Shown: positions 1-62,331, numbered from the whole stretch's first letter. The stretch is DNA of 62,331 bases, filler included, from Basidiobolus meristosporus CBS 931.73 (GCA_002104905.1; 5 parts of 5 records of this genome joined end to end with filler, not necessarily neighbours in it); one strand, 5' to 3'. Numbers and translations are program-made. The notes: generated by a model from the letters alone, not told the origin.

Positions 1-121
1 AGAAACTAAGGGGCCCAATGAGTGGGGAATCTGTTAAGTAATGCACAGTTGGGTTGGGAGTAACAAGCAACTAATTTGTATTAGGAAAGCTCTACAAAAG
101 TATGCTAGTTTTCCCTTGGTC
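1..121 (+). pseudogene. C-terminal fragment of CACTA/En-Spm transposase
   Basis: Nucleotide similarity by eye to 39720-39850 (aagcaactaattt...ggaaa...tatgc), the 3' part of the En-Spm transposase copy at 37543-40200. Confidence 0.5.
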
Positions 122-250
122 CCCTATGGGAAATTATTGAGATGATCTCATCAAAAGGCCATCACAGAATTAAAGTGCCATGACTAAGAGGTACTGATCC
201 CATAAGGACACCGTCCAGACACAATTGAAAAATAATTGTACCCCAGATTT
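122..250 (+). repeat. CACTA-like terminal sequence (CCCTATG...), inverted partner at 2562-2686
   Basis: ccctatgggaaattattgagatgatctcatcaaaaggcc...ccccaga aligns over about 125 bp with the reverse complement of 2562-2686 (ccctatgaaaattattgtaatgatcccatcaaaaggcc...ccccaga). Confidence 0.65.
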
Positions 251-1500
251 CACAAAAAACTTGGTCAAAATTTCTCATCACAACAGTATATAAGTGGCTT
301 TCAATTGGTTCCCTGCCAATTTGCTCACTTTCTGATCCCAGACACTCTGTTGCATCCTATGTTTGTGTGCATTGATTGGCTATTGCCTCTTTTTCACACT
401 CCTTGCTGCCTGACTCAACCATTTCTCTTACTTTTCATGTGTATACACTTATTTATTTCCATTGAAAAGTGGCCGGTTTTTATCACTGCCAGCTCCTTCA
501 CTGCTACTTTGACTGGGTGCTTCTTGAGTGGTACTACAATTCTCCTTGATAAATACTGTGCTGGTGCATCTGTGTCTGCCTGCTTGTCCCTAATTTGCAC
601 TCTTCCAGCTACCTGATGCCTCCTTGATGCTTGTCTGGAGCTTTCAGCCCTGCTTGTAACAAGCTCTTGAGGAAGCTGCTGGTTTTAGCCATGGCATCCT
701 TGTTCTTCTTCCTTTATAAGTTTCTGCTATTTTTAAGATACTTTCTTAGCATACCAATGCTGGCCCAAAATCCATTTGCCTGTTTGAATCCAGGATAATA
801 CTCATGGAATAAGTCAAGTGCATTCTACTTGGCCTTGAGTTCCTTATTGTCTCATGGCATGCCAGCCTTAAGGTGATGGCATGCTAGACTTCTGACAGCC
901 TCTTGAATATTAGCCTACTCTTTGTTATTGCATTCAATGGCTTCACAGATCTTCAGTGTCTTTTGATTTTGGGCTTTGGTATAAACACCACATGGTCTCC
1001 CTCCCATGCTGTGATAGGTTTTTCTGTGGGCTTTATCTTTGGGCACTGTTATTGTGCTTCAAACACTGTAAGGTGTTCCTCTGCTGCTACATTGGGAAAT
1101 AGTTCAATTTTTGCTTGTGACATTGAGCTACTTGAGTTCCTTCTTTGCAGCAAAGATGCTGCCTTCTCTGCCTGGAATATTGATTGCCCTACATGTATTA
1201 TCCACTCATCCTGTTTCTGGACTATTTCCTGATTTCTTTGGGCCATTGCATCTATCCTATCAGCACTGCACCTAGTTGCTTCATTAATGCTTTGGTATGA
1301 GCTGACAATATACTTGCTCAAATAGGTGGGGCAGGTGTTATGATGGCCACTTGCTGGTGCACTGATTATCAAAGCAAGCTGATGTCCAACTGTTCTTCTG
1401 TTGCTGTCAGCAGTGGGGCTTGGTTGGGTAGCAGAAGACTTTTGCTTTATTTTTTGGCGGCATATATATGGAAGTGAGTCAGACCAAAGGGGAAATAGTG
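250..1500 (-). pseudogene. Degenerate accessory ORF ('ORF X') of the CACTA/En-Spm family
   Basis: Stop-riddled frame reading MAQRNQEIVQKQDE...LLQRR.SSSSMSQ...AVRSLACHHL...LFHEYYPGFKQANGFWASIGMLRKYLKNSR; a second copy at 37016-37500 lies head-to-head with the En-Spm transposase. Confidence 0.5.
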
Positions 1501-1592
1501 TTACATATATGTGTGTATGTGGTACCACAACATTATTTATGATGGTTACTAAGGTGGGTCATTTTTGAATCATACATTCATGTAGGTGCAAT

Positions 1593-2562
1593 AGACTTGT
1601 TCTGATGGATAGTGTCACATAGTGCCAGCCTGTTTGTAGTGCTGGATTGATCTGGCACTATATGGCACCATCTAGCACTATAATTTCTACCATAATGCCA
1701 GTGGTAGGATATAGATACTGCCAATTTTACTCAATCTTACTTATGCTACTCACAGTAGTGCTTTCCTTGCTATATTTACTCATCAAAATGCTCCACACAC
1801 ATTTCTCTCAGTGGATATCTTCTTGTATGAATGTACTGTACATTGATAAGTATCTTAACTATTTTACCTATTCTGCTGTTTTCTCCTATATATGACTTTC
1901 CTCTGTATTTACCAGCTAATATGCCAAATCTCTTCAGATAAGCAAATGTATGCCCTACCCTCACTCTGAAATGATCAAATAACTCTTTTTAGAGCTTCTG
2001 CTTCCTGCTAAGCACACCATTCCTTAGCTTCCTATAAGCTGTAATACATCCTGATCTCTGACAATCCTCCACTATATAGGCTAAGTCTGCTATATATTTC
2101 TCCCCTCTACTGAATTCTTGATGATTTGCTACCCAGAGTGCTTTGTCATGCCAACTTCCAGTAAATGGCCCACTAAACCTGATGATGTTACCCTCAATGT
2201 CAGACTTGAAGCTTCACACAGTGTGCCTTGTACTTGCCAGAATAAAAGTGTCTCTGCCTTCTAGAAGGTATGTTAATCCTGACTGGGAAGGTATCCAAAA
2301 TACTCCTTATATGGAACCTGCTGCTGAGCACTCTGGGATATGGAAGTCTTTTGGAGCCTCTGAGCCTTGTATTCCAAGCTTCCTCAAGGTCATTAATACC
2401 CTCTGCAAGGTGGTTCTCCATTGCTGGCAGCTAGGAATGAAGGCTTCTAGGACTTCTGTTGCCATGAATGGTGGGATGAATCCTTGTAGGGCAATCATTC
2501 TTGTAATAGCACAGAAGCTGAACAAGGGATCTCCTTGAGTCAATTGGGGTAGATGGTCCACT
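1593..2562 (-). mobile_element. IS5/PIF-Harbinger-like (DDE_Tnp_4-type) transposon copy 1, 5'-truncated pseudogene
   Basis: ORF pieces with ILDTFPV, YSGKYKAHCVKLQ, RVGHTFAYLK; terminal sequence agacttgttctgatggatagtgtcac shared with 33351 and 34741. Confidence 0.8.
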
Positions 2563-2686
2563 CTGGGGTGCAATTGTTTTTCAATAGTCTCTGGACAGTG
2601 TCCTGATGGGATCAGTACCCCTTAGCAATGGGAGTTTAACTTTGCAATGGCCTTTTGATGGGATCATTACAATAATTTTCATAGGG
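2562..2686 (-). repeat. CACTA-like terminal sequence ending ...ttttcataggg
   Basis: Inverted homolog of 122-250; same terminal motif as the MITEs and the En-Spm end at 40666. Confidence 0.65.
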
Positions 2687-2704
2687 CATCTTGAACCCTT
2701 AGAT

Positions 2705-5091
2705 GGGCCAGATTTAGTCTCTTCCAAAATTTCTAAGTTATTGGCGGCTATGATAAGATCATCCACATATAGAGCTAATAAAACTGGATTTGCACTATCT
2801 GGCTTATAGTGTATAGTATAGTCAGCATTACTCCTCTTGAAACTCAGATACTCCCAACAAGAATCTAGTTGGTAAGCTAGGCTCTTGGTAACTGTGTGAG
2901 TCCATGTAGAGACTTTTTAAGCTTGTAGACAAAATGAGAGCTATCTTGGCTAACAAACCCATCAGGCTGGTCCACATACATGTCCTCATCAAGTTCTCCA
3001 TTCAAAAATGCAATTTTTACATTCATTTAATGTATAAAATGTTGTAATTATTAAGTTGCCACCTAGGTATTCATACTAACTTAGTCACATAGATCTTATT
3101 TTTGGATTAGCATTCTGTCCTGACCAAATTTCTTGTTAGGATTTACTTGTAATATTTTCACCAAGTTATCAGGTACCCATATTATGATGTTAAGCCCCCA
3201 AACTTTGCACACATATTCTTGGTACCTTCCTCAACAAACTCTATAGGCTTGTTTCCTCTACTTTATCAAAAGTATAAATACAATACTTTGGATTAATAAA
3301 TCTTCAAGTGTGTAACATGTAAATCATCCAGTTGTTCACATCACTTTCAATACTCCTCAGAATATTGCAACATAAAAAACTTGTATTCAGCTGTAATAGC
3401 CAATATTAATTGGATGGAATTGAACTTGGCTACTGGTGCAAAGGTCTCAGCATAGTCAAGTCCTTATATTCAAGAGTATTGTTTGGCCACAAGTCTTACT
3501 TTGTATCTTTCAATTGTACCATCACCCTTGTATCTTGTCTTTAAGACCCATCTGCTTCCAATTGATTTTTGGGTGATTAGTACTTTGACCAAATCCTAAG
3601 TCTGATTTTCCATCAGAGCCTGATATTCTTCAGTCATTGCAGATCTCCAAAGCTTTGTCTGAGGGCTATTTAGGGCCTCTTTTATGGTCTAGGGCTTATC
3701 TACATGTACTGAATAGGCTTAAGCTAAGTTTGTGCGCTCATTGATATAGTAATTTGGGCTATTTCTTGTCCGGTTGAATCTCTGGGCATTTGGTACTGGA
3801 ATTTTCACTTCTGGGATATTCCTGGGCTCTGACTCAGGCTGAAACATGGTTGTAGAGCTCTCTGAAGTGAGAAATATGCATTGTTTTGCTCTGATTCAAT
3901 CCTGACAATTGGTGAACTTGAGATCCTATTCTTGTCATCAACTGTTGTCTTTTGTTGTGAAAAATTTGAGTTTTCTGCTAATAATACTTCCCTGAACTTG
4001 ATCAGCTTTGTTTCTTTGGTATTGTAGAGTCTGTATGCTTTACTCACATTGCAGTAGCCCAAAACTGTATCTTACACTTTTTGGCACAAATTTTACTGAT
4101 TTCCAGGCAGCTTCTTGGCATATGCTGTACACCCAAATATTCTTAGATGTTTTGCACTTGGTCTGTATCCATACCATGCTTCAAATGGAGTAGAATCACA
4201 AAGTATTCTGTTACAACTCCTATTTTTAAGATATACAGCAGTGGCAACTGAATGGTACGTAGTCTCTTGCTTTATCCCATGAATTTTGCAGAAGTGGATG
4301 AAAAGTTTTGATGTATATTTGCAACCATTGTCAGGGCATATTTTCTTGGTTTTTTCAGCAGTTTCTCTCTCCACCATGACTTTAAACTCCCTGAACTTAG
4401 ACAGAGCTTCTTCCTTTCTCTCCATAAAGTAGACCCACATGTATCTTGCATAATCATCACTAAAAGTGATTAAACACTGATCCCACCTAAGGATAAGTTT
4501 TGCAAAGGTCTACACATGTCCAAGTGTATTAGATCTAATTTTTTCTTAGTCTTAGCTCACTCAGAGCTCTTGAGCTGTTGTCTGGCTTGTTTCCCATGTA
4601 TGCAGGCTTCTCAGTACTCCAAATTAGCTGGGAGATCAATTTTACTCTGGAAATTAGCTGATCTTTGATCAGTTTGCATAGTTAATCAAAATTGATGTTT
4701 CCAAATCTCCTATGCCAAAGCATTGGTGTTTCTTATATGATGAATTTTCTTAGCAACTGAACAGTGGTATATGTTGTCTAATGCCTTCCAGGCATTCTTT
4801 GTGGTTCTTGCTCTTGGATATTGAGTTAGCAATTTGTCTTTGATATTAAGGCAAATGCAGTTAAAGGCACATTGTTCTTTCTTCTGGTACTTTGGGGATT
4901 CCTCTCCCACATTTTTAGGAGGACATTCTCTTCCAATGACAATATCCCAAGGGCCTCTTTCTTATAGAAGCATCTTCATCTTCACCTCCCACACTTGGTA
5001 GTCAGATCCATCCAATTTTTCAGCAGAGGGAAAAAATCTAGTAATAGCAGTAGTAGACATTGCAGAGAGTGACAGCTTGGGGCACATAGCC
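2705..5091 (-). mobile_element. Copia family 1 element E0 (deleted gag-integrase-RT, no 3' LTR)
   Basis: PBS-like ggctatgtgcccc next to the LTR at 5092; gag EKLDGSDYQVW; integrase fragments; RT KARLVAK and YVDDLIIA; about 1.3 kb gag-to-preintegrase deletion near 4725. Confidence 0.85.
3040..3372 (+). repeat. Solo LTR (diverged copia family 1) inserted in the E0 RT
   Basis: TGTTGTAA...TGCAACA termini flanked by a 5-bp TSD TAAAA (3035-3039 and 3373-3377). Confidence 0.8.
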
Positions 5092-5440
5092 TGTTGTAAG
5101 AGTCTTGGAGATATTGGAAGTGATTGGGAGAAAAAGTAGATAATGTTGTTATCACTTAATGATTTATTGAGTGTAAAAGTAGTATTTATACTTTTACATG
5201 TTCTTGGCATAACAAGCACATAGAATAGGCTGAGGAAGGTTCCAAGAATATGTGTTCAAGGTATAGGGTTGCTTGCACAACATTGAGTATTTTCATGTTC
5301 TGGGTACCTTTTATTTTGGTGAATATATTGTAGCTAAATCCCAACAAGGAATTTGGTCAGTATCCTCTAGGATCTAAAAGTAATTTTCTAAGTGACTAAG
5401 TTAGGTGAATATTTAGGTGGAAATTTAAAATTTTACAACA
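5092..5440 (-). repeat. Copia-1 LTR shared by E1 (as 3' LTR) and E0 (as 5' LTR)
   Basis: 349 bp TGTTG...CAACA with a PPT on one side and a PBS plus gag on the other. Confidence 0.85.
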
Positions 5441-7685
5441 CTCCCACTCAGCTAAATGTTAATACTGACTAGTCCTAATTTTGACCTTAGATACTCAAAC
5501 TTGTCTCTAGCTAATGGTTTGGTAAATATGTCTGCAATCATTTCATCTGTAGGACAGTAAACTAGGCTAACTAAGTTATTCTCTATAGCTTCACGTATGA
5601 AATGATGTCTAATATCTATGTGCTTGGTTCTAGCATCAAAAGTAGGATTTCTACCTAATTGTATACATCCTTGATTATCTTGAAGTAATGTAATAGGCAT
5701 TTTTTAACATAGGCCCAAATCTGTAAAAAGGCTCTTGGTAACTGTGTGAGTCCATATAGTGACTTTTTAAGCTTGCAGACCAAATGGGGGTTATCTTGGT
5801 CAGCAAACCCATCAGGCCGGTCCATATACACATCCTCATCAAGTTCTCCATTCAAAAATGCAGCTTTTACATCCATTTGATGAATGAAAAACTTATATTT
5901 GGCTGCGATAGCCAATATTAATCTAATGGAATTAAACTTGGCTACCAGTGCAAAGGTCTCAGTAGAGTCAAGTCCTTTTGTTTGAGAGTATCCTTTGGCT
6001 ACAAGTCTTGCTTTGTATCTTTCAATTGTACCATCAGCCTTGTATTTTGTCTTGAAGACCCATCTGCATCCAATTGATTTTTGGTTGATTGGTAATTTGA
6101 CTAAGTCCCAAGTTTGATTTTCCATCAGGGCCTGATATTCCTCAGTCATTGCAGATCTCCAAAACTTTGTCTGAGGGCTATTTAGGGCCTCTTTTACAGT
6201 CTGGGGTGCATCAATATGGACTGAATAGGCATAGGCTAAGTTTGTACCCTCATTGATACAGTAATTTGGGCTATTTCTTGTCCAATTGGATCTCTAGGCA
6301 TTTGATACTGGAATGCTCACTTCTGGGGTATTTCTGGGCACCAATTCAGGCTGAAACATGGTTGTAGAGCCCTCTGGAATGAAAAAATCTTTATTGTTTT
6401 GCTCTGATTCAATCCTGACAATTCATGGACTGGAGATCAGATTTTTGTCATCATCTGATGTCATTTTTTGTGAAAAATTTGAATTTTTATCAAACAACAC
6501 ATCCCTGGCCTTGATTAGCTTCTTTGCTTTAGTATTTTAGGGTCTGTATGCCTTACTCTCATTGCAGTAGCCCAAAAATATGCATTTTACACTTTTTGGC
6601 CCATATTTTGACTGATTTCTGGCCAATTTTTTGGCATATGCTACACACCCAAATATTCTTAGATGTTCTGCACTTGGTCTGTATCCATCCAATGCTTCAA
6701 ATGGAGTAGAATCACAAAGTATTCTGTTATAACTCCTATTTTTAAGATATACAGCAGTGGCAACTGAATGGTACAGTAGTCTCTTGCTTTATCCCATGAA
6801 TTTTGCAGAAGTGGATGAAGAGTTTTGACGTATATTCTCCACCATTGTCAGAGCGTATTTTCTTGATTTTTTCAGCAGTTTCTCTCTCCATCATGACTTT
6901 GAGCTCCCTGAACTTGGACAGAGCTTCCACCTTTTTCTCCATGAAGTAGACCCATGTGTATCTTGTATAATCATCAATACAAGTGATTAAATACTTCATC
7001 CCACCTAAGGTTGAATTTTGCCTAGGTCCACACAGATCTGAGTGAATTAGATCTAACTTTATCTTAGTTTTGATTAACCCAGAGCTCTTAAATGGTTGTC
7101 TGGCTTGTTTCCCATTTATGCAGGCTTCACAGTGCTCCAAATTAGCTGGGGGATCAATTCTCACTCCAGAAATTAGCTGATCTTTGATCATTTTGCGCAA
7201 ATAATCAAAATTGATGTGCCCAAATCTGCTGTGCCAAAGCATTGGTGTTTCTTCATTTAAGTTACTTACATTGGCTTCCAGATATGATGGAATATAAGTC
7301 AACTTGTATAGATTCTGATCTCTGATGCCCAAAGCAATATGGGCACCATTTTGATCAGTGATCCTGCATCCAGAATTGTCAAAACTGAAACTAAGTCCCT
7401 CTGCTGTGGCTTTGCATACAGAGAGTAGGTTCTTGGCTATTTCTGGTGCATAGAGTACCTCTTTAAAGGACAGTGTATGGCATCCTTCACTGCTTCTAAG
7501 GTTTACTTGGATAGTTCCTTCTCCCACTGCATCAAGTGTTCTATTGTCACCCATGAAAACCTTTCTAATTGGTATTTCTTGATATTGGGTAAAAAGTTCT
7601 TTTTGGTGTGTAAAGTGGTGAGAAGCTCCAGAGTTGATATACCATGTCTGAGAATCCTTTTTGTGGTCATATTTAATGCAGATAT

Positions 7686-10600
7686 TGTTGTAAGAGTCTT
7701 GGAGATATTGGAAGTGATTGGGAGAACAAGTAGATTATGTGGTTTTCACTTAATGATTTATTGAATGTAAAAGTAGTATTTATACTTTTACCTGGTCTTG
7801 GCATTACAAACATGTAGAATAGGTTAAGGAAGGTCCCAAGAACATGTGTGCAAAGTTTGGGGCTGTTTGGACAACTTTGAGAATTTTCATGTTCTGGGTA
7901 CCTGGTATTTTGGTGAAAATATTCTAAGTAAATCCCAACAAGGAATTTAGTCAGTATTCTCTAGGATTTGAAGGTGATGATCTAAGTGACTAAGTTAGGT
8001 GAATATCTAGGTGGAATTACAAATTTTTTACAACACTCCCACTCAGCTAAATGTTCATACTGACTAGTCCTAATTTTGACCTTAGATACTCAAACTTGTC
8101 TCTAGCTAATGGTTTGGTAAATATGTCTGCAATCATTTCATCTGTAGGACAGTAAGCTAAGCTAACTAAGTTATTCTCTATAGCTTCACGTATGAAATGA
8201 TGTCTAATATCTATGTGCTTGGTTCTAGCATCAAAAGTAGGATTTCTACCTAATTGTATACATCCTTGATTATCTTGAAATAATGTAATAGGCATTTTTT
8301 GACATAGGCCTAAATCTGTAAGGAGCTTTCTTAGCCACATTGCTTCTTTTGTAGCTTCACAGGCTGTCATATACTCTGCCTCTGTAGTAGAAAGTGCAAC
8401 GGTTGGTTGCTTTCTTGAATTCCATGATATTGCTCCTTTACAGTAAAGAAAGGTGTATCCTGTGGTGGATCTTCTGTCTTCCAAATTTTGTCCCCAATCA
8501 GCATCAGAGTATCTCACAAGATCCTGTTCTGAATCCTTATAAGTGTATCTTAAGCAGATATCAGCAGTTCCTTTTAGGTATCTAAAAATCCACTTAACTG
8601 CTGCAATATGATCAGATCCATAATTCTGATTATGTTGGCTGACAACTCCCACTGAATATGAGATATCTGGACATGTTCCAAGCATGATATACATCAGACT
8701 GCCGACTATAGATTGATAAGGAAAGTCAGGGCTTTCAGATGGCACCAAGCTCTCTTGATTTGGTTGAGTTTTGACCAAGTTAAGGTTTGTCTCCATTGGG
8801 GTAGCTGCCGGTTTACAGTCTTCCATTTTGTACTTCTTTAGTATATCTTGCATATACTTGGATTGGCTTAGGGTAATAGTCTGAGTACTTCTGTCTATGG
8901 AGAGCTTAATCCCTAAGTAGTAACCAAGTTCTCCTAGATCAGACATCTTGAACTCCATAGATAGGCTGGATTTAGTCTCTTCCAATGTTTCTAGGTTATT
9001 GGCAGCTATAATAGATCATCCACATATAGAGCTAATAGAACTGGATTTGCTCTATCTGGCTTATAGTATATACTATAGTCAGCATTACTTCTTTTGAAAC
9101 TCATAGATTTCAAATAAGAATCTATCTTGCAATTCCAGGCTCTTGGTGATTGTTTGAGACCATATAGTGACTTTTTAAGCTTGCAGACCAAATGGGGGTT
9201 ATCTTGGTCAACAAACCCATCAGGCTGGTCCATATACACGTCCTCATCAAGTTCTCCATTCAAAAATGCGCTTTTACATCCATTTGATGAATAAAAAACT
9301 TATATTTGGCTGAAATAGCCAATATTAATCTGATGGAGTTAAACTTGGCTACCGGTGCAAAGGTCTCAGTAGAGTCAAGTCCTTTTGTTTGAGAGTATCC
9401 TTTGGCTACAAGTCTTGCTTTGTATCTTTCAATTGTACCATCAGCCTTGTATTTTGTCTTGAAGACCCATCTGCATCCAATTGATTTTTGGTTGATTGGT
9501 AATTTGACCAAGTCCCAAGTTTGATTTCCATCAGGGCCTGATATTCCTCAGTCATTGCAGATCTCCAAAACTTTGTCTGAGGGCTATTTAGGGCCTCTTT
9601 TACAGTCTGGGGTGCATCAATATGGACTGAATAGGCATAGGCTAAGTTTGTACCCTCATTGATATAGTAATTTGGCTATTTCTTGTCCAATTGGATCTCC
9701 GGGCATTTGATACTGGAATGATCACTTCTGGGATATTCCTGGGCACTGATTCTGGCTGAACCACAGTTGTAGAGTCCTCTGGAGTGAAAAAATTTTCACT
9801 GTTTTGCTCTGATTCAATCCTGACAATTGGTGGACTTGAGATCAAATTTTTGTCATCATCTGATGTCATTTTTTGTGAAAATTTTGAATTTTCATCAAAC
9901 AACACATCCCTAAACTTGATCAGCTTCTTTGCTTTGGTATTGTAGAGTCTGTATGCCTTACTCACATTGCAGTAGCCCAAAAATATGATTTTACACTTTT
10001 TGGCTCATATTTTGACTGATTTCCGGCCAGTTTTTTGGCATATGCTGTACACCCAAATATTCTTTGATGTTCTGCACTTGGTCTGTATCCATACCATGCT
10101 TCAAATGGAGTAAAATCACAAAGTATTCTGTTATAACTCCTATTTATAAGATATACAGCAGTGGCAACTGATTCTGCCCAAAAATCATAGGATAATTTTT
10201 GATCATGGATCATAGATCTTGCCATATCAGTTATTGATCTGTTAGCTTGTTCTGCTACTCCATTTTGCTGTGGGGAGTATGGTACAGTAGTCTCTTGCTT
10301 TATCCCATGAATTTTGCAGAAGTGGATGAAGAGTTTTGAGGTATATTCTCCACCATTGTCAGAGTGTTTTTTCTTGATTTTTTCAGCAGTTTCTCTCTCC
10401 ACCATGGCTTTGAGCTCCCTGAACTTAGACAGAGCTTCTTCTTTTCTCTCCATGAAGTAGACCCATGTGTATCTTGTATAATCATCAATAAAAGTGATTG
10501 ATTACTTGATCCCGCCTAAGGATAAATTTTGCATAGGTCCACACAGATCTGAGTGAATTAGATCTAATTTTCTCTTAGTTTTGATTAGCCCAGAGCTCTT

Positions 10601-12051
10601 GAACGGTTGTCTGGCTTGTTTCCCATATATGCAGGCTTCACAGTGCTCCAAATTAGCTGGGGGATCAACTTTCACTCCAGAAATTAGCTGATCTTTGATC
10701 ATTTTGCGCAAATAATCAAAATTGATGTGCCCAAATCTCCTGTGCCAAAGCATTGGTGTTTCTTCATTTAAGTTACTTATATTGGCTTCCAGATATGATG
10801 GAATATAAGTCAACTTGTATAGATTCTGATCTCTGATGCCCAAAGCAATGTGAGCACCATTTTGATCAGTAATCCTGCATCCAGAATTGTCAAAACTGAA
10901 ACTGAGTCCTTCTGCTGTGGCCTTGCTTACAGAGAGTAGGTTCTTGGCTATTTCTGGTACATAGAGTACTTCTTTGAAGGTCAGTGTATGGCTTCCTTCA
11001 CTGCTTATAAGGTTTACTTGGATAGTTCCTTCTCCCACTGCATCAAGGGTTCTGTTGTCACCCATGAAAACCTTCATAATTGGAATTTCTTGATATTGGG
11101 TAAAAAGCTCTTTTTGGTGTGTAAAGTGTTGAGAAGCTCCAGAGTCAATATACCACGTCTGAGAATCCTTGTTTGTGGTCATATTTAGTACAGATATGAA
11201 TAGTCTATCTTCAGTTGTTGCAGCATTTCCATATTCAGGCTTCTTTTGCTGGTAATCTCTTTCTTTGAAACACCGGTCTGATGTGTGTCCTTTCCTTTTG
11301 CAGTAGTTACAAAATAGGTTGCTGTTGCCTTTGTAGGGTCTTGGGTACCTCCTTTGTTGGTTATCATTGCTTATTAAAGCATTTTCTTCTTCCTTCTTAT
11401 TGGCGCTTGATTTTCTTAATTCTTCATCCAGGAGCCTTCCATATATGTAATTTAAGGTCAAATCTTCAGTTCTGGACTCTAGAGCTGATACAAGGCCCTG
11501 AAACTTGTCTGTCAGGCTATTCAGGATGGTAACAATCACATCCTTATGACAATATCCCAAAGGCCTCTTTCTTGTAGCAGCATCTTCATCTTTACCTTCC
11601 ACACTTGGTAGTTAGAGCCATCCAACTTTTCAGCATAGGGAAAAGTTCCAGTAATAGCAGTAGTAGACATTACAGAGAGTGACAGCTTGGGGCTCATAAC
11701 CTGTTGTAAGAGTCTTGGAGATATTGGAAGTGATTGGGAGAACAAGTAGATTATGTGGTTTTCACTTAATGATTTATTGAATGTAAAAGTAGTATTTATA
11801 CTTTTACCTGGTCTTGGCATTACAAACACGTAGAATAGGCTAAGGAAGGTCCCAAGAACATGTGTGCAAAGTTTGGGGCTGTTTGGACAACTTTGAGAAT
11901 TTTCATGTTCTGGGTACCTGGTATTTTGGTGAAAATATTCTAAGTAAATCCCGACAAGGAATTTAGTCAGTATTCTCTAGGATTTGAAGGTGATGATCTA
12001 AGTGACTAAGTTAGGTAAATATTTAGGTGGAATTACAAATTTTTTACAACA
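7686..12051 (-). mobile_element. Copia family 1 element E2, nested in E1 with 5-bp TSD GATAT
   Basis: LTRs 7686-8035 and 11702-12051; GATAT at 7681-7685 and 12052-12056; PBS ggttatgagcc; the flanks rejoin into the E1 gag-protease junction. Confidence 0.93.
8047..11690 (-). pseudogene. E2 gag-pol (zinc knuckle, protease DSGAS, integrase, RT YVDD, RNase H), frameshifted, about 300 bp gag deletion
   Basis: ORF track pieces 10502-11602, 9962-10453, 9642-9980, 9260-9511, 9006-9263 and 8047-8985 carry copia motifs HSDLCGP, PQQNGVAE, YKARLVAKG, YSDADWG, RTKHIDIRHH. Confidence 0.9.
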
Positions 12052-13225
12052 GATATGAATAGTCTATCTTCAGTTGTTGCAGTATTTCCATATTCATGCT
12101 TCTTTTGCTGATAATATCTCTTTTTGAGACACCGGTCTGATATGTGTCCTTTCCTTTTGCAGTAGTTGCAAAACAGGTTGCTGTTGTCTTTGCAGGGTCT
12201 TGGGTACCTCCTTTGTTGGCTATCATTGCTTATTAAAGCATTTTCTTCTTCCTTCTTATTGGCACTTGATTTTCTTAATTCTTCATCCAGGAGCCTTCTA
12301 TATACATAATTTAAGGTCAAATCTTCAGTTCTGGACTCCAGGGCTGATACAAGGCCCTGAAACTCATCTGCCAGGCTATTCAGGATGGTAACAATCACAT
12401 CCTCATCAGTAGTTGGTACATCCACAGATTCCATTTCATCTACCAGCAGGGTAATTCTGTCAATTAGATTTTTCATTTTTTCTCCTGGCAGCATCTTTGT
12501 AGTAAAGAATTTTTGTCTCAGATACATTTTCTTAGCAGCTGAACATGACTGGTAGGTGTCTTCTTAAGCCTTTCAAGCATTCTTTGCTGTTTTTGCTCTT
12601 GAGCATTGAATTAGCAATTTGTCCTTAATATTAAGGCAAATGCAGTTAAAGGCACATTGTTCTTTCTTTTGATACTTTAAGGCTTCCTCTCCCACATTTT
12701 TAGGAGGGCATTCTTCTCCCATGACAATATCCCAGAGGCCTCTTTCTTGTAGCAGCATCTTCATCTTCACCTTCCACGCTTGGTAGTTACCTCCATCCAA
12801 CCTCTTGGCAGAGGGAAAAATTCCAATAATAGCAGTAGTACAAATTGCAGAGAGTGACAGCTTGGGGCTCATAGCCAGCTGTAAGAGTCTTGGAGATAAT
12901 GGAAGGCATTTGGGAGAACAAGTAGTTATGTGGTTTTCATTTATTGATTTATTGAATGTAAAAGTAGTATTTATACTTTTACATGGTCTTGGCATTACCA
13001 ACATGTAGAATAGGTTAGGGAAGGTCCCAAAAACATGTGTGCAAAGTTTGGGGCTGTTTGGACAACTTTGAGAATTTTCATGTTCTGGGTACCTGGTATT
13101 TTGGTGAAAATATTCCAAGTAAATTCCAACATGGAATTTAGTCAGTATTCTCTAGGATTTGAGGGTAATGATTTAAGTGACTAAGTTAGATGAATATTTA
13201 GGTGGAAATACAAATTTTTACAACA

Positions 13226-13432
13226 GTTAATGCCATGAAACTGTTAACACATGCTGGTATCAGGACAGTCTCTGGGTCATATGTTGCCAGTTATATGACG
13301 GTTGTCCATTTATACCATGTACATGGTAAGTTGCATCCTGAGATGATTTTGGCAAGAAGTAGTAATGAATCCTCAAAGCCCCCATTACTGCTATTTGTGG
13401 AAACACCACTTCTCTAGCCACAACATGGTAAG
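13226..13432 (-). pseudogene. En-Spm transposase fragment between two copia LTRs
   Basis: Near-collinear with 52666-52862. Confidence 0.75.
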
Positions 13433-15431
13433 TGTTGCACAAGTCTTGGAGATATTGGAAGTGATTTGGGAGAACAAGTAGATTATGTGGTTTTCACTTT
13501 ATGATTTATTGAATGTAAAAGTAGTAGTTATAATTTTACATGGTCTTGGCATTACAAACATGTAGAATAGGTTAATGAGGGTCCCAAGAGCATGTGTACC
13601 AAGCTTGGTGCTGCTTGGATAACTTTGAGAATTTTCATGTTCTGGGTACCAGGTATTTTGGTGAATATATTGTAGCTAAATCCCAACAAGGAATTTGGTC
13701 AGTATCCTCTAGGATCTAAAAGTAATGATCTAAGTGACTAAGTTAGGTCAATATCTAGGTGGAATTACAAATTTCTACAACACTCCCACTCAGCTAAATG
13801 TTCATACTGACTAGTCCTAATTTTGACCCAAGATATTCAAACTTACCTCTAGCTAATGATTGGTAAATATGTCTGCAATCATTTCATTTATAGGGCAGTA
13901 ACTCAGCTAACTAAGTTATTCTCTGTAGCTTTATGTATGAAATGATGTCTAATATCTATGTGCTTAGTTCTGGCATGAATAGTTGAGTTTCTACCTAATT
14001 GTATACTTCCTTGATTATCTTGAAACAATGTAATAGGCATTTTTTGACATAGGCCTAAATCTGTAAAAAGCTTTCTTAGCCACATTGCTTCTTTTGTAGC
14101 TTCACAGGCTGTCATATACTCTGCCTCTGTGGTAGAAAGTGCTACAGTTGGTTGCTTTCTTGAACTCCATGAAATTGCTCCTTTATAGTAAAGAAAGGTG
14201 TATCCTGTTGTGGATCTTCTGTCTTCCAAATTTTGTCCCCAATCAGCATCAGAGTATCCCACAAGATCCTGTTCTGAATCCTTATAGGTGTATCTTAAGC
14301 AGATATCAGCAGCTCTTTTTAGGTATCTAAAAATCCGCTTAACTGCTGCAATATGATCAGATCCATAGTTCTGATTATGTTGGCTGACAACTCCCACTGA
14401 ATATGAGATATTGGGACATGTTACAAGCATGATATACATCATACTGCCAATCATGGATTGATAAGGAAAGTCAGGGCTTTCAGATGACACCAAGCTCTCT
14501 TGATATGGTTGAATTTTGACCAAATTAAGGCTTGTCTCCATTGGGGTAGCTGCCAGTTTACAGTCTTCCATTTGGTACTTCTTTGGTATATCTTGAATAT
14601 ACTTGGATTGGCTTAGGGTAATAGTCTGGGTACTTCTGTCTATGGAGAACTTAATCCCTAAGTAGTAACTAAGTTCTCCTAGATTGGACATCTTGAACTC
14701 CTTAGATAGGCTGGATTTAGTGTCTTCCAATGTTTCTAGGTTATTGGTGGCTATAATAAGATCATCCACATATAGAGCTAATAGAACTGGATTTGCTCTA
14801 TCTGGCTTATAGTATAAATTATAGTCAGCATTACTCCTTTTGAAACTCAAAGATTCCAAATAAGAATCCATCTTGCAATTCCAGGCTCTTGGTGATTGTT
14901 TGAGACCATAAAGTGATTTTTTAAGCTTGCAGACCAAATGGGGGTTATCTTGGTCAATAAGCCCATCAGGCTGGTCCATATACATGTCCTCATCAGGTTC
15001 TCTATTCAGAAATGCAGTCTTTACATCCATTTGATGAATAAAAAACTTATATTTTGCTGCAATAGTCCATATTAATCTGATGGAATTAAACTTGGCTACT
15101 TGTGCAAAGGTCTCATTATAGTCAAGTCCTTTTGTAGAGAGTATTGTTTGGCCACAAGTCTGGCTTTGTATCTTTCAATTGTACCATCAGCCTTGTATTT
15201 TGTCTTGAAGACCCATCTGCATCCAGTAGATTTTTGGTTGATTGGTAATTTGACCAAATCCCAAGTTTGATTTTCCATCAGAGCCAGATATTCTTCAGTC
15301 ATTGCAGATCTCCAAAACTTTGTCTGAGGGCTATTTAGGGCCTCTTTTACAGTCTGGGGCTCATCAAGATGTACTGAATAGGCTTAGGCTAAGTTTGTAC
15401 CCTCATTGATATAGTAATTTGGGCTATTTAT
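13433..15431 (-). mobile_element. Copia family 1 element E3 (3' LTR 13433-13782 plus RT/RNase H), cut by gypsy A
   Basis: LTR, PPT, 375-aa RT/RNase H ORF 13903-15030 with YVDD and SDADW. Confidence 0.88.
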
Positions 15432-15954
15432 TGTCATGATCACATGACAACCATGAACACCCATGCCAGGTTTCAGCTTCCCAGCTCAATTTCTAAGAGA
15501 TTCCTTCCGGAACCTTCTACCACCTTCCAGAAAAGTTCCTGACCATTCCAAACCATTGTTACACAATGGAACATTCCATGGAAGCTTTCCATCGTATTTT
15601 TTATAGTCCAGTACCATATATGGAAATACCAGGTCACATGACTTAGTCACATGATCAGGTGACCCAATCCATTTCCCCCATCCTGTCTCAGTACCGTGTC
15701 ATCTATGTCATTATCCCCAGCACCATTGCTGTGCCTCACCCCACAACCCCATTAGTATTAGCTAACATCTCTTGGCATCAATATAGCCAAAAAGTATATA
15801 TAGTCCTATCCCCCCTTAAGTATTCCTCAGTCTGATAAACACAGGTCTTGAATAAACAGCCTTGCCTTGAATCCTGCCTTGCCTTGATGGTCCACACCTA
15901 AGTCCTTTCCTGCCGTGCCTAGCTTTTCCTCCTGCCTTGTGTCTATTCATAACA
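15432..15954 (+). repeat. Gypsy A 5' LTR (523 bp)
   Basis: 7/8 terminal inverted match (TGTCATGA/TCATAACA); TATA-like tatatata near 15795; AATAAA near 15850; self-complementary PBS immediately downstream. Confidence 0.8.
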
Positions 15955-16360
15955 GTTTTATCAGACTCTCCTGACTTACCTGTGGATCCCTGCCTTCTGC
16001 CCAAAGTTTGAAGAAAACTTGTAAAAGGAATACTCACCGTAAGTATCACCCATCATCTTTCCCTAGTCTTGTCCTATAAAGGCAAAGATACTTTATCTTT
16101 GTAAAACTATTGGTCAAAGCTGCATTCACTTTATTACCCTGCTGGTGGAGTTTACAGTTGTTACAGTATTGGAAGCTTTAGTACAATACTCTATCAAAGG
16201 ACGTTGAAACCAGTACCTTCTGAAGTGACGCTAACTTATTTAAGTTGGGGATTGTGGCTCAATAGTTGTATTCTTGACATACTAGTGGCTTTACAAACCC
16301 ACAACCTAGTTTAGTATATTCCAGTATTCCTTGCAAGTTCATCCGCCTTCCTCTGCTACC

Positions 16361-17293
16361 ATGTCCAACCTAGAGCTGAACTTTGCCCAGCTCATGGCTG
16401 CCTTTACTCAACTGCAGCAAGACCATGCAGACCTCAGAAACACTCTTGCTCAGTTCCAGAACCAAAGTGTCCAGCAAACTAGCCATGTCCCAGTCTACCA
16501 AGAACCCAAGTATACTCCTGCTACCAAGTTCAATGGCTCTCAGAATGAATTCCGTGGCTTCATCAACATGGTGAAGAACAATCTTGCACTCCAGCCCAAC
16601 CGGTACCCCACTGACCAGGCCAAAGTTGGTTTCATCTCCAACCTGCTTACTGGTACAGCTCTCAAGTGGTTCTCCCCATTAGTGGAGACCAACTCTCCCC
16701 TACTCAGAGACTACCAAGCCTTTCTCACTGAAATGGAGCTAACATTTGGTAACCTTGACCAAGCCAGAACTGCTGCCAACAAGATCAAGACCCTCAAGCA
16801 AGGGAACAAACCAGCATCAGTCTATGCCTCAGAATTCCGACAACTCTCCAGTGACCTCAGCTCCTGGGGTCAAGCAGCCTTGATTAGCCAATTCCAAGAT
16901 GGCCTCAATGATGAAGTTTGTGATCTGCTACTCACACTCCCAGATCCAGATACATTGGTTGAAGCTATGCACCAAGCAATCCGGTGTGATAACAGACTAT
17001 TCCAGAAGAAGCAAAAGAACCGTCAAAGACACATTCCTGTTGCAGTCCCAGCCCCTCCTGCTCCCCAAGTCACTCCAGAAGATCCTATGCAGATTGATAG
17101 TGCCAAATACAAGAAACTATCAAAGAGTGAAAAGTCCAGACGTCAACAAGCCAACCTCTGTCTATACTGTGGCCAACCAGGTCACTTTGCCAAGTCCTGC
17201 CCTAACAAGAAGTCCAGCTTCAAGCTGATGCAGTCCTCCAGCAACCAACCTGATTCAGATCTGTTGGGAAACTCCAATGTCCAGTTGCACTGA
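16361..17293 (+). CDS. gag: Gypsy A Gag (retrotransposon gag domain, zinc knuckle)
   Basis: Open 310-codon frame from ATG 16361; [14 protein letters not shown]. Confidence 0.92.
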
Positions 17294-17310
17294 CAGGCTT
17301 GCAACTGGAC
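17266..17310 (+). promoter_or_regulatory. -1 programmed ribosomal frameshift signal
   Basis: G_GGA_AAC heptamer in gag register, 6-nt spacer, perfect 11-bp stem GTCCAGTTGCA (17279-17289) / TGCAACTGGAC (17300-17310). Confidence 0.85.
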
Positions 17311-20300
17311 TCACCCATGAAAATCCAGCATATCCAAGAATCTTCCTTCGCCACAAAATCTATACAGTCCTTGAGAATGCCTGTCAAAATCCAGATCCCT
17401 GACTCCAGTCCTGTCCCAGCCCTAGCCCTGATTGATTCCGGTGCTTCATCCTGTTTCATTGACCAAGCCTTTGTCCAGAAGCACTCTATTCCTGTTACCT
17501 TGAAATCCTGTCCAGTCCAAGTAGAAGTTATTGATGGAAGATCACTCTCCTCTGGTGCTGTTACCCATGAAACATGCCTACTCCAGCTGTCCAGTACTGC
17601 CCACCAAGAAAGAATTGCCTTCAACATCATCAACTCACCACACTATCCTATTGTGCTTGGAAGCTCATGGTTGAGCTACCACAATCCAAGTATTGATTGG
17701 AAATCCAAGATCCTGTCATTCACCAGATCCCACCAAGTCAACTCCATGAAATCTCCAGACCCTGATAACCGTGAAAAGACAGTTGCCAACAGTTCAACAG
17801 CCCAAGATACCTTGCCAGCTGAAGGAGCCCCCTCAGCAACTATACCAGCCAAGTACCAAGAGTTTGCCCATGTCTTTGACAAGAAGAAAGCAGAACTCCT
17901 CCCTGACCATCGGCCTTATGACTGCCCTATTGACCTTGAAGATGGAAAAGTCCCTCCATTTGGCCCAATATATAACCTCTCCCAGCCGGAGTTGAAAGAA
18001 CTCCATGGTTATATTCAAGAAAACCTCCAGAAGGGTTTTATTCAGCACTCCAAATCACCTGCTGGAGCCCCAATCCTCTTTGTCAAGAAGAAGGATGGCA
18101 CCCTCAGAATGTGTGTGGACTACCGTGCTTTGAATAAGATCACAGTCAAGAACCGCTACCCCCTGCCCCTGATCAATACACTGTTGGATCAGCTATCTGC
18201 TGCCCAAGTCTTCACCAAGATAGACTTGAGAGGAGCTTACAATCTTGTCAGAATCAAGCCTGGTGATGAATGGAAAACTGCCTTTCGCACAAGATATGGC
18301 CACTTTGAATACAAAGTAATGCCATTTGGCCTCACCAATGCCCCTGCTGTGTTTCAACACCTCATGAATGACATATTCCGTGAATACCTTGACCATTTTG
18401 TGGTAATCTACCTTGATGATATTCTCATATACTCCAAGAGCCAAGATGAACATGATGAACATGTCAAGAAAGTATTGAGAAAACTAGACTCTGCCGGTCT
18501 CTATGCCAAGCTAGAGAAGTGTGAATTTGACCAGAGAGAAGTGGAATTTCTTGGTTATCTCATCAGCCCTGAGGGAACAAGAATGGACCCAAAGAAAGTT
18601 GACTCAGTCCAATCCTGGAAAACTCCAAGCTCAGTCAAGGAAGTACAATCCTTCCTGGGATTTGCCAACTTCTATCGCAGGTTCATAGCCAACTACTCCA
18701 AGATAGTCACCCCTCTGACAAAGCTTACCCAGAAGAACACACCTTTTGCCTGGAATGAGGAGCAATCCAGCTCATTCAACCAACTCAAGAAATCTTTCCT
18801 GAAGGCCCCCCTGCTTGCCCACCCTGACCTTGAGAAGCAATTCATAGTGGAGACTGATGCTTCTGATTTTGCCCTTGGTGCCATACTCTCCCAGTATGAT
18901 GAGGACAATGTGTTGCACCCCATTGCATTCTACTCTCGGAAGTTTTCCCCTGCAGAGATCAACTATGATATCTATGATAAGGAGTTGCTTGCCATCATTG
19001 TAGCCTTTGAGCAATGGAGACACTACCTGGACGGTGCAAAACACAAAATCAAAGTCTTCTGTGACCATAAGAACCTTGAGTACTTTGCAACTTCCAAAGT
19101 ACTAAACCGGAGACAAGCCAGATGGTCACTCTTCCTGTCCAGCTTTGACTTTACTATCACCTATAGACCTGGTGCAAAGCAAGGAAAGCCTGATGCCCTG
19201 TCCAGAAAAAAGGAATATGCCCTGGAAGAGGGAGATGATGCCTGTCGGCAAATGGAACACCCATTGCTGAGCAAGAAACATTTTGAGATTCTTGCCACCC
19301 AGTCCTCAAGTCTTGTCATCCCTTCATTCCTAGTAAGGATATCAGAATCCCAAGCCTCTGATATGACTTCCAGCACCATCAAGAAATATCTGGAATCCCC
19401 AGTTGGGCCCCCTCCCAAGTTCCCAAACATCCAGAACCTGCATTTGGTAAACAACCTCATCTACCACAAGCAGCAGCTTTATGTCCCAGACCTTGCCACC
19501 CAGCTAGACATCATTAAGTCTCGGCATGATTCAATGGCTGCAGGCCACTTTGGTACTGCCAAAACCTTGAATGCTATCAAAAGAGATTTCTGGTGGCCTA
19601 GAATGATAACTCTTATCAAAGAGTACATTCTGACTTGTGATATTTGCAACCGTGCAAAACCAGCCAGACACCAGCCCTATGGACTTCTTCAACCCCTGCC
19701 TATCCCAGAACACCAATGGAGATCTATATCTATGGACTTCATTACTGACCTCCCTGAGTCATGTGGCTTCAATGCTATACTTGTAGTGGCTGACCGGCTG
19801 ACCAAGATGGCTCACTTTATCCCTTGCTGTAAGAACACTGATGCAAAAGAAACTGCTGCTTTAGTCCTGAAGAATATTTTCCGCCTTCATGGTATCCCCA
19901 GTGATATTGTGTCAGATAGAGGCCCACAGTTTGTGTCCAAGTTTTGGAAACACTTCATGCAATACCTTGGTGTTCAAGTCAAGCTCTCTACTGCCTTCCA
20001 TCCACAGTCTGATGGCCAGACTGAAAGAATCAACCAGATTCTAGAGCAATACCTCCGGTGCTATATCAATTACCAGCAAGACAATTGGGTTGATCTACTC
20101 CCTGTTGCTGAGTTTGCCTACAACAACTCAAGCCATAGTGCAACCGGTTTTACACCATTCTATGCAAACTATGGATTCCACCCTCAGTTTGATATCCAGA
20201 TTCCAACAAACCCAATGAGCCCACATGCGGCTGAACATGCCCAAGCAATCCAGGACATCCAGAACACCCTCAAGGAAGAGCTATCCTTAGCTCAGGAAAG

Positions 20301-20591
20301 CTACAAGAAATTTGCCAATCTAAAACGGCATCCCAGCCCTGATCTTAATGAAGGAGATTCTGTATGGTTGCTCAGAAGAAACATCAGCACCAACCGCCCT
20401 TGTGACAAGTTGGATTTCAAGAAACTTGGTCCCTTCAAGATCAAGAAGAAGCTTAGCCCTTATAGTATATCAGCTACAGTTACCAGCAAGTATGAAAATC
20501 CATGATACTTTCCATGTGTCCCTCCTGGAGCCATATTGTAGGAACACATTGCCAAACCGGCAAGAAGCAAAGCCCCAAGCTATCCAGGTTG
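17266..20591 (+). CDS. pol: Gypsy A Pol (protease, RT, RNase H, integrase), -1 frame relative to gag; frameshifted near 20470
   Basis: [35 protein letters not shown]...[19 protein letters not shown]; the pol frame is open from the GGGAAAC slippery site. Confidence 0.93.
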
Positions 20592-20691
20592 NNNNNNNNN
20601 NNNNNNNNNNNNNNNNNNNNNNNNNNNNNNNNNNNTTAATTAATTAANNNNNNNNNNNNNNNNNNNNNNNNNNNNNNNNNNNNNNNNNNNN
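20592..20691. other. Assembly gap with six-frame stop linker
   Basis: 44 N + TTAATTAATTAA + 44 N; identical at 30515-30614, 47078-47177 and 54610-54709. Confidence 0.97.
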
Positions 20692-21011
20692 CCCTAAAAA
20701 AAAAATCAAGAAATGGCCAGCAAAATACCATCATAATATCAGCTGAATTCCCAGTTTCTCAAGGTTGACAACTCTCAACATCTCTGTTGTTGGCTGATGG
20801 GCAGGCAAGTAAACAAATTCTTCAGGAGGAGACTAGGCTAACTAGCATCCATACCAAGTTAGGTAATCAGCTGCCTATTACTTTCATCAAAAATTGCATT
20901 TGAAATTTTGAACCAAAAACTCCAGCTGAATACCAGCAAAATATTATTGGTATACCAGCAGAATACCAGCTGATAATCAGATGAATTCCAAGTTTAAGAT
21001 TTTTCATAGGG
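20692..21011 (-). mobile_element. About 320-bp MITE with CCCTA...TAGGG termini (CACTA-family-like), abutting the LINE fragment at 21012
   Basis: ccctaaaaaaaaaatc...gatttttcataggg; reverse-complement homolog at 47270-47588. Confidence 0.7.
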
Positions 21012-23746
21012 CTATTGTAGTTTAGATAGAAGAGTGCATAGCTCAGGGGAATTATTAGGTAAGCTAACAAGCAGAAATAAAAGCCCTTCAGTGTTCAAGG
21101 TACTGTTCCGTAGCAAGGGGGGTAGCAAGAAGGGTAAGAGTAACTTGTAAACAACATTAATATTGGGAACATGATATGGATTGATGCTCTTCATAAAGGG
21201 AGTGTGCTGCTTAAGATATTGCTGCCAAAGGTCTGTTACATACTTCACAAAGGCCAGCTTGGGTTTTTCTGGCAGTAGAATGTAATGAGCAAGCTTCTTG
21301 ACATCAAGATCTCCAAGTATAGTTCTCCAGCAGGAGCCAGGTGTAGTGTGGTGAGGTTTCTTCCAGGCCTTTATCAGTGGGTTATTGCAGTGGTGGAGTC
21401 TGAGATATAGTCTGGTTCTAAGGCACAGAAGTCTGACCTTGTAGGGTATAAACCTAAAAGCACCAAGAATAGCATGTCTGTAGGGGCATTCAGGCAAATG
21501 AGAGGCAAAGGAGGTAATGCACTAGACTGCAAGCTTAGGGTTTGAGGGGAGACAGTCACCAACAGGTGAAATCTTCATTTCAGTTGAAGCAAAGAAGCCA
21601 GCACTACTGTTGTTGCACTGATGGGGGGCAACAGTCACCAACAGGTGAAGTCTTTATTTCAGTTAAAACATAGAAGCCACCTCCACTGTAGTGGCTTTGA
21701 TACAAGAGTGTGTAGGTGAGGAGAATTTGTAGGTAGGTTGTTAAGGAGAGATGATAGCCCATCAGTGCTTGAGGCACTGTTCAAAGGGAAAGGGGGTAGC
21801 AAGGGGGGTAAGAGCAATATGTGAACAACATTGATAAGAGGAATTTGACAAAGGGTTAGGGGGGAGAAAGTCACCAACAGGTGAAATCTTTATTTCAGTT
21901 GAAACAAAGAAGCCAGCGCTACTATTGTAGCTTTGATACATGAGTGTGTAGCTGAGGGGAACTGGTAGGTAAGTGAATAAGAAGTGATGATAGTTCTTCA
22001 GTGCTCAAGACACTGTTCAGGGGGAAGGGGGGTAGCAAGAGAGGTAAGAATGACTTGTGAACAAAATTAATGAGGGGAATGTGATAAGGATTGATATTCA
22101 TCATAAAGGGAGTGTGCTGCTGCAGATATTGCTGTCAAAGGTCTGTCAAGTACTTCAGGTAGGCCAGCTTGGGTTTTTCTGACTGCAGAATATTATGAGC
22201 AAACTTCTTGACTTCAGGATTTCCAAGTATAGTCCTCCAGCAGGAGCCAGGTGTAGTGTGGTGTGTTCTCCTCCAGGCCTTAATCAGTGGGTTGTTGCAG
22301 TGGTGAAGTCTGAGATATAATCTGGTTCTAAAGTAGAGAAGTCTGATGTTATAGGGCATAAACCCAAAAGCACCAAGATTAGCATGTCTGTAGGGGTATT
22401 CAGGCAAATGAGGCACCAAGGAGGTAATGCACCATACTGCAAACTTGTCAAGCTTAGTGCAGTCTCTAGAAGTAAGAGAGAGAAGTGGTAAGCCAAATTC
22501 CAGGACTGGGAAGACAAACTGCCTGAGTAGAAGGAGGCAGCTGGGAGCTGAAGTTGTAGGAGGAGTAACAGTCAGTAGCTTGTGGAGTGCCTGTCTTGCC
22601 AGGATAATTCTCTTCTTCAGGTGTGCTCCAGAGTCTAGTCCAGTAAGAAGGAAAGGAAAGCCAAGATAGGGTTAGGGTAGGGTAGGGTAGGGTTAGGGAG
22701 GAAAGTCACCAAGTGGTGAAATCTTTATCTACTTATGACAAGCATCCAAAGAAGTCATGTTAATCTGAAGTAATTCCTAGAAAGCTAGGTCTGAGAGATA
22801 TCTTCCTGGTAAGCCAGGTCTGAGAGTTGAGAAGCTGAGTGGTACTATATTTCCTAGTTAGCTAGGTCTGACAGAGGTTTCCTGGAAAGCCAGGCCTGAG
22901 AAGTGAGAATTTGATTATATCTGAGCTAAGTTATACTGGTTTGTGGTAGCTGAATTGTGGCCGGGATGGCCAGTAGACTGGGGGAGCTTAGGGGAGGGAA
23001 AGTCATCAAGTTGGTGAAATCTTTATTTGAGTTAAGAACTAATCTAAGTACAAATAAAGTAGCCAATTAAGAGGTCTAGAACCTCTCTAATAAGTAATCT
23101 AATTTATGTTTTGTTTCATCTCTAATGTTTGTTTCAATAAGGTGAAGCTCATCAGGGGTAAATATAAAATTCAGGGGTTTTGGGGGAAGTACTAATTGTA
23201 GATGTTTCTGATCAATATAATCCAAGACTTGAACCCAGCCTGGGATTAGGTGTAGTAGGAAAGGTGTATGGACTTGTAAGTAGCTCTGCCGCATAGATCT
23301 TAGATGGTCCTGAGCCAGTAGTCTTGGTTTCTCTGCTTTTTGAAGTTTTGAAGCAAGCTCTGTTACTACAGCATAGCCAACCAGGGTGTGCCAGCAAGAA
23401 GATTTCAGGGAGGAGTTAGATTGAAGCCATTGTTTGATGGAGGGGTTATGTGATTTCTGAAGTTTGATTAGGAAGGAAGCACAGAGATAGATCATTTGGA
23501 TTTAGTATGAGTAGAACCCAAAGGCTTCATTAGTTCCATGGATATAGGGAGATACTGGAAGATAAGGTACCAAGGATCTGATACACTGAGGGAGAAATTT
23601 ATCCAGGCGGCGAAGTTCTCTGGAGGTTAGGGGTATAATGTGGAGACCAAATTCAAGTACTGGCAGTACATACTGCTTCAGAAGTGTAGGGATCTTTTGA
23701 ATTGGAGTGTCTGGAGTGACTACTACCAGAAGCTTTCTGAGAGCCT
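21012..23746 (-). mobile_element. Telomere-repeat-associated LINE array 1: A1 21012-21534, A2 21535-21622, A3 21623-21852, A4 21853-22666, B1 22667-22987, D1 22988-23746
   Basis: Units A2-D1 open on + with (T)TAGGG or a G-run, then AGTCACC-loop-GGTGAAATCTTTATT (or a close variant); A units match the ORF2 C-terminus of 58427-59200; D1 encodes a diverged ORF2 C-terminus (LKQYVLPVLEFGL). Confidence 0.88.
22667..22698 (+). repeat. Short telomere-like tract TAGGG/TTAGGG x6
   Basis: TAGGG TTAGGG TAGGG TAGGG TAGGG TTAGGG read directly. Confidence 0.9.
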
Positions 23747-26700
23747 TGTTGTATCCAAGAGAAAGTGTAATAAAACTTCTTGAATGGTTTAACTGAACCA
23801 AAGGGACAATTAAGTGCAGAATCTTAGAATTGTCAGAGAGTGGCGGAAATATTAGCAGAAAGATTCTGATCTAATATTGGTCTTGGATATAGCTGGGTTG
23901 GCTATAAAGACAATGATATTTGTTTGCTAGGCAGGCTAGGCTTGGTGTTCTTTGGAGTGCTAGATATACTAGGCTTGGATAGAAACTAGAACAGAATTGT
24001 TGGATTCTTATTTTTGCTGAGACAGAATCTTAATTTTGTTGAGACACACACTAAACCAAAAGGTTCAGTAAGCTTTATTTATACTTTTCTGATCAAGTTG
24101 AATTAGTAAGCGCCAAGTGACTGGATTGATTAAAATCAATTTGGGTGTTCATAGGTGCATAAGATAAATGAAAATTACATCATCAATCAACTGATGTCTT
24201 GGCAACTGCACCATGGTTGGATAGATCTCAGATGACTAATCACCTGGGAAGGCTTGGCAGATAGGTTGATAACGTAATGACCATTTGAAAATAGATCAGG
24301 TGTGATAGCTAAAAATAGATTCTGAGGTGGGATAAAATAAATGTAACTGGGATTTGTTATGTTTGGGTTAGGGAAAATCAGTTAGGGTACTAGATTTTCA
24401 GACGGAGTAAAATTGGCTAAGTTTTAAATGTTGATGCACGACATCACTTCCTTCCGGAAGAGGAGTTTTTTGATACCTTCTGGGTTCCTCTACGGCTCCA
24501 ATACTGATCAATAATGGCAACATCATCAAAGTTGGTGTAAGGTTCCCAGGTGTTGTGTTTGGCATCATAGCCTTTCCACTTGACTAAATAAAGGCAATTT
24601 GGTTCTTCTCCATCATGGTCCACAATAGCTTCAACTTCATAGGATTCCAAAGTTACTGGGTCTTGGGAAATAAGTTTGAGTGAAGAAGGTGGAAAGTTTT
24701 TGGGTAGCAGTGCTCCAGTGTTATCCTGAAGTACATAAGATCCTCCAGTAGTGCGTCTGATAACCTTGAATGGTCCTTCATACTTGGGGTCAAGCTTAGA
24801 TTGCCGGATTGGATCTAGTGTCATGACATATGGCCCATCTGGGAAGCTGCTGTTCCTGTGTCTTGAGGCGTACGTTGAAGTCATCTTGTGCTGAGAGGCC
24901 TTACTTCTGGCACTGATAGCAGGGTAGACAATGTTGGTAAGGTACTCAAGCTGGTTCTTTAGCTTATCTGTATTCAAACTTGCTAACTCTGTATTCTGGT
25001 AGTCTCCAAAGTGGTTGTATCTTCTTCCAAACATCAAGGAAAATGGTGTTGATCCATGTAGAGCGGCAATTTTGGTGTTGATAGCATATTGTACAGTTGG
25101 AATGTACTTGTCCCAATTCTTCTTGATACCTTTGATAGATTTCCTGATGATGTTCATTGAGGTCTGAACATGTCTTTCAGCCAGTCCATTAGCTTTGGGA
25201 TGATACGGAGTGATCAGACGGTGATCAATGGCGCTATTCTGGCTAAGGGCTTTGATCACGTGATTCACAAATTCTGTTCCATTATCCGATTGAATGACCT
25301 TAGGGAATCCAAAAAGGCAGAAGAGCTTGAAAAGTTCTTGTGCAATAGTGGCAGCATACTTGTCTAGGATAGCTTTGAGGAAGACAAAACGTGTGCAGAC
25401 ATCCACAATTACAAAGAGGTAGTGATTACCATCATCACTAGTGGTGAAAGGTCCAGCTAGATCAATTGCAATATGATCCATAGGAAGGCTTGCATGGATG
25501 GGGCTCAAAGGGTGAAATCCATGGCGGCTGATATTGTAAAGTTGACATTCTCTGCAGGACTTGACAAATTCTAAGCAGTCAACTTTGATATTTGGCCAGT
25601 GATATCCATCAGAGTGTAGCTTCTTCATAAGTGTGTCAGCTCCAAAGTGGCCAAGTAAATGACTCCTCTGTATCAATGTTTTCCTTAGTTCTTCAGGTGG
25701 GATTTTCCAAGTTGCTGAATCCAGTTGAGGAATTATTTTGGAAGTTGCAGAGAGTTTACTGATTACATCAGTAATCACATGTCCCTCCCAAGGTGAAGTT
25801 GGAAAAAGTCTTGACAGGTGGTCAGGAAGGATGTTGAGAATTCCTGGGCAATGAATAACTGTATATTCATAATCAAGTAGAGTATCAAGCCAGTTGGTAA
25901 GCATTGGAGTCAGAGTCTTCTGAGTGTGGATATAGACAAGGGCTCGGTGGTCAGTGTACAAGGTAAAAGGATTACCCCATAGATACTGATGAAACTTCTT
26001 CAAGGCAAAGACTATGGCAAGTAGCTCCTTCTTGGTAGCAGAGTAGTTTCTCTCAGCAGGTTGTAGGGACCTGGCTTGGAAAGAGATCCAGTGAGGCGGA
26101 TTTTGGTCTTCATCTTGATAGAGGACTGCCCCTAACCCAACATTAGATGCATCTGTAGCAACAACAAAGGGCTTAGTAAAGTCTGGGTAGGATAATGTGG
26201 GTGCTTGTGGAAGCAGTTGGCAGAGTGACTCAAAGGCTTGGTCATGAGTCTAGTTCCAGGCTGAGGTGAGATCAGCGCTATGGCGTAATGCATCTAAAGG
26301 GGCACTCAATGAGGACATGAGTGGTATGTGTTCCCTGAAATAGTTGAATACTCCAAGATAATGTTGAAGTTGCTTGGTGCTAGTGGGTTTTGGCCATCCT
26401 GGGATATTGACCAGTTTGAAAGGATCTAATTGGTGGCCAGCTGGTGTGACTATAAATCCAAGTAGATTGATTTTGAGGCGGGCAAAACTGCACTTTTCAG
26501 CATTGAGAATCAGTCCAGCAGTTGTCAGTCTGTTGATTACATCAGTGACATGGGTTGCATGATCATCACGGTTAGTGGAAAATATGATGACATCATCAAC
26601 AAATACCAATGCGTATGGTGCATTCTTGAGTATTATAGTCATGACTCTCTGAAACTTGCTGGTAAGTGTCTTTAGGCCAAAGGGAGCTCCCTGAAACATC

Positions 26701-27212
26701 CATTGCATATTATTCCAAGTAAAGGCAGTCTTATGCTGATGATCAGGATGGATCTGGAATCGGTGATATGCATCCTTCAAGTCCAACTTGGAGAATACTT
26801 TTGCTCCTGATAGTGCGGAAAAGATATCTTGGATTCTTGGAATTGGAAACTTGTCATCTTGGAGAAGCTTGTTCAGAGGTCTGGGGTCCAAACAGGGTCT
26901 CTTCAGGGTTAGGTTTCCATCAGCATCTTTCTTTGGTGCAAGCGTCAAAGGGCTGTTGAATGTTGTGTTGACAGGGGCTTGAGTGATAATTCCATTATCA
27001 GCCCATTTTTGGACTATCTCATCAACTAAGTGTTGACATGAATGCGGAATTGGGTATTGCCTCCTCCATGTTGACTCACCAGGTGGGGTCTCTAGTGTAA
27101 CAATGGATTCTGGGATGGTGCAGAAGCTGTTCCTTGGAATGGCCTGATTTCTCTCTATGGCCGGCTGAATATCCAATTTGACTGATTGAGAATATTCTTG
27201 AAAAGTTGGGGT
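23747..27212 (-). mobile_element. Gypsy family B copy 1 (3' LTR 23747-24443, integrase + chromodomain, RNase H, RT), inserted in LINE D1
   Basis: 697-bp LTR TGT...ACA; purine tract ggaaggaagtga before it; HLLGH...CREC, SDNGTEF, GPFKV, chromodomain YLVKWKGY...TWEP; RT FVDD. Confidence 0.93.
24444..27176 (-). pseudogene. pol: Gypsy B pol 3' part (RT-RNase H-IN-chromo) with a premature stop
   Basis: ORFs 26250-27176 and 24444-26003, with RNase H motif ATDAS between them. Confidence 0.85.
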
Positions 27213-30200
27213 TGTTGTGCATCAACATTTAAAACTTAGCCAATTTTACTCCGTTTGAAAATCTAGTACCCTAACTGATTTTCCCTAACCCAAACATAAC
27301 AAATCCCAGTTACAGTTTATTTTATCCCACCTCAGAATCTATTTTTAGCTATCACACCTGATCTATTTTCAAATGGTCATTACGTTATCAACCTATCTGC
27401 CAAGCCTTCCCAGGTGATTAGTCATCTGAGATCTATCCAACCACGGTGCAGTTGCCAAGACATCAGTTAATTGATGATGTAATTTTCATTTATCTTATGC
27501 ACCTATGAACACCCAAATTTATCTCAATCAATCCAGTCCCTTGGCGCTTACTAATTCAACTTGATCAGAAAAGTATAAATAAAGCTTACTGAACCTTTTG
27601 GTTTAGTGTGTGTCTCAACAAAATTAAGATTCTGTCTCAGCAAAAATAAGAATCCAACAATTCTGTTCTAGTTTCTATCCAAGCCTAGTATATCTAGCAC
27701 TCCAAAGAACACCAAGCCTAGCTTGCCTAGCAAACAAATATCATTGTCTTTATAGCCAACCCAGCTATATCCAAGACCAATATTACATCAGAATCTTTCT
27801 GCTAATATTTCCGCCACTCTCTGACAATTCTAAGATTCTGCACTTAATTGTCCCTTTGGTTCAGTTAAACCATTCAAGAGTTTTAGTACACTTTCTCTTG
27901 GATACAACATTTTTTTTGTTGAATTCCATTACATTCAGCCAATTAGATGATGTCCTCAGCAGCAAGCAATCCAAACCTTTCCATGTTGGAAGAGGCCAGA
28001 AGAAATCGGGAAGAACTTACTGAACAGCTTGAAAACATCATGCTTGAAAGTAATACCATGATGCTTGAGCACTCAAAGCTTGCCAAAACAAGATCGGATA
28101 ATCACCGTAGAGATGAACTCCTTGAAGTTATATCCGGTTACCAAGATGAAATTGGAATAATTAAGGAAGCACTGGAGAATATTGCCATAGTAATTGACAG
28201 CATTGAAAATCCGCCAAGCCTTGCTCTGCATCAGCCACCAAGAAGTCATGCCTTTGAGTCCTCCAGATCTACATCCCCTTCTAGACCTGCCCCGGTGGTT
28301 GTCCCAAGATCCTTGCCTGTTTATGCTGAAGGCACCAATGCCATCAAGAATCCAACTGAGTTTCTTTACAAGTTCAGTCATGTCTTAGCTGCACACCAGT
28401 TAGACCCTGACACCAACTGGGCTGGACTCCTGCCTCTCTGTCTCACAATGCAAGATGCTGACTGGGTTGAAGTGAACATTCCTTCCAATAGTACTTGGAA
28501 AATTGCCCAAAACCTCTTTTGCAGCCATTTTGAAGATCCTCTCAAGAAAGCACATCTGAACTGCGACTTATGGAAAACTAACATGCAAAAAGGTGAATCT
28601 GTGCAACACTTCTGTGATAGATTCCAAAGACAAATGAGATTAGCTGGAGTTAGTGATGATAATCCATTGCTTACTGCTCATTTTCTTTCAAACTTTTCAC
28701 ACCAGCTACAGAGCAATATTGCTATTGTCAAAGTATGTAACCCTGCACGTACCTATGACCAGATCTCAGAGATATGTACACTGGCAATCACCTTGACTGC
28801 AGCTGTTAGCCAGACTTCAGGCAACTCAACCCAATATCCCACAACAGCCGGAAAAGAGACCAGTCATGTGACCAAGAAGCAATCAACCGCTACCAAGCAC
28901 TGTGAGCTTCATGGAAAATGCTATCATTCTACCAGTGAATGCAAAGGCATCACCAAGCAGTCAAACAAGTCAGGAAACACCGCAGAAAAGCAGCAAAACA
29001 CCAAAACTGATAATCCATATGCTGATGACAAGTGCTTTAAATGTGGAAATATGGGACATAGATCACCTGCCTGTCCTGAGAAGAACTCCTCACCATCAGC
29101 CAAAATTACCCAGATCCTTGATGATCATTCAGCCAATGATACAATGAGGTATGAAGAAGCATATGAAGAACTTACAGTTCAAGATTATCACAACCTCTTT
29201 GAGTTTCCGGCTAAAATTGCAACTGTTCAAGAAAAGAAGCAACCAATCACGCAGCTCAAAGCCATAGAAGTGCCACTCACCCTCAATGGCCAATCATATG
29301 TAGCACTACTGGATACTGGATCATCCAACTCTATTGTATCACCCAATGTAGTCAGAGAACTCAATTTGGAGATAGAAAAACGTCCAGGAAAAATCATTCT
29401 TGCAGCTAAGGATCTCTCAGCCCCAAGAATTGGCATTACCAACCCAATCAACATACATTGTGGCTCAGTAACCATAATCCATCAGATGGAAGTGATTGAC
29501 ATACCAGATGGACCTCAGGTAGTCATTGGTCTGGACACCTTCAGCAAACTTGGCTTTCACATAGGCGGACTACCAGTTTCCTATCCAGGAATCACTAAAT
29601 CTCAGCCACTCATAATGGATCAAATCCCAGAGATTATCTCATCCCAACCAGAAGAAGAAGAGTTAACCCCAACTTTTCAAGAATATTCTCAATCAGTCAA
29701 ATTGGATATTCAGCCGGCCATAGAGAGAAATCAGGCCATTCCAAGGAACAGCTTCTGCACCATCCCAGAATCCATTGTTACACTAGAGACCCCACCTGGT
29801 GAGTCAACATGGAGGAGGCAATACCCAATTCCGCATTCATGTCAACACTTAGTTGATGAGATAGTCCAAAAATGGGCTGACAATGGAATTATCACTCAAG
29901 CCCCTGTCAACACAACATTCAACAGCCCTTTGACGCTTGCACCAAAGAAAGATGCTGATGGAAACCTAACCCTGAAGAGACCCTGTTTGGACCCCAGACC
30001 TCTGAACAAGCTTCTCCAAGATGACAAGTTTCCAATTCCAAGAATCCAAGATATCTTTTCCGCACTATCAGGAGCAAAAGTATTCTCCAAGTTGGACTTG
30101 AAGGATGCATATCACCGATTCCAGATCCATCCTGATCACCAGCATAAGACTGCCTTCACTTGGAATAATATGCAATGGATGTTTCAGGGAGCTCCCTTTG

Positions 30201-30514
30201 GCCTAAAGACACTTACCAGCAAGTTTCAGAGAGTCATGACTATAATACTCAAGAATGCACCATACGCATTGGTATTTGTTGATGATGTCATCATATTTTC
30301 CACTAACCGTGATGATCATGCAACCCATGTCACTGATGTAATCAACAGACTGACAACTGCTGGACTGATTCTCAATGCTGAAAAGTGCAGTTTTGCCCAC
30401 CTCAAAATCAATCTACTTGGATTTATAGTCACACCAGCTGGCCACCAATTAGATCCTTTCAAACTGGTCAATATCACAGAATGGCCAAAACCCACTAGCA
30501 CCAAGCAACTTCAA
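27213..30514 (+). mobile_element. Gypsy family B copy 2 (5' LTR 27213-27909 + gag-pol), inverted inside copy 1
   Basis: LTR is the near-identical reverse complement of 23747-24443; RT region nearly identical to 26250-27212. Confidence 0.92.
27947..30514 (+). CDS. Gypsy B single-ORF Gag-Pol (gag, CxxHx4Hx4C motif, CCHC knuckle, protease, RT; runs into gap)
   Basis: Over 850 open codons; CELHGKCYHSTSEC, CFKCGNMGHRSPAC, ALLDTGS, RPCLDPRPLN, FVDD. Confidence 0.92.
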
Positions 30515-30614
30515 NNNNNNNNNNNNNNNNNNNNNNNNNNNNNNNNNNNNNNNNNNNNTTAATTAATTAANNNNNNNNNNNNNNNNNNNNNNNNNNNNNN
30601 NNNNNNNNNNNNNN

Positions 30615-31274
30615 CTCTGAGTATGATCACAAGTAGTGCCTCCAAGGACAGTGGGCTGTCAGCGCAATATCCTGGGAGTGTCTTGTGGTCTGGGGTTAGA
30701 GTTCAGGTAGTAGCAGGTAGCAGTGATCATACTAATCAACAAGTTGGTATGTTGATAAAGGGATGATGATTTATTGTTGAGGGACTGCCTCCCTTATATA
30801 CATTCTTACCAACGAAGTGATTACTAATCATGGTGTTCCAGAAGGTGCCAGATATCAATAGAAACCTGAATGACATCAGAATGACCTAAGAATGTTTTAA
30901 GTATGTGCAAGAAGGTTCCAAGAGGCGCAGCACATCCAACCAATCAGGAATCAGCAGTATGAAACCTGTGTAACATAGGTACACATATATGGTATGAAAA
31001 TGGTAGGTATGGTGACACAAATTGGTCATGTGTCATGTGTACTGGCACAGGTGCTTGCCTAATATAGGAGTATGTATAGCTTAGTAATTTTCATAAAGTG
31101 AGGATAACTTATGCAATAAGGTAAGCAGCTGTGATAGTCAGCCGGCTTATGGGATACTACTGATTAAGTAAGACAAATGGGATAAAACTAAATAAGGGTA
31201 GTAGAGAAATAGGGAAGTAGAAAATATACAAATGGAGCACATCTGTCAGTGGGTGTCACTGTGACCCCACTACA
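30615..31274 (-). repeat. Possible LTR of a third gypsy-like family
   Basis: Reverse strand starts TGTAGTGGGG; TATA-like gtatataagg; composition resembles the gypsy A LTR; no second copy or internal domain seen. Confidence 0.3.
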
Positions 31275-31949
31275 CCACTCTGGGTTTCCCCAGATTCAAT
31301 TGTATTATACGCAGTAACATTTCATGTCTTTGTTTTATCACATATATTATATGCACATTACATTTTCTATCTCTTACTTAATGATAGCAACTCAATCAAC
31401 AACCAGCCCCCTTTGTCACACTTCTTTTATCTACTTTTATATGAGAATACTTTTTTTAACTTTTTGCAATCTGTGTTTTGGAGCACCAAAAGTCTGAAGA
31501 CCTGCATTTGGTAATTAATATTTGTGGTACACTGAATCTAGCTGCAGAGTTTTGCAAAATGTTGCAAAAATGCATGGCACTATTGTAGTCCTAATATGCA
31601 AAGCAAGCCTAATGTACACAAACATAGGAGGTAATTGAGTGTCCGGGATCAGGAAGTCAATACGGAGGCAGAAAACTAGTAAAAAGCCACTCAGGTAGTG
31701 TTCTCACAAGATAGTTTGACCATGCTTTTGCAAATAAGGGTTACAATTTTTTTAATAGACTTTGTGAGGTGTACTTGCAACATTGATTCTGCTTAATTGC
31801 AGGATTGAAGCTTTGTGATAGTCTTTTGACAGAATCCTCACAATTACTCTTTGTAGAGTACATTCATGTGTGTGCACTGTTCTAAATATAAAACTGTCTC
31901 AAATTTACATCAGTACTGACAAAAAAGTGATATAATAATATTAAGCAGT

Positions 31950-32820
31950 AGAGTGTTAAGCTGTTTGCCCCATGGACAAGAATACTTTGATACAGCACTA
32001 CAAGATAACAGGAGAAAGAACATGAGGCTACTGACACAAACCCTGCAGCCATAAAGCATGCAGACTGCATCTTGCTCAGTGTGTGGAGGATATTGAACCT
32101 TGCTTGTTCTGTTAGGAGCTTACTATGCAGTGGATGTGCAGGAAAATTCAAAGACTAGCCAAGTTGCAAGTACTACTATATACTAATTTCATCATGAATA
32201 TTACCTTTAAGTTTATTATGGATATGCCAAACTGGCACATGGAGGAAAGCCAGGAAGAGTTAGAAAATACTTAGGACAGATGTTAACATGAAGACACTTA
32301 TGCCCTTTGCATTAAGAAGCTAAGCAACCCCAATGTGTGGGTAATTAGTTAGGTTATGCAAGGTTGGGCTGGATACTACAGCATCTAATTTTTATTAGGA
32401 TAACTTTACCAGTGTATGCCAGATTCCCCCTTGTTACCAACCAGTTTCTATAATATCAATACAAAGTTCACCCACGCAATTTTACAGCCTTTATGCAAGG
32501 AGTTTGTGATGGGATTTGAATGGCAATACTACAAGCATAAATCTGAGTAGGCAGATTTCTGTCACTACTGCATCCATTATCCTCTTCACATTACTTGATG
32601 TGTTAAGATTATTAGGCCTTGCTTCACCTTTTGGGAGTTTCATATCAAGTTGATGTGTGAGGAGATAAGAAGACAAGTCCAGCCACAAGTATTACCATAT
32701 GCTAATCTCATCAAGAATTTCACATTCACATCAGTCATGGAAGTGATGAGCTAGCATGCAGAGGACAGCCATGAAGAATTGGAAAATACTGAGGACAGAT
32801 GTGCACTTGGAGACACCTAT
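31950..32820 (+). pseudogene. Internally deleted En-Spm transposase remnants
   Basis: 31950-32080 resembles 37530-37650 (N-terminus); 32190-32480 and 32725-32820 resemble 39590-39900 (C-terminus). Confidence 0.6.
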
Positions 32821-33350
32821 TGTCATATATAGGAGAAAAGTGCAAAAAAACTCTTGAATGTTTAACAAACCAAAGAGACAACTAAGCACAGAATTTTAGA
32901 ATTGTCAGGGTGGTAGAAATTTTAGCAAAGAGAGCCTGGTCTGACATTGGTGCTGTATATAGCTGGATTGGATATAAAGGCTACAGAGTTAGGTTGCTAT
33001 GCAGGCTAGGCTTGGTGTTTGTGGGAGTGCTAGATATGCTAGGCTTGGGTAGAAACTGGAATGGGATTGCTGAGCACTTATTTGTGCTGAGACAGAACCT
33101 TACCTGTTTTTTCAAGATACACTCTAAACCAAAGGGGCAATAAGCTTCTTTAACACTTCTCAGATCAAAGTGAATTAGCAAGAATCAAGAGATTCATTTA
33201 ATTCAAATCAGTTTGGGTGTTGGTAGATGCTTCAGATAAATGATAATGGCATCATCAATCAGCTGATTTCTTGCTAACTGCTAAGTGGTTGGATAGACCT
33301 CAAATGACTAATCAGTTGGGAAGGCATGGTAGATAAAATGATAATGCAAT
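32821..33350 (-). repeat. Diverged gypsy-B-related LTR fragment
   Basis: Collinear with 23747-24275 (ttagaattgtcag..., gctaggcttggtgt..., gatgactaatca...); interrupted by the DDE element at 33351. Confidence 0.8.
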
Positions 33351-34740
33351 AGACTTGTTCTGTTGGATAGTGTCACATAGTGCCAGCCTATATATGGTGC
33401 CGGATTGATCTGGCACTATCTGGCACTATAGTTTCTACCATCATGCCAGTGGTAGGTTATAGTTACTGGAAATTTTACTCAATTTTACTTATGTTGCTCA
33501 GAGTAGTGCTTTCCTTGCTTTATTTACTCTTCATAATGCTCCAGACACATTTCTCTCAGTGGATGTCTTCTTGTATGAATATACTGTTCATTGATAAGTA
33601 ACTTAACTATTTTACCTATTCTGCTGTTTTCTCCTATATATGACTTTCCTCTGTATTTACCTGCCAATATGCTGAATATCTTCAGATATCCAAATGTATG
33701 CTCTACCCTCACTCTGAAATGATTGTATATCACATTGTAGAGCTTCTGCTTCCTGCTGAGCACACCATTCCTTGGCTTCCTATAAGCTGTAATACATCCT
33801 AATCTCTGACAATCCTCTCCTATATAAGCTAAGTCTGCCATACATTTCTCCCCTCTACTGAATTCTGGATGATTCTCTACCAAGAGTGCTTTGTCATGCC
33901 TCCTTCCAGCAAATGGCCCAATAAGCCAGATGATGTTACCCTCAACGTCAGACAGTGCTTGAAACTTCACACAGTGTGCTTTGTACTTGCCAGAATAACA
34001 GTGCCTCTGGCCTCTAGGAGGTCTGTTAATCCTGACTGGGAAGGTATCCAAAATACTCCTTACAAGGAACCTGCTGCTGAACACTCTGGGATATGGAAGT
34101 CTATTGGAGCTTCTAAGCCTAGTACTCCAAGCTTGCTATAAGTCATTCATACCCTCTGCAAGGTGGTTCTCCATTGCTGTCAGCTGAGAATGAAAGCTTC
34201 TAGGACTTTTGTTGCCATGGATGGTGGGATGAGACCTTGTAGGGGAATAGTTATTGTAATAGCAGAGAAGCTTAAAAAGGGATCTCCTTGAGTAGATTGG
34301 GGTAGATGGACCACAGTACTTGGTATAGATCTCCTCTAGTGTGTCAAAAGGAAATCCAGTAGTAGTAATGGGATTGAGGAGAAAAGGCCATTCAGATGAG
34401 TAAGTCATATTGAAATTGGGAGGATTGAGCTGGGATGAATTGATTCAATTTGGCCCAATCAGTCTTATTTTCTGATTTTCCATGCATTATGATTAAATCT
34501 CCATGAATTGCCATGTATCCCATCATTATGTTGCAAAAATCATCCTCAAACAATGACTGGGTATTTGTATTGATGTTTCACTCACAAGTCTATAATCAAA
34601 TAGGAAATCGGCAATTGATGTGATCTGATCCATGTCAATGCAATCCAAGATGCATCATGCATAATGTATAGAAAATTCAACAATCACATTAGTTTTCATA
34701 CATATTTCATATAAGACCAGGTTGATGCCAATACACCACT
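33351..34740 (-). mobile_element. IS5/PIF-Harbinger-like transposon copy 2
   Basis: Terminus agacttgttctgttggatagtgtcac; transposase frame plus an upstream region shared with copy 3. Confidence 0.85.
33524..34408 (-). pseudogene. DDE_Tnp_4-type transposase, about 294 codons, one in-frame TAG near 34136
   Basis: The 34136-34408 and 33524-34084 ORFs are in the same frame; ILDTFPV, YSGKYKAHCVKFQ, GRRHDK, MADLAYIG, RVRVEHTFGYLK. Confidence 0.85.
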
Positions 34741-35074
34741 AGACTTGTTCCGTTGGATAGTGCCACATTGAGCCATGAGTGCCATATGATGCCATAGTGT
34801 GCAAGGGAGGCCAAGTGAGCCCATACCTGTCCACAGAGTGTGAAACATAGCTCTACATCTTCATGTACAGCAGCTCCTGTGTTTCACCCATTGTGCTGGT
34901 GAAAATCCATTTTTTGACCTTTTTTTTTGAGATCAATGTTGTGCAGAATGTGTAAGAGCACAAAAGGACTGAAGATATTCATCTGGTACTCAATACCCAT
35001 GGCACTCCAAATTTAGCTCATGTGGCTTGTAACATGTCACAAAAATGCATGGCACAATCTTGGTCCACTGGTAC

Positions 35075-37015
35075 TGATGCAATTTAAGAAGTGATTTGGA
35101 TACAAGGAACTTATCTAGAAATAGTGATATTAGTTGAACTGTTGTTTATTCATAAAGAAGCTCAGTATTTATACCTTTGTAGAAGTAATACAGCTGTAAC
35201 ACTAAGTAGGGAGGGTTTCTCAATATTCAGGAGCATTCTGTAACAGTTTCAGGGTTAGTACATAATGTTTGGTAATAGTGCTAATTTGATCCTGACTATA
35301 GGGGAATAATCATAAGATCATATATCTGGAGAAAGTGGCAAAGTTGAGGCAGTAAATGAGTCCTACAGTGACTAAGACTAGTCTAGAATTGTTAAGTAAA
35401 TTTTTAGCTGCTGAATGATACCAAATAGTCCAATATTTCAACACTCCCCCTCAACTAAATAATTTCTTAATCCCAATTTCTCTCTAAGGATCTCAAACTG
35501 TGGCATAGCTAGTGGTTTTGTCAATATGTCTGCCACCATTTTGTCAGTTGGGCAGTCAACTAACTCAACTAAGTTATTTTCTACAGCTTGCCTCACAAAG
35601 TGATGCTGTATATCAATGTGCTTAGTTCTGGCATGATTTATAGGAATTCTAGCTAATGAAATACAACTTTGATTATCCTTGTAAATACATGTTGGTTCAG
35701 CTGAATTAAAACCTAAGTCTTTGAGTAATTTTCGTAGCCATATAGCCTCCTTAGTTGCTTGACATTCAGCCATATATTTGGCTTGAGTTGTAGATAGTGC
35801 CACAGTTGGTTGTTTCTTGCAATTCCAAGTGATAGCTGCACCAGCATAAAGAAATACATAGCCTGTGGTAGAGCATCTGTCAATCAGATCCCTACCCCAA
35901 TCTGAATCACTATAACCATCAAATTTTTGCCTATTAGCTGCTCCAGAGTATTCCAGTACCATATTTATGGTACCTTGTAGATATCTGAAAATTTGCTCAA
36001 CTGCTGCAATTTGATCTGATCCATAATTTGGCATGAATTGACTGACTATTCCAACTGCTACAGCAATATCTGGACGTGTAGACACCATCAAGTACATTAG
36101 GCTACCAACCATTGATTGGTAGGGAAAGTTTTGGTCCGTATTTGAGCCGTTTTCATCTATAACTGGCTGAGATTTGCTTAATTTCAGGATATTGTCCATA
36201 TGGGTTGCTGCAGGTTTGCAATTTTCCATTTTGAAGTGTCTAAGAATGTCCCTGATGTACTTAGACTGATTAGGCACAATTTTCTGTGTAGGTATGTCAA
36301 ATTTGACCTCTATTCCAAGAAAATAGCACAATTTTCCAAGATCTTTCATCTCAAACTTGCTGAAGAGATCTGATTTTGTCTGTTTAAGTGTCTCTTGGTC
36401 ACTTGTAGCTATAATTAGGTTGTCCACATAAAGTACTAAGATGATCACACCTTTTTTGAGCTGCTTCACATATACACTGTGATCTGCAGTGCTACCAGAG
36501 AACTCAGTTTCCTCTAGATATGTGTCATCAGGCACCTGGCCAATGATTTCTGTGGCTTTCTGATCTGAATTCTCCTCAAATACAATGTCCCTGCTCTTGA
36601 TCAGCTTCTGAATTTTGCCATCATACACTCTATACCCTTTAGTATCTTCACAATACCCAAGAAAGATCCCTTTCCTACTCTTTGGGTCCAACTTTGAGCG
36701 TTTATTGTCAGGGATGTGATAAAAAACATTGCTGCCACAGATCCTGAGGTGCTGGAGATCTGGTATTTTGCCTGTATATGCTTCAAAGGGTGTAGAATCA
36801 CGTAGTGCTGTTGTTGGGCATCTGTTCTTGATGTATACAGTGGTAGCAACAGATTCAGCCCAAAACCTGTAGTCCATTCCCTTATCATGTAGCATAGATA
36901 TCTTGTCTTGTCATCAATAAACGTCATAAAGTATCTCTTGGCTCCAAAGGACAGTGTTCTCATGGGGCCACATATGTCTGAGTGTACAATAGCCAATATT
37001 TCAGTGGTGTTGATG
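35075..37015 (-). mobile_element. Copia family 2 copy 1 (3' LTR 35075-35443; RT/RNase H; deleted RT N-terminus and integrase core)
   Basis: LTR matches 44892-45260; PPT gttgagggggag; in-frame deletion fusing the IN-RT linker to the middle of RT near 36520. Confidence 0.88.
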
Positions 37016-40000
37016 TTGGGCACTGTTGTTGTGCTTCAAAGACTGTATGGAGTTCCTCTGTTGTTACATTGGGAAAAGGCCTAATTAATGGCTGTGACAT
37101 TGAGCTACTTGAGTATCTTCTTTGCAGCAAAAATGCTGCTTTCTCTACCTGGGATATTGATTGCTCTAAGCATATTTTCCGTTCATCCTGTTTCTGGACT
37201 ATTTCCTGATTTCTCTGGGCCATTGCATATATCCTCTCTGCCACTGCACCTTATTGCCTCATTAATGCTTTGGTATGAGCTGACAATATACTTGCTAATA
37301 TGGGTGGTGGTGATGTTATCATGGCCACTTGCTGATCTTCAACTAAGGGTACTGTGTTTGCTACATTCTCATCTGCCTGAGCATAATAGTCAGTTTGTGG
37401 CTCCGCAGAGGTTCTCAATTGCTTATTTGACTAAGAGCCTGGGGAGTCCACATTATTACCTTCAATGGGCACACTGTCCACAGAGCCTTTTTTGGATGTA
37501 GCCCTGCTTGTGGGACTAAATGTCAAAGCAAGCTTGTGCCCCATGGGCAAGACTACTTTGACTCAACGCTGTAAGAGAAGAGAAAAAAGACCATGTGGCT
37601 ATTGTGGCTAGCCTCTCAACCATGAATCATGCAGACAGCATAGGAAGTATTACAAGGATCATGGCCAGTGTTTTGCCACCCAAGTCATATTTGACAATTC
37701 ATTGCTCACTACTGTACCAACATTATCTTGCTAACAATTTGATACTTCTATGTCAGCACCTGGCCATCTTTGTTGCCTAGCGCAAACTGAGTCAGGTGAG
37801 CTTGTGACACCTTTAGGCTCACCTCAGCCTTCTCAATATGGCATGCAGAGTGATAGCTCTGACAAAGAAGGTTCACTGATGGAATCTGAGCCTATTTCCC
37901 CTTACAACAGTACCATGTACAAGCCAGGTCAAATTCCTATATGCAATGAGACAACATCCATTGAAGCAACTGCCATGAATACTTTATGGAGCCAAGTGAG
38001 CCTAGTAATTCATCTGCTGGTGAATGATGTAATGTTGTGGCTAGAGAAGTGGTGCAATTCCACTAATATCAGTAATGTGGGCTTTGAGGATTTATTACTA
38101 CTTCTAGCCAAAATCATACCAGGATGCAACTCACCATGTACATGGTACAAGTGGACAACTGTCATGCACCTGGCAACATATGATCCAGAGACTGTCCTGA
38201 TTCTGGCATGTGTTAACAGTTGCATGGCATTCACATCCAAAAATGCTACCATTGCAACATGTCCAAGCTGTCAGAAATCCACCACCATTGAGGGAAAGCA
38301 TTGTTTACACTCCAGATATATTCCAGTTGTACTTTGTCTGAGGAAGTTGATGCAATCCAACAAATATTGCAAAGCTATATAGTACTGCACTCAGTATCAA
38401 TCAAGTGCAGTCATATCCAATGTATTTGATGGCAAACATTACAAACAGCTAAGAAGCAAGTGCTACTTTGAAGGTATGTATGACCATGCCTATGCTTTAA
38501 CACTTAATGGATTCTCATTAAACAAGTACTCTACAAGCAAATCCTGCTGGCCACTGATTCTCATCACTCTGAGTCTGCCGCCCATCTTACAGTATCAGAG
38601 CAATAATCTGATGGTAGTCTCACTTGTATCTTGGCCTAAGTCACTGTCTAACCTGCATAGCTACCTGTATCCCTTGCTGGATGAATTTTGTATGCTTTCC
38701 AGCAGGATAACTGTAAATGGCCATCATGTAAAAGCACATATTATTATCTGCATTGGAGATACCCCAGCCATCAGCAAGATAGCAGGTTTTTCTGGGCACT
38801 TTGGACAGTATTGCTGTCAAATGTGCAAGATCCAGGGGATTTACTCCATAACTCACACACATTATTATTACCCAAACACCAGCACTAAGAACGTCAACTT
38901 TCCACAGAGAGAACATACAGAAGTCAGCATGCAATTGCAGCAAGTTGGCAAGCTATAAGCCATGGGCCAGAATATGGAATCAATTGGAAACTAGAGATAC
39001 TTAAGATAGAGGGTATCTGTTAGAGCAAAAGCTTTCCACTGGGAGCAATGCATTTGCTTTTCAACAACATCCCTATTCTGATGACCAAGTTGTACATGGG
39101 GCATTTCAAGCTAAATGTGCCCTTTGAGATACCAGAAGATATCACAGAGTATCTGCTATCCTAAGTACTTCTCACGGGTTTCAATTAGTAGTTATATGCA
39201 TATGCAACAATACAAATGCAAAGACTGGATGAATTGTATGTGTATTTATTCAAGTGGTGTTCTTAAGCCATTCCTACTAAGAGTACATTGGAAGTATTAG
39301 GAATCATCTGTGAACATTCTAGGAATATTTATCCAGAAGTGGATCATCAATTACAACTTGACACATCTATAGCTATTGAGTGAGAGGATTGTGACAGGAT
39401 TTGAGCAGCTATACTACAAACATAAAGCTGAACATGTAGGTCTCTTCCACTACTGTATCTATTATCCATTCCATCTTGCATGGTGTGTGGAGAGTATTGG
39501 GCCTTACTTCACCTTTTGGGAGTTTCCTATGGAGTGGATGTGTGGGGAGATAGGAAGATGAGTCAAGTTGCAGGTACTACTATATCCCAATCTCATTAAG
39601 AGTTTAACCTTCAAGTTTGTCATGGATGTGATGAGTTGGCACATGGAGGAGAGCCAGGAGGAGTTGGGAAATAATAAGGACAAATGTGCACATGGAGACA
39701 CCTATGCCTATGGTATTAAGAAGCTAAGCAGCCTCAATCCATGAGTAAGAGTAAAGTAATGCAAAGCTGGGGTGGGTGCAATAAGCAACTAATTTTTATC
39801 AGGAAAATTCTACCAAGATATGCCATATTTCTCATGGTCACAAGCCAGCTTCTATATCATTCAATATGGAATTCATAAAAACAAAAGCCAAAGTACACCT
39901 ATAGGGGGGACTAAAATCCAGCATGGAGAAGAAGTATAGTGGCTACGTATCAAGAAGTTCTTTGCAGATACTCAGGTGGTATTCATGGAAGTAGTGGTGA

Positions 40001-40666
40001 CAACCAAGCATATATTTGCAAGATGTATATATTACCAGCAGTACAAGGTATATGGCAACTTTGCAAGTATCACCCTAAAAAGCCATAAAGTTGAGGCAAT
40101 AGAAGTTTGTCCTTGGCAGCAGGTGTGCACATTTGTAGAGGTTAGCAAGCAGGAGGTCATTGTTTCTTTTATTTGAACTATATGTGGAGTACCCAAGGTT
40201 GTAGCGGGTAAGTAAATAAAGAGGGGTGCTCTACAGTGGAATATATGAATTGCACAAGGGGAGGTAGAAAAAGGAAATACTATTTAGTAAATTGGTACAG
40301 TAGCATTATACAGAACCAGCAGTAGGCCATCATACTGCCATTATAATGTCATTAGAGTCTTGCTGTGAGGCTGTCAAAATACTGGCAAGTTTCCTGCCAT
40401 ATAAGGCAATTGGATGTCCTGACCAACTGGATCCACATAAAATAGGTATAGACTGCTAAAAGACCGCAACAATACCAATAAAATAATGTCATGTTGAATC
40501 CCTTTACTGGGTTGTAAAACTAGTAAAACACCTTCATGATCCCATCATAAGATTGTTAGGAGGGTCACTAATTCCAAGCTGCTGGTATTATGACAGTCTC
40601 TAAATGGGATCCTTATGGCTGATCCAGATTGGATCCACCTGCGGGACTAAATTATATTTCATAGTG
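37016..40666 (+). mobile_element. CACTA/En-Spm transposon copy A (divergent ORF X fragment 37016-37500, transposase, right end ...TTTCATAGTG)
   Basis: Tnp2-type motifs CVNSC...CPSC, WPLILITLSLPP, PLLDEFCML, GDTPAISKIAGFSGH...CCQMCKIQG; the right end reads CACTATGAAA on the reverse strand. Confidence 0.8.
37543..40200 (+). pseudogene. En-Spm (Tnp2/Transposase_21-like) transposase, multiply disrupted
   Basis: ORF fragments 37750-38382, 38476-38958, 39376-39561 and 39976-40176. Confidence 0.8.
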
Positions 40667-42499
40667 ATGCCTCTAGAGTAGCTGCTGCTTATCAGTGGTT
40701 TGTAATGTTTGCCATTAATATATTTTTAATGCTTGCACTTGATTAACATTGGGGGCAGTTCTTGGCAAATGTGAGATAACTATTGAAGTTTACAGGGCCT
40801 GTTTGATGCATTATTACTATAAATAACCCAAAATGTGAGAAATGCTGTCCACCAGTGCTGGTTAATTTTTGCCAAGTTGGACACCTTGAATTGGTTACAC
40901 TTTCTTACAATGATGGCTTGCAATTAATATCAGAGGATGACTTCAGGAAAGTGTATTGATTGCATTTTGCCAACTGCATCATGGTGTTTCAATTTCACTA
41001 AACGCACAACAAGCAGCATCCCAGGATAATTCTGGCACAAGTTAACAGTGGATACTTAAAGCCCTCAGTACTTATATCAGTGTAAATATACTGCCCAATT
41101 GGGCATTATATTACATTGTTCTCTGGTGAATGGAATATTGGGCTCACCAGGCTCAAGCTGGTTTCCCCCCACATGTTGGACCTTACTGGTCACAAGTTAT
41201 GATCTGTTATGAGGGACAATTTATTTGCAATCCTTCAGTAAGCCTGTTTCTTCAGGAGTGCCACTGTATCGGACATATGTAGAAGGCTGAGGCAAGCAAG
41301 AAGAATTTGAAGCATCACATTACTCAGTATGCACAGAGTGCAAGTGCAGCCAGGTGCTTTACTAGGAATATAAAGTGGATTGCAAGATATTGTTGGCACT
41401 GTGGCAACAAGTAAGCAATCAGAAGGAATCTGTGAGGCAAAACACAATCATAATCTTTTAATTCTTCTCATGCTGTCTATATGCTACATAATTATGAAGC
41501 TTGCTTCAATAGTCACTTGGACTTTTTCTCCTCACATGAGGCATTGAATTAGGGCAATTCTAGCTAAGGAGCAATTGCTTGCCAAACAACAAAGCAATAA
41601 TACTATATGCTTTTACTTAGTTGTATATTGGCTTGAGAAAATCTCCCCAACAAGAAGTAGTACCCATATATATCTAAGCTTAAATAATCAGCTATCAGTA
41701 AAGGTATTGTAAATGAACATCTTCAACCAAATACCTATGCACTAGAAAAATGACTTCTTCCATTGTACTGTGCTGGGGTGCCTGGTGCAATCTGCAGTTG
41801 TTACAAATAGTAGTGTGAAATATTGTAGCTACCGGTAGGCAGATTGCTCTTGGATGATTTTGCACTAAGTGGGACAATATCACACACCATTGCACAACCT
41901 GACACAACAAGGTTAACACTGATGACCATGCCAACTTGTAATGCTTGCATCATATGAGCAATTGGGTATCACTATTATGGTAGGTAAAATGTGGTTTCTA
42001 AATATGTTTCTTCAATGTAAGTGTAAAAAATATGTATCACCCTATAGACTTACTATTTTGATTGCCATCACTCCAAATGGATGGTATGGCAGTGGTTGAG
42101 TAGTCTAAAAGTATTCTAAAGCTGGAAGCCCCCAATTGGCTCATTGACCGCTACACATGTAACCTTGCTTGTCATCAAATATCCCATTTTGCCCATTGAG
42201 TAAGTAAATCCCAGATTCTAGTGATTGGGCAAGGTTTTATTGCTTGCATTTGATCAATTGGGTAGGTACAAGACAGATCAAATAGCTGCACCAGTATTGC
42301 ATATGATATATGTATATGCAGGGTGTCTATTTATAGGGGCTCAGTCTCAAATGCAAGAAAATCTTAATATTACTTCTATCAAAAGCTTAGTGACCACTGA
42401 TTAGCAATGGGTCAATTTGAATTGCAAAAAAAGGGTGTTTTGGATCACAACAAATGATAGCAATTAAATGCTATTGCATCATCTTGTCCTAGGTTTTCT

Positions 42500-43720
42500 T
42501 CTCACAGGGACTACCACTGAAGCATTTGGTAAAGATTCACTTTGCACACCTTAACTAATCCCTTGTTGACTATTATCTTGGCTAAATGTGTACTTGTAGC
42601 CAGTATTTTGCCCTCTAGTTGATGAGCACCATCATGGAGCTTGGCTGTACTGGCTTGCTCCAGGTAATGTTATAGGGCTAGCCTAAAATGACATGTGTTG
42701 ACTTGTTCTTCTACTTGCCAAAGGCTCCTGTAGTGGAGGCACTTCCAATGGGTTATTGTTAATCAGGTCACCAGAAGTAATTTGCTGATGGTCAATTGTA
42801 TTGGCAGGTGCAGATGCAACTAGATACATTGGCAAGGCCCTTGACTAAGTTTGATGTAAGGTTACATGTTTACGCAACTAGGATTGCTTCAATGGACTTG
42901 TCAATAAATGAGCAGATTGGCAAGCTCAGGTAGTTTTGATCTGAAGTGCATTTTGAACCAATCACATTGACCTGATGTGGGGCACTCTGGTCAAGGGTGT
43001 TTGGGCAGATTGAACTAAGATGCATTGGCATGCGGGCGTTGCAAGAGATGGTAAGGAACCCAGCAAGGTGTGCTGGCACAATCTAGGTGCAGTTACTTAT
43101 GATCTATATTTTTCTTCTTTAAGCTCACCTTTTGATTCCTGAAAGTACTATCTTACCCTCTGTCTCATACTTTGGAACTGTTGCCTTGGCAAGTCCTGTA
43201 TATATTGCTCTTGGAAGTCACTTAGCTCTACAAATATATCACAAAGTGCACTAGTCATTTGAGGCAAAAACTCATTCAAAATTTCTTTGGTTTCAAAAGT
43301 TGAGGCACAAACAGATGCATCCAGCCCATACTTTGCAAATTGTGTGCGGAGTTATATCTGCATTACATCCTCATCAAGTCCCCTCCACTCTCAGCTCATT
43401 CTTGATTTCAGTACTTGTTGTGTTATATATTTTCTTACATACATCTGCTGGCATCTTGATGCAGAACTCATGCCACTGAATTCTACTTGGATTCTTCCAT
43501 CTCAGTTGACTCTCTGAAGCATCTGGTTCTGCTGGATTAATGAATGATGCCCAAATATCTGTAATCAGACTGATCATAGGCCAAACTAAAGTTATTTGGG
43601 ACGATCTTTTACAGATCCAACATGGGCTTCTCTGGATCAGACCACACCTTTGTGCTTGGAGAAGGGTTTTGTTTGGGTTGCCCTAAAGATGAGTTGAGAC
43701 TTGGTATGGGGACCATAGTG
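42500..43720 (-). pseudogene. Degenerate ORF with a possible Myb/SANT (trihelix)-like N-terminus, candidate Harbinger partner gene
   Basis: KVWSDPEKPMLDL...WHEFCIKMPADVCKKIYNTTSTEIKNELR, then a disordered tail; divergent from transposase copy 3. Confidence 0.35.
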
Positions 43721-43741
43721 ACAGATTTGGATACTTATGAG

Positions 43742-44891
43742 TAGTAAATTGGTATCAATCTGGCCTTAAATGAAATATTTATGAAAGCTAATGTAATTGT
43801 TAGATTTTCTATAATAGGTTTGATACATATTGGATTGTATTGACACAAATCATATTGCAACAGTTGCAGATTTCCTATTTGATTCTAGACTTACGAGTCA
43901 ACCTTTGATAGAATCACCAAGTCATTGCTTGAGGATGATTTTTGCATCATGATGACTGAATGCATGGCATTTGATGGAGATTTCATCATAATACATTGAA
44001 TATCAGATAAATCAAGCAGATTGCACCAAATTGAAGTAATGCACATTTACTCAATCACCTACTAATTTTAGTATCACTAACTCATCTGAATGGTAATTTC
44101 TCATCAATGCCATCACTACAGTTGGATTACCTTTGACACATAAGCAGGTATCTATACCTAGTACCGTGGACCATCTACCCCCTTCTACTCAAGGAGATCC
44201 GTTGTCAGCCTCTCTGCTATCACAAGTACTATTTTCCTACCAGATCTTATCCTAACATCCATGACAACATAAGTCCTAAAAACTCTCATTTCCAGTGACA
44301 GCAATGGAGAAACATCCTGAAGATAGTATGAATGACTCAGAACAAGCTTGGAACACTATGTTCAGACGCTACAATAGACTTTTGTATCCCAGAATGTTCA
44401 GTAATTGGCTTCATATCAGCAGTATTTTGGATACCTTCTCAGTCAGGATTAACTGACCTTCTGGAAGGCAGAGGCATTGTCACTCTGTCAAGTACAAGGC
44501 ATAGTGTGTGAAGTTTAAAGTACTGTCTGACATTCCAGGCAAAATCATCTGCTTTAGTTGGTCTTTGGCTGGCAGTAGGCATGATTAAGCACTCAGGGTA
44601 GAGAATCATCCAGAATTCAATAGAGGGAAGAAATGTGAGGCAGACTTAGCTTACACAGGAGAGGATTGCTCAAGATTAGTATATATTACCGCTAATAGGA
44701 AGCCAAGGGATGGTGTGCTTAGCAGTAAGTAGAAGCTCTATAATGAGATATCTAATCATTTCAGAGTGAGAGTTAATCATATATTCAGATGTATAAAGAG
44801 CTTTAACATAATGGCTGGTAAATACAGAGGGAATTCATATATATACAAGAAGACAGCAGAAGAAGTAAAATAGATTGTAACACACATTATA
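43742..44891 (+). mobile_element. IS5/PIF-Harbinger-like transposon copy 3 (degenerate), cut by copia-2
   Basis: Reverse-complement homolog of about 33600-34740, including the non-coding upstream region. Confidence 0.75.
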
Positions 44892-47077
44892 TGTTGCAAT
44901 TTAAGAAGTGATTTGGATATAACGAACTTATCAAGAAATAGTGATAATAGTTGAACTGTTGTTTATTCATAAAGAAGCTCAGTATTTATACCTTTGTAGA
45001 AGTAATACAGCTGCAACACTAAGTAGGGAGGGTTTCTCAATATTCAGGAGCATTCTGTAACAGTCTCAGGGTTAGTACATAATGTTTGGTAATAGTGCTA
45101 ATTTGATCCTGACTATAGGGGAATAATCATAAGATCATATATCTGGAGAAAGTGGCAAAGTTAAGGCAGTAAATGAGTCCTACAGTGACTAAGACTAGTC
45201 TAGAATTGTTAAGTAAATTTTTAGCTGCTGAATGATACCAAATAGTCCAATATTTCAGCACTCCCCCTCAACTAAATAATTTCTTAATCCCAATTTCTCT
45301 CTAAGGATCTCAAACTGTGGCCTAGCTAGTGGTTTTGTCAATATGTCTGCCACCATTTTGTCAGTTGGGCAGTAAACCAGCTCTACTAAGTTATTTTCTA
45401 CAGCTTCCCTCACAAAGTGATGCTGTATATCAATGTGCTTAGTTCTGGCATGATTAGTAGGATTTCTAGCTAATGAAATACAACTTTGATTATCCTTGTA
45501 AATACATGTTGGTTCACCTGAGTTAAAACCTAAGTCTTTGAATAATTTTTGTAGCCATATAGCCTCCTTAGTTGCTTGACATGCAGCCATATATTCGGCT
45601 TCAGTTGTAGATAGTGCCACAGTTGGTTGTTTCTTGCAATTCCAAGTAATAGCTGCACCAGCATAAAGAAATACATAGCCTGTGGTAGAGCGTCTGTCAA
45701 TCAAATCCCTACCCCATTCTGAATCACTATAACCATCAAATTTCTGCCTATTAGCTGCTCCAGAGTATTCCAGTACCATATTTATGGTACCTTGTAGATA
45801 TCTGAAAATCCGCTTAACTGCTGCAATTTGATCTGATCCATAATTCTGCATAAATTGACTGACTATTCCAACTGCTACTGCAATATCTGGATGTGTAGAC
45901 ACCATCAAGTACATTAGGCTACCAACCATTGATTGATAGGGAAAGTTTTGGTCCATATTTGAGCCGTTTTCATCTATAACTGGCTGAGATTTGCTTAATT
46001 TCAGGTTATTGTCCATAGGGGTTGCTGCAGGCTTGCAATTTTCCATTTTGAAGCGTCTAAGAATGTCCCTGATGTACTTAGACTGATTCAGCACAATTTT
46101 CTGCGTAGGTATGTCAAATTTGACCTCAATTCCAAGAAAATAGCTCAATTTTCCAAGATCTTTCATCTCAAACTTGCTGAAGAGATCTGATTTCGTCTGT
46201 TTAAGTGCCTCTTGATCACTTGTAGCTATAATTAGGTCGTCCACATAAAGAACTAGGATGATCACACCCTTTTTGAGCTGTTTCACATATATACTGTGAT
46301 CTGCAGTGCTACGAGAGAACCCAATTTCCTCTAGATATGTGTCAATCTTGTTATACCATGCTCTGGGTGCCTGCTTAAGCCCATACAACAATTTTCTAAG
46401 TTTGCACACCTTATGGGGGCTTTTTGGATCGGTAAAACCTTCTGGTTGCTCCATATATATAGTTTCTTGCAAATCCCCATTTAGAAAGGCTGTTTTGACG
46501 TCCATTTGGTGTAGATTTAGACTGTGTACAGCTGCCAGGGCTAGAACTGTCCTAATAGAGTTAAACTTGGCAACCGGAGCAAATGTTTCCTTAAAGTCTA
46601 GTCCCTGGATCTGGGAATAGCCTTTAGCTACCAATCTAGCCTTGTACTTATCAACGGCACCATTTGAGGTTATCTTGATCTTGTAGACTCATCTGCATCC
46701 TGTTGGCTTTCTCCCATTTGGTAAATCTACCAGTTCCCACGTTTTTGCCTTGATCAGTGATTGGTACTCCTCCTGCATGGCTTGTTGCCACTTAGTAGCA
46801 TCTGGACCTTGCATTGCCTGTTCCAGATTCTGAGGTTCGGCACATAAGGCAAGATAAGCTTCTTCATGATCATTGGATGTCTGCCACCAGGATCCAGGGG
46901 CATTTCTTATTCTGGTAGATCTCCTAACTGGGATAATCTGTTCCGATCTGGAACTTGTAGAAGTATCTTCCATCTCTGGCTGGATTTGGTACGTATCTTC
47001 CTCATTTGTGTTGATTGCATCATCAGGCAGCTGGCCAATGATTTCTGTGGCTTTCTGATCTGAATTCTCCTCAAATA
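44892..47077 (-). mobile_element. Copia family 2 copy 2 (3' LTR 44892-45260; 459-aa RT/RNase H ORF; runs into gap)
   Basis: ORF 45255-46634 with LKQAPRAW, YVDD, RTKHIDIQHH; PPT. Confidence 0.92.
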
Positions 47078-47269
47078 NNNNNNNNNNNNNNNNNNNNNNN
47101 NNNNNNNNNNNNNNNNNNNNNTTAATTAATTAANNNNNNNNNNNNNNNNNNNNNNNNNNNNNNNNNNNNNNNNNNNNTTGGCCAGAGGACTGGTTTGCAA
47201 ATCCACCAACTTTGTTGAAAATTGGTTTCGAAGCATATCCAAAGGATTCTTTGGATTGGACCCAAGAAC

Positions 47270-47588
47270 CCTATGAAAAATCTCATAGTTGGAGTTCATT
47301 GGATTTTTAGCCAATATTCTGCTGGTATTCTGATGGTATTTTGCTGGTAGTCAGCTGGTATTTCTGCTTCAAGTTTTCAGTTGCAATTTTTGGTGGAGGT
47401 AACAGCAGCTGATTACCAAATTTGGTATGAATGCTAGTTGGCCTAGTTTCCCCCTAGAAAGGATGTCTACTTGTTTGCTAGGAAGCTAGTACCTGAGATA
47501 TTGAGAGTTGTTACTTTTGGGAAGGTTGGAATTCAGCTGATACTATGATGGTATTCTGCTGGACTTTTGTTAGTTTTTTTTCTTGGGG
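47270..47588 (+). mobile_element. MITE copy 2 (CCCTATGAAAAATC...)
   Basis: Reverse-complement homolog of 20692-21011. Confidence 0.7.
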
Positions 47589-47689
47589 GAATTGGTGGAA
47601 TCAGTGACAATTTGGCTCAAACTCATGTAAATATCACCAATCACCAACCTCTGAGTTCCCCAGGTGTCTGCTGTGGTAAAACAGCTTTT

Positions 47690-50305
47690 TGTGCTAGAAC
47701 CAAGCACATATGTTCCTGACATCCCTTCATACAGGAAACTACAGAGGATAACTTGGTTTGGTTCAATGTCCAACTGATGATAATGATTGTAGATATATTC
47801 ACAATATCATCAGCTAGAGACAAACTTGAATATCTTGGATGATAGTATGGTGTAAAATTTGTAATTGCACCTAAATATTCACCTAACTTAGCCACTTGGG
47901 CCATTGCCTGCAAATTTTCAAGATTTCTGACCAAATTCCTTGCTGGGATTTACATGGAATATTTTCACCAAAACATTGGGTACCCAGATCATGACATTTT
48001 GAGAAGCTAATATAAGATTGTGTAACTGAGGGAAGTTGGCAGTGGTAAGAAAGATCTGTCAATAACATTAATAAGGGGATCCTGTGTGATGATCCTGCCT
48101 AAAGTGTTGTAAAAGCTAGAAATTGCACCTAAGTATTCACCAAGCTTATTCACTTGGTTCATTGCCCACAGATGCTAGAGAACTCTGATTAAATTCCTTG
48201 TTGGGATCTACTTAGAGTATTACCACTAAGACATCAGGTACTCAGAACATAAAATTGTGTTAAGCAGTCCAAGCAGCCCAAGCTTTGGAAACATGTTCTT
48301 GGGATCTTCCTAGACATACTCTATGTGTTTGTATTTCCAAGTCCATGTAAATGTACAAATACCACTTTTAGATTCTATAAATCAATCAGTGAAAGCCAAC
48401 CTATCTACCTGCTCTCCCAAAGATTTCCAATATCATCAAAACTCTCATAACAGGTTATGAGCTCCATGCTGTCACTCTCTGGAATATCTTCTAATGCTTA
48501 AAAGTTGGATGGATCCAACCACCAACTCCAGAAGTGCAGATGCATTAAAGAGGCCCTTAGGATATTGCTATGGGAGAGAATGTCTTCCGAAAGTTGTAAG
48601 AGAAGAAGCCTTTAAGTATTACAACAAAGTACCAAGTTCCTTTGAATGTATTTTCCAAAATGTTAAGGACAAATTGCACTTCAATGCTCAGTAGCAAAGC
48701 TGGCATAGAGTACCTGGAAGGCACTAGAAGATATCTATTGGGCATGTTCAGCTGCTGAGAAAATGTATCTTAGACAAAAATTCCTCACCACAAGTACACC
48801 TGGAGAAGAAGCAAAAGAACTAATTAACAAAATTACCCTGCTGGCTAGTGAGAAGGAATCTGTGGGTGTACCAGCTGCTAATAAAGTTGTGCTAGTTACC
48901 CTACTGAGTAGCTAGATGGACAAGCTACAGGGCCTTGTATCAGTTGTAAGAGTCTTGGAGATATTGGAAGTGATTAGCAGAACAAGTAGATTATGTGGTT
49001 TTCACTTGATGGTTTATTGAATGAAAAAGTGCTATTTATACATTTACATGATCTTGGCATTACAAATGCAGAGAACATGTTTAGGCAGGTCTCTTGCACA
49101 TGTGCCCAAAGTTGTTGTAGGAATTTGTGATCCACCTAAATATTCACCTAACTTAGTCACCAGGATCATTACCTTCAAATCCTAGGGAATACCAACCCAA
49201 TACCTTGTTGGGATTTACCTAGAATATTTTCACAAAAATACCAAGTACCCAGAACATGAGAATTTGCAAAGTTGTCTAAGCAGCCCCAAACTTGGCACAT
49301 ATGTTCTTGGTACCTTCCTTAGCCTATTCTACATGCTTGCTATGCCAAGACTATATAAAAGTATATATACTACTTTCACATTCAATAAATCATCAGGTGA
49401 GAACCACATTATCTACTTGTTCTCATAATTGCTTCCAATATCTCCAAGTCTTCTATGACAAGTTATGAGCCCCAAGCTGTCACTCTCTGCAATATCTACT
49501 ACCGCTATTACTGGAATTTCTCCCTCTGCTGAAAAGTTGGATGGATCTAACTACCACGTGTGGAAGGTGAAGATGAAGATGCTGCTACAAGAAAGAGGCC
49601 TTTGGGATATTGTCATGGGAGAAGAATGCCCTCCTAAAAATGTGGGAGAGGAGTTCTTGAAGTACCAGAGGAAAGAGCAAAGTGCCCTTAACTGCATTTG
49701 CCTTAATGTAAAGGACAAATTGCTAATTCAATGCTCAAGAGCAAAAATAGCAAAGGATGCCTGGAACACATTAGAAGACACCTACCAGTCATGTTCAGCT
49801 GCCAAGAAAAAGTATCTCAGACAAATATTCTTTACTACAAAGATGCAGTCAGGAGAAGAAATGAAAAATCCATTTAACAGAAGGTGTTAGTACTGCATCT
49901 ACAGGATATCTTAACAGAAGGGCTTGCAAACTTATGGGAGATATAAAGATTCTATACAACAACACTATTTACCCTATTGGTGGATGAGATGGAATCTGTG
50001 GGCATACCAACTACTGATGAAGATGTCATAGTTACCATCCTGAATAGCTTGACAGACAGGTTTCAGGGCCTTGTATCAGCCCTAGAGTGCAGAACTGAAG
50101 ACTTGATCTTAAATTAGATATATGGAAGGCTCCTTGAAGAAGAATTAAGGAAATTAAGCACCAATAAGTAGGAAGAAGAAAGTGCTTTAATAAGCAGCAA
50201 TAACCAGCCAAGGAGATACCCAAAATCTTTTAAAGGCAATACCAACCTGTTTTGCAACTACCTCAAAAGGAAGTGACATACATCAGACCAGTGCTTCAAA
50301 GATTT
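47690..50305 (+). mobile_element. Cluster of degenerate copia-1 pieces: RNase H end + LTR 47690-48010; LTR 48105-48452 + gag; inverted LTR part 48943-49112; LTR 49113-49460 + gag to about 50305
   Basis: LTR and PBS (g/a)gttatgagc motifs; gag ORF 49465-49890 MSPKLSLSAISTT... Confidence 0.8.
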
Positions 50306-53153
50306 TATGATGGGATCATGATGGTGTTTTGTAAATTCTACAAACAAATAATGGGATAAAACTTGACAATATTTCATTGGTGCTGTGACAATATTTGGAG
50401 GTATTGTTGTGATCTTTTGGCACTCTATAACTACTTTAAGTGGATCCAATCAGCCAGGACATCTAATTGCCTTATATGGCAAGAAGCTTGATGGTATTTT
50501 GACGGCCTCACTGCAAAACTCTGATGGCATTATATTGCCAGTATGACAGTCTACCACTGGTTCTATATAATGCACCATACCAGTTTACCAAATGGTATTT
50601 CCATTTTCTACCTGCCCTTGAGGAATTCATATATTTCACTGCAGAATTACCCCTCTGTATTTGCTTACCCACTACTACCTTGGGTATTCCAAATATAGTT
50701 CAAATCAAAAAAGACTATGGCCTCCTGCTTACTAACCTCTACAAATGCACACACCTGCTGCAATTGACATACTTCTATAACCTCAACTTTACGGCTTTTT
50801 AGTGTGATACTTGCAAAGTTGCAATATACCTTGTACTGCTGGCAACATATACATCTTGCAAACATATGCTTGGTTGTTGCCACTTCTGCCATGAATACCT
50901 CCAGAATATTCACAAAGAACTTCTTGGTACTTAGCCAATGTATTCCTTCTCCCTGCTGGATTCTGGTCCCCCTTATAGGTGCACTCTGGCTTTTGTTTGT
51001 GTGAATTCTGTATTGAGTGATGTAGAAGTTGGCTTGCAACCATGAGAAATCTGGCATACCCTGGCAGAGTTTTCCTGATAAAAATTAGTTGCTTGTTGCA
51101 CCCTACCCAACTTTGCATTACTTCACTGATTACCCACCCATTGAGGCTGCTTAGCTTCTTAATGCCATAGGCATAGGTGTCTGCATGTGCACATTTGTCC
51201 TCAGTATTTTCCAACTTTTCCTGGCTGTCCTGCATGTGCCAACTCATCACATCCATGATGAACTTGAAAGTAATATTCTTGATTAGATTGGGATATGGTA
51301 GTACCTGCAACTTGACTCATCTTCCTATCACCCTAAACATCCACTCCATAGGAAACTCCCAAAAGGTAAAGCAAGGCCCAATATTCTCCACACACCATGC
51401 AAGATGGAGTAGAGAATGGATACAGCAGCAGCAGAGATCTAGGTTTTCAGCTTTATGTTTGTAGTGTAGCCGCTCAAATCCCATAACAAACTCTTCACAC
51501 AACAGCTGTAGATGCGTCAAGTTGGCATTGGTGATCCACTTCTGGATAAATATTCCTACAATGTCCACATATGACTCCCAATGCTTCCAATGTACTCTTG
51601 GTAGAAATGGTTTCCAAATGCCACTTGAATAAATACATATCCAGTTCATCCAGTCTTTGCATTTTTATTGTTGCATATGCAAATGAATAGTGGTTGGAGC
51701 CCATGAGAAGTACTTAGGGTAGCAGATACTCTGTAATATCTTGCCAATTCTTTCAAATTTCTCTGGTATCTCAAAGGGCTCATTTAGCTTGAAATGCCCC
51801 ATGTACAATTTGGTTATCAGTTTAGGGATATTGTTGAAAAGCAAATCCATTGCTCCCAGTGGAAAGCTTTTGCTCCAACAGATACCCTCTATCTTAAGTA
51901 TCTCTGGTTTGCAATTAATTCCATATTCTGGCCAATGGCTTATAGCTTGCCAACTTTGCTGCAATTGCATGCTGACTTCTGTATGTTCTCTCTGTGGAAA
52001 GAGGATGTTCTTAGTGCTGGTGTTTAGGTAATGATAATGTGTGTGAGTTATGGAGTAAATATTCTGAATCTCACACATTCAACAGCAATACTGTCCATTG
52101 TGCCTGGAAAAACCTGATATCTTGCTGATGACTGGGGTATCTCCAATGCAGCTAATAATATGCGCTTTTACATGAGAGCCATGTACTGTTATCCTGCTGG
52201 AAAGCATACAAAATTCATCCAGCAATGGATACAGGAAGCTATCCAGGTTGGATGGTGATTTAGGCCCAGATACCAGTGAGACTACCATCAGATTATTGCT
52301 CTGATTCCATAAGATGGGTGGCAAACTCAGATTGACAAACATCAGAGGCCAGCAGGATTTGCTGGTAGAGTACTTGCTTAATGAGAATCCATCAAGTGCT
52401 AAGGCAAAGGCATGGTCATACATACCCTCAAAGTAGCCCTTGCTTCTTAGCTATTTGCAATATTTGCCATCAAATATATCAGATATGTTTGTGCTTAATT
52501 GATACTGAGTGCTATACTGTATAGCTTTGCAATATTTGTTGGACTGCATCAGCTTCCTCAGATGGGGTATGACCAGAATATATCTGGAGTGTGAACAATG
52601 TTTTCCCTCAATGGTGGTAGACTCCTGACAATTTGGACATGTTGCAATGGTAGCATTTTTGGATGTGAATGTCATGCAACTGTTAACACATGCTGGAATC
52701 AGGACAGTCTCTGGATCATATGTTGCCAGCCACATGATGGTTGTCCACTTGTACCATGTACATGGTAAGTTGCATCCTGGTATGATTTTGGCAAGAAGTA
52801 GTAATAAATCCTCAAAGCCCCCATTACTGATATTGGCGGAAACGCTTCTCTAGCCACAACATTACATCATTTATCAGAAGATGGTTTACTGGGCTCACTT
52901 TGCTCCATAAAGTATCCTTGGCACTTGTTTCAACAGGTGTTGTCTCATTGCATATAGGGACTTGACCAGGCTAATACGTGCTACTGTTGTTAGGGGAGAT
53001 AGGCTTAAAATCCATCAGTGAACCTCCTTTGTCAGAGCTATCACTCTGTGTGCCATATTTCAAAGGCTGAGGTGAGCCCAAAGGCATCACAAACTCACCT
53101 GACTCAGTTTGCATAAGGTGACAAAGACAGCCAGGTTCCGATATAGAATTATC
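50306..53153 (-). mobile_element. CACTA/En-Spm copy B (disrupted transposase and 3' flank)
   Basis: Reverse-complement homolog of 37741-40550; SLDGFSL...SCWPL, GDTPVISKISGFSRH. Confidence 0.82.
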
Positions 53154-53907
53154 TGTTGTAAGAGTCTTGGAGATATTGGAAGTGATTTGGAGAACAAGTA
53201 GATTATGTGGTTTTCACTTAATGATTTATTGAATGTAAAAGTAGTATTTATACTTTTACCTGGTCTTGGCACTACAAACACATAGAATAGGTTAAGGAAG
53301 GTCCCAAGAACATGTGTGCAAAGTTTGGGGCTGTTTGGACAACTTTGAGAATTTTCATGTTCTGGGTACCTGGTATTTTGGTGAAAATATTCTAAGTAAA
53401 TCCCGACAAGGAATTTGGTCAGTATTCTCTAGGGTTTGAAGGTGATGATCTAAGTGACTAAGTTAGGTGAATATTTAGGTGGAAATATGAATTTTTACAA
53501 CACTCCTACTCAGCTAAATGTTCATACTGACTAGTCCTAATTTTGACCTAAGATATTCAAACTTGTCTCTAGCTAATGGTTTGGTAAATATGTCTGCAAT
53601 CATTTCATCTGTAGGACAATAAACTAAGCTAATCAAGTTATTCTCTATAGCTTCTTGTATGAAATGATGTCTAATATCTATGTGCTTGGTTCTAGCATGA
53701 AAAGTTGGATTTCTACCTAATTGTATACATCCCTGATTATCTTGAAATAAAGTAATAGGCGTTTTTTGACATACGCCTAAATCTGTAAAGAGCTTTCTTA
53801 ACCACATTGCTTCTTTTGTTGCTTCACAGGCTGCCATATACTCTGCCTCTGTAGTAGAAAGTGCTACAGTTGGTTGCTTTCTTGAATTCCATGAAATGGC
53901 TCCTTTA
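53154..53907 (-). mobile_element. Copia-1 element E4 (3' LTR 53154-53502 + RNase H end) inserted in En-Spm copy B
   Basis: LTR, PPT-like tgagtaggag, STTEAEY...RTKHIDIRHH. Confidence 0.88.
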
Positions 53908-54609
53908 TGTTGTAAAAATTCGTATTTTCCACCTAAATATTCACCTAACTTAGTCACTTAGATCATCACCTTCAAATCCTAGAGAATACTGACCAAATTC
54001 CTTGTCGGGATTTACTTAGAATATTTTCACCAAAATACCAGGTACCCAGAACATGAAAATTCTCAAAGTTGTCCAAACAGCCCCAAACTTTGCACACATG
54101 TTCTTGGGACCTTCCTTAACCTATTCTACGTGTTTGTAATGCCAAGACCATGTAAAAGTATAAATACTACTTTTACATTCAATAAATCATTAAGTGAAAA
54201 CCACATAATCTACTTGTTCTCCAAATCACTTCCAATATCTCCAAGACTCTTACAACAGGTTATGAGCCCCGAGCTGTCACTCTCTGCAATGTCTACTACT
54301 GCTATTACTGGAATTTTTCCCTCTGCTGAAAAGTTGGATGGATCTAACTACCAAGTGTGGAAGGTGAAGATGAAGATGCTGCTGCAAGAAAGAGGCCTTT
54401 GGGATATTGTCATGGGAGAAGAATGCCCTCCTAAAAACGTGGGAGAGGAAGCCTTAAAGTACCAGAAGAAAGAACAAAGTGCCTTTAACTGCATTTGCCT
54501 TAATGTCAAGGACAAATTGCTAATTCAATGCTCAAGAGCAAAAACGGCAAAGAATGCCTGGAAGGCATTAGAAGACACCTACCAGTCATGTTCAGCTGCC
54601 AAGAAAATG
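53908..54609 (+). mobile_element. Copia-1 element E5 (5' LTR 53908-54257, PBS, gag start), inverted within E4
   Basis: TGTTGTAAAA...TACAACA, then ggttatgagcccc and an open gag frame up to the gap. Confidence 0.88.
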
Positions 54610-54709
54610 NNNNNNNNNNNNNNNNNNNNNNNNNNNNNNNNNNNNNNNNNNNNTTAATTAATTAANNNNNNNNNNNNNNNNNNNNNNNNNNNNNNNNNNN
54701 NNNNNNNNN

Positions 54710-56771
54710 TCCAGAGTCTAGTCCAGTAGGAAGGAAAGGAAAGCCAAGATATGTAGCAGAAACCTGAGCAGGTAGAGTGGAGTTCTCCAAGGTTGATGGG
54801 AGAGCCCAAAGGTACTGTCTTTGCAATGGAAAGCTGGAGATTATTCTTCTGCAGATACTGGTGGATGGTCTGGGAGTCTTGTTGCACATTGGAGGAGGAT
54901 ATTCTGATGTCATCAGCAAAGAGAGTAACCAGGCAGTCAGCTGAAAGTCTTGGGAAGTCATTCAGGAAGATGGCAAACAGTATAGGACCAAGCACAGAGC
55001 CTTGAACCACTCCATTAGGAACTGAGAACACAGTTGATTGCTCACTTGGGTGCAGAATTCTTGCTTGTGGATCCAGAAACAGAGACCTGACAAGGAGGGT
55101 GAGAGAGGTACTGGAGAAGCATTGCAACTTGGACCAAAGCAGATTTCTGTCAACTGAATCAAAGGCCTTAGTAATATCAAACAGAACAGAGGGATACTTG
55201 CACTGGAGAGAGTGATCTTGGCTAAGTATGACTGCATATTCCAAGGAGAGGCCAGGAACAAAGCCAAACTGTGCAGGATGAAACTTGAGGGAGTCAGAGT
55301 AGAGCTCCTGAGCAAGCAGAAGCTCAAACACCTTTCTGCAGGTGGGCAACAGAGATATTGGCCTGTAGGAGCTAGGATCCAGGTGCTTTCCTTTACCCTT
55401 GTACAGTGGCAGAACATTTGCAAAGGACCATTCCTCAGGAGTAGAAAGCTGGGCTGAGCATTGCTGAAACAGTGGAAGCAGAAGTGCAGACATGGCCTTG
55501 GTACTAGTCTTCAGAAGCTCATAAGAGATTGTGTCCACACCTGGAGCAGTAGAGTTGGGAAGCCTCTTGAGCACATTATGGATTCTCCTTTGATCAAGTG
55601 CAAGTGGGATGGGCAGAGTCTTGAAGTCAGGATGAAAGCCAGGAGTTGAGTACTGCTTTGTAGAGAAGAAGATGTTAGCCAGCTGTTCTGTTGAAGGTAA
55701 CTTCCTGGAAGAGGGCCTCATTGCTCTGTAGAGTCTTGATACTGTTCTTGTTATAGAGTTGGAAGATTGCAGAGGCAAAGAACTCATAATATGATCCCAG
55801 AGCTGAGTATGCAGAGTGTGGTGAATTGCCTTGGAGTGGTGTATTGCTGTCAGGAGGAGTTTCTCTGTTTTTGGGTTAGGGAAACTCAGGTAGCTTTGTT
55901 GCAGGGCTGAAACAATGGATTCCCATTTTCTTGAGGTAACAGCAGTAGTCTTGCATGGCAGTGAGAGGGAGGCAGACACCAGAATCAGATGCTTCACAAA
56001 GAGCCAGGCATAGTTGAGATCATCTGGCAGAGAAAGTAGCAAACTGGCAAGCTTCAAGTAGTTCCCAAAGTCTTTCTTCTGATTCTTGGTAGCTTTGTGG
56101 GTGAGCACAGTAAGTTTTGGCAGCTTCTTCTTCACAACTGGTTGCATAGAAAGGGACCAGGCTGGGTGGTCAGAGGCTCTCAAGGATCCTAGCTCAGCTC
56201 CAGAGAATTGCTTGACTTCATTCACAAAGTAGAGGGCAGCAGCAGAAGGGCAGATCCAGTCAACACATCTTTTCTCAGATTGAGCACCCAGTGCTAGCAG
56301 ATGGCTTTCTCTCAGGAAGTTCAGTAGGAATGTGAACCTTGGCTTCATTCTTGCAGTCAGAGTAGTCTTGTTCTCAGGATGGGGAATGTTGAGATCTCCA
56401 AGCAAGATAACAGGTGTTGATATAGATTGCTGGTATTGCTGAACTTTCTGGCAGATAACTTGCACTTCCTGAAGGGCAAGACTTGGAGGCAGATAGCAGA
56501 GCACCAGACTGATAGTTGGCAACTGGAGAGCAGCACAGTAAGGGGAGTAAAGAGGAACACAGAGCTGAGGAGTATTGATGGTAGAAGAGATGAAGCAGAT
56601 GGAGGAGGTATTCTTTGTTCTAGGAGTAGAAAAGTAATATAGATTAGTCAAAAGTATAGAGGGTAGCTGGACATCAATCAAACACAGGAGGGAAAATCTT
56701 GAAAGAAGTCTCTCTAGAGTTGGTCTTGATGGCTGTATGCTGTTGCAGTTAAGCAACAGTACTTCAGGTAG
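54710..56771 (-). pseudogene. LINE A5 ORF2 (APE endonuclease + RT), 1-bp insertion near 54790
   Basis: Near-identical to A6 ORF2 (five amino-acid differences visible before the frameshift). Confidence 0.88.
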
Positions 56772-57336
56772 TCAGGCAGAGGTTAGGGGGAGGAAAGTCA
56801 CCAAGTGGTGAAATCTTTATTTACTTATGACAAGTATCTAAAGAAGCCAAGTTAATCTGAAGTTATTCCTAGAAAGCTAGGTCTGAGAGATATCTTCCTG
56901 GTAAGCCAGGTCTAAGAGTTGAGAGGCTGAGTGGTACTATATTTCCTAGTTAGCTAGGTCTGAGAGAGGTTTCCTGGAAAGCCAGGCCTGAGAAGTGAGA
57001 ATCTGAATATATCTGAGCTAAGTTATACTGGTTTGCGGTAGCTGAATTGTGGCCGGAATGGCCAGTAGACTGGGGGAACTGAGATGAATTTCTTAGGGGG
57101 GAGGAAAGTCACCAAGTGGTGAAATCTTTATTTACTTATGACAAGTATCCAAAGAAGCCATGTTAATCTGAAGTAATTCCTAGAAAGCTAGGTCTGAGAG
57201 ATTAGGGTTAGGGGAGGGAAAGTCACCAAGGTAGGTGAAATCTTTATTTGATTTCAGACAAGTCTAACTACAAATAAAGAAGCCAGCTGGGAATAGAAGA
57301 TTCCCAAAGTAAATACTAAGTTGAATATGAATAAAT

Positions 57337-57977
57337 CTAAGCTAAAGTTAAGGCAGTATCCCAGAGTACACTGGAGTTCAGGTTCATGGGGGAGTGAAGT
57401 AGATAAGCTTGAGAGATATAATAATCTTTGAGGAAGTGGGTAACAGCAGGTGAAGGGGAGTTTTTGATAAGTGAAGTGAATCTTGAGAGCAGAGATTCCT
57501 CTAATGAGAAGGTCTTGTAAACTGGAGAATCAGGAAACTCTCCAGAGTGTGATGGTTGATAAATCTCATGTTGACAATCTTGGATAAGTTGTAACCTTGT
57601 TGCTTGAGATACATCCTATGCTCAGATATAGGAATAAACTCCACATTGGCAAAGTAGCAGACAGCCCAGTCAGTAGCAGGAGGCAAATCAGAAGTGGCAG
57701 GAAACTTTCTTTTGGTCTTGGGAGGAGCAGCAGGATGTCTTGAGGGAGCAGGAACAGACTTTTTGACAACTTCAGAGTAGGAAGAGTGAGCAGGAGCAGA
57801 TGATTCTTGGGGAGTCTTGTTGGCAGGAAGGGTTGGCACAGGGACAATAGATTCTTGCAGATCAGAGAAGGCAGAAAAGAGCTTTTGAACTTGCTTCTTG
57901 AGTAGAGCATTTTCAGCTTCAACAAGTGCAAGCCTTTCCTCAAGGAAAGAAATCTGAAGGGAATGGAGTGAAGGCAT
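57337..57977 (-). pseudogene. ORF1-only element C1: gag-like ORF1 homolog, frameshifted near 57530
   Basis: LPPATDWAVCYF...PISEHR...LSKIVNM aligns with A6 LPPASTWTVVYL...PISNIR...LSRIVNL; the shifted frame LLSRFTSLIKNSPSPAVTHFLK...LWDTA aligns with ILSFFAAIKRQAPSYDVAYFLK...LWDSA. Confidence 0.75.
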
Positions 57978-58019
57978 AAGAAATAAGAAGAAGAGGGTAA
58001 GATGGGGTGGGTGGGAGGG

Positions 58020-58359
58020 AAAATTAGCAGGGAGAAGAGAAGGAAGGAGCAAAAATTCCAGAAGTCAGAATTTATAGATGGATGGACAAGGGTAGATGGA
58101 TGGATTATTCCTGGGTTAGGAAAATTAGCAGGGAGAAGAGAAGGAAGGAGCAAAAATTCCAGAAGTCAGAATTTATAGATGGATGGACAAGGGTAGATGG
58201 ATGGATTATTCCTGGGTTAGGAAAATTAGCAGGGAGAAGAGAAGGAAGGAGCAAAAATTCCAGAAGTCAGAATTTATAGATGGATGGACAAGGGTAGATG
58301 GATGGATTATTCCTGGGTTAGGAAAATTAGCAGGGACAAGAGAAGGAAGGAGCAAAAAA
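58020..58359 (+). repeat. 101-bp tandem repeat, about 3.4 copies, each full unit ending GGGTTAGG
   Basis: Units start at 58020, 58121, 58222 and 58323. Confidence 0.95.
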
Positions 58360-58426
58360 GGGTTAGGGGGGGAGACAGTCACCAACAGGTGAAATCTTTA
58401 TTTCAGTTGAAACAAAGAAGCCAGCG

Positions 58427-61196
58427 CTACTGTTGTAGCTTTGATACAAGAGTGTGTAGCTGAGGGGAATTTGTAGGTAAGTTAATAAGAAGTGATGATA
58501 GTTCTTCAGTGCTCAAGACACTGTTCAGTGGGAAGGGGGGTAGCAAGAGAGGTAAGAATGACTTGTGAACAACATTAATGAGGGGAATGTGATAAGGATT
58601 GATATTCATCATAAAGGGAGTGTGCTGCTGCAGATATTGCTGCCAAAGGTCTGTCAAGTACTTCAGGTAGGCCAGCTTGGGTTTTTCTGACTGCAGAATA
58701 TAGTGAGCAAACTTCTTGACTTCAGGATCTCCAAGTATAGTTCTCCAGCAGGAGCCAGGTGTTGTGTGGTGTGTTCTCTTCCAGGCCTTAATCAGTGGGT
58801 TGTTGCAGTTGTGAAGTCTGAGGTATAATCTGGTTCTAAGGTAGAGAAGTCTGATCTTATAGGGCATAAACCCAAAAGCACCAAGAATAGCATGTCTGTA
58901 GGGGCATTCAGGCAAATGAGGACACCAAGGAGGTAATGCACCATACTGCAAACTTGTCAAGCTTAGTGCAGTCTCTAGAAGTAAGAGAGAGAAGTGGTAA
59001 GCCAAATTCCAGGACAGGGAAGACAAACTGCTTGAGTAGAAGGAGGCAGCTGGGAGCTGAAGTTGTAGGAGGAGTAACAGCCAGTAGCTTGTGGAGTGCC
59101 TGTCTTGCTAGGATAATTCTCTTCTTCAGGTGTGCTCCAGAGTCTAGTCCAGTAGGAAGGAAAGGAAAGCCAAGATATGTAGCAGAAACCTGAGCAGGTA
59201 GAGTGGAGTTCTCCAAGTTGATGGGAGAGCCCAAAGGTACTGTCTTTGCAATGGAAAGCTGGAGATTATTCTTCTGCAGATACTGGTGGATGGTCTGGGA
59301 GTCTTGTTGCACATTGGAGGAGGATATTCTGATGTCATCAGCAAAGAGAGTAACCAGGCAGTCAGCTGAGAGTCTTGGGAAATCATTCAGGAAGATGGCA
59401 AACAGTATAGGACCAAGCACAGAGCCTTGAACCACTCCATTAGGAACTGAGAACACAGCTGATTGCTCACTTGGGTGCAGAATTCTTGCTTGTGGATCCA
59501 GAAACAGAGACCTGACAAGGAGGGTGAGAGAGGTACTGGAGAAGCATTGCAACTTGGACCAAAGCAGATTTCTGTCAACTGAATCAAAGGCCTTAGTAAT
59601 ATCAAACAGAACAGAGGGATACTTGCACTGGAGAGAGTGATCTTGGCTAAGTATGACTGCATATTCCAAGGAGAGGCCAGGAACAAAGCCAAACTGTGCA
59701 GGATGAAACTTGAGAGAGTCAGAGTAGAGCTCCTGAGCAAGCAGAAGCTCAAACACCTTTCTGCAGGTGGGCAGCAGAGATATTGGCCTGTAGGAGCTAG
59801 GATCCAGGTGCTTTCCTTTACCCTTGTACAGTGGCAGAACATTTGCAAAGGACCATTCCTCAGGAGTAGAAAGCTGGGCTGAGCATTGCTGAAACAGTGG
59901 AAGCAGAAGTGCAGACATGGCCTTGGTACTAGTCTTCAGAAGCTCATAAGAGATTGTGTCCACACCTGGAGCAGTAGAGTTGGGAAGCCTCTTGAGCACA
60001 TTATGGATTCTCCTTTGATCAAGTGCAAGTGGGATGGGCAGAGTCTTGAAGTCAGGATGAAAGCCAGGAGTTGAGTACTGCTTTGTAGAGAAGAAGATGT
60101 TAGCCAGCTGTTCTGTTGAAGGTAACTTCCTGGAAGAGGGCCTCATTGCCCTGTAGAGTCTTGATACTGTTCTTGTTACAGAGTTGGAAGATTGCAGAGG
60201 CAAAGAACTCATAATATGATCCCAGAGCTGAGTATGCAGAGTGTGGTGAATTGCCTTGGAGTGGTGTATTGCTGTCAGGAGGAGTTTCTCTGTTTTTGGG
60301 TTAGGGAAGCTCAGGTAGCTTTGTTGCAGGGCTGAAACAATGGATTCCCATTTTCTTGAGGTAACAGCAGTAGTCTTGCATGGCAGTGAGAGGGAGGCAG
60401 ACACCAGAATCAGATGCTTCACAAAGAGCCAGGCAAAGTTGAGATCATCTGGCAGAGAAAGTAGCAAACTGGCAAGCTTCAAGTAGTTCCCAAAGTCTTT
60501 CTTCTGATTCTTGGTAGCTTTGTGGGTGAGCACAGTAAGTTTTGGCAGCTTCTTCTTCACAACTGGTTGCATAGAAAGGGACCAGGCTGGGTGGTCAGAG
60601 GCTCTCAAGGATCCTAGCTCAGCTCCAGAGAATTGCTTAACTTCATTCACAAAGTAGAGGGCAGCAGCAGAAGGGCAGATCCAGTCAACACATCTTTTCT
60701 CAGATTGAGCACCTAGTGCTAGCAGGTGGCTTTCTCTCAGGAAGTTCAGTAGGAATGTAGACCTTGGCTTCATTCTTGCAGTCAGAGTAGTCTTGTTCTC
60801 AGGATGGGGAATGTTGAGATCTCCAAGCAAGATAACAGGTGTTGATATAGATTGTTGGTATTGCTGAACCTTCTGGCATATAACTTGCACTTCCTGAAGG
60901 GCTAGACTTGGAGGCAGATAGCAGAGCACCAGACTGATAGTTGGCAACTGGAGAGCAGCACAGTAAGGGGAGTAAAGAGGAACACAGAGCTGAGGAGTAT
61001 TGATGGTAGAAGAGATGAAGCAGATAGAGGAGGTATTCTTTGTTCTAGGAGTAGAAAAGCAATATAGATTAGTCAAAAGTATAGAGGGTAGCTGGACATC
61101 AATCAAACACAGGAGGGAAAATCTTGACAGAAGTCTCTCTAGAGTTGGTCTTGATGGCTGTATGCTGTTGCAGTTAAGCAACAGAACTTCAGGTAG
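58427..61196 (-). CDS. LINE A6 ORF2: APE endonuclease + non-LTR reverse transcriptase (1-bp frameshift near 58922)
   Basis: LLNCNS, CYLPP, GDLN, VDWI, SDH; PGVD, YRPISLL, QFGF, DITKAFDSV, GVVQGSVLGP, FADD. Confidence 0.92.
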
Positions 61197-62324
61197 TCAG
61201 GCAGAGGTTGTAGCTTCTTCAGAGGCAGCATTAACAATGTGACCTGCAGAGTCCCAGAGCTCTTCAAATGGTGCATCACTTAAGTCAGCAAGGAGGGAAA
61301 TGGCATGGTTCTTGAGGAAGTATGCCACATCATAGGAGGGGGCTTGTCTCTTGATGGCAGCAAAGAAAGACAGAATGGCAACATGGGCTGGAGGCTTGCT
61401 GAACAGTAGAGAGTCAGAGGATTCAGATTCTTCAGGCACTATCTTGAAGTCAGTTTTCAGCCAGTTAAGGTTCTTCTCCACAAAGGCAACAAATGGGTCA
61501 GCAATGTTTTGGTCTAGGATAACCTCCAGAATCTTCCCTTTTCTCCAGGCCAGGTTGACAATTCTTGAGAGCTGAATATTGCATGCCTTGAGTGCTTTCC
61601 TGATGTTGGAAATGGGGGTCCAGGGAACTTGCTTCAAGTACACCACAGTCCAGGTAGAAGCTGGTGGTAGGTTTGCTGGGGGCTTGTAAGTCCTTCTGTG
61701 TTGCAATGGAGCTGCAGTAGTCAGATTGGAGTCCACATTCTCAGTAGAAGGTTTTCTTGATGTGTCTTGCTGAATAGTACTGGAGCTGGATGTGCTGATA
61801 ATTCTTGCTAGAACCTTGCCTGCATAAGTCTGAGGTATAGCTGAGGTGACTGTAGAGGTGGTGGCAGCTGGTGCAGGTGGAGAGGCAGAGACTGAAGCAG
61901 GAACTGAGGTCACCTGGGAGAAGGCAGTAGAAGCAGGTTTTCTGGGAGGAACAGAGTTCACTATCCAGTTGTTCTGTAAAACACTGGAGTAGCTTTTCTG
62001 TGGAACAGGATCTTGCTCTTGAACAGGAACAGAAGCAGGAGGCTGGGGCTGAGCAGTAGTGGTAAGGCAGTGGCACTCCAAGGAAGCTTTTTGCAAGGCA
62101 TCTCTGGCAGTTTTCAGGGCAGTATTGGCTTCATTCTTGAGCTTCTTGCATTGGGCATCCAGTCTCTTGTTTTCAATAGCCAGGGCAGTATTGGCAGCCT
62201 CTAAATCAGCAATTCTCTTCTCAATTGCAAGGAAATCTCTGAAGAAATGCATCAGTAGAAGTGCTGGCATCTGGGAGAGCAGTGCAGGAATAGAGTCCAT
62301 TGACAGTGGGCTTCTTGGAGGCAA
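61197..62324 (-). CDS. LINE A6 ORF1 (coiled coil, S/T/P-rich linker, conserved C-terminal domain)
   Basis: 375-codon open frame immediately upstream of, and in frame with, ORF2. Confidence 0.85.
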   Translation of the reverse strand: MPPRSPLSMDSIPALLSQMPALLLMHFFRDFLAIEKRIADLEAANTALAIENKRLDAQCKKLKNEANTALKTARDALQKASLECHCLTTTAQPQPPASVPVQEQDPVPQKSYSSVLQNNWIVNSVPPRKPASTAFSQVTSVPASVSASPPAPAATTSTVTSAIPQTYAGKVLARIISTSSSSTIQQDTSRKPSTENVDSNLTTAAPLQHRRTYKPPANLPPASTWTVVYLKQVPWTPISNIRKALKACNIQLSRIVNLAWRKGKILEVILDQNIADPFVAFVEKNLNWLKTDFKIVPEESESSDSLLFSKPPAHVAILSFFAAIKRQAPSYDVAYFLKNHAISLLADLSDAPFEELWDSAGHIVNAASEEATTSA

Positions 62325-62331
62325 GGAAAGT

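Follow-up and report, generated by a model that had tools for sequence, protein, structure and literature searches.

Telomere-specialized retrotransposons are known from few lineages, and are central to the debate on telomerase and retroelements as well as to the parasite-to-builder question. TRAS1 and SART1 of Bombyx mori are LINEs that encode a reverse transcriptase (RT) as well as an endonuclease of the APE type, and they are located at telomeric repeats in one orientation and coexist with telomerase-type repeats, the sense strand of TRAS1 being continuous with the C-rich strand; TRAS/SART elements end in poly(A), and their gag-like ORF1 carries zinc knuckles. The LINE Zepp of Chlorella is polyadenylated as well. 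Outside insects, telomeric APE-type LINEs have been reported with Zepp and with Tx1-1_ACar of Anolis (PMC10088271). HeT-A, TART and TAHRE of Drosophila form multi-family head-to-tail arrays with 3' ends directed towards the centromere and with variable 5' truncation (PMC5537684); a Gag/ORF1-only partner occurs beside the RT-encoding elements, and the composition is strand-biased (PMC5537684, PMC10088271). Drosophila telomeres lack telomerase repeats, and the elements are attached via poly(A). Athena and Coprina, the latter occurring in fungi, are Penelope-like, endonuclease-deficient, sub-terminal elements, the RNAs of which terminate 3' in reverse-complement telomeric repeats that have been proposed to anneal to G-rich overhangs (PMC8557442). 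MoTeR1/2 of Pyricularia oryzae, FoTeR of Fusarium oxysporum, and Cnl1 of Cryptococcus belong to the CRE clade; their single ORF codes for an RT followed by a C-terminal REL (PD-(D/E)XK) endonuclease (PMC12857005).

The DNA analysed here (the window) is a stretch of 62,331 nt, filler included, from Basidiobolus meristosporus CBS 931.73 (GCA_002104905.1), an early-diverging fungus with unusually many chromosome ends. Positions 54710–62331, a 7.6-kb contig without a long telomere tract, contain an array which very probably represents a telomere-attached non-LTR retrotransposon system of this fungus, comprising a LINE together with ORF1-only and SINE-like partners. The LINE resembles TRAS1/SART1 in its APE and RT domains, location and orientation, but lacks poly(A), has a telomere-complementary tail and an ORF1 with coiled coil and RRM-like domain, and resides in a fungus. 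Array structure, ORF1-only partner and strand bias are shared with the Drosophila elements, from which the system differs by a (TTAGGG)33 tract, short seeds and a SINE-like partner. As in Athena/Coprina, the 3' end carries telomeric repeats in reverse complement; whereas those elements possess a Penelope-like RT and hammerhead ribozyme motifs, the Basidiobolus LINE has RVT_1 and APE domains, and Rfam finds no ribozyme. Dynamic telomeric or subtelomeric arrays with short repeats are common to MoTeR, FoTeR, Cnl1 and the present elements, and MoTeR2 is a non-autonomous partner; however, the Basidiobolus LINE has two ORFs and an N-terminal APE, and homologue searches with the LINE found no CRE-clade members. 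The distinction from Zepp and Tx1-1_ACar is one of published descriptions: in the description consulted (PMC10088271), neither has Gag-only or SINE partners with a common structured 3' module.

The system unites features previously found separately, namely an APE-type LINE as in TRAS/TART, a partner of the Gag-only kind known from HeT-A, a 3' tail which, like that of Athena/Coprina, is complementary to the telomere and takes the place of poly(A), and a SINE-like partner with a structured 3' recognition module in common. Since the fungal telomeric non-LTR elements in the literature searched are all of the CRE/REL type, this is apparently the first APE-type telomeric LINE in fungi.

Organization of the array

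An earlier note on this DNA had claimed five non-LTR units arranged head-to-tail on the minus strand, and mapping of the units and of the four junctions between them bears this out (Table 1). Two units are LINEs with APE and RT (A and E), one comprises ORF1 only (B), and two are 5'-truncated members of a non-coding family of about 527 nt (C and D). Unit A is clipped by the window edge inside ORF1, leaving its 5' UTR and the N-terminus of ORF1 outside; a full-length copy (L036:4219–8767) measures about 4.55 kb. Unit E begins, owing to 5' truncation, 11 nt before the stop codon of ORF1. Unit E has a 1-bp insertion near 54791, and a frameshift is present in both LINE copies of the array.

Table 1. 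Features of the retroelement array (whole-window positions)
Feature	Position	Strand	Remarks
Unit A, autonomous LINE	58363–62331	-	99.4% identical to L036:4799–8765
ORF1 of A	61197–62324	-	375 aa visible; stop UGA at 61197–61199
ORF2 of A	58908–61196	-	in frame with ORF1, single UGA between
APE endonuclease of A ORF2 (predicted)	about 60591–61181	-	Pfam Exo_endo_phos_2, E=2.4e-4
RT of A ORF2 (predicted)	about 59163–59801	-	Pfam RVT_1, E=1.8e-25
C-terminal part of A ORF2, past frameshift	58427–59026	-	continuous with ORF2 in relatives
3' module of A	58363–58425	-	fold z = -3.9; CM 58364–58402, 60.4 bits
Junction 4	58360–58362	.	half additional repeat (GGG on +), from 5' end of B to TTA of A tail
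Unit B, ORF1-only	57208–58359	-	5' truncation point within its 101-bp monomers
Tandem 101-bp monomers (3.4 copies), 5' region of B	58018–58358	-	each with TAACCC and ATCCATCC motifs
B ORF, 158 aa from ATG	57501–57977	-	coiled coil and first part of RRM-like domain
3' module of B	57208–57286	-	two hairpins, tail C4 then UAA; fold z = -4.3; CM 59.2 bits
Junction 3	57202–57207	.	full additional telomere repeat; + strand TTAGGG-TTA-G4
Unit C, 109-nt 3' fragment of D family	57093–57201	-	module and tail C6 then TAA; repeat-family comparison, CM
Unit D, 310-nt 3' part of non-coding SINE-like family (~527 nt)	56783–57092	-	own module
Unit E, second A-family copy	54710–56782	-	98.9% identity to A; clipped by contig edge

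On the plus strand, the remaining junctions read GG-TTA-G5 (near 56781) and TTA-G6 (near 57093), and the one at 58360 reads GGG-TTA-G7. The TTAGGG seed which the earlier note had assigned to each junction is indeed found there, but the C-run plus TAA belongs to the conserved 3' tail of the element itself; the variable part of the seed amounts to only 0–1 extra repeats in this array. The raw number of TTAGGG motifs in the contig (seven on the plus and none on the minus strand, versus a shuffle expectation of 3.4; P ~0.05) is not significant and was rejected as evidence. Two of the seven lie within the ORF2 copies, and the informative part is the position of the other five. The sense strand is poor in G (16.5%), with 112 GGG runs versus 18 CCC runs on the plus strand, which fits the strand-biased composition reported for telomeric retrotransposons (PMC10088271).

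Position and polarity at chromosome ends

The families of the array recur in scaffold loci of CBS 931.73 (L034 on MCFE01000090.1, L036 on MCFE01000243.1) with 98–99.5% nucleotide identity. The L036 scaffold ends in (CCCTAA)33, identifying TTAGGG as the host telomere repeat and dispelling the concern that this repeat might be unrelated. The terminal tract is followed directly by a 39-nt 3' fragment of the A family and then by a 9.3-kb array, i.e., telomerase-type repeats still cap this end beyond the array; the L034 scaffold terminates inside an array. The 17 modules on the two scaffolds all point inward from the scaffold end, with none on the opposite strand, in agreement with the polarity proposed in the earlier note (C-rich sense strand, 3' ends centromere-ward, chromosome end at the 3' side of the G-strand), and with junction tails in register with TTAGGG, the L036 array directly under the terminal tract and this 17/17 polarity, the copies are of the telomeric-repeat-embedded, fixed-orientation type.

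The addition at, or targeting to, chromosome ends that had been claimed is supported by the location of these families directly under (TTAGGG)33, but they are not confined to ends: at L035:11731–15607, an array is situated 21–25 kb inside the scaffold, with about 11 kb of unrelated sequence on its distal side, and hence the elements are not strictly terminal. Genomic placement is based on three loci of one assembly (CBS 931.73). Only two family proteins are annotated in this genome, both within 21 kb of scaffold ends. The proximal-most units in L002, L034 and L035 adjoin non-telomeric DNA with only TAA in between. Internal seeds comprise at most about five repeats, compared to 33 in the terminal tract, which is not predicted by simple addition onto a full-length telomere.

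The shared 3' module and its tail

Common to all units is a 3' module of two hairpins, followed in this array by 4–7 C and TAA, with 0–1 further CCCTAA before the next unit. In unit A, hairpin 1 is predicted to be formed by UCUUUGUUUC/GAAAUAAAGA and hairpin 2 by UCACC-loop-GGUGA; the pyrimidine tail ends in C7 and UAA. A covariance model (CM) of the module had exactly four matches in the contig, all on the minus strand (59–64 bits), and 33 in a search over 171 kb, 33/33 on the sense strand. The two-hairpin fold was predicted for eight of eight module variants (z -1.6 to -5.3), and L002b shows compensatory changes, e.g. UCUUU/AAAGA to UAUUU/AAAUA and UCACC/GGUGA to ACACC/GGUGU.

TAA follows the module in 27 of 30 cases; it is succeeded by no extra nucleotides (n=9), CC or CCC (n~8), one repeat (n=8), two repeats (n=2), or about 4.5 repeats (n=1). 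Across the family, the tail consists of 4–10 C, then UAA, and usually 0–2.5 more CCCUAA, and thus is complementary to TTAGGG, the repeat of the host. Poly(A) was found at the 3' end of 0/30 modules. With precise 3' ends in common, the units range from 39 nt to about 4.5 kb, which is the variable 5' truncation characteristic of LINEs. E-value-based Rfam scans of the contig and of L036:1–9400 yielded no ribozyme and no known RNA family. A module pattern scan of JGI metagenome contigs returned 21 loci (L009–L029), which were discarded as chance matches because they have no C-run/TAA tail, and a stricter pattern gave no hits in genome contigs (bacteria and archaea only) or viral contigs.

The autonomous LINE

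The ORF1 protein of unit A is predicted to start, in its visible part, with a coiled coil, which a disordered linker rich in S and P connects to an RRM-like domain; the C-terminal domain is helical. Its AlphaFold model shows a helix (residues 21–82) and a beta-alpha-beta-beta-alpha domain (residues 222–300); the fold search gave moderate RRM matches (Z 7–8), most of the listed matches being due to the coiled coil. In ORF2, the Pfam matches to Exo_endo_phos_2 and Exo_endo_phos are under the curated cut-off, and no Pfam domain was found in the C-terminus. Alignment with canonical elements recovers the APE motifs N, D (replacing E), Y, GDxN, D, and SDH, which are kept in seven lineages. In unit A, ORF2 is interrupted by a 1-bp insertion near 58922 that is peculiar to this copy; the extra base is absent from about 98% of the depth in Logan contigs of the source sample, and in relatives ORF2 is uninterrupted (821–923 aa), spanning the region of 58427–59026. 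Substitution patterns (ORF2 dN/dS of 0.07–0.19; pN 0.14 versus pS 0.57 in the APE region) indicate that APE and RT are under purifying selection.

The predicted N-terminal APE and the RT in ORF2 place the family among the APE-type LINEs. The nearest solved relative of ORF2 is L1 ORF2p (E=5e-13), and the nearest RT outgroups include generic animal LINE RTs. The family is isolated: among 1.84 billion representatives, members score at least 428 bits and other proteins at most 281 bits, except for a gene model from Artemia (1,996 aa) with 570 bits summed over six matched stretches.

ORF1-only and non-coding partners

Unit B has an internal 86-bp deletion relative to the L034 copies, which are intact and code for a complete protein with coiled coil, RRM-like and C-terminal parts. 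The B ORF and ORF1 of unit A share 36% identity over 74 aa (BLASTP E=3e-12), and comparison of B with the second ORF1-only family, B2, (pN 0.33 versus pS 0.81) indicates purifying selection on the ORF1-only protein. The ORF1-only partner postulated in the earlier note is real, such elements measuring about 1–1.3 kb, and so is the multi-family character of the system, with at least two autonomous and at least two ORF1-only lineages and one non-coding family of 527 nt. Full-length copies of the latter, to which unit D with its 28-nt internal sub-repeats belongs, are located at L036:2361–2890 and L036:8768–9292. ARAGORN did not find a tRNA in the D family, although motifs resembling A and B boxes are present, and the label of a tRNA-derived SINE was not adopted. 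Given the common 3' module, these partners presumably rely on the RT of the LINE, which would copy them in trans.

Attachment to the chromosome end

The LINE RNA, devoid of poly(A), would end in the two-hairpin module and an unpaired pyrimidine tail. The hairpins may be recognized by the RT, and the tail may pair with the 3'-OH of the G-rich telomere strand or be copied directly onto it. Reverse transcription would proceed towards the 5' end of the RNA, often halting early, and because the RT copies in this direction, the 3' end of the new unit would come to lie centromere-ward, with only a very short TTAGGG seed before it. Successive rounds could generate head-to-tail sub-terminal arrays, later capped by telomerase-type repeats. 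Trans-mobilization and the priming step are what we infer from the sequences; as to the latter, we slightly prefer nicking of double-stranded telomeric DNA by the APE over a natural or eroded end.

Alternatively, the elements might be added exclusively to ends, as are HeT-A and Athena, the tail annealing to, or being copied onto, the natural 3' end that an eroded or uncapped chromosome exposes, without a nick; the APE would then have a different role or be used for internal insertions only now and then, and the elements would act in back-up telomere healing. We regard this as a possible, though not the more probable, course of events. Nine junctions contain only TTA between the 5' end of the previous unit and the next module, and several of these TTA-only junctions (e.g. 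L004:526, L034:638) are without microhomology, so that TTA looks as if it had been copied from RNA onto a 3' end outside telomeric repeats. Besides, only TAA or 2.5 repeats separate proximal-most units from unique DNA, the distal-most L036 unit is an abortive 39-nt copy capped by 33 repeats, and the tail is designed like that of Athena/Coprina, which lack an endonuclease (PMC8557442). The conservation of the APE catalytic motifs under purifying selection in seven lineages argues against endonuclease-independent addition. Moreover, addition to telomerase-extended ends should leave long buried TTAGGG tracts, but none exceeds about five repeats, which would be expected only if the ends were nearly eroded.

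Many LINEs terminate in short repeats and not in poly(A), such as the I factor with (TAA)n and UnaL2 with (TGTAA)n. It is nevertheless improbable that the Basidiobolus elements are ordinary dispersed LINEs and SINEs with a telomere-like microsatellite tail, assembled into arrays by nested insertion, subtelomeric recombination or duplication. Such an origin would agree with the interstitial array in L035 and with the high abundance of the families in the source sample, but not with a tail that is in register with the host repeat for up to 2.5 perfect repeats, the direct contact of the L036 array with a true terminal tract, or the uniform inward polarity at two independent scaffold ends; in addition, almost all units whose neighbour could be resolved lie next to another member of the system in the same orientation.

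Returning to telomere attachment as the preferred reading, the trio of LINE, Gag-only and SINE-like elements might even provide a second system of telomere maintenance or healing beside telomerase, in which the telomere-complementary RNA tail would prime directly on eroded chromosome ends. We consider this rather unlikely; if true, fungi would have evolved independently a parallel to the HTT mutualism of Drosophila, here at a stage in which telomerase repeats and retroelements still coexist. The Basidiobolus family offers an accessible system for testing whether end-targeting needs an endonuclease.

Relatives and source-sample contigs

Relatives with 40–85% amino acid identity, from B. ranarum and metagenome contigs, retain module, tail and arrays. 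Conservation of the family among Basidiobolus species, together with purifying selection, means that the association is long-lived. A chimeric unit order in the 7.6-kb contig, threaded by the assembly through the shared module of 40–70 nt, is highly improbable: the contig is short and made up of high-copy repeats and an X3 contig gives unit D different flanks, but like arrays are present on scaffolds of 117 kb and 176 kb as well as in contigs of five or more other samples, 81% of the 31-mers of the 7.6-kb contig support the local junctions in X1 and X2, and the junction types would be real even if the order were wrong.

Depth and junction data were taken from Logan contigs. In the source sample, about 18,000 contig pieces matched the families, and many further independent junctions lead from variable 5' truncation points to a module start (58359–58369, 57099–57211), mostly bridged by TA, TTA or GGGTTA. 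The summed depth along unit A declines from 3' to 5'.

Arrays at chromosome ends

Terminal position was examined at three loci of one assembly (B. meristosporus CBS 931.73), and one scaffold, MCFE01000243.1, was walked to its end. On this scaffold (locus L036), the terminal repeat tract is followed directly by a 39-nt 3' fragment of the A family, one CCCTAA and a 2.1-kb A copy, and further inward by D copies, the ORF1-only element B2, a full-length A copy, and another D. The array totals 9.3 kb, is G-poor and runs in a single orientation; at its inner boundary, ...C6-TAA-(CCCTAA)2 adjoins unique DNA. A covariance model of the 3' module, i.e., the two hairpins and C-run/TAA tail common to all units, identified 17 distinct modules on these scaffolds, every one of which reads from the scaffold end inward (17/17); the model detected no module on the opposite strand or deeper in these scaffolds. 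The earlier note had inferred that the units are added at, or targeted to, chromosome ends, with their 3' ends toward the centromere. Taken together, the (CCCTAA)33 end of MCFE01000243.1, the terminal arrays of both B. meristosporus scaffolds (L036 and L034) and the uniform orientation of the modules establish TTAGGG as the host telomere repeat, locate the arrays of these two scaffolds sub-terminally, and bear out the predicted polarity. We treat the description of the array as "telomere-elongating" as a hypothesis.

Coordinates and properties of the units and arrays (window positions unless a locus is named)
Feature	Location	Strand	Properties
Unit E	54710–56782	–	Second A copy, 98.9% identity, with its own 1-bp insertion
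Unit B	57208–58359	–	Starts inside 3.4 tandem 101-bp monomers; 158-aa protein
Units C and D		–	Truncated copies of one non-coding family, 109 nt (C) and 310 nt (D)
Unit A	58363–62331	–	ORF1 (interrupted by the edge of the segment) and 757-aa ORF2
L036	Last 20 kb of MCFE01000243.1		First feature at the very end: (CCCTAA)33
L034	End of 176-kb MCFE01000090.1		Sequence begins within a B unit; outermost 9 kb carries six modules
Interruption of the L034 array	L034:6186–7057		About 870 bp, richer in G and dissimilar to the elements
Older A fragments	L034:7058–9046		Two fragments (94–96% identity), tails without TAA
CHAP-domain genes	L034:10790–18266		Five tandem genes (181–231 aa), just inside the terminal array
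Second array	L035:11731–15607 (21–25 kb from the MCFE01000243.1 end)		Four modules, same polarity, older-looking
NRPS gene	L035:21314		Follows the second array
Autonomous lineage A	L036		Full-length copy of about 4.55 kb
Autonomous lineage 2	L034:2159–6185		65–70% nucleotide identity to A
ORF1-only elements	L034 (intact B copies); L036 (B2)		Complete coiled-coil, RRM-like and C-terminal protein in each
D family			About 527 nt, non-coding; same 5' end seen at three independent junctions

The CHAP domain is a bacterial-type peptidoglycan hydrolase domain, and the gene cluster just inward of the MCFE01000090.1 array may reflect a horizontally acquired gene that has multiplied in the subtelomere. 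The second array of MCFE01000243.1 resembles an earlier chromosome end, now buried; outward of it lie about 11 kb of DNA of ordinary composition with small unannotated ORFs.

Organization of the window array and its junctions

In the segment 54710–62331, all long ORFs are carried by the minus strand, which is G-poor (plus strand: 29% G, 16.5% C; 112 GGG runs versus 18 CCC runs). Repeat finding, a regular expression and the covariance model agree on four copies of a motif of about 40 nt, present on the minus strand only, which form the boundaries of five units. The ORF2 product of unit A shows a strong match to reverse transcriptase (RT) and a weak but clear one to APE; its C-terminal 199 aa lie in a different frame due to a 1-bp insertion near 58922, and the inserted base is absent from about 98% of the read depth of the source sample. 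The truncation point of unit E is 11 nt upstream of the ORF1 stop codon; the protein of unit B is an ORF1 homologue (36% over 74 aa, E = 3e-12).

On the sense strand, all units end in ...AAAUAAAGAUUUCACC-loop-GGUGA-(7–8 nt)-C(4–7)-UAA, and between a tail and the next unit there is either nothing, CC/CCC, or one extra CCCTAA. The TTAGGG seeds reported at the junctions in the earlier note are real; the central portion of each, made up of the C-run and TAA, belongs to the element as its conserved tail. TTAGGG occurs seven times in the segment, always on the plus strand, barely more often than in shuffled sequences, and two of the seven copies fall within ORF2; the signal comes from the placement of the copies rather than from their number. 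These two non-junction copies (window 55876 and 60301) are at equivalent sites of the two ORF2 copies, where the sequence encodes ...FPNPK..., and relatives (L003) also have TAACCC at this site. TTAGGG inside ORF2 is probably coincidental coding sequence.

The 3' module and the families that carry it

One common fold is predicted for all eight module variants from the window and its relatives (z = –1.6 to –5.3). Hairpin 1 (10–14 bp) has the base UCUUU.../...AAAGA, so that the AAUAAA sequence belongs to a stem; a linker of 2–3 nt leads to hairpin 2 (CACC/GGUG, 4–5 bp, with a variable loop of 4–6 nt), and the tail of about 15 nt is predicted to be unpaired. Compensatory changes among the variants replace C-G by A-U in the basal part of stem 1 and U-A by A-U in stem 2 (variant L002b), and the apical sequences differ yet still pair. 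Going by these predicted folds, the module is a conserved RNA structure. Because autonomous, ORF1-only and non-coding families have this one module in common, we infer that the B and D families would be mobilized in trans.

In the sample of one relative, too, two autonomous lineages occur together (L006 and L031). The ORF1-only elements B and B2 differ with pN 0.33 and pS 0.81; the B copy of the window is a deletion derivative. In the 5' region of the D family (L036:8768–8840, L036:2361–2435), A/B-box-like sequences TTAGCCTTGTGG ... GGTTCAAATCC are about 30 nt apart, and neither ARAGORN nor Rfam identified a tRNA in this region; that D might be a SINE with an internal RNA polymerase III promoter is only a lead.

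The ORF1 model comprises a helix of 60 residues modelled with confidence, a domain of beta-alpha-beta-beta-alpha topology which resembles RRMs (fold search, Z 7–8), and a helical C-terminal domain; full-length ORF1 relatives have an extra N-terminal Cys-rich motif. In all seven lineages, ORF1 and ORF2 are in the same frame and separated by a single UGA (window 61179–61199; L001, L002, L004, L030, L031, L032), which is followed by CU (UGA CUA, CUU or CUC), and an ATG is located near the ORF2 start in only two of the seven. This arrangement suggests that ORF2 may be made as an ORF1-ORF2 fusion via UGA read-through, or by reinitiation. The autonomous element has, within its 5' UTR (L036:4219–4425, L033:1–230), an embedded (CCCTAA)2 and a ATCCATCC repeat block, both conserved in the two species B. 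meristosporus and B. ranarum. Related TAACCC and ATCCATCC motifs occur in unit B, in its 101-bp monomers (window 58018–58358).

Endonuclease and possible mechanism

The APE region, aligned over seven lineages (40–77% identity), retains the N of LNxN, YxPP, GDxN..H, the VDW aspartate, and SDH, with D as the acidic residue in the seven lineages versus E in canonical elements. Compared with the closest relative, its pN is 0.14 and its pS 0.57; dN/dS of the whole ORF2 is 0.07–0.19. Constraint and kept motifs point to what would be a working nuclease.

Given the structure, reverse transcription would have to start where the tail terminates and use a 3'-OH of the G-strand. If APE supplied this 3'-OH by nicking telomeric duplex DNA, the conserved nuclease would be accounted for; any internal TTAGGG tract that was longer would itself serve as a target and be broken up by subsequent insertions, which could account for internal seeds of at most about five repeats versus 33 at the terminus. 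Alternatively, an eroded chromosome might prime synthesis from its natural 3' end. This would account for nine junctions at which TTA alone separates the truncated 5' terminus of a preceding unit from the following module, in some cases without any microhomology, and also for the proximal-most units, which adjoin unique DNA. Both routes fit the data; we lean slightly towards the APE nick.

Comparison with known elements and relatives

The B. meristosporus elements resemble TRAS in polarity, APE and coexistence with telomerase repeats, but are devoid of the poly(A) which is a defining feature of TRAS. Arrays and a Gag-only element, putatively a partner of the LINE, are shared with HeT-A/TART/TAHRE; the presence of telomerase repeats sets the B. 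meristosporus system apart from these. Athena/Coprina are alike in tail design (PMC8557442); however, they are Penelope-like elements, whereas the B. meristosporus element is a LINE with a nuclease. The recorded fungal telomeric elements, MoTeR, FoTeR and Cnl1, are CRE-clade members with a REL endonuclease (PMC12857005). They represent a distinct type of element. A full-text literature search on Basidiobolus/Zoopagomycota telomeres and non-LTR retrotransposons retrieved no description of the family.

Within B. meristosporus CBS 931.73, the window units share 98–99.5% nucleotide identity with copies in this genome, and two family members are annotated proteins. This identity assigns the window units to B. 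meristosporus, in line with the early-diverging fungus mentioned in the earlier note. Hardly any of the segment's 31-mers are present in three runs from 2013 (X6–X8) listed under the species label of the source sample, a hint at strong differences in these arrays among strains or at their loss from those contig sets. Close relatives of ORF2 (49–85% at the amino acid level) were found only in ENA/Logan contigs of 2–6 kb, which finish in the same module and tail, several of them running on into further short units. The single named relative of ORF1 comes from Basidiobolus ranarum, where it lies on a contig with the same 5' UTR, ORF1 N-terminus and G-poor strand. When 1.84 billion representatives were searched with a profile, members scored at least 428 bits and other proteins at most 281 bits, except for a 1,996-aa Artemia gene model, whose 570 bits are the sum over six matched stretches; by these scores, the family is isolated.
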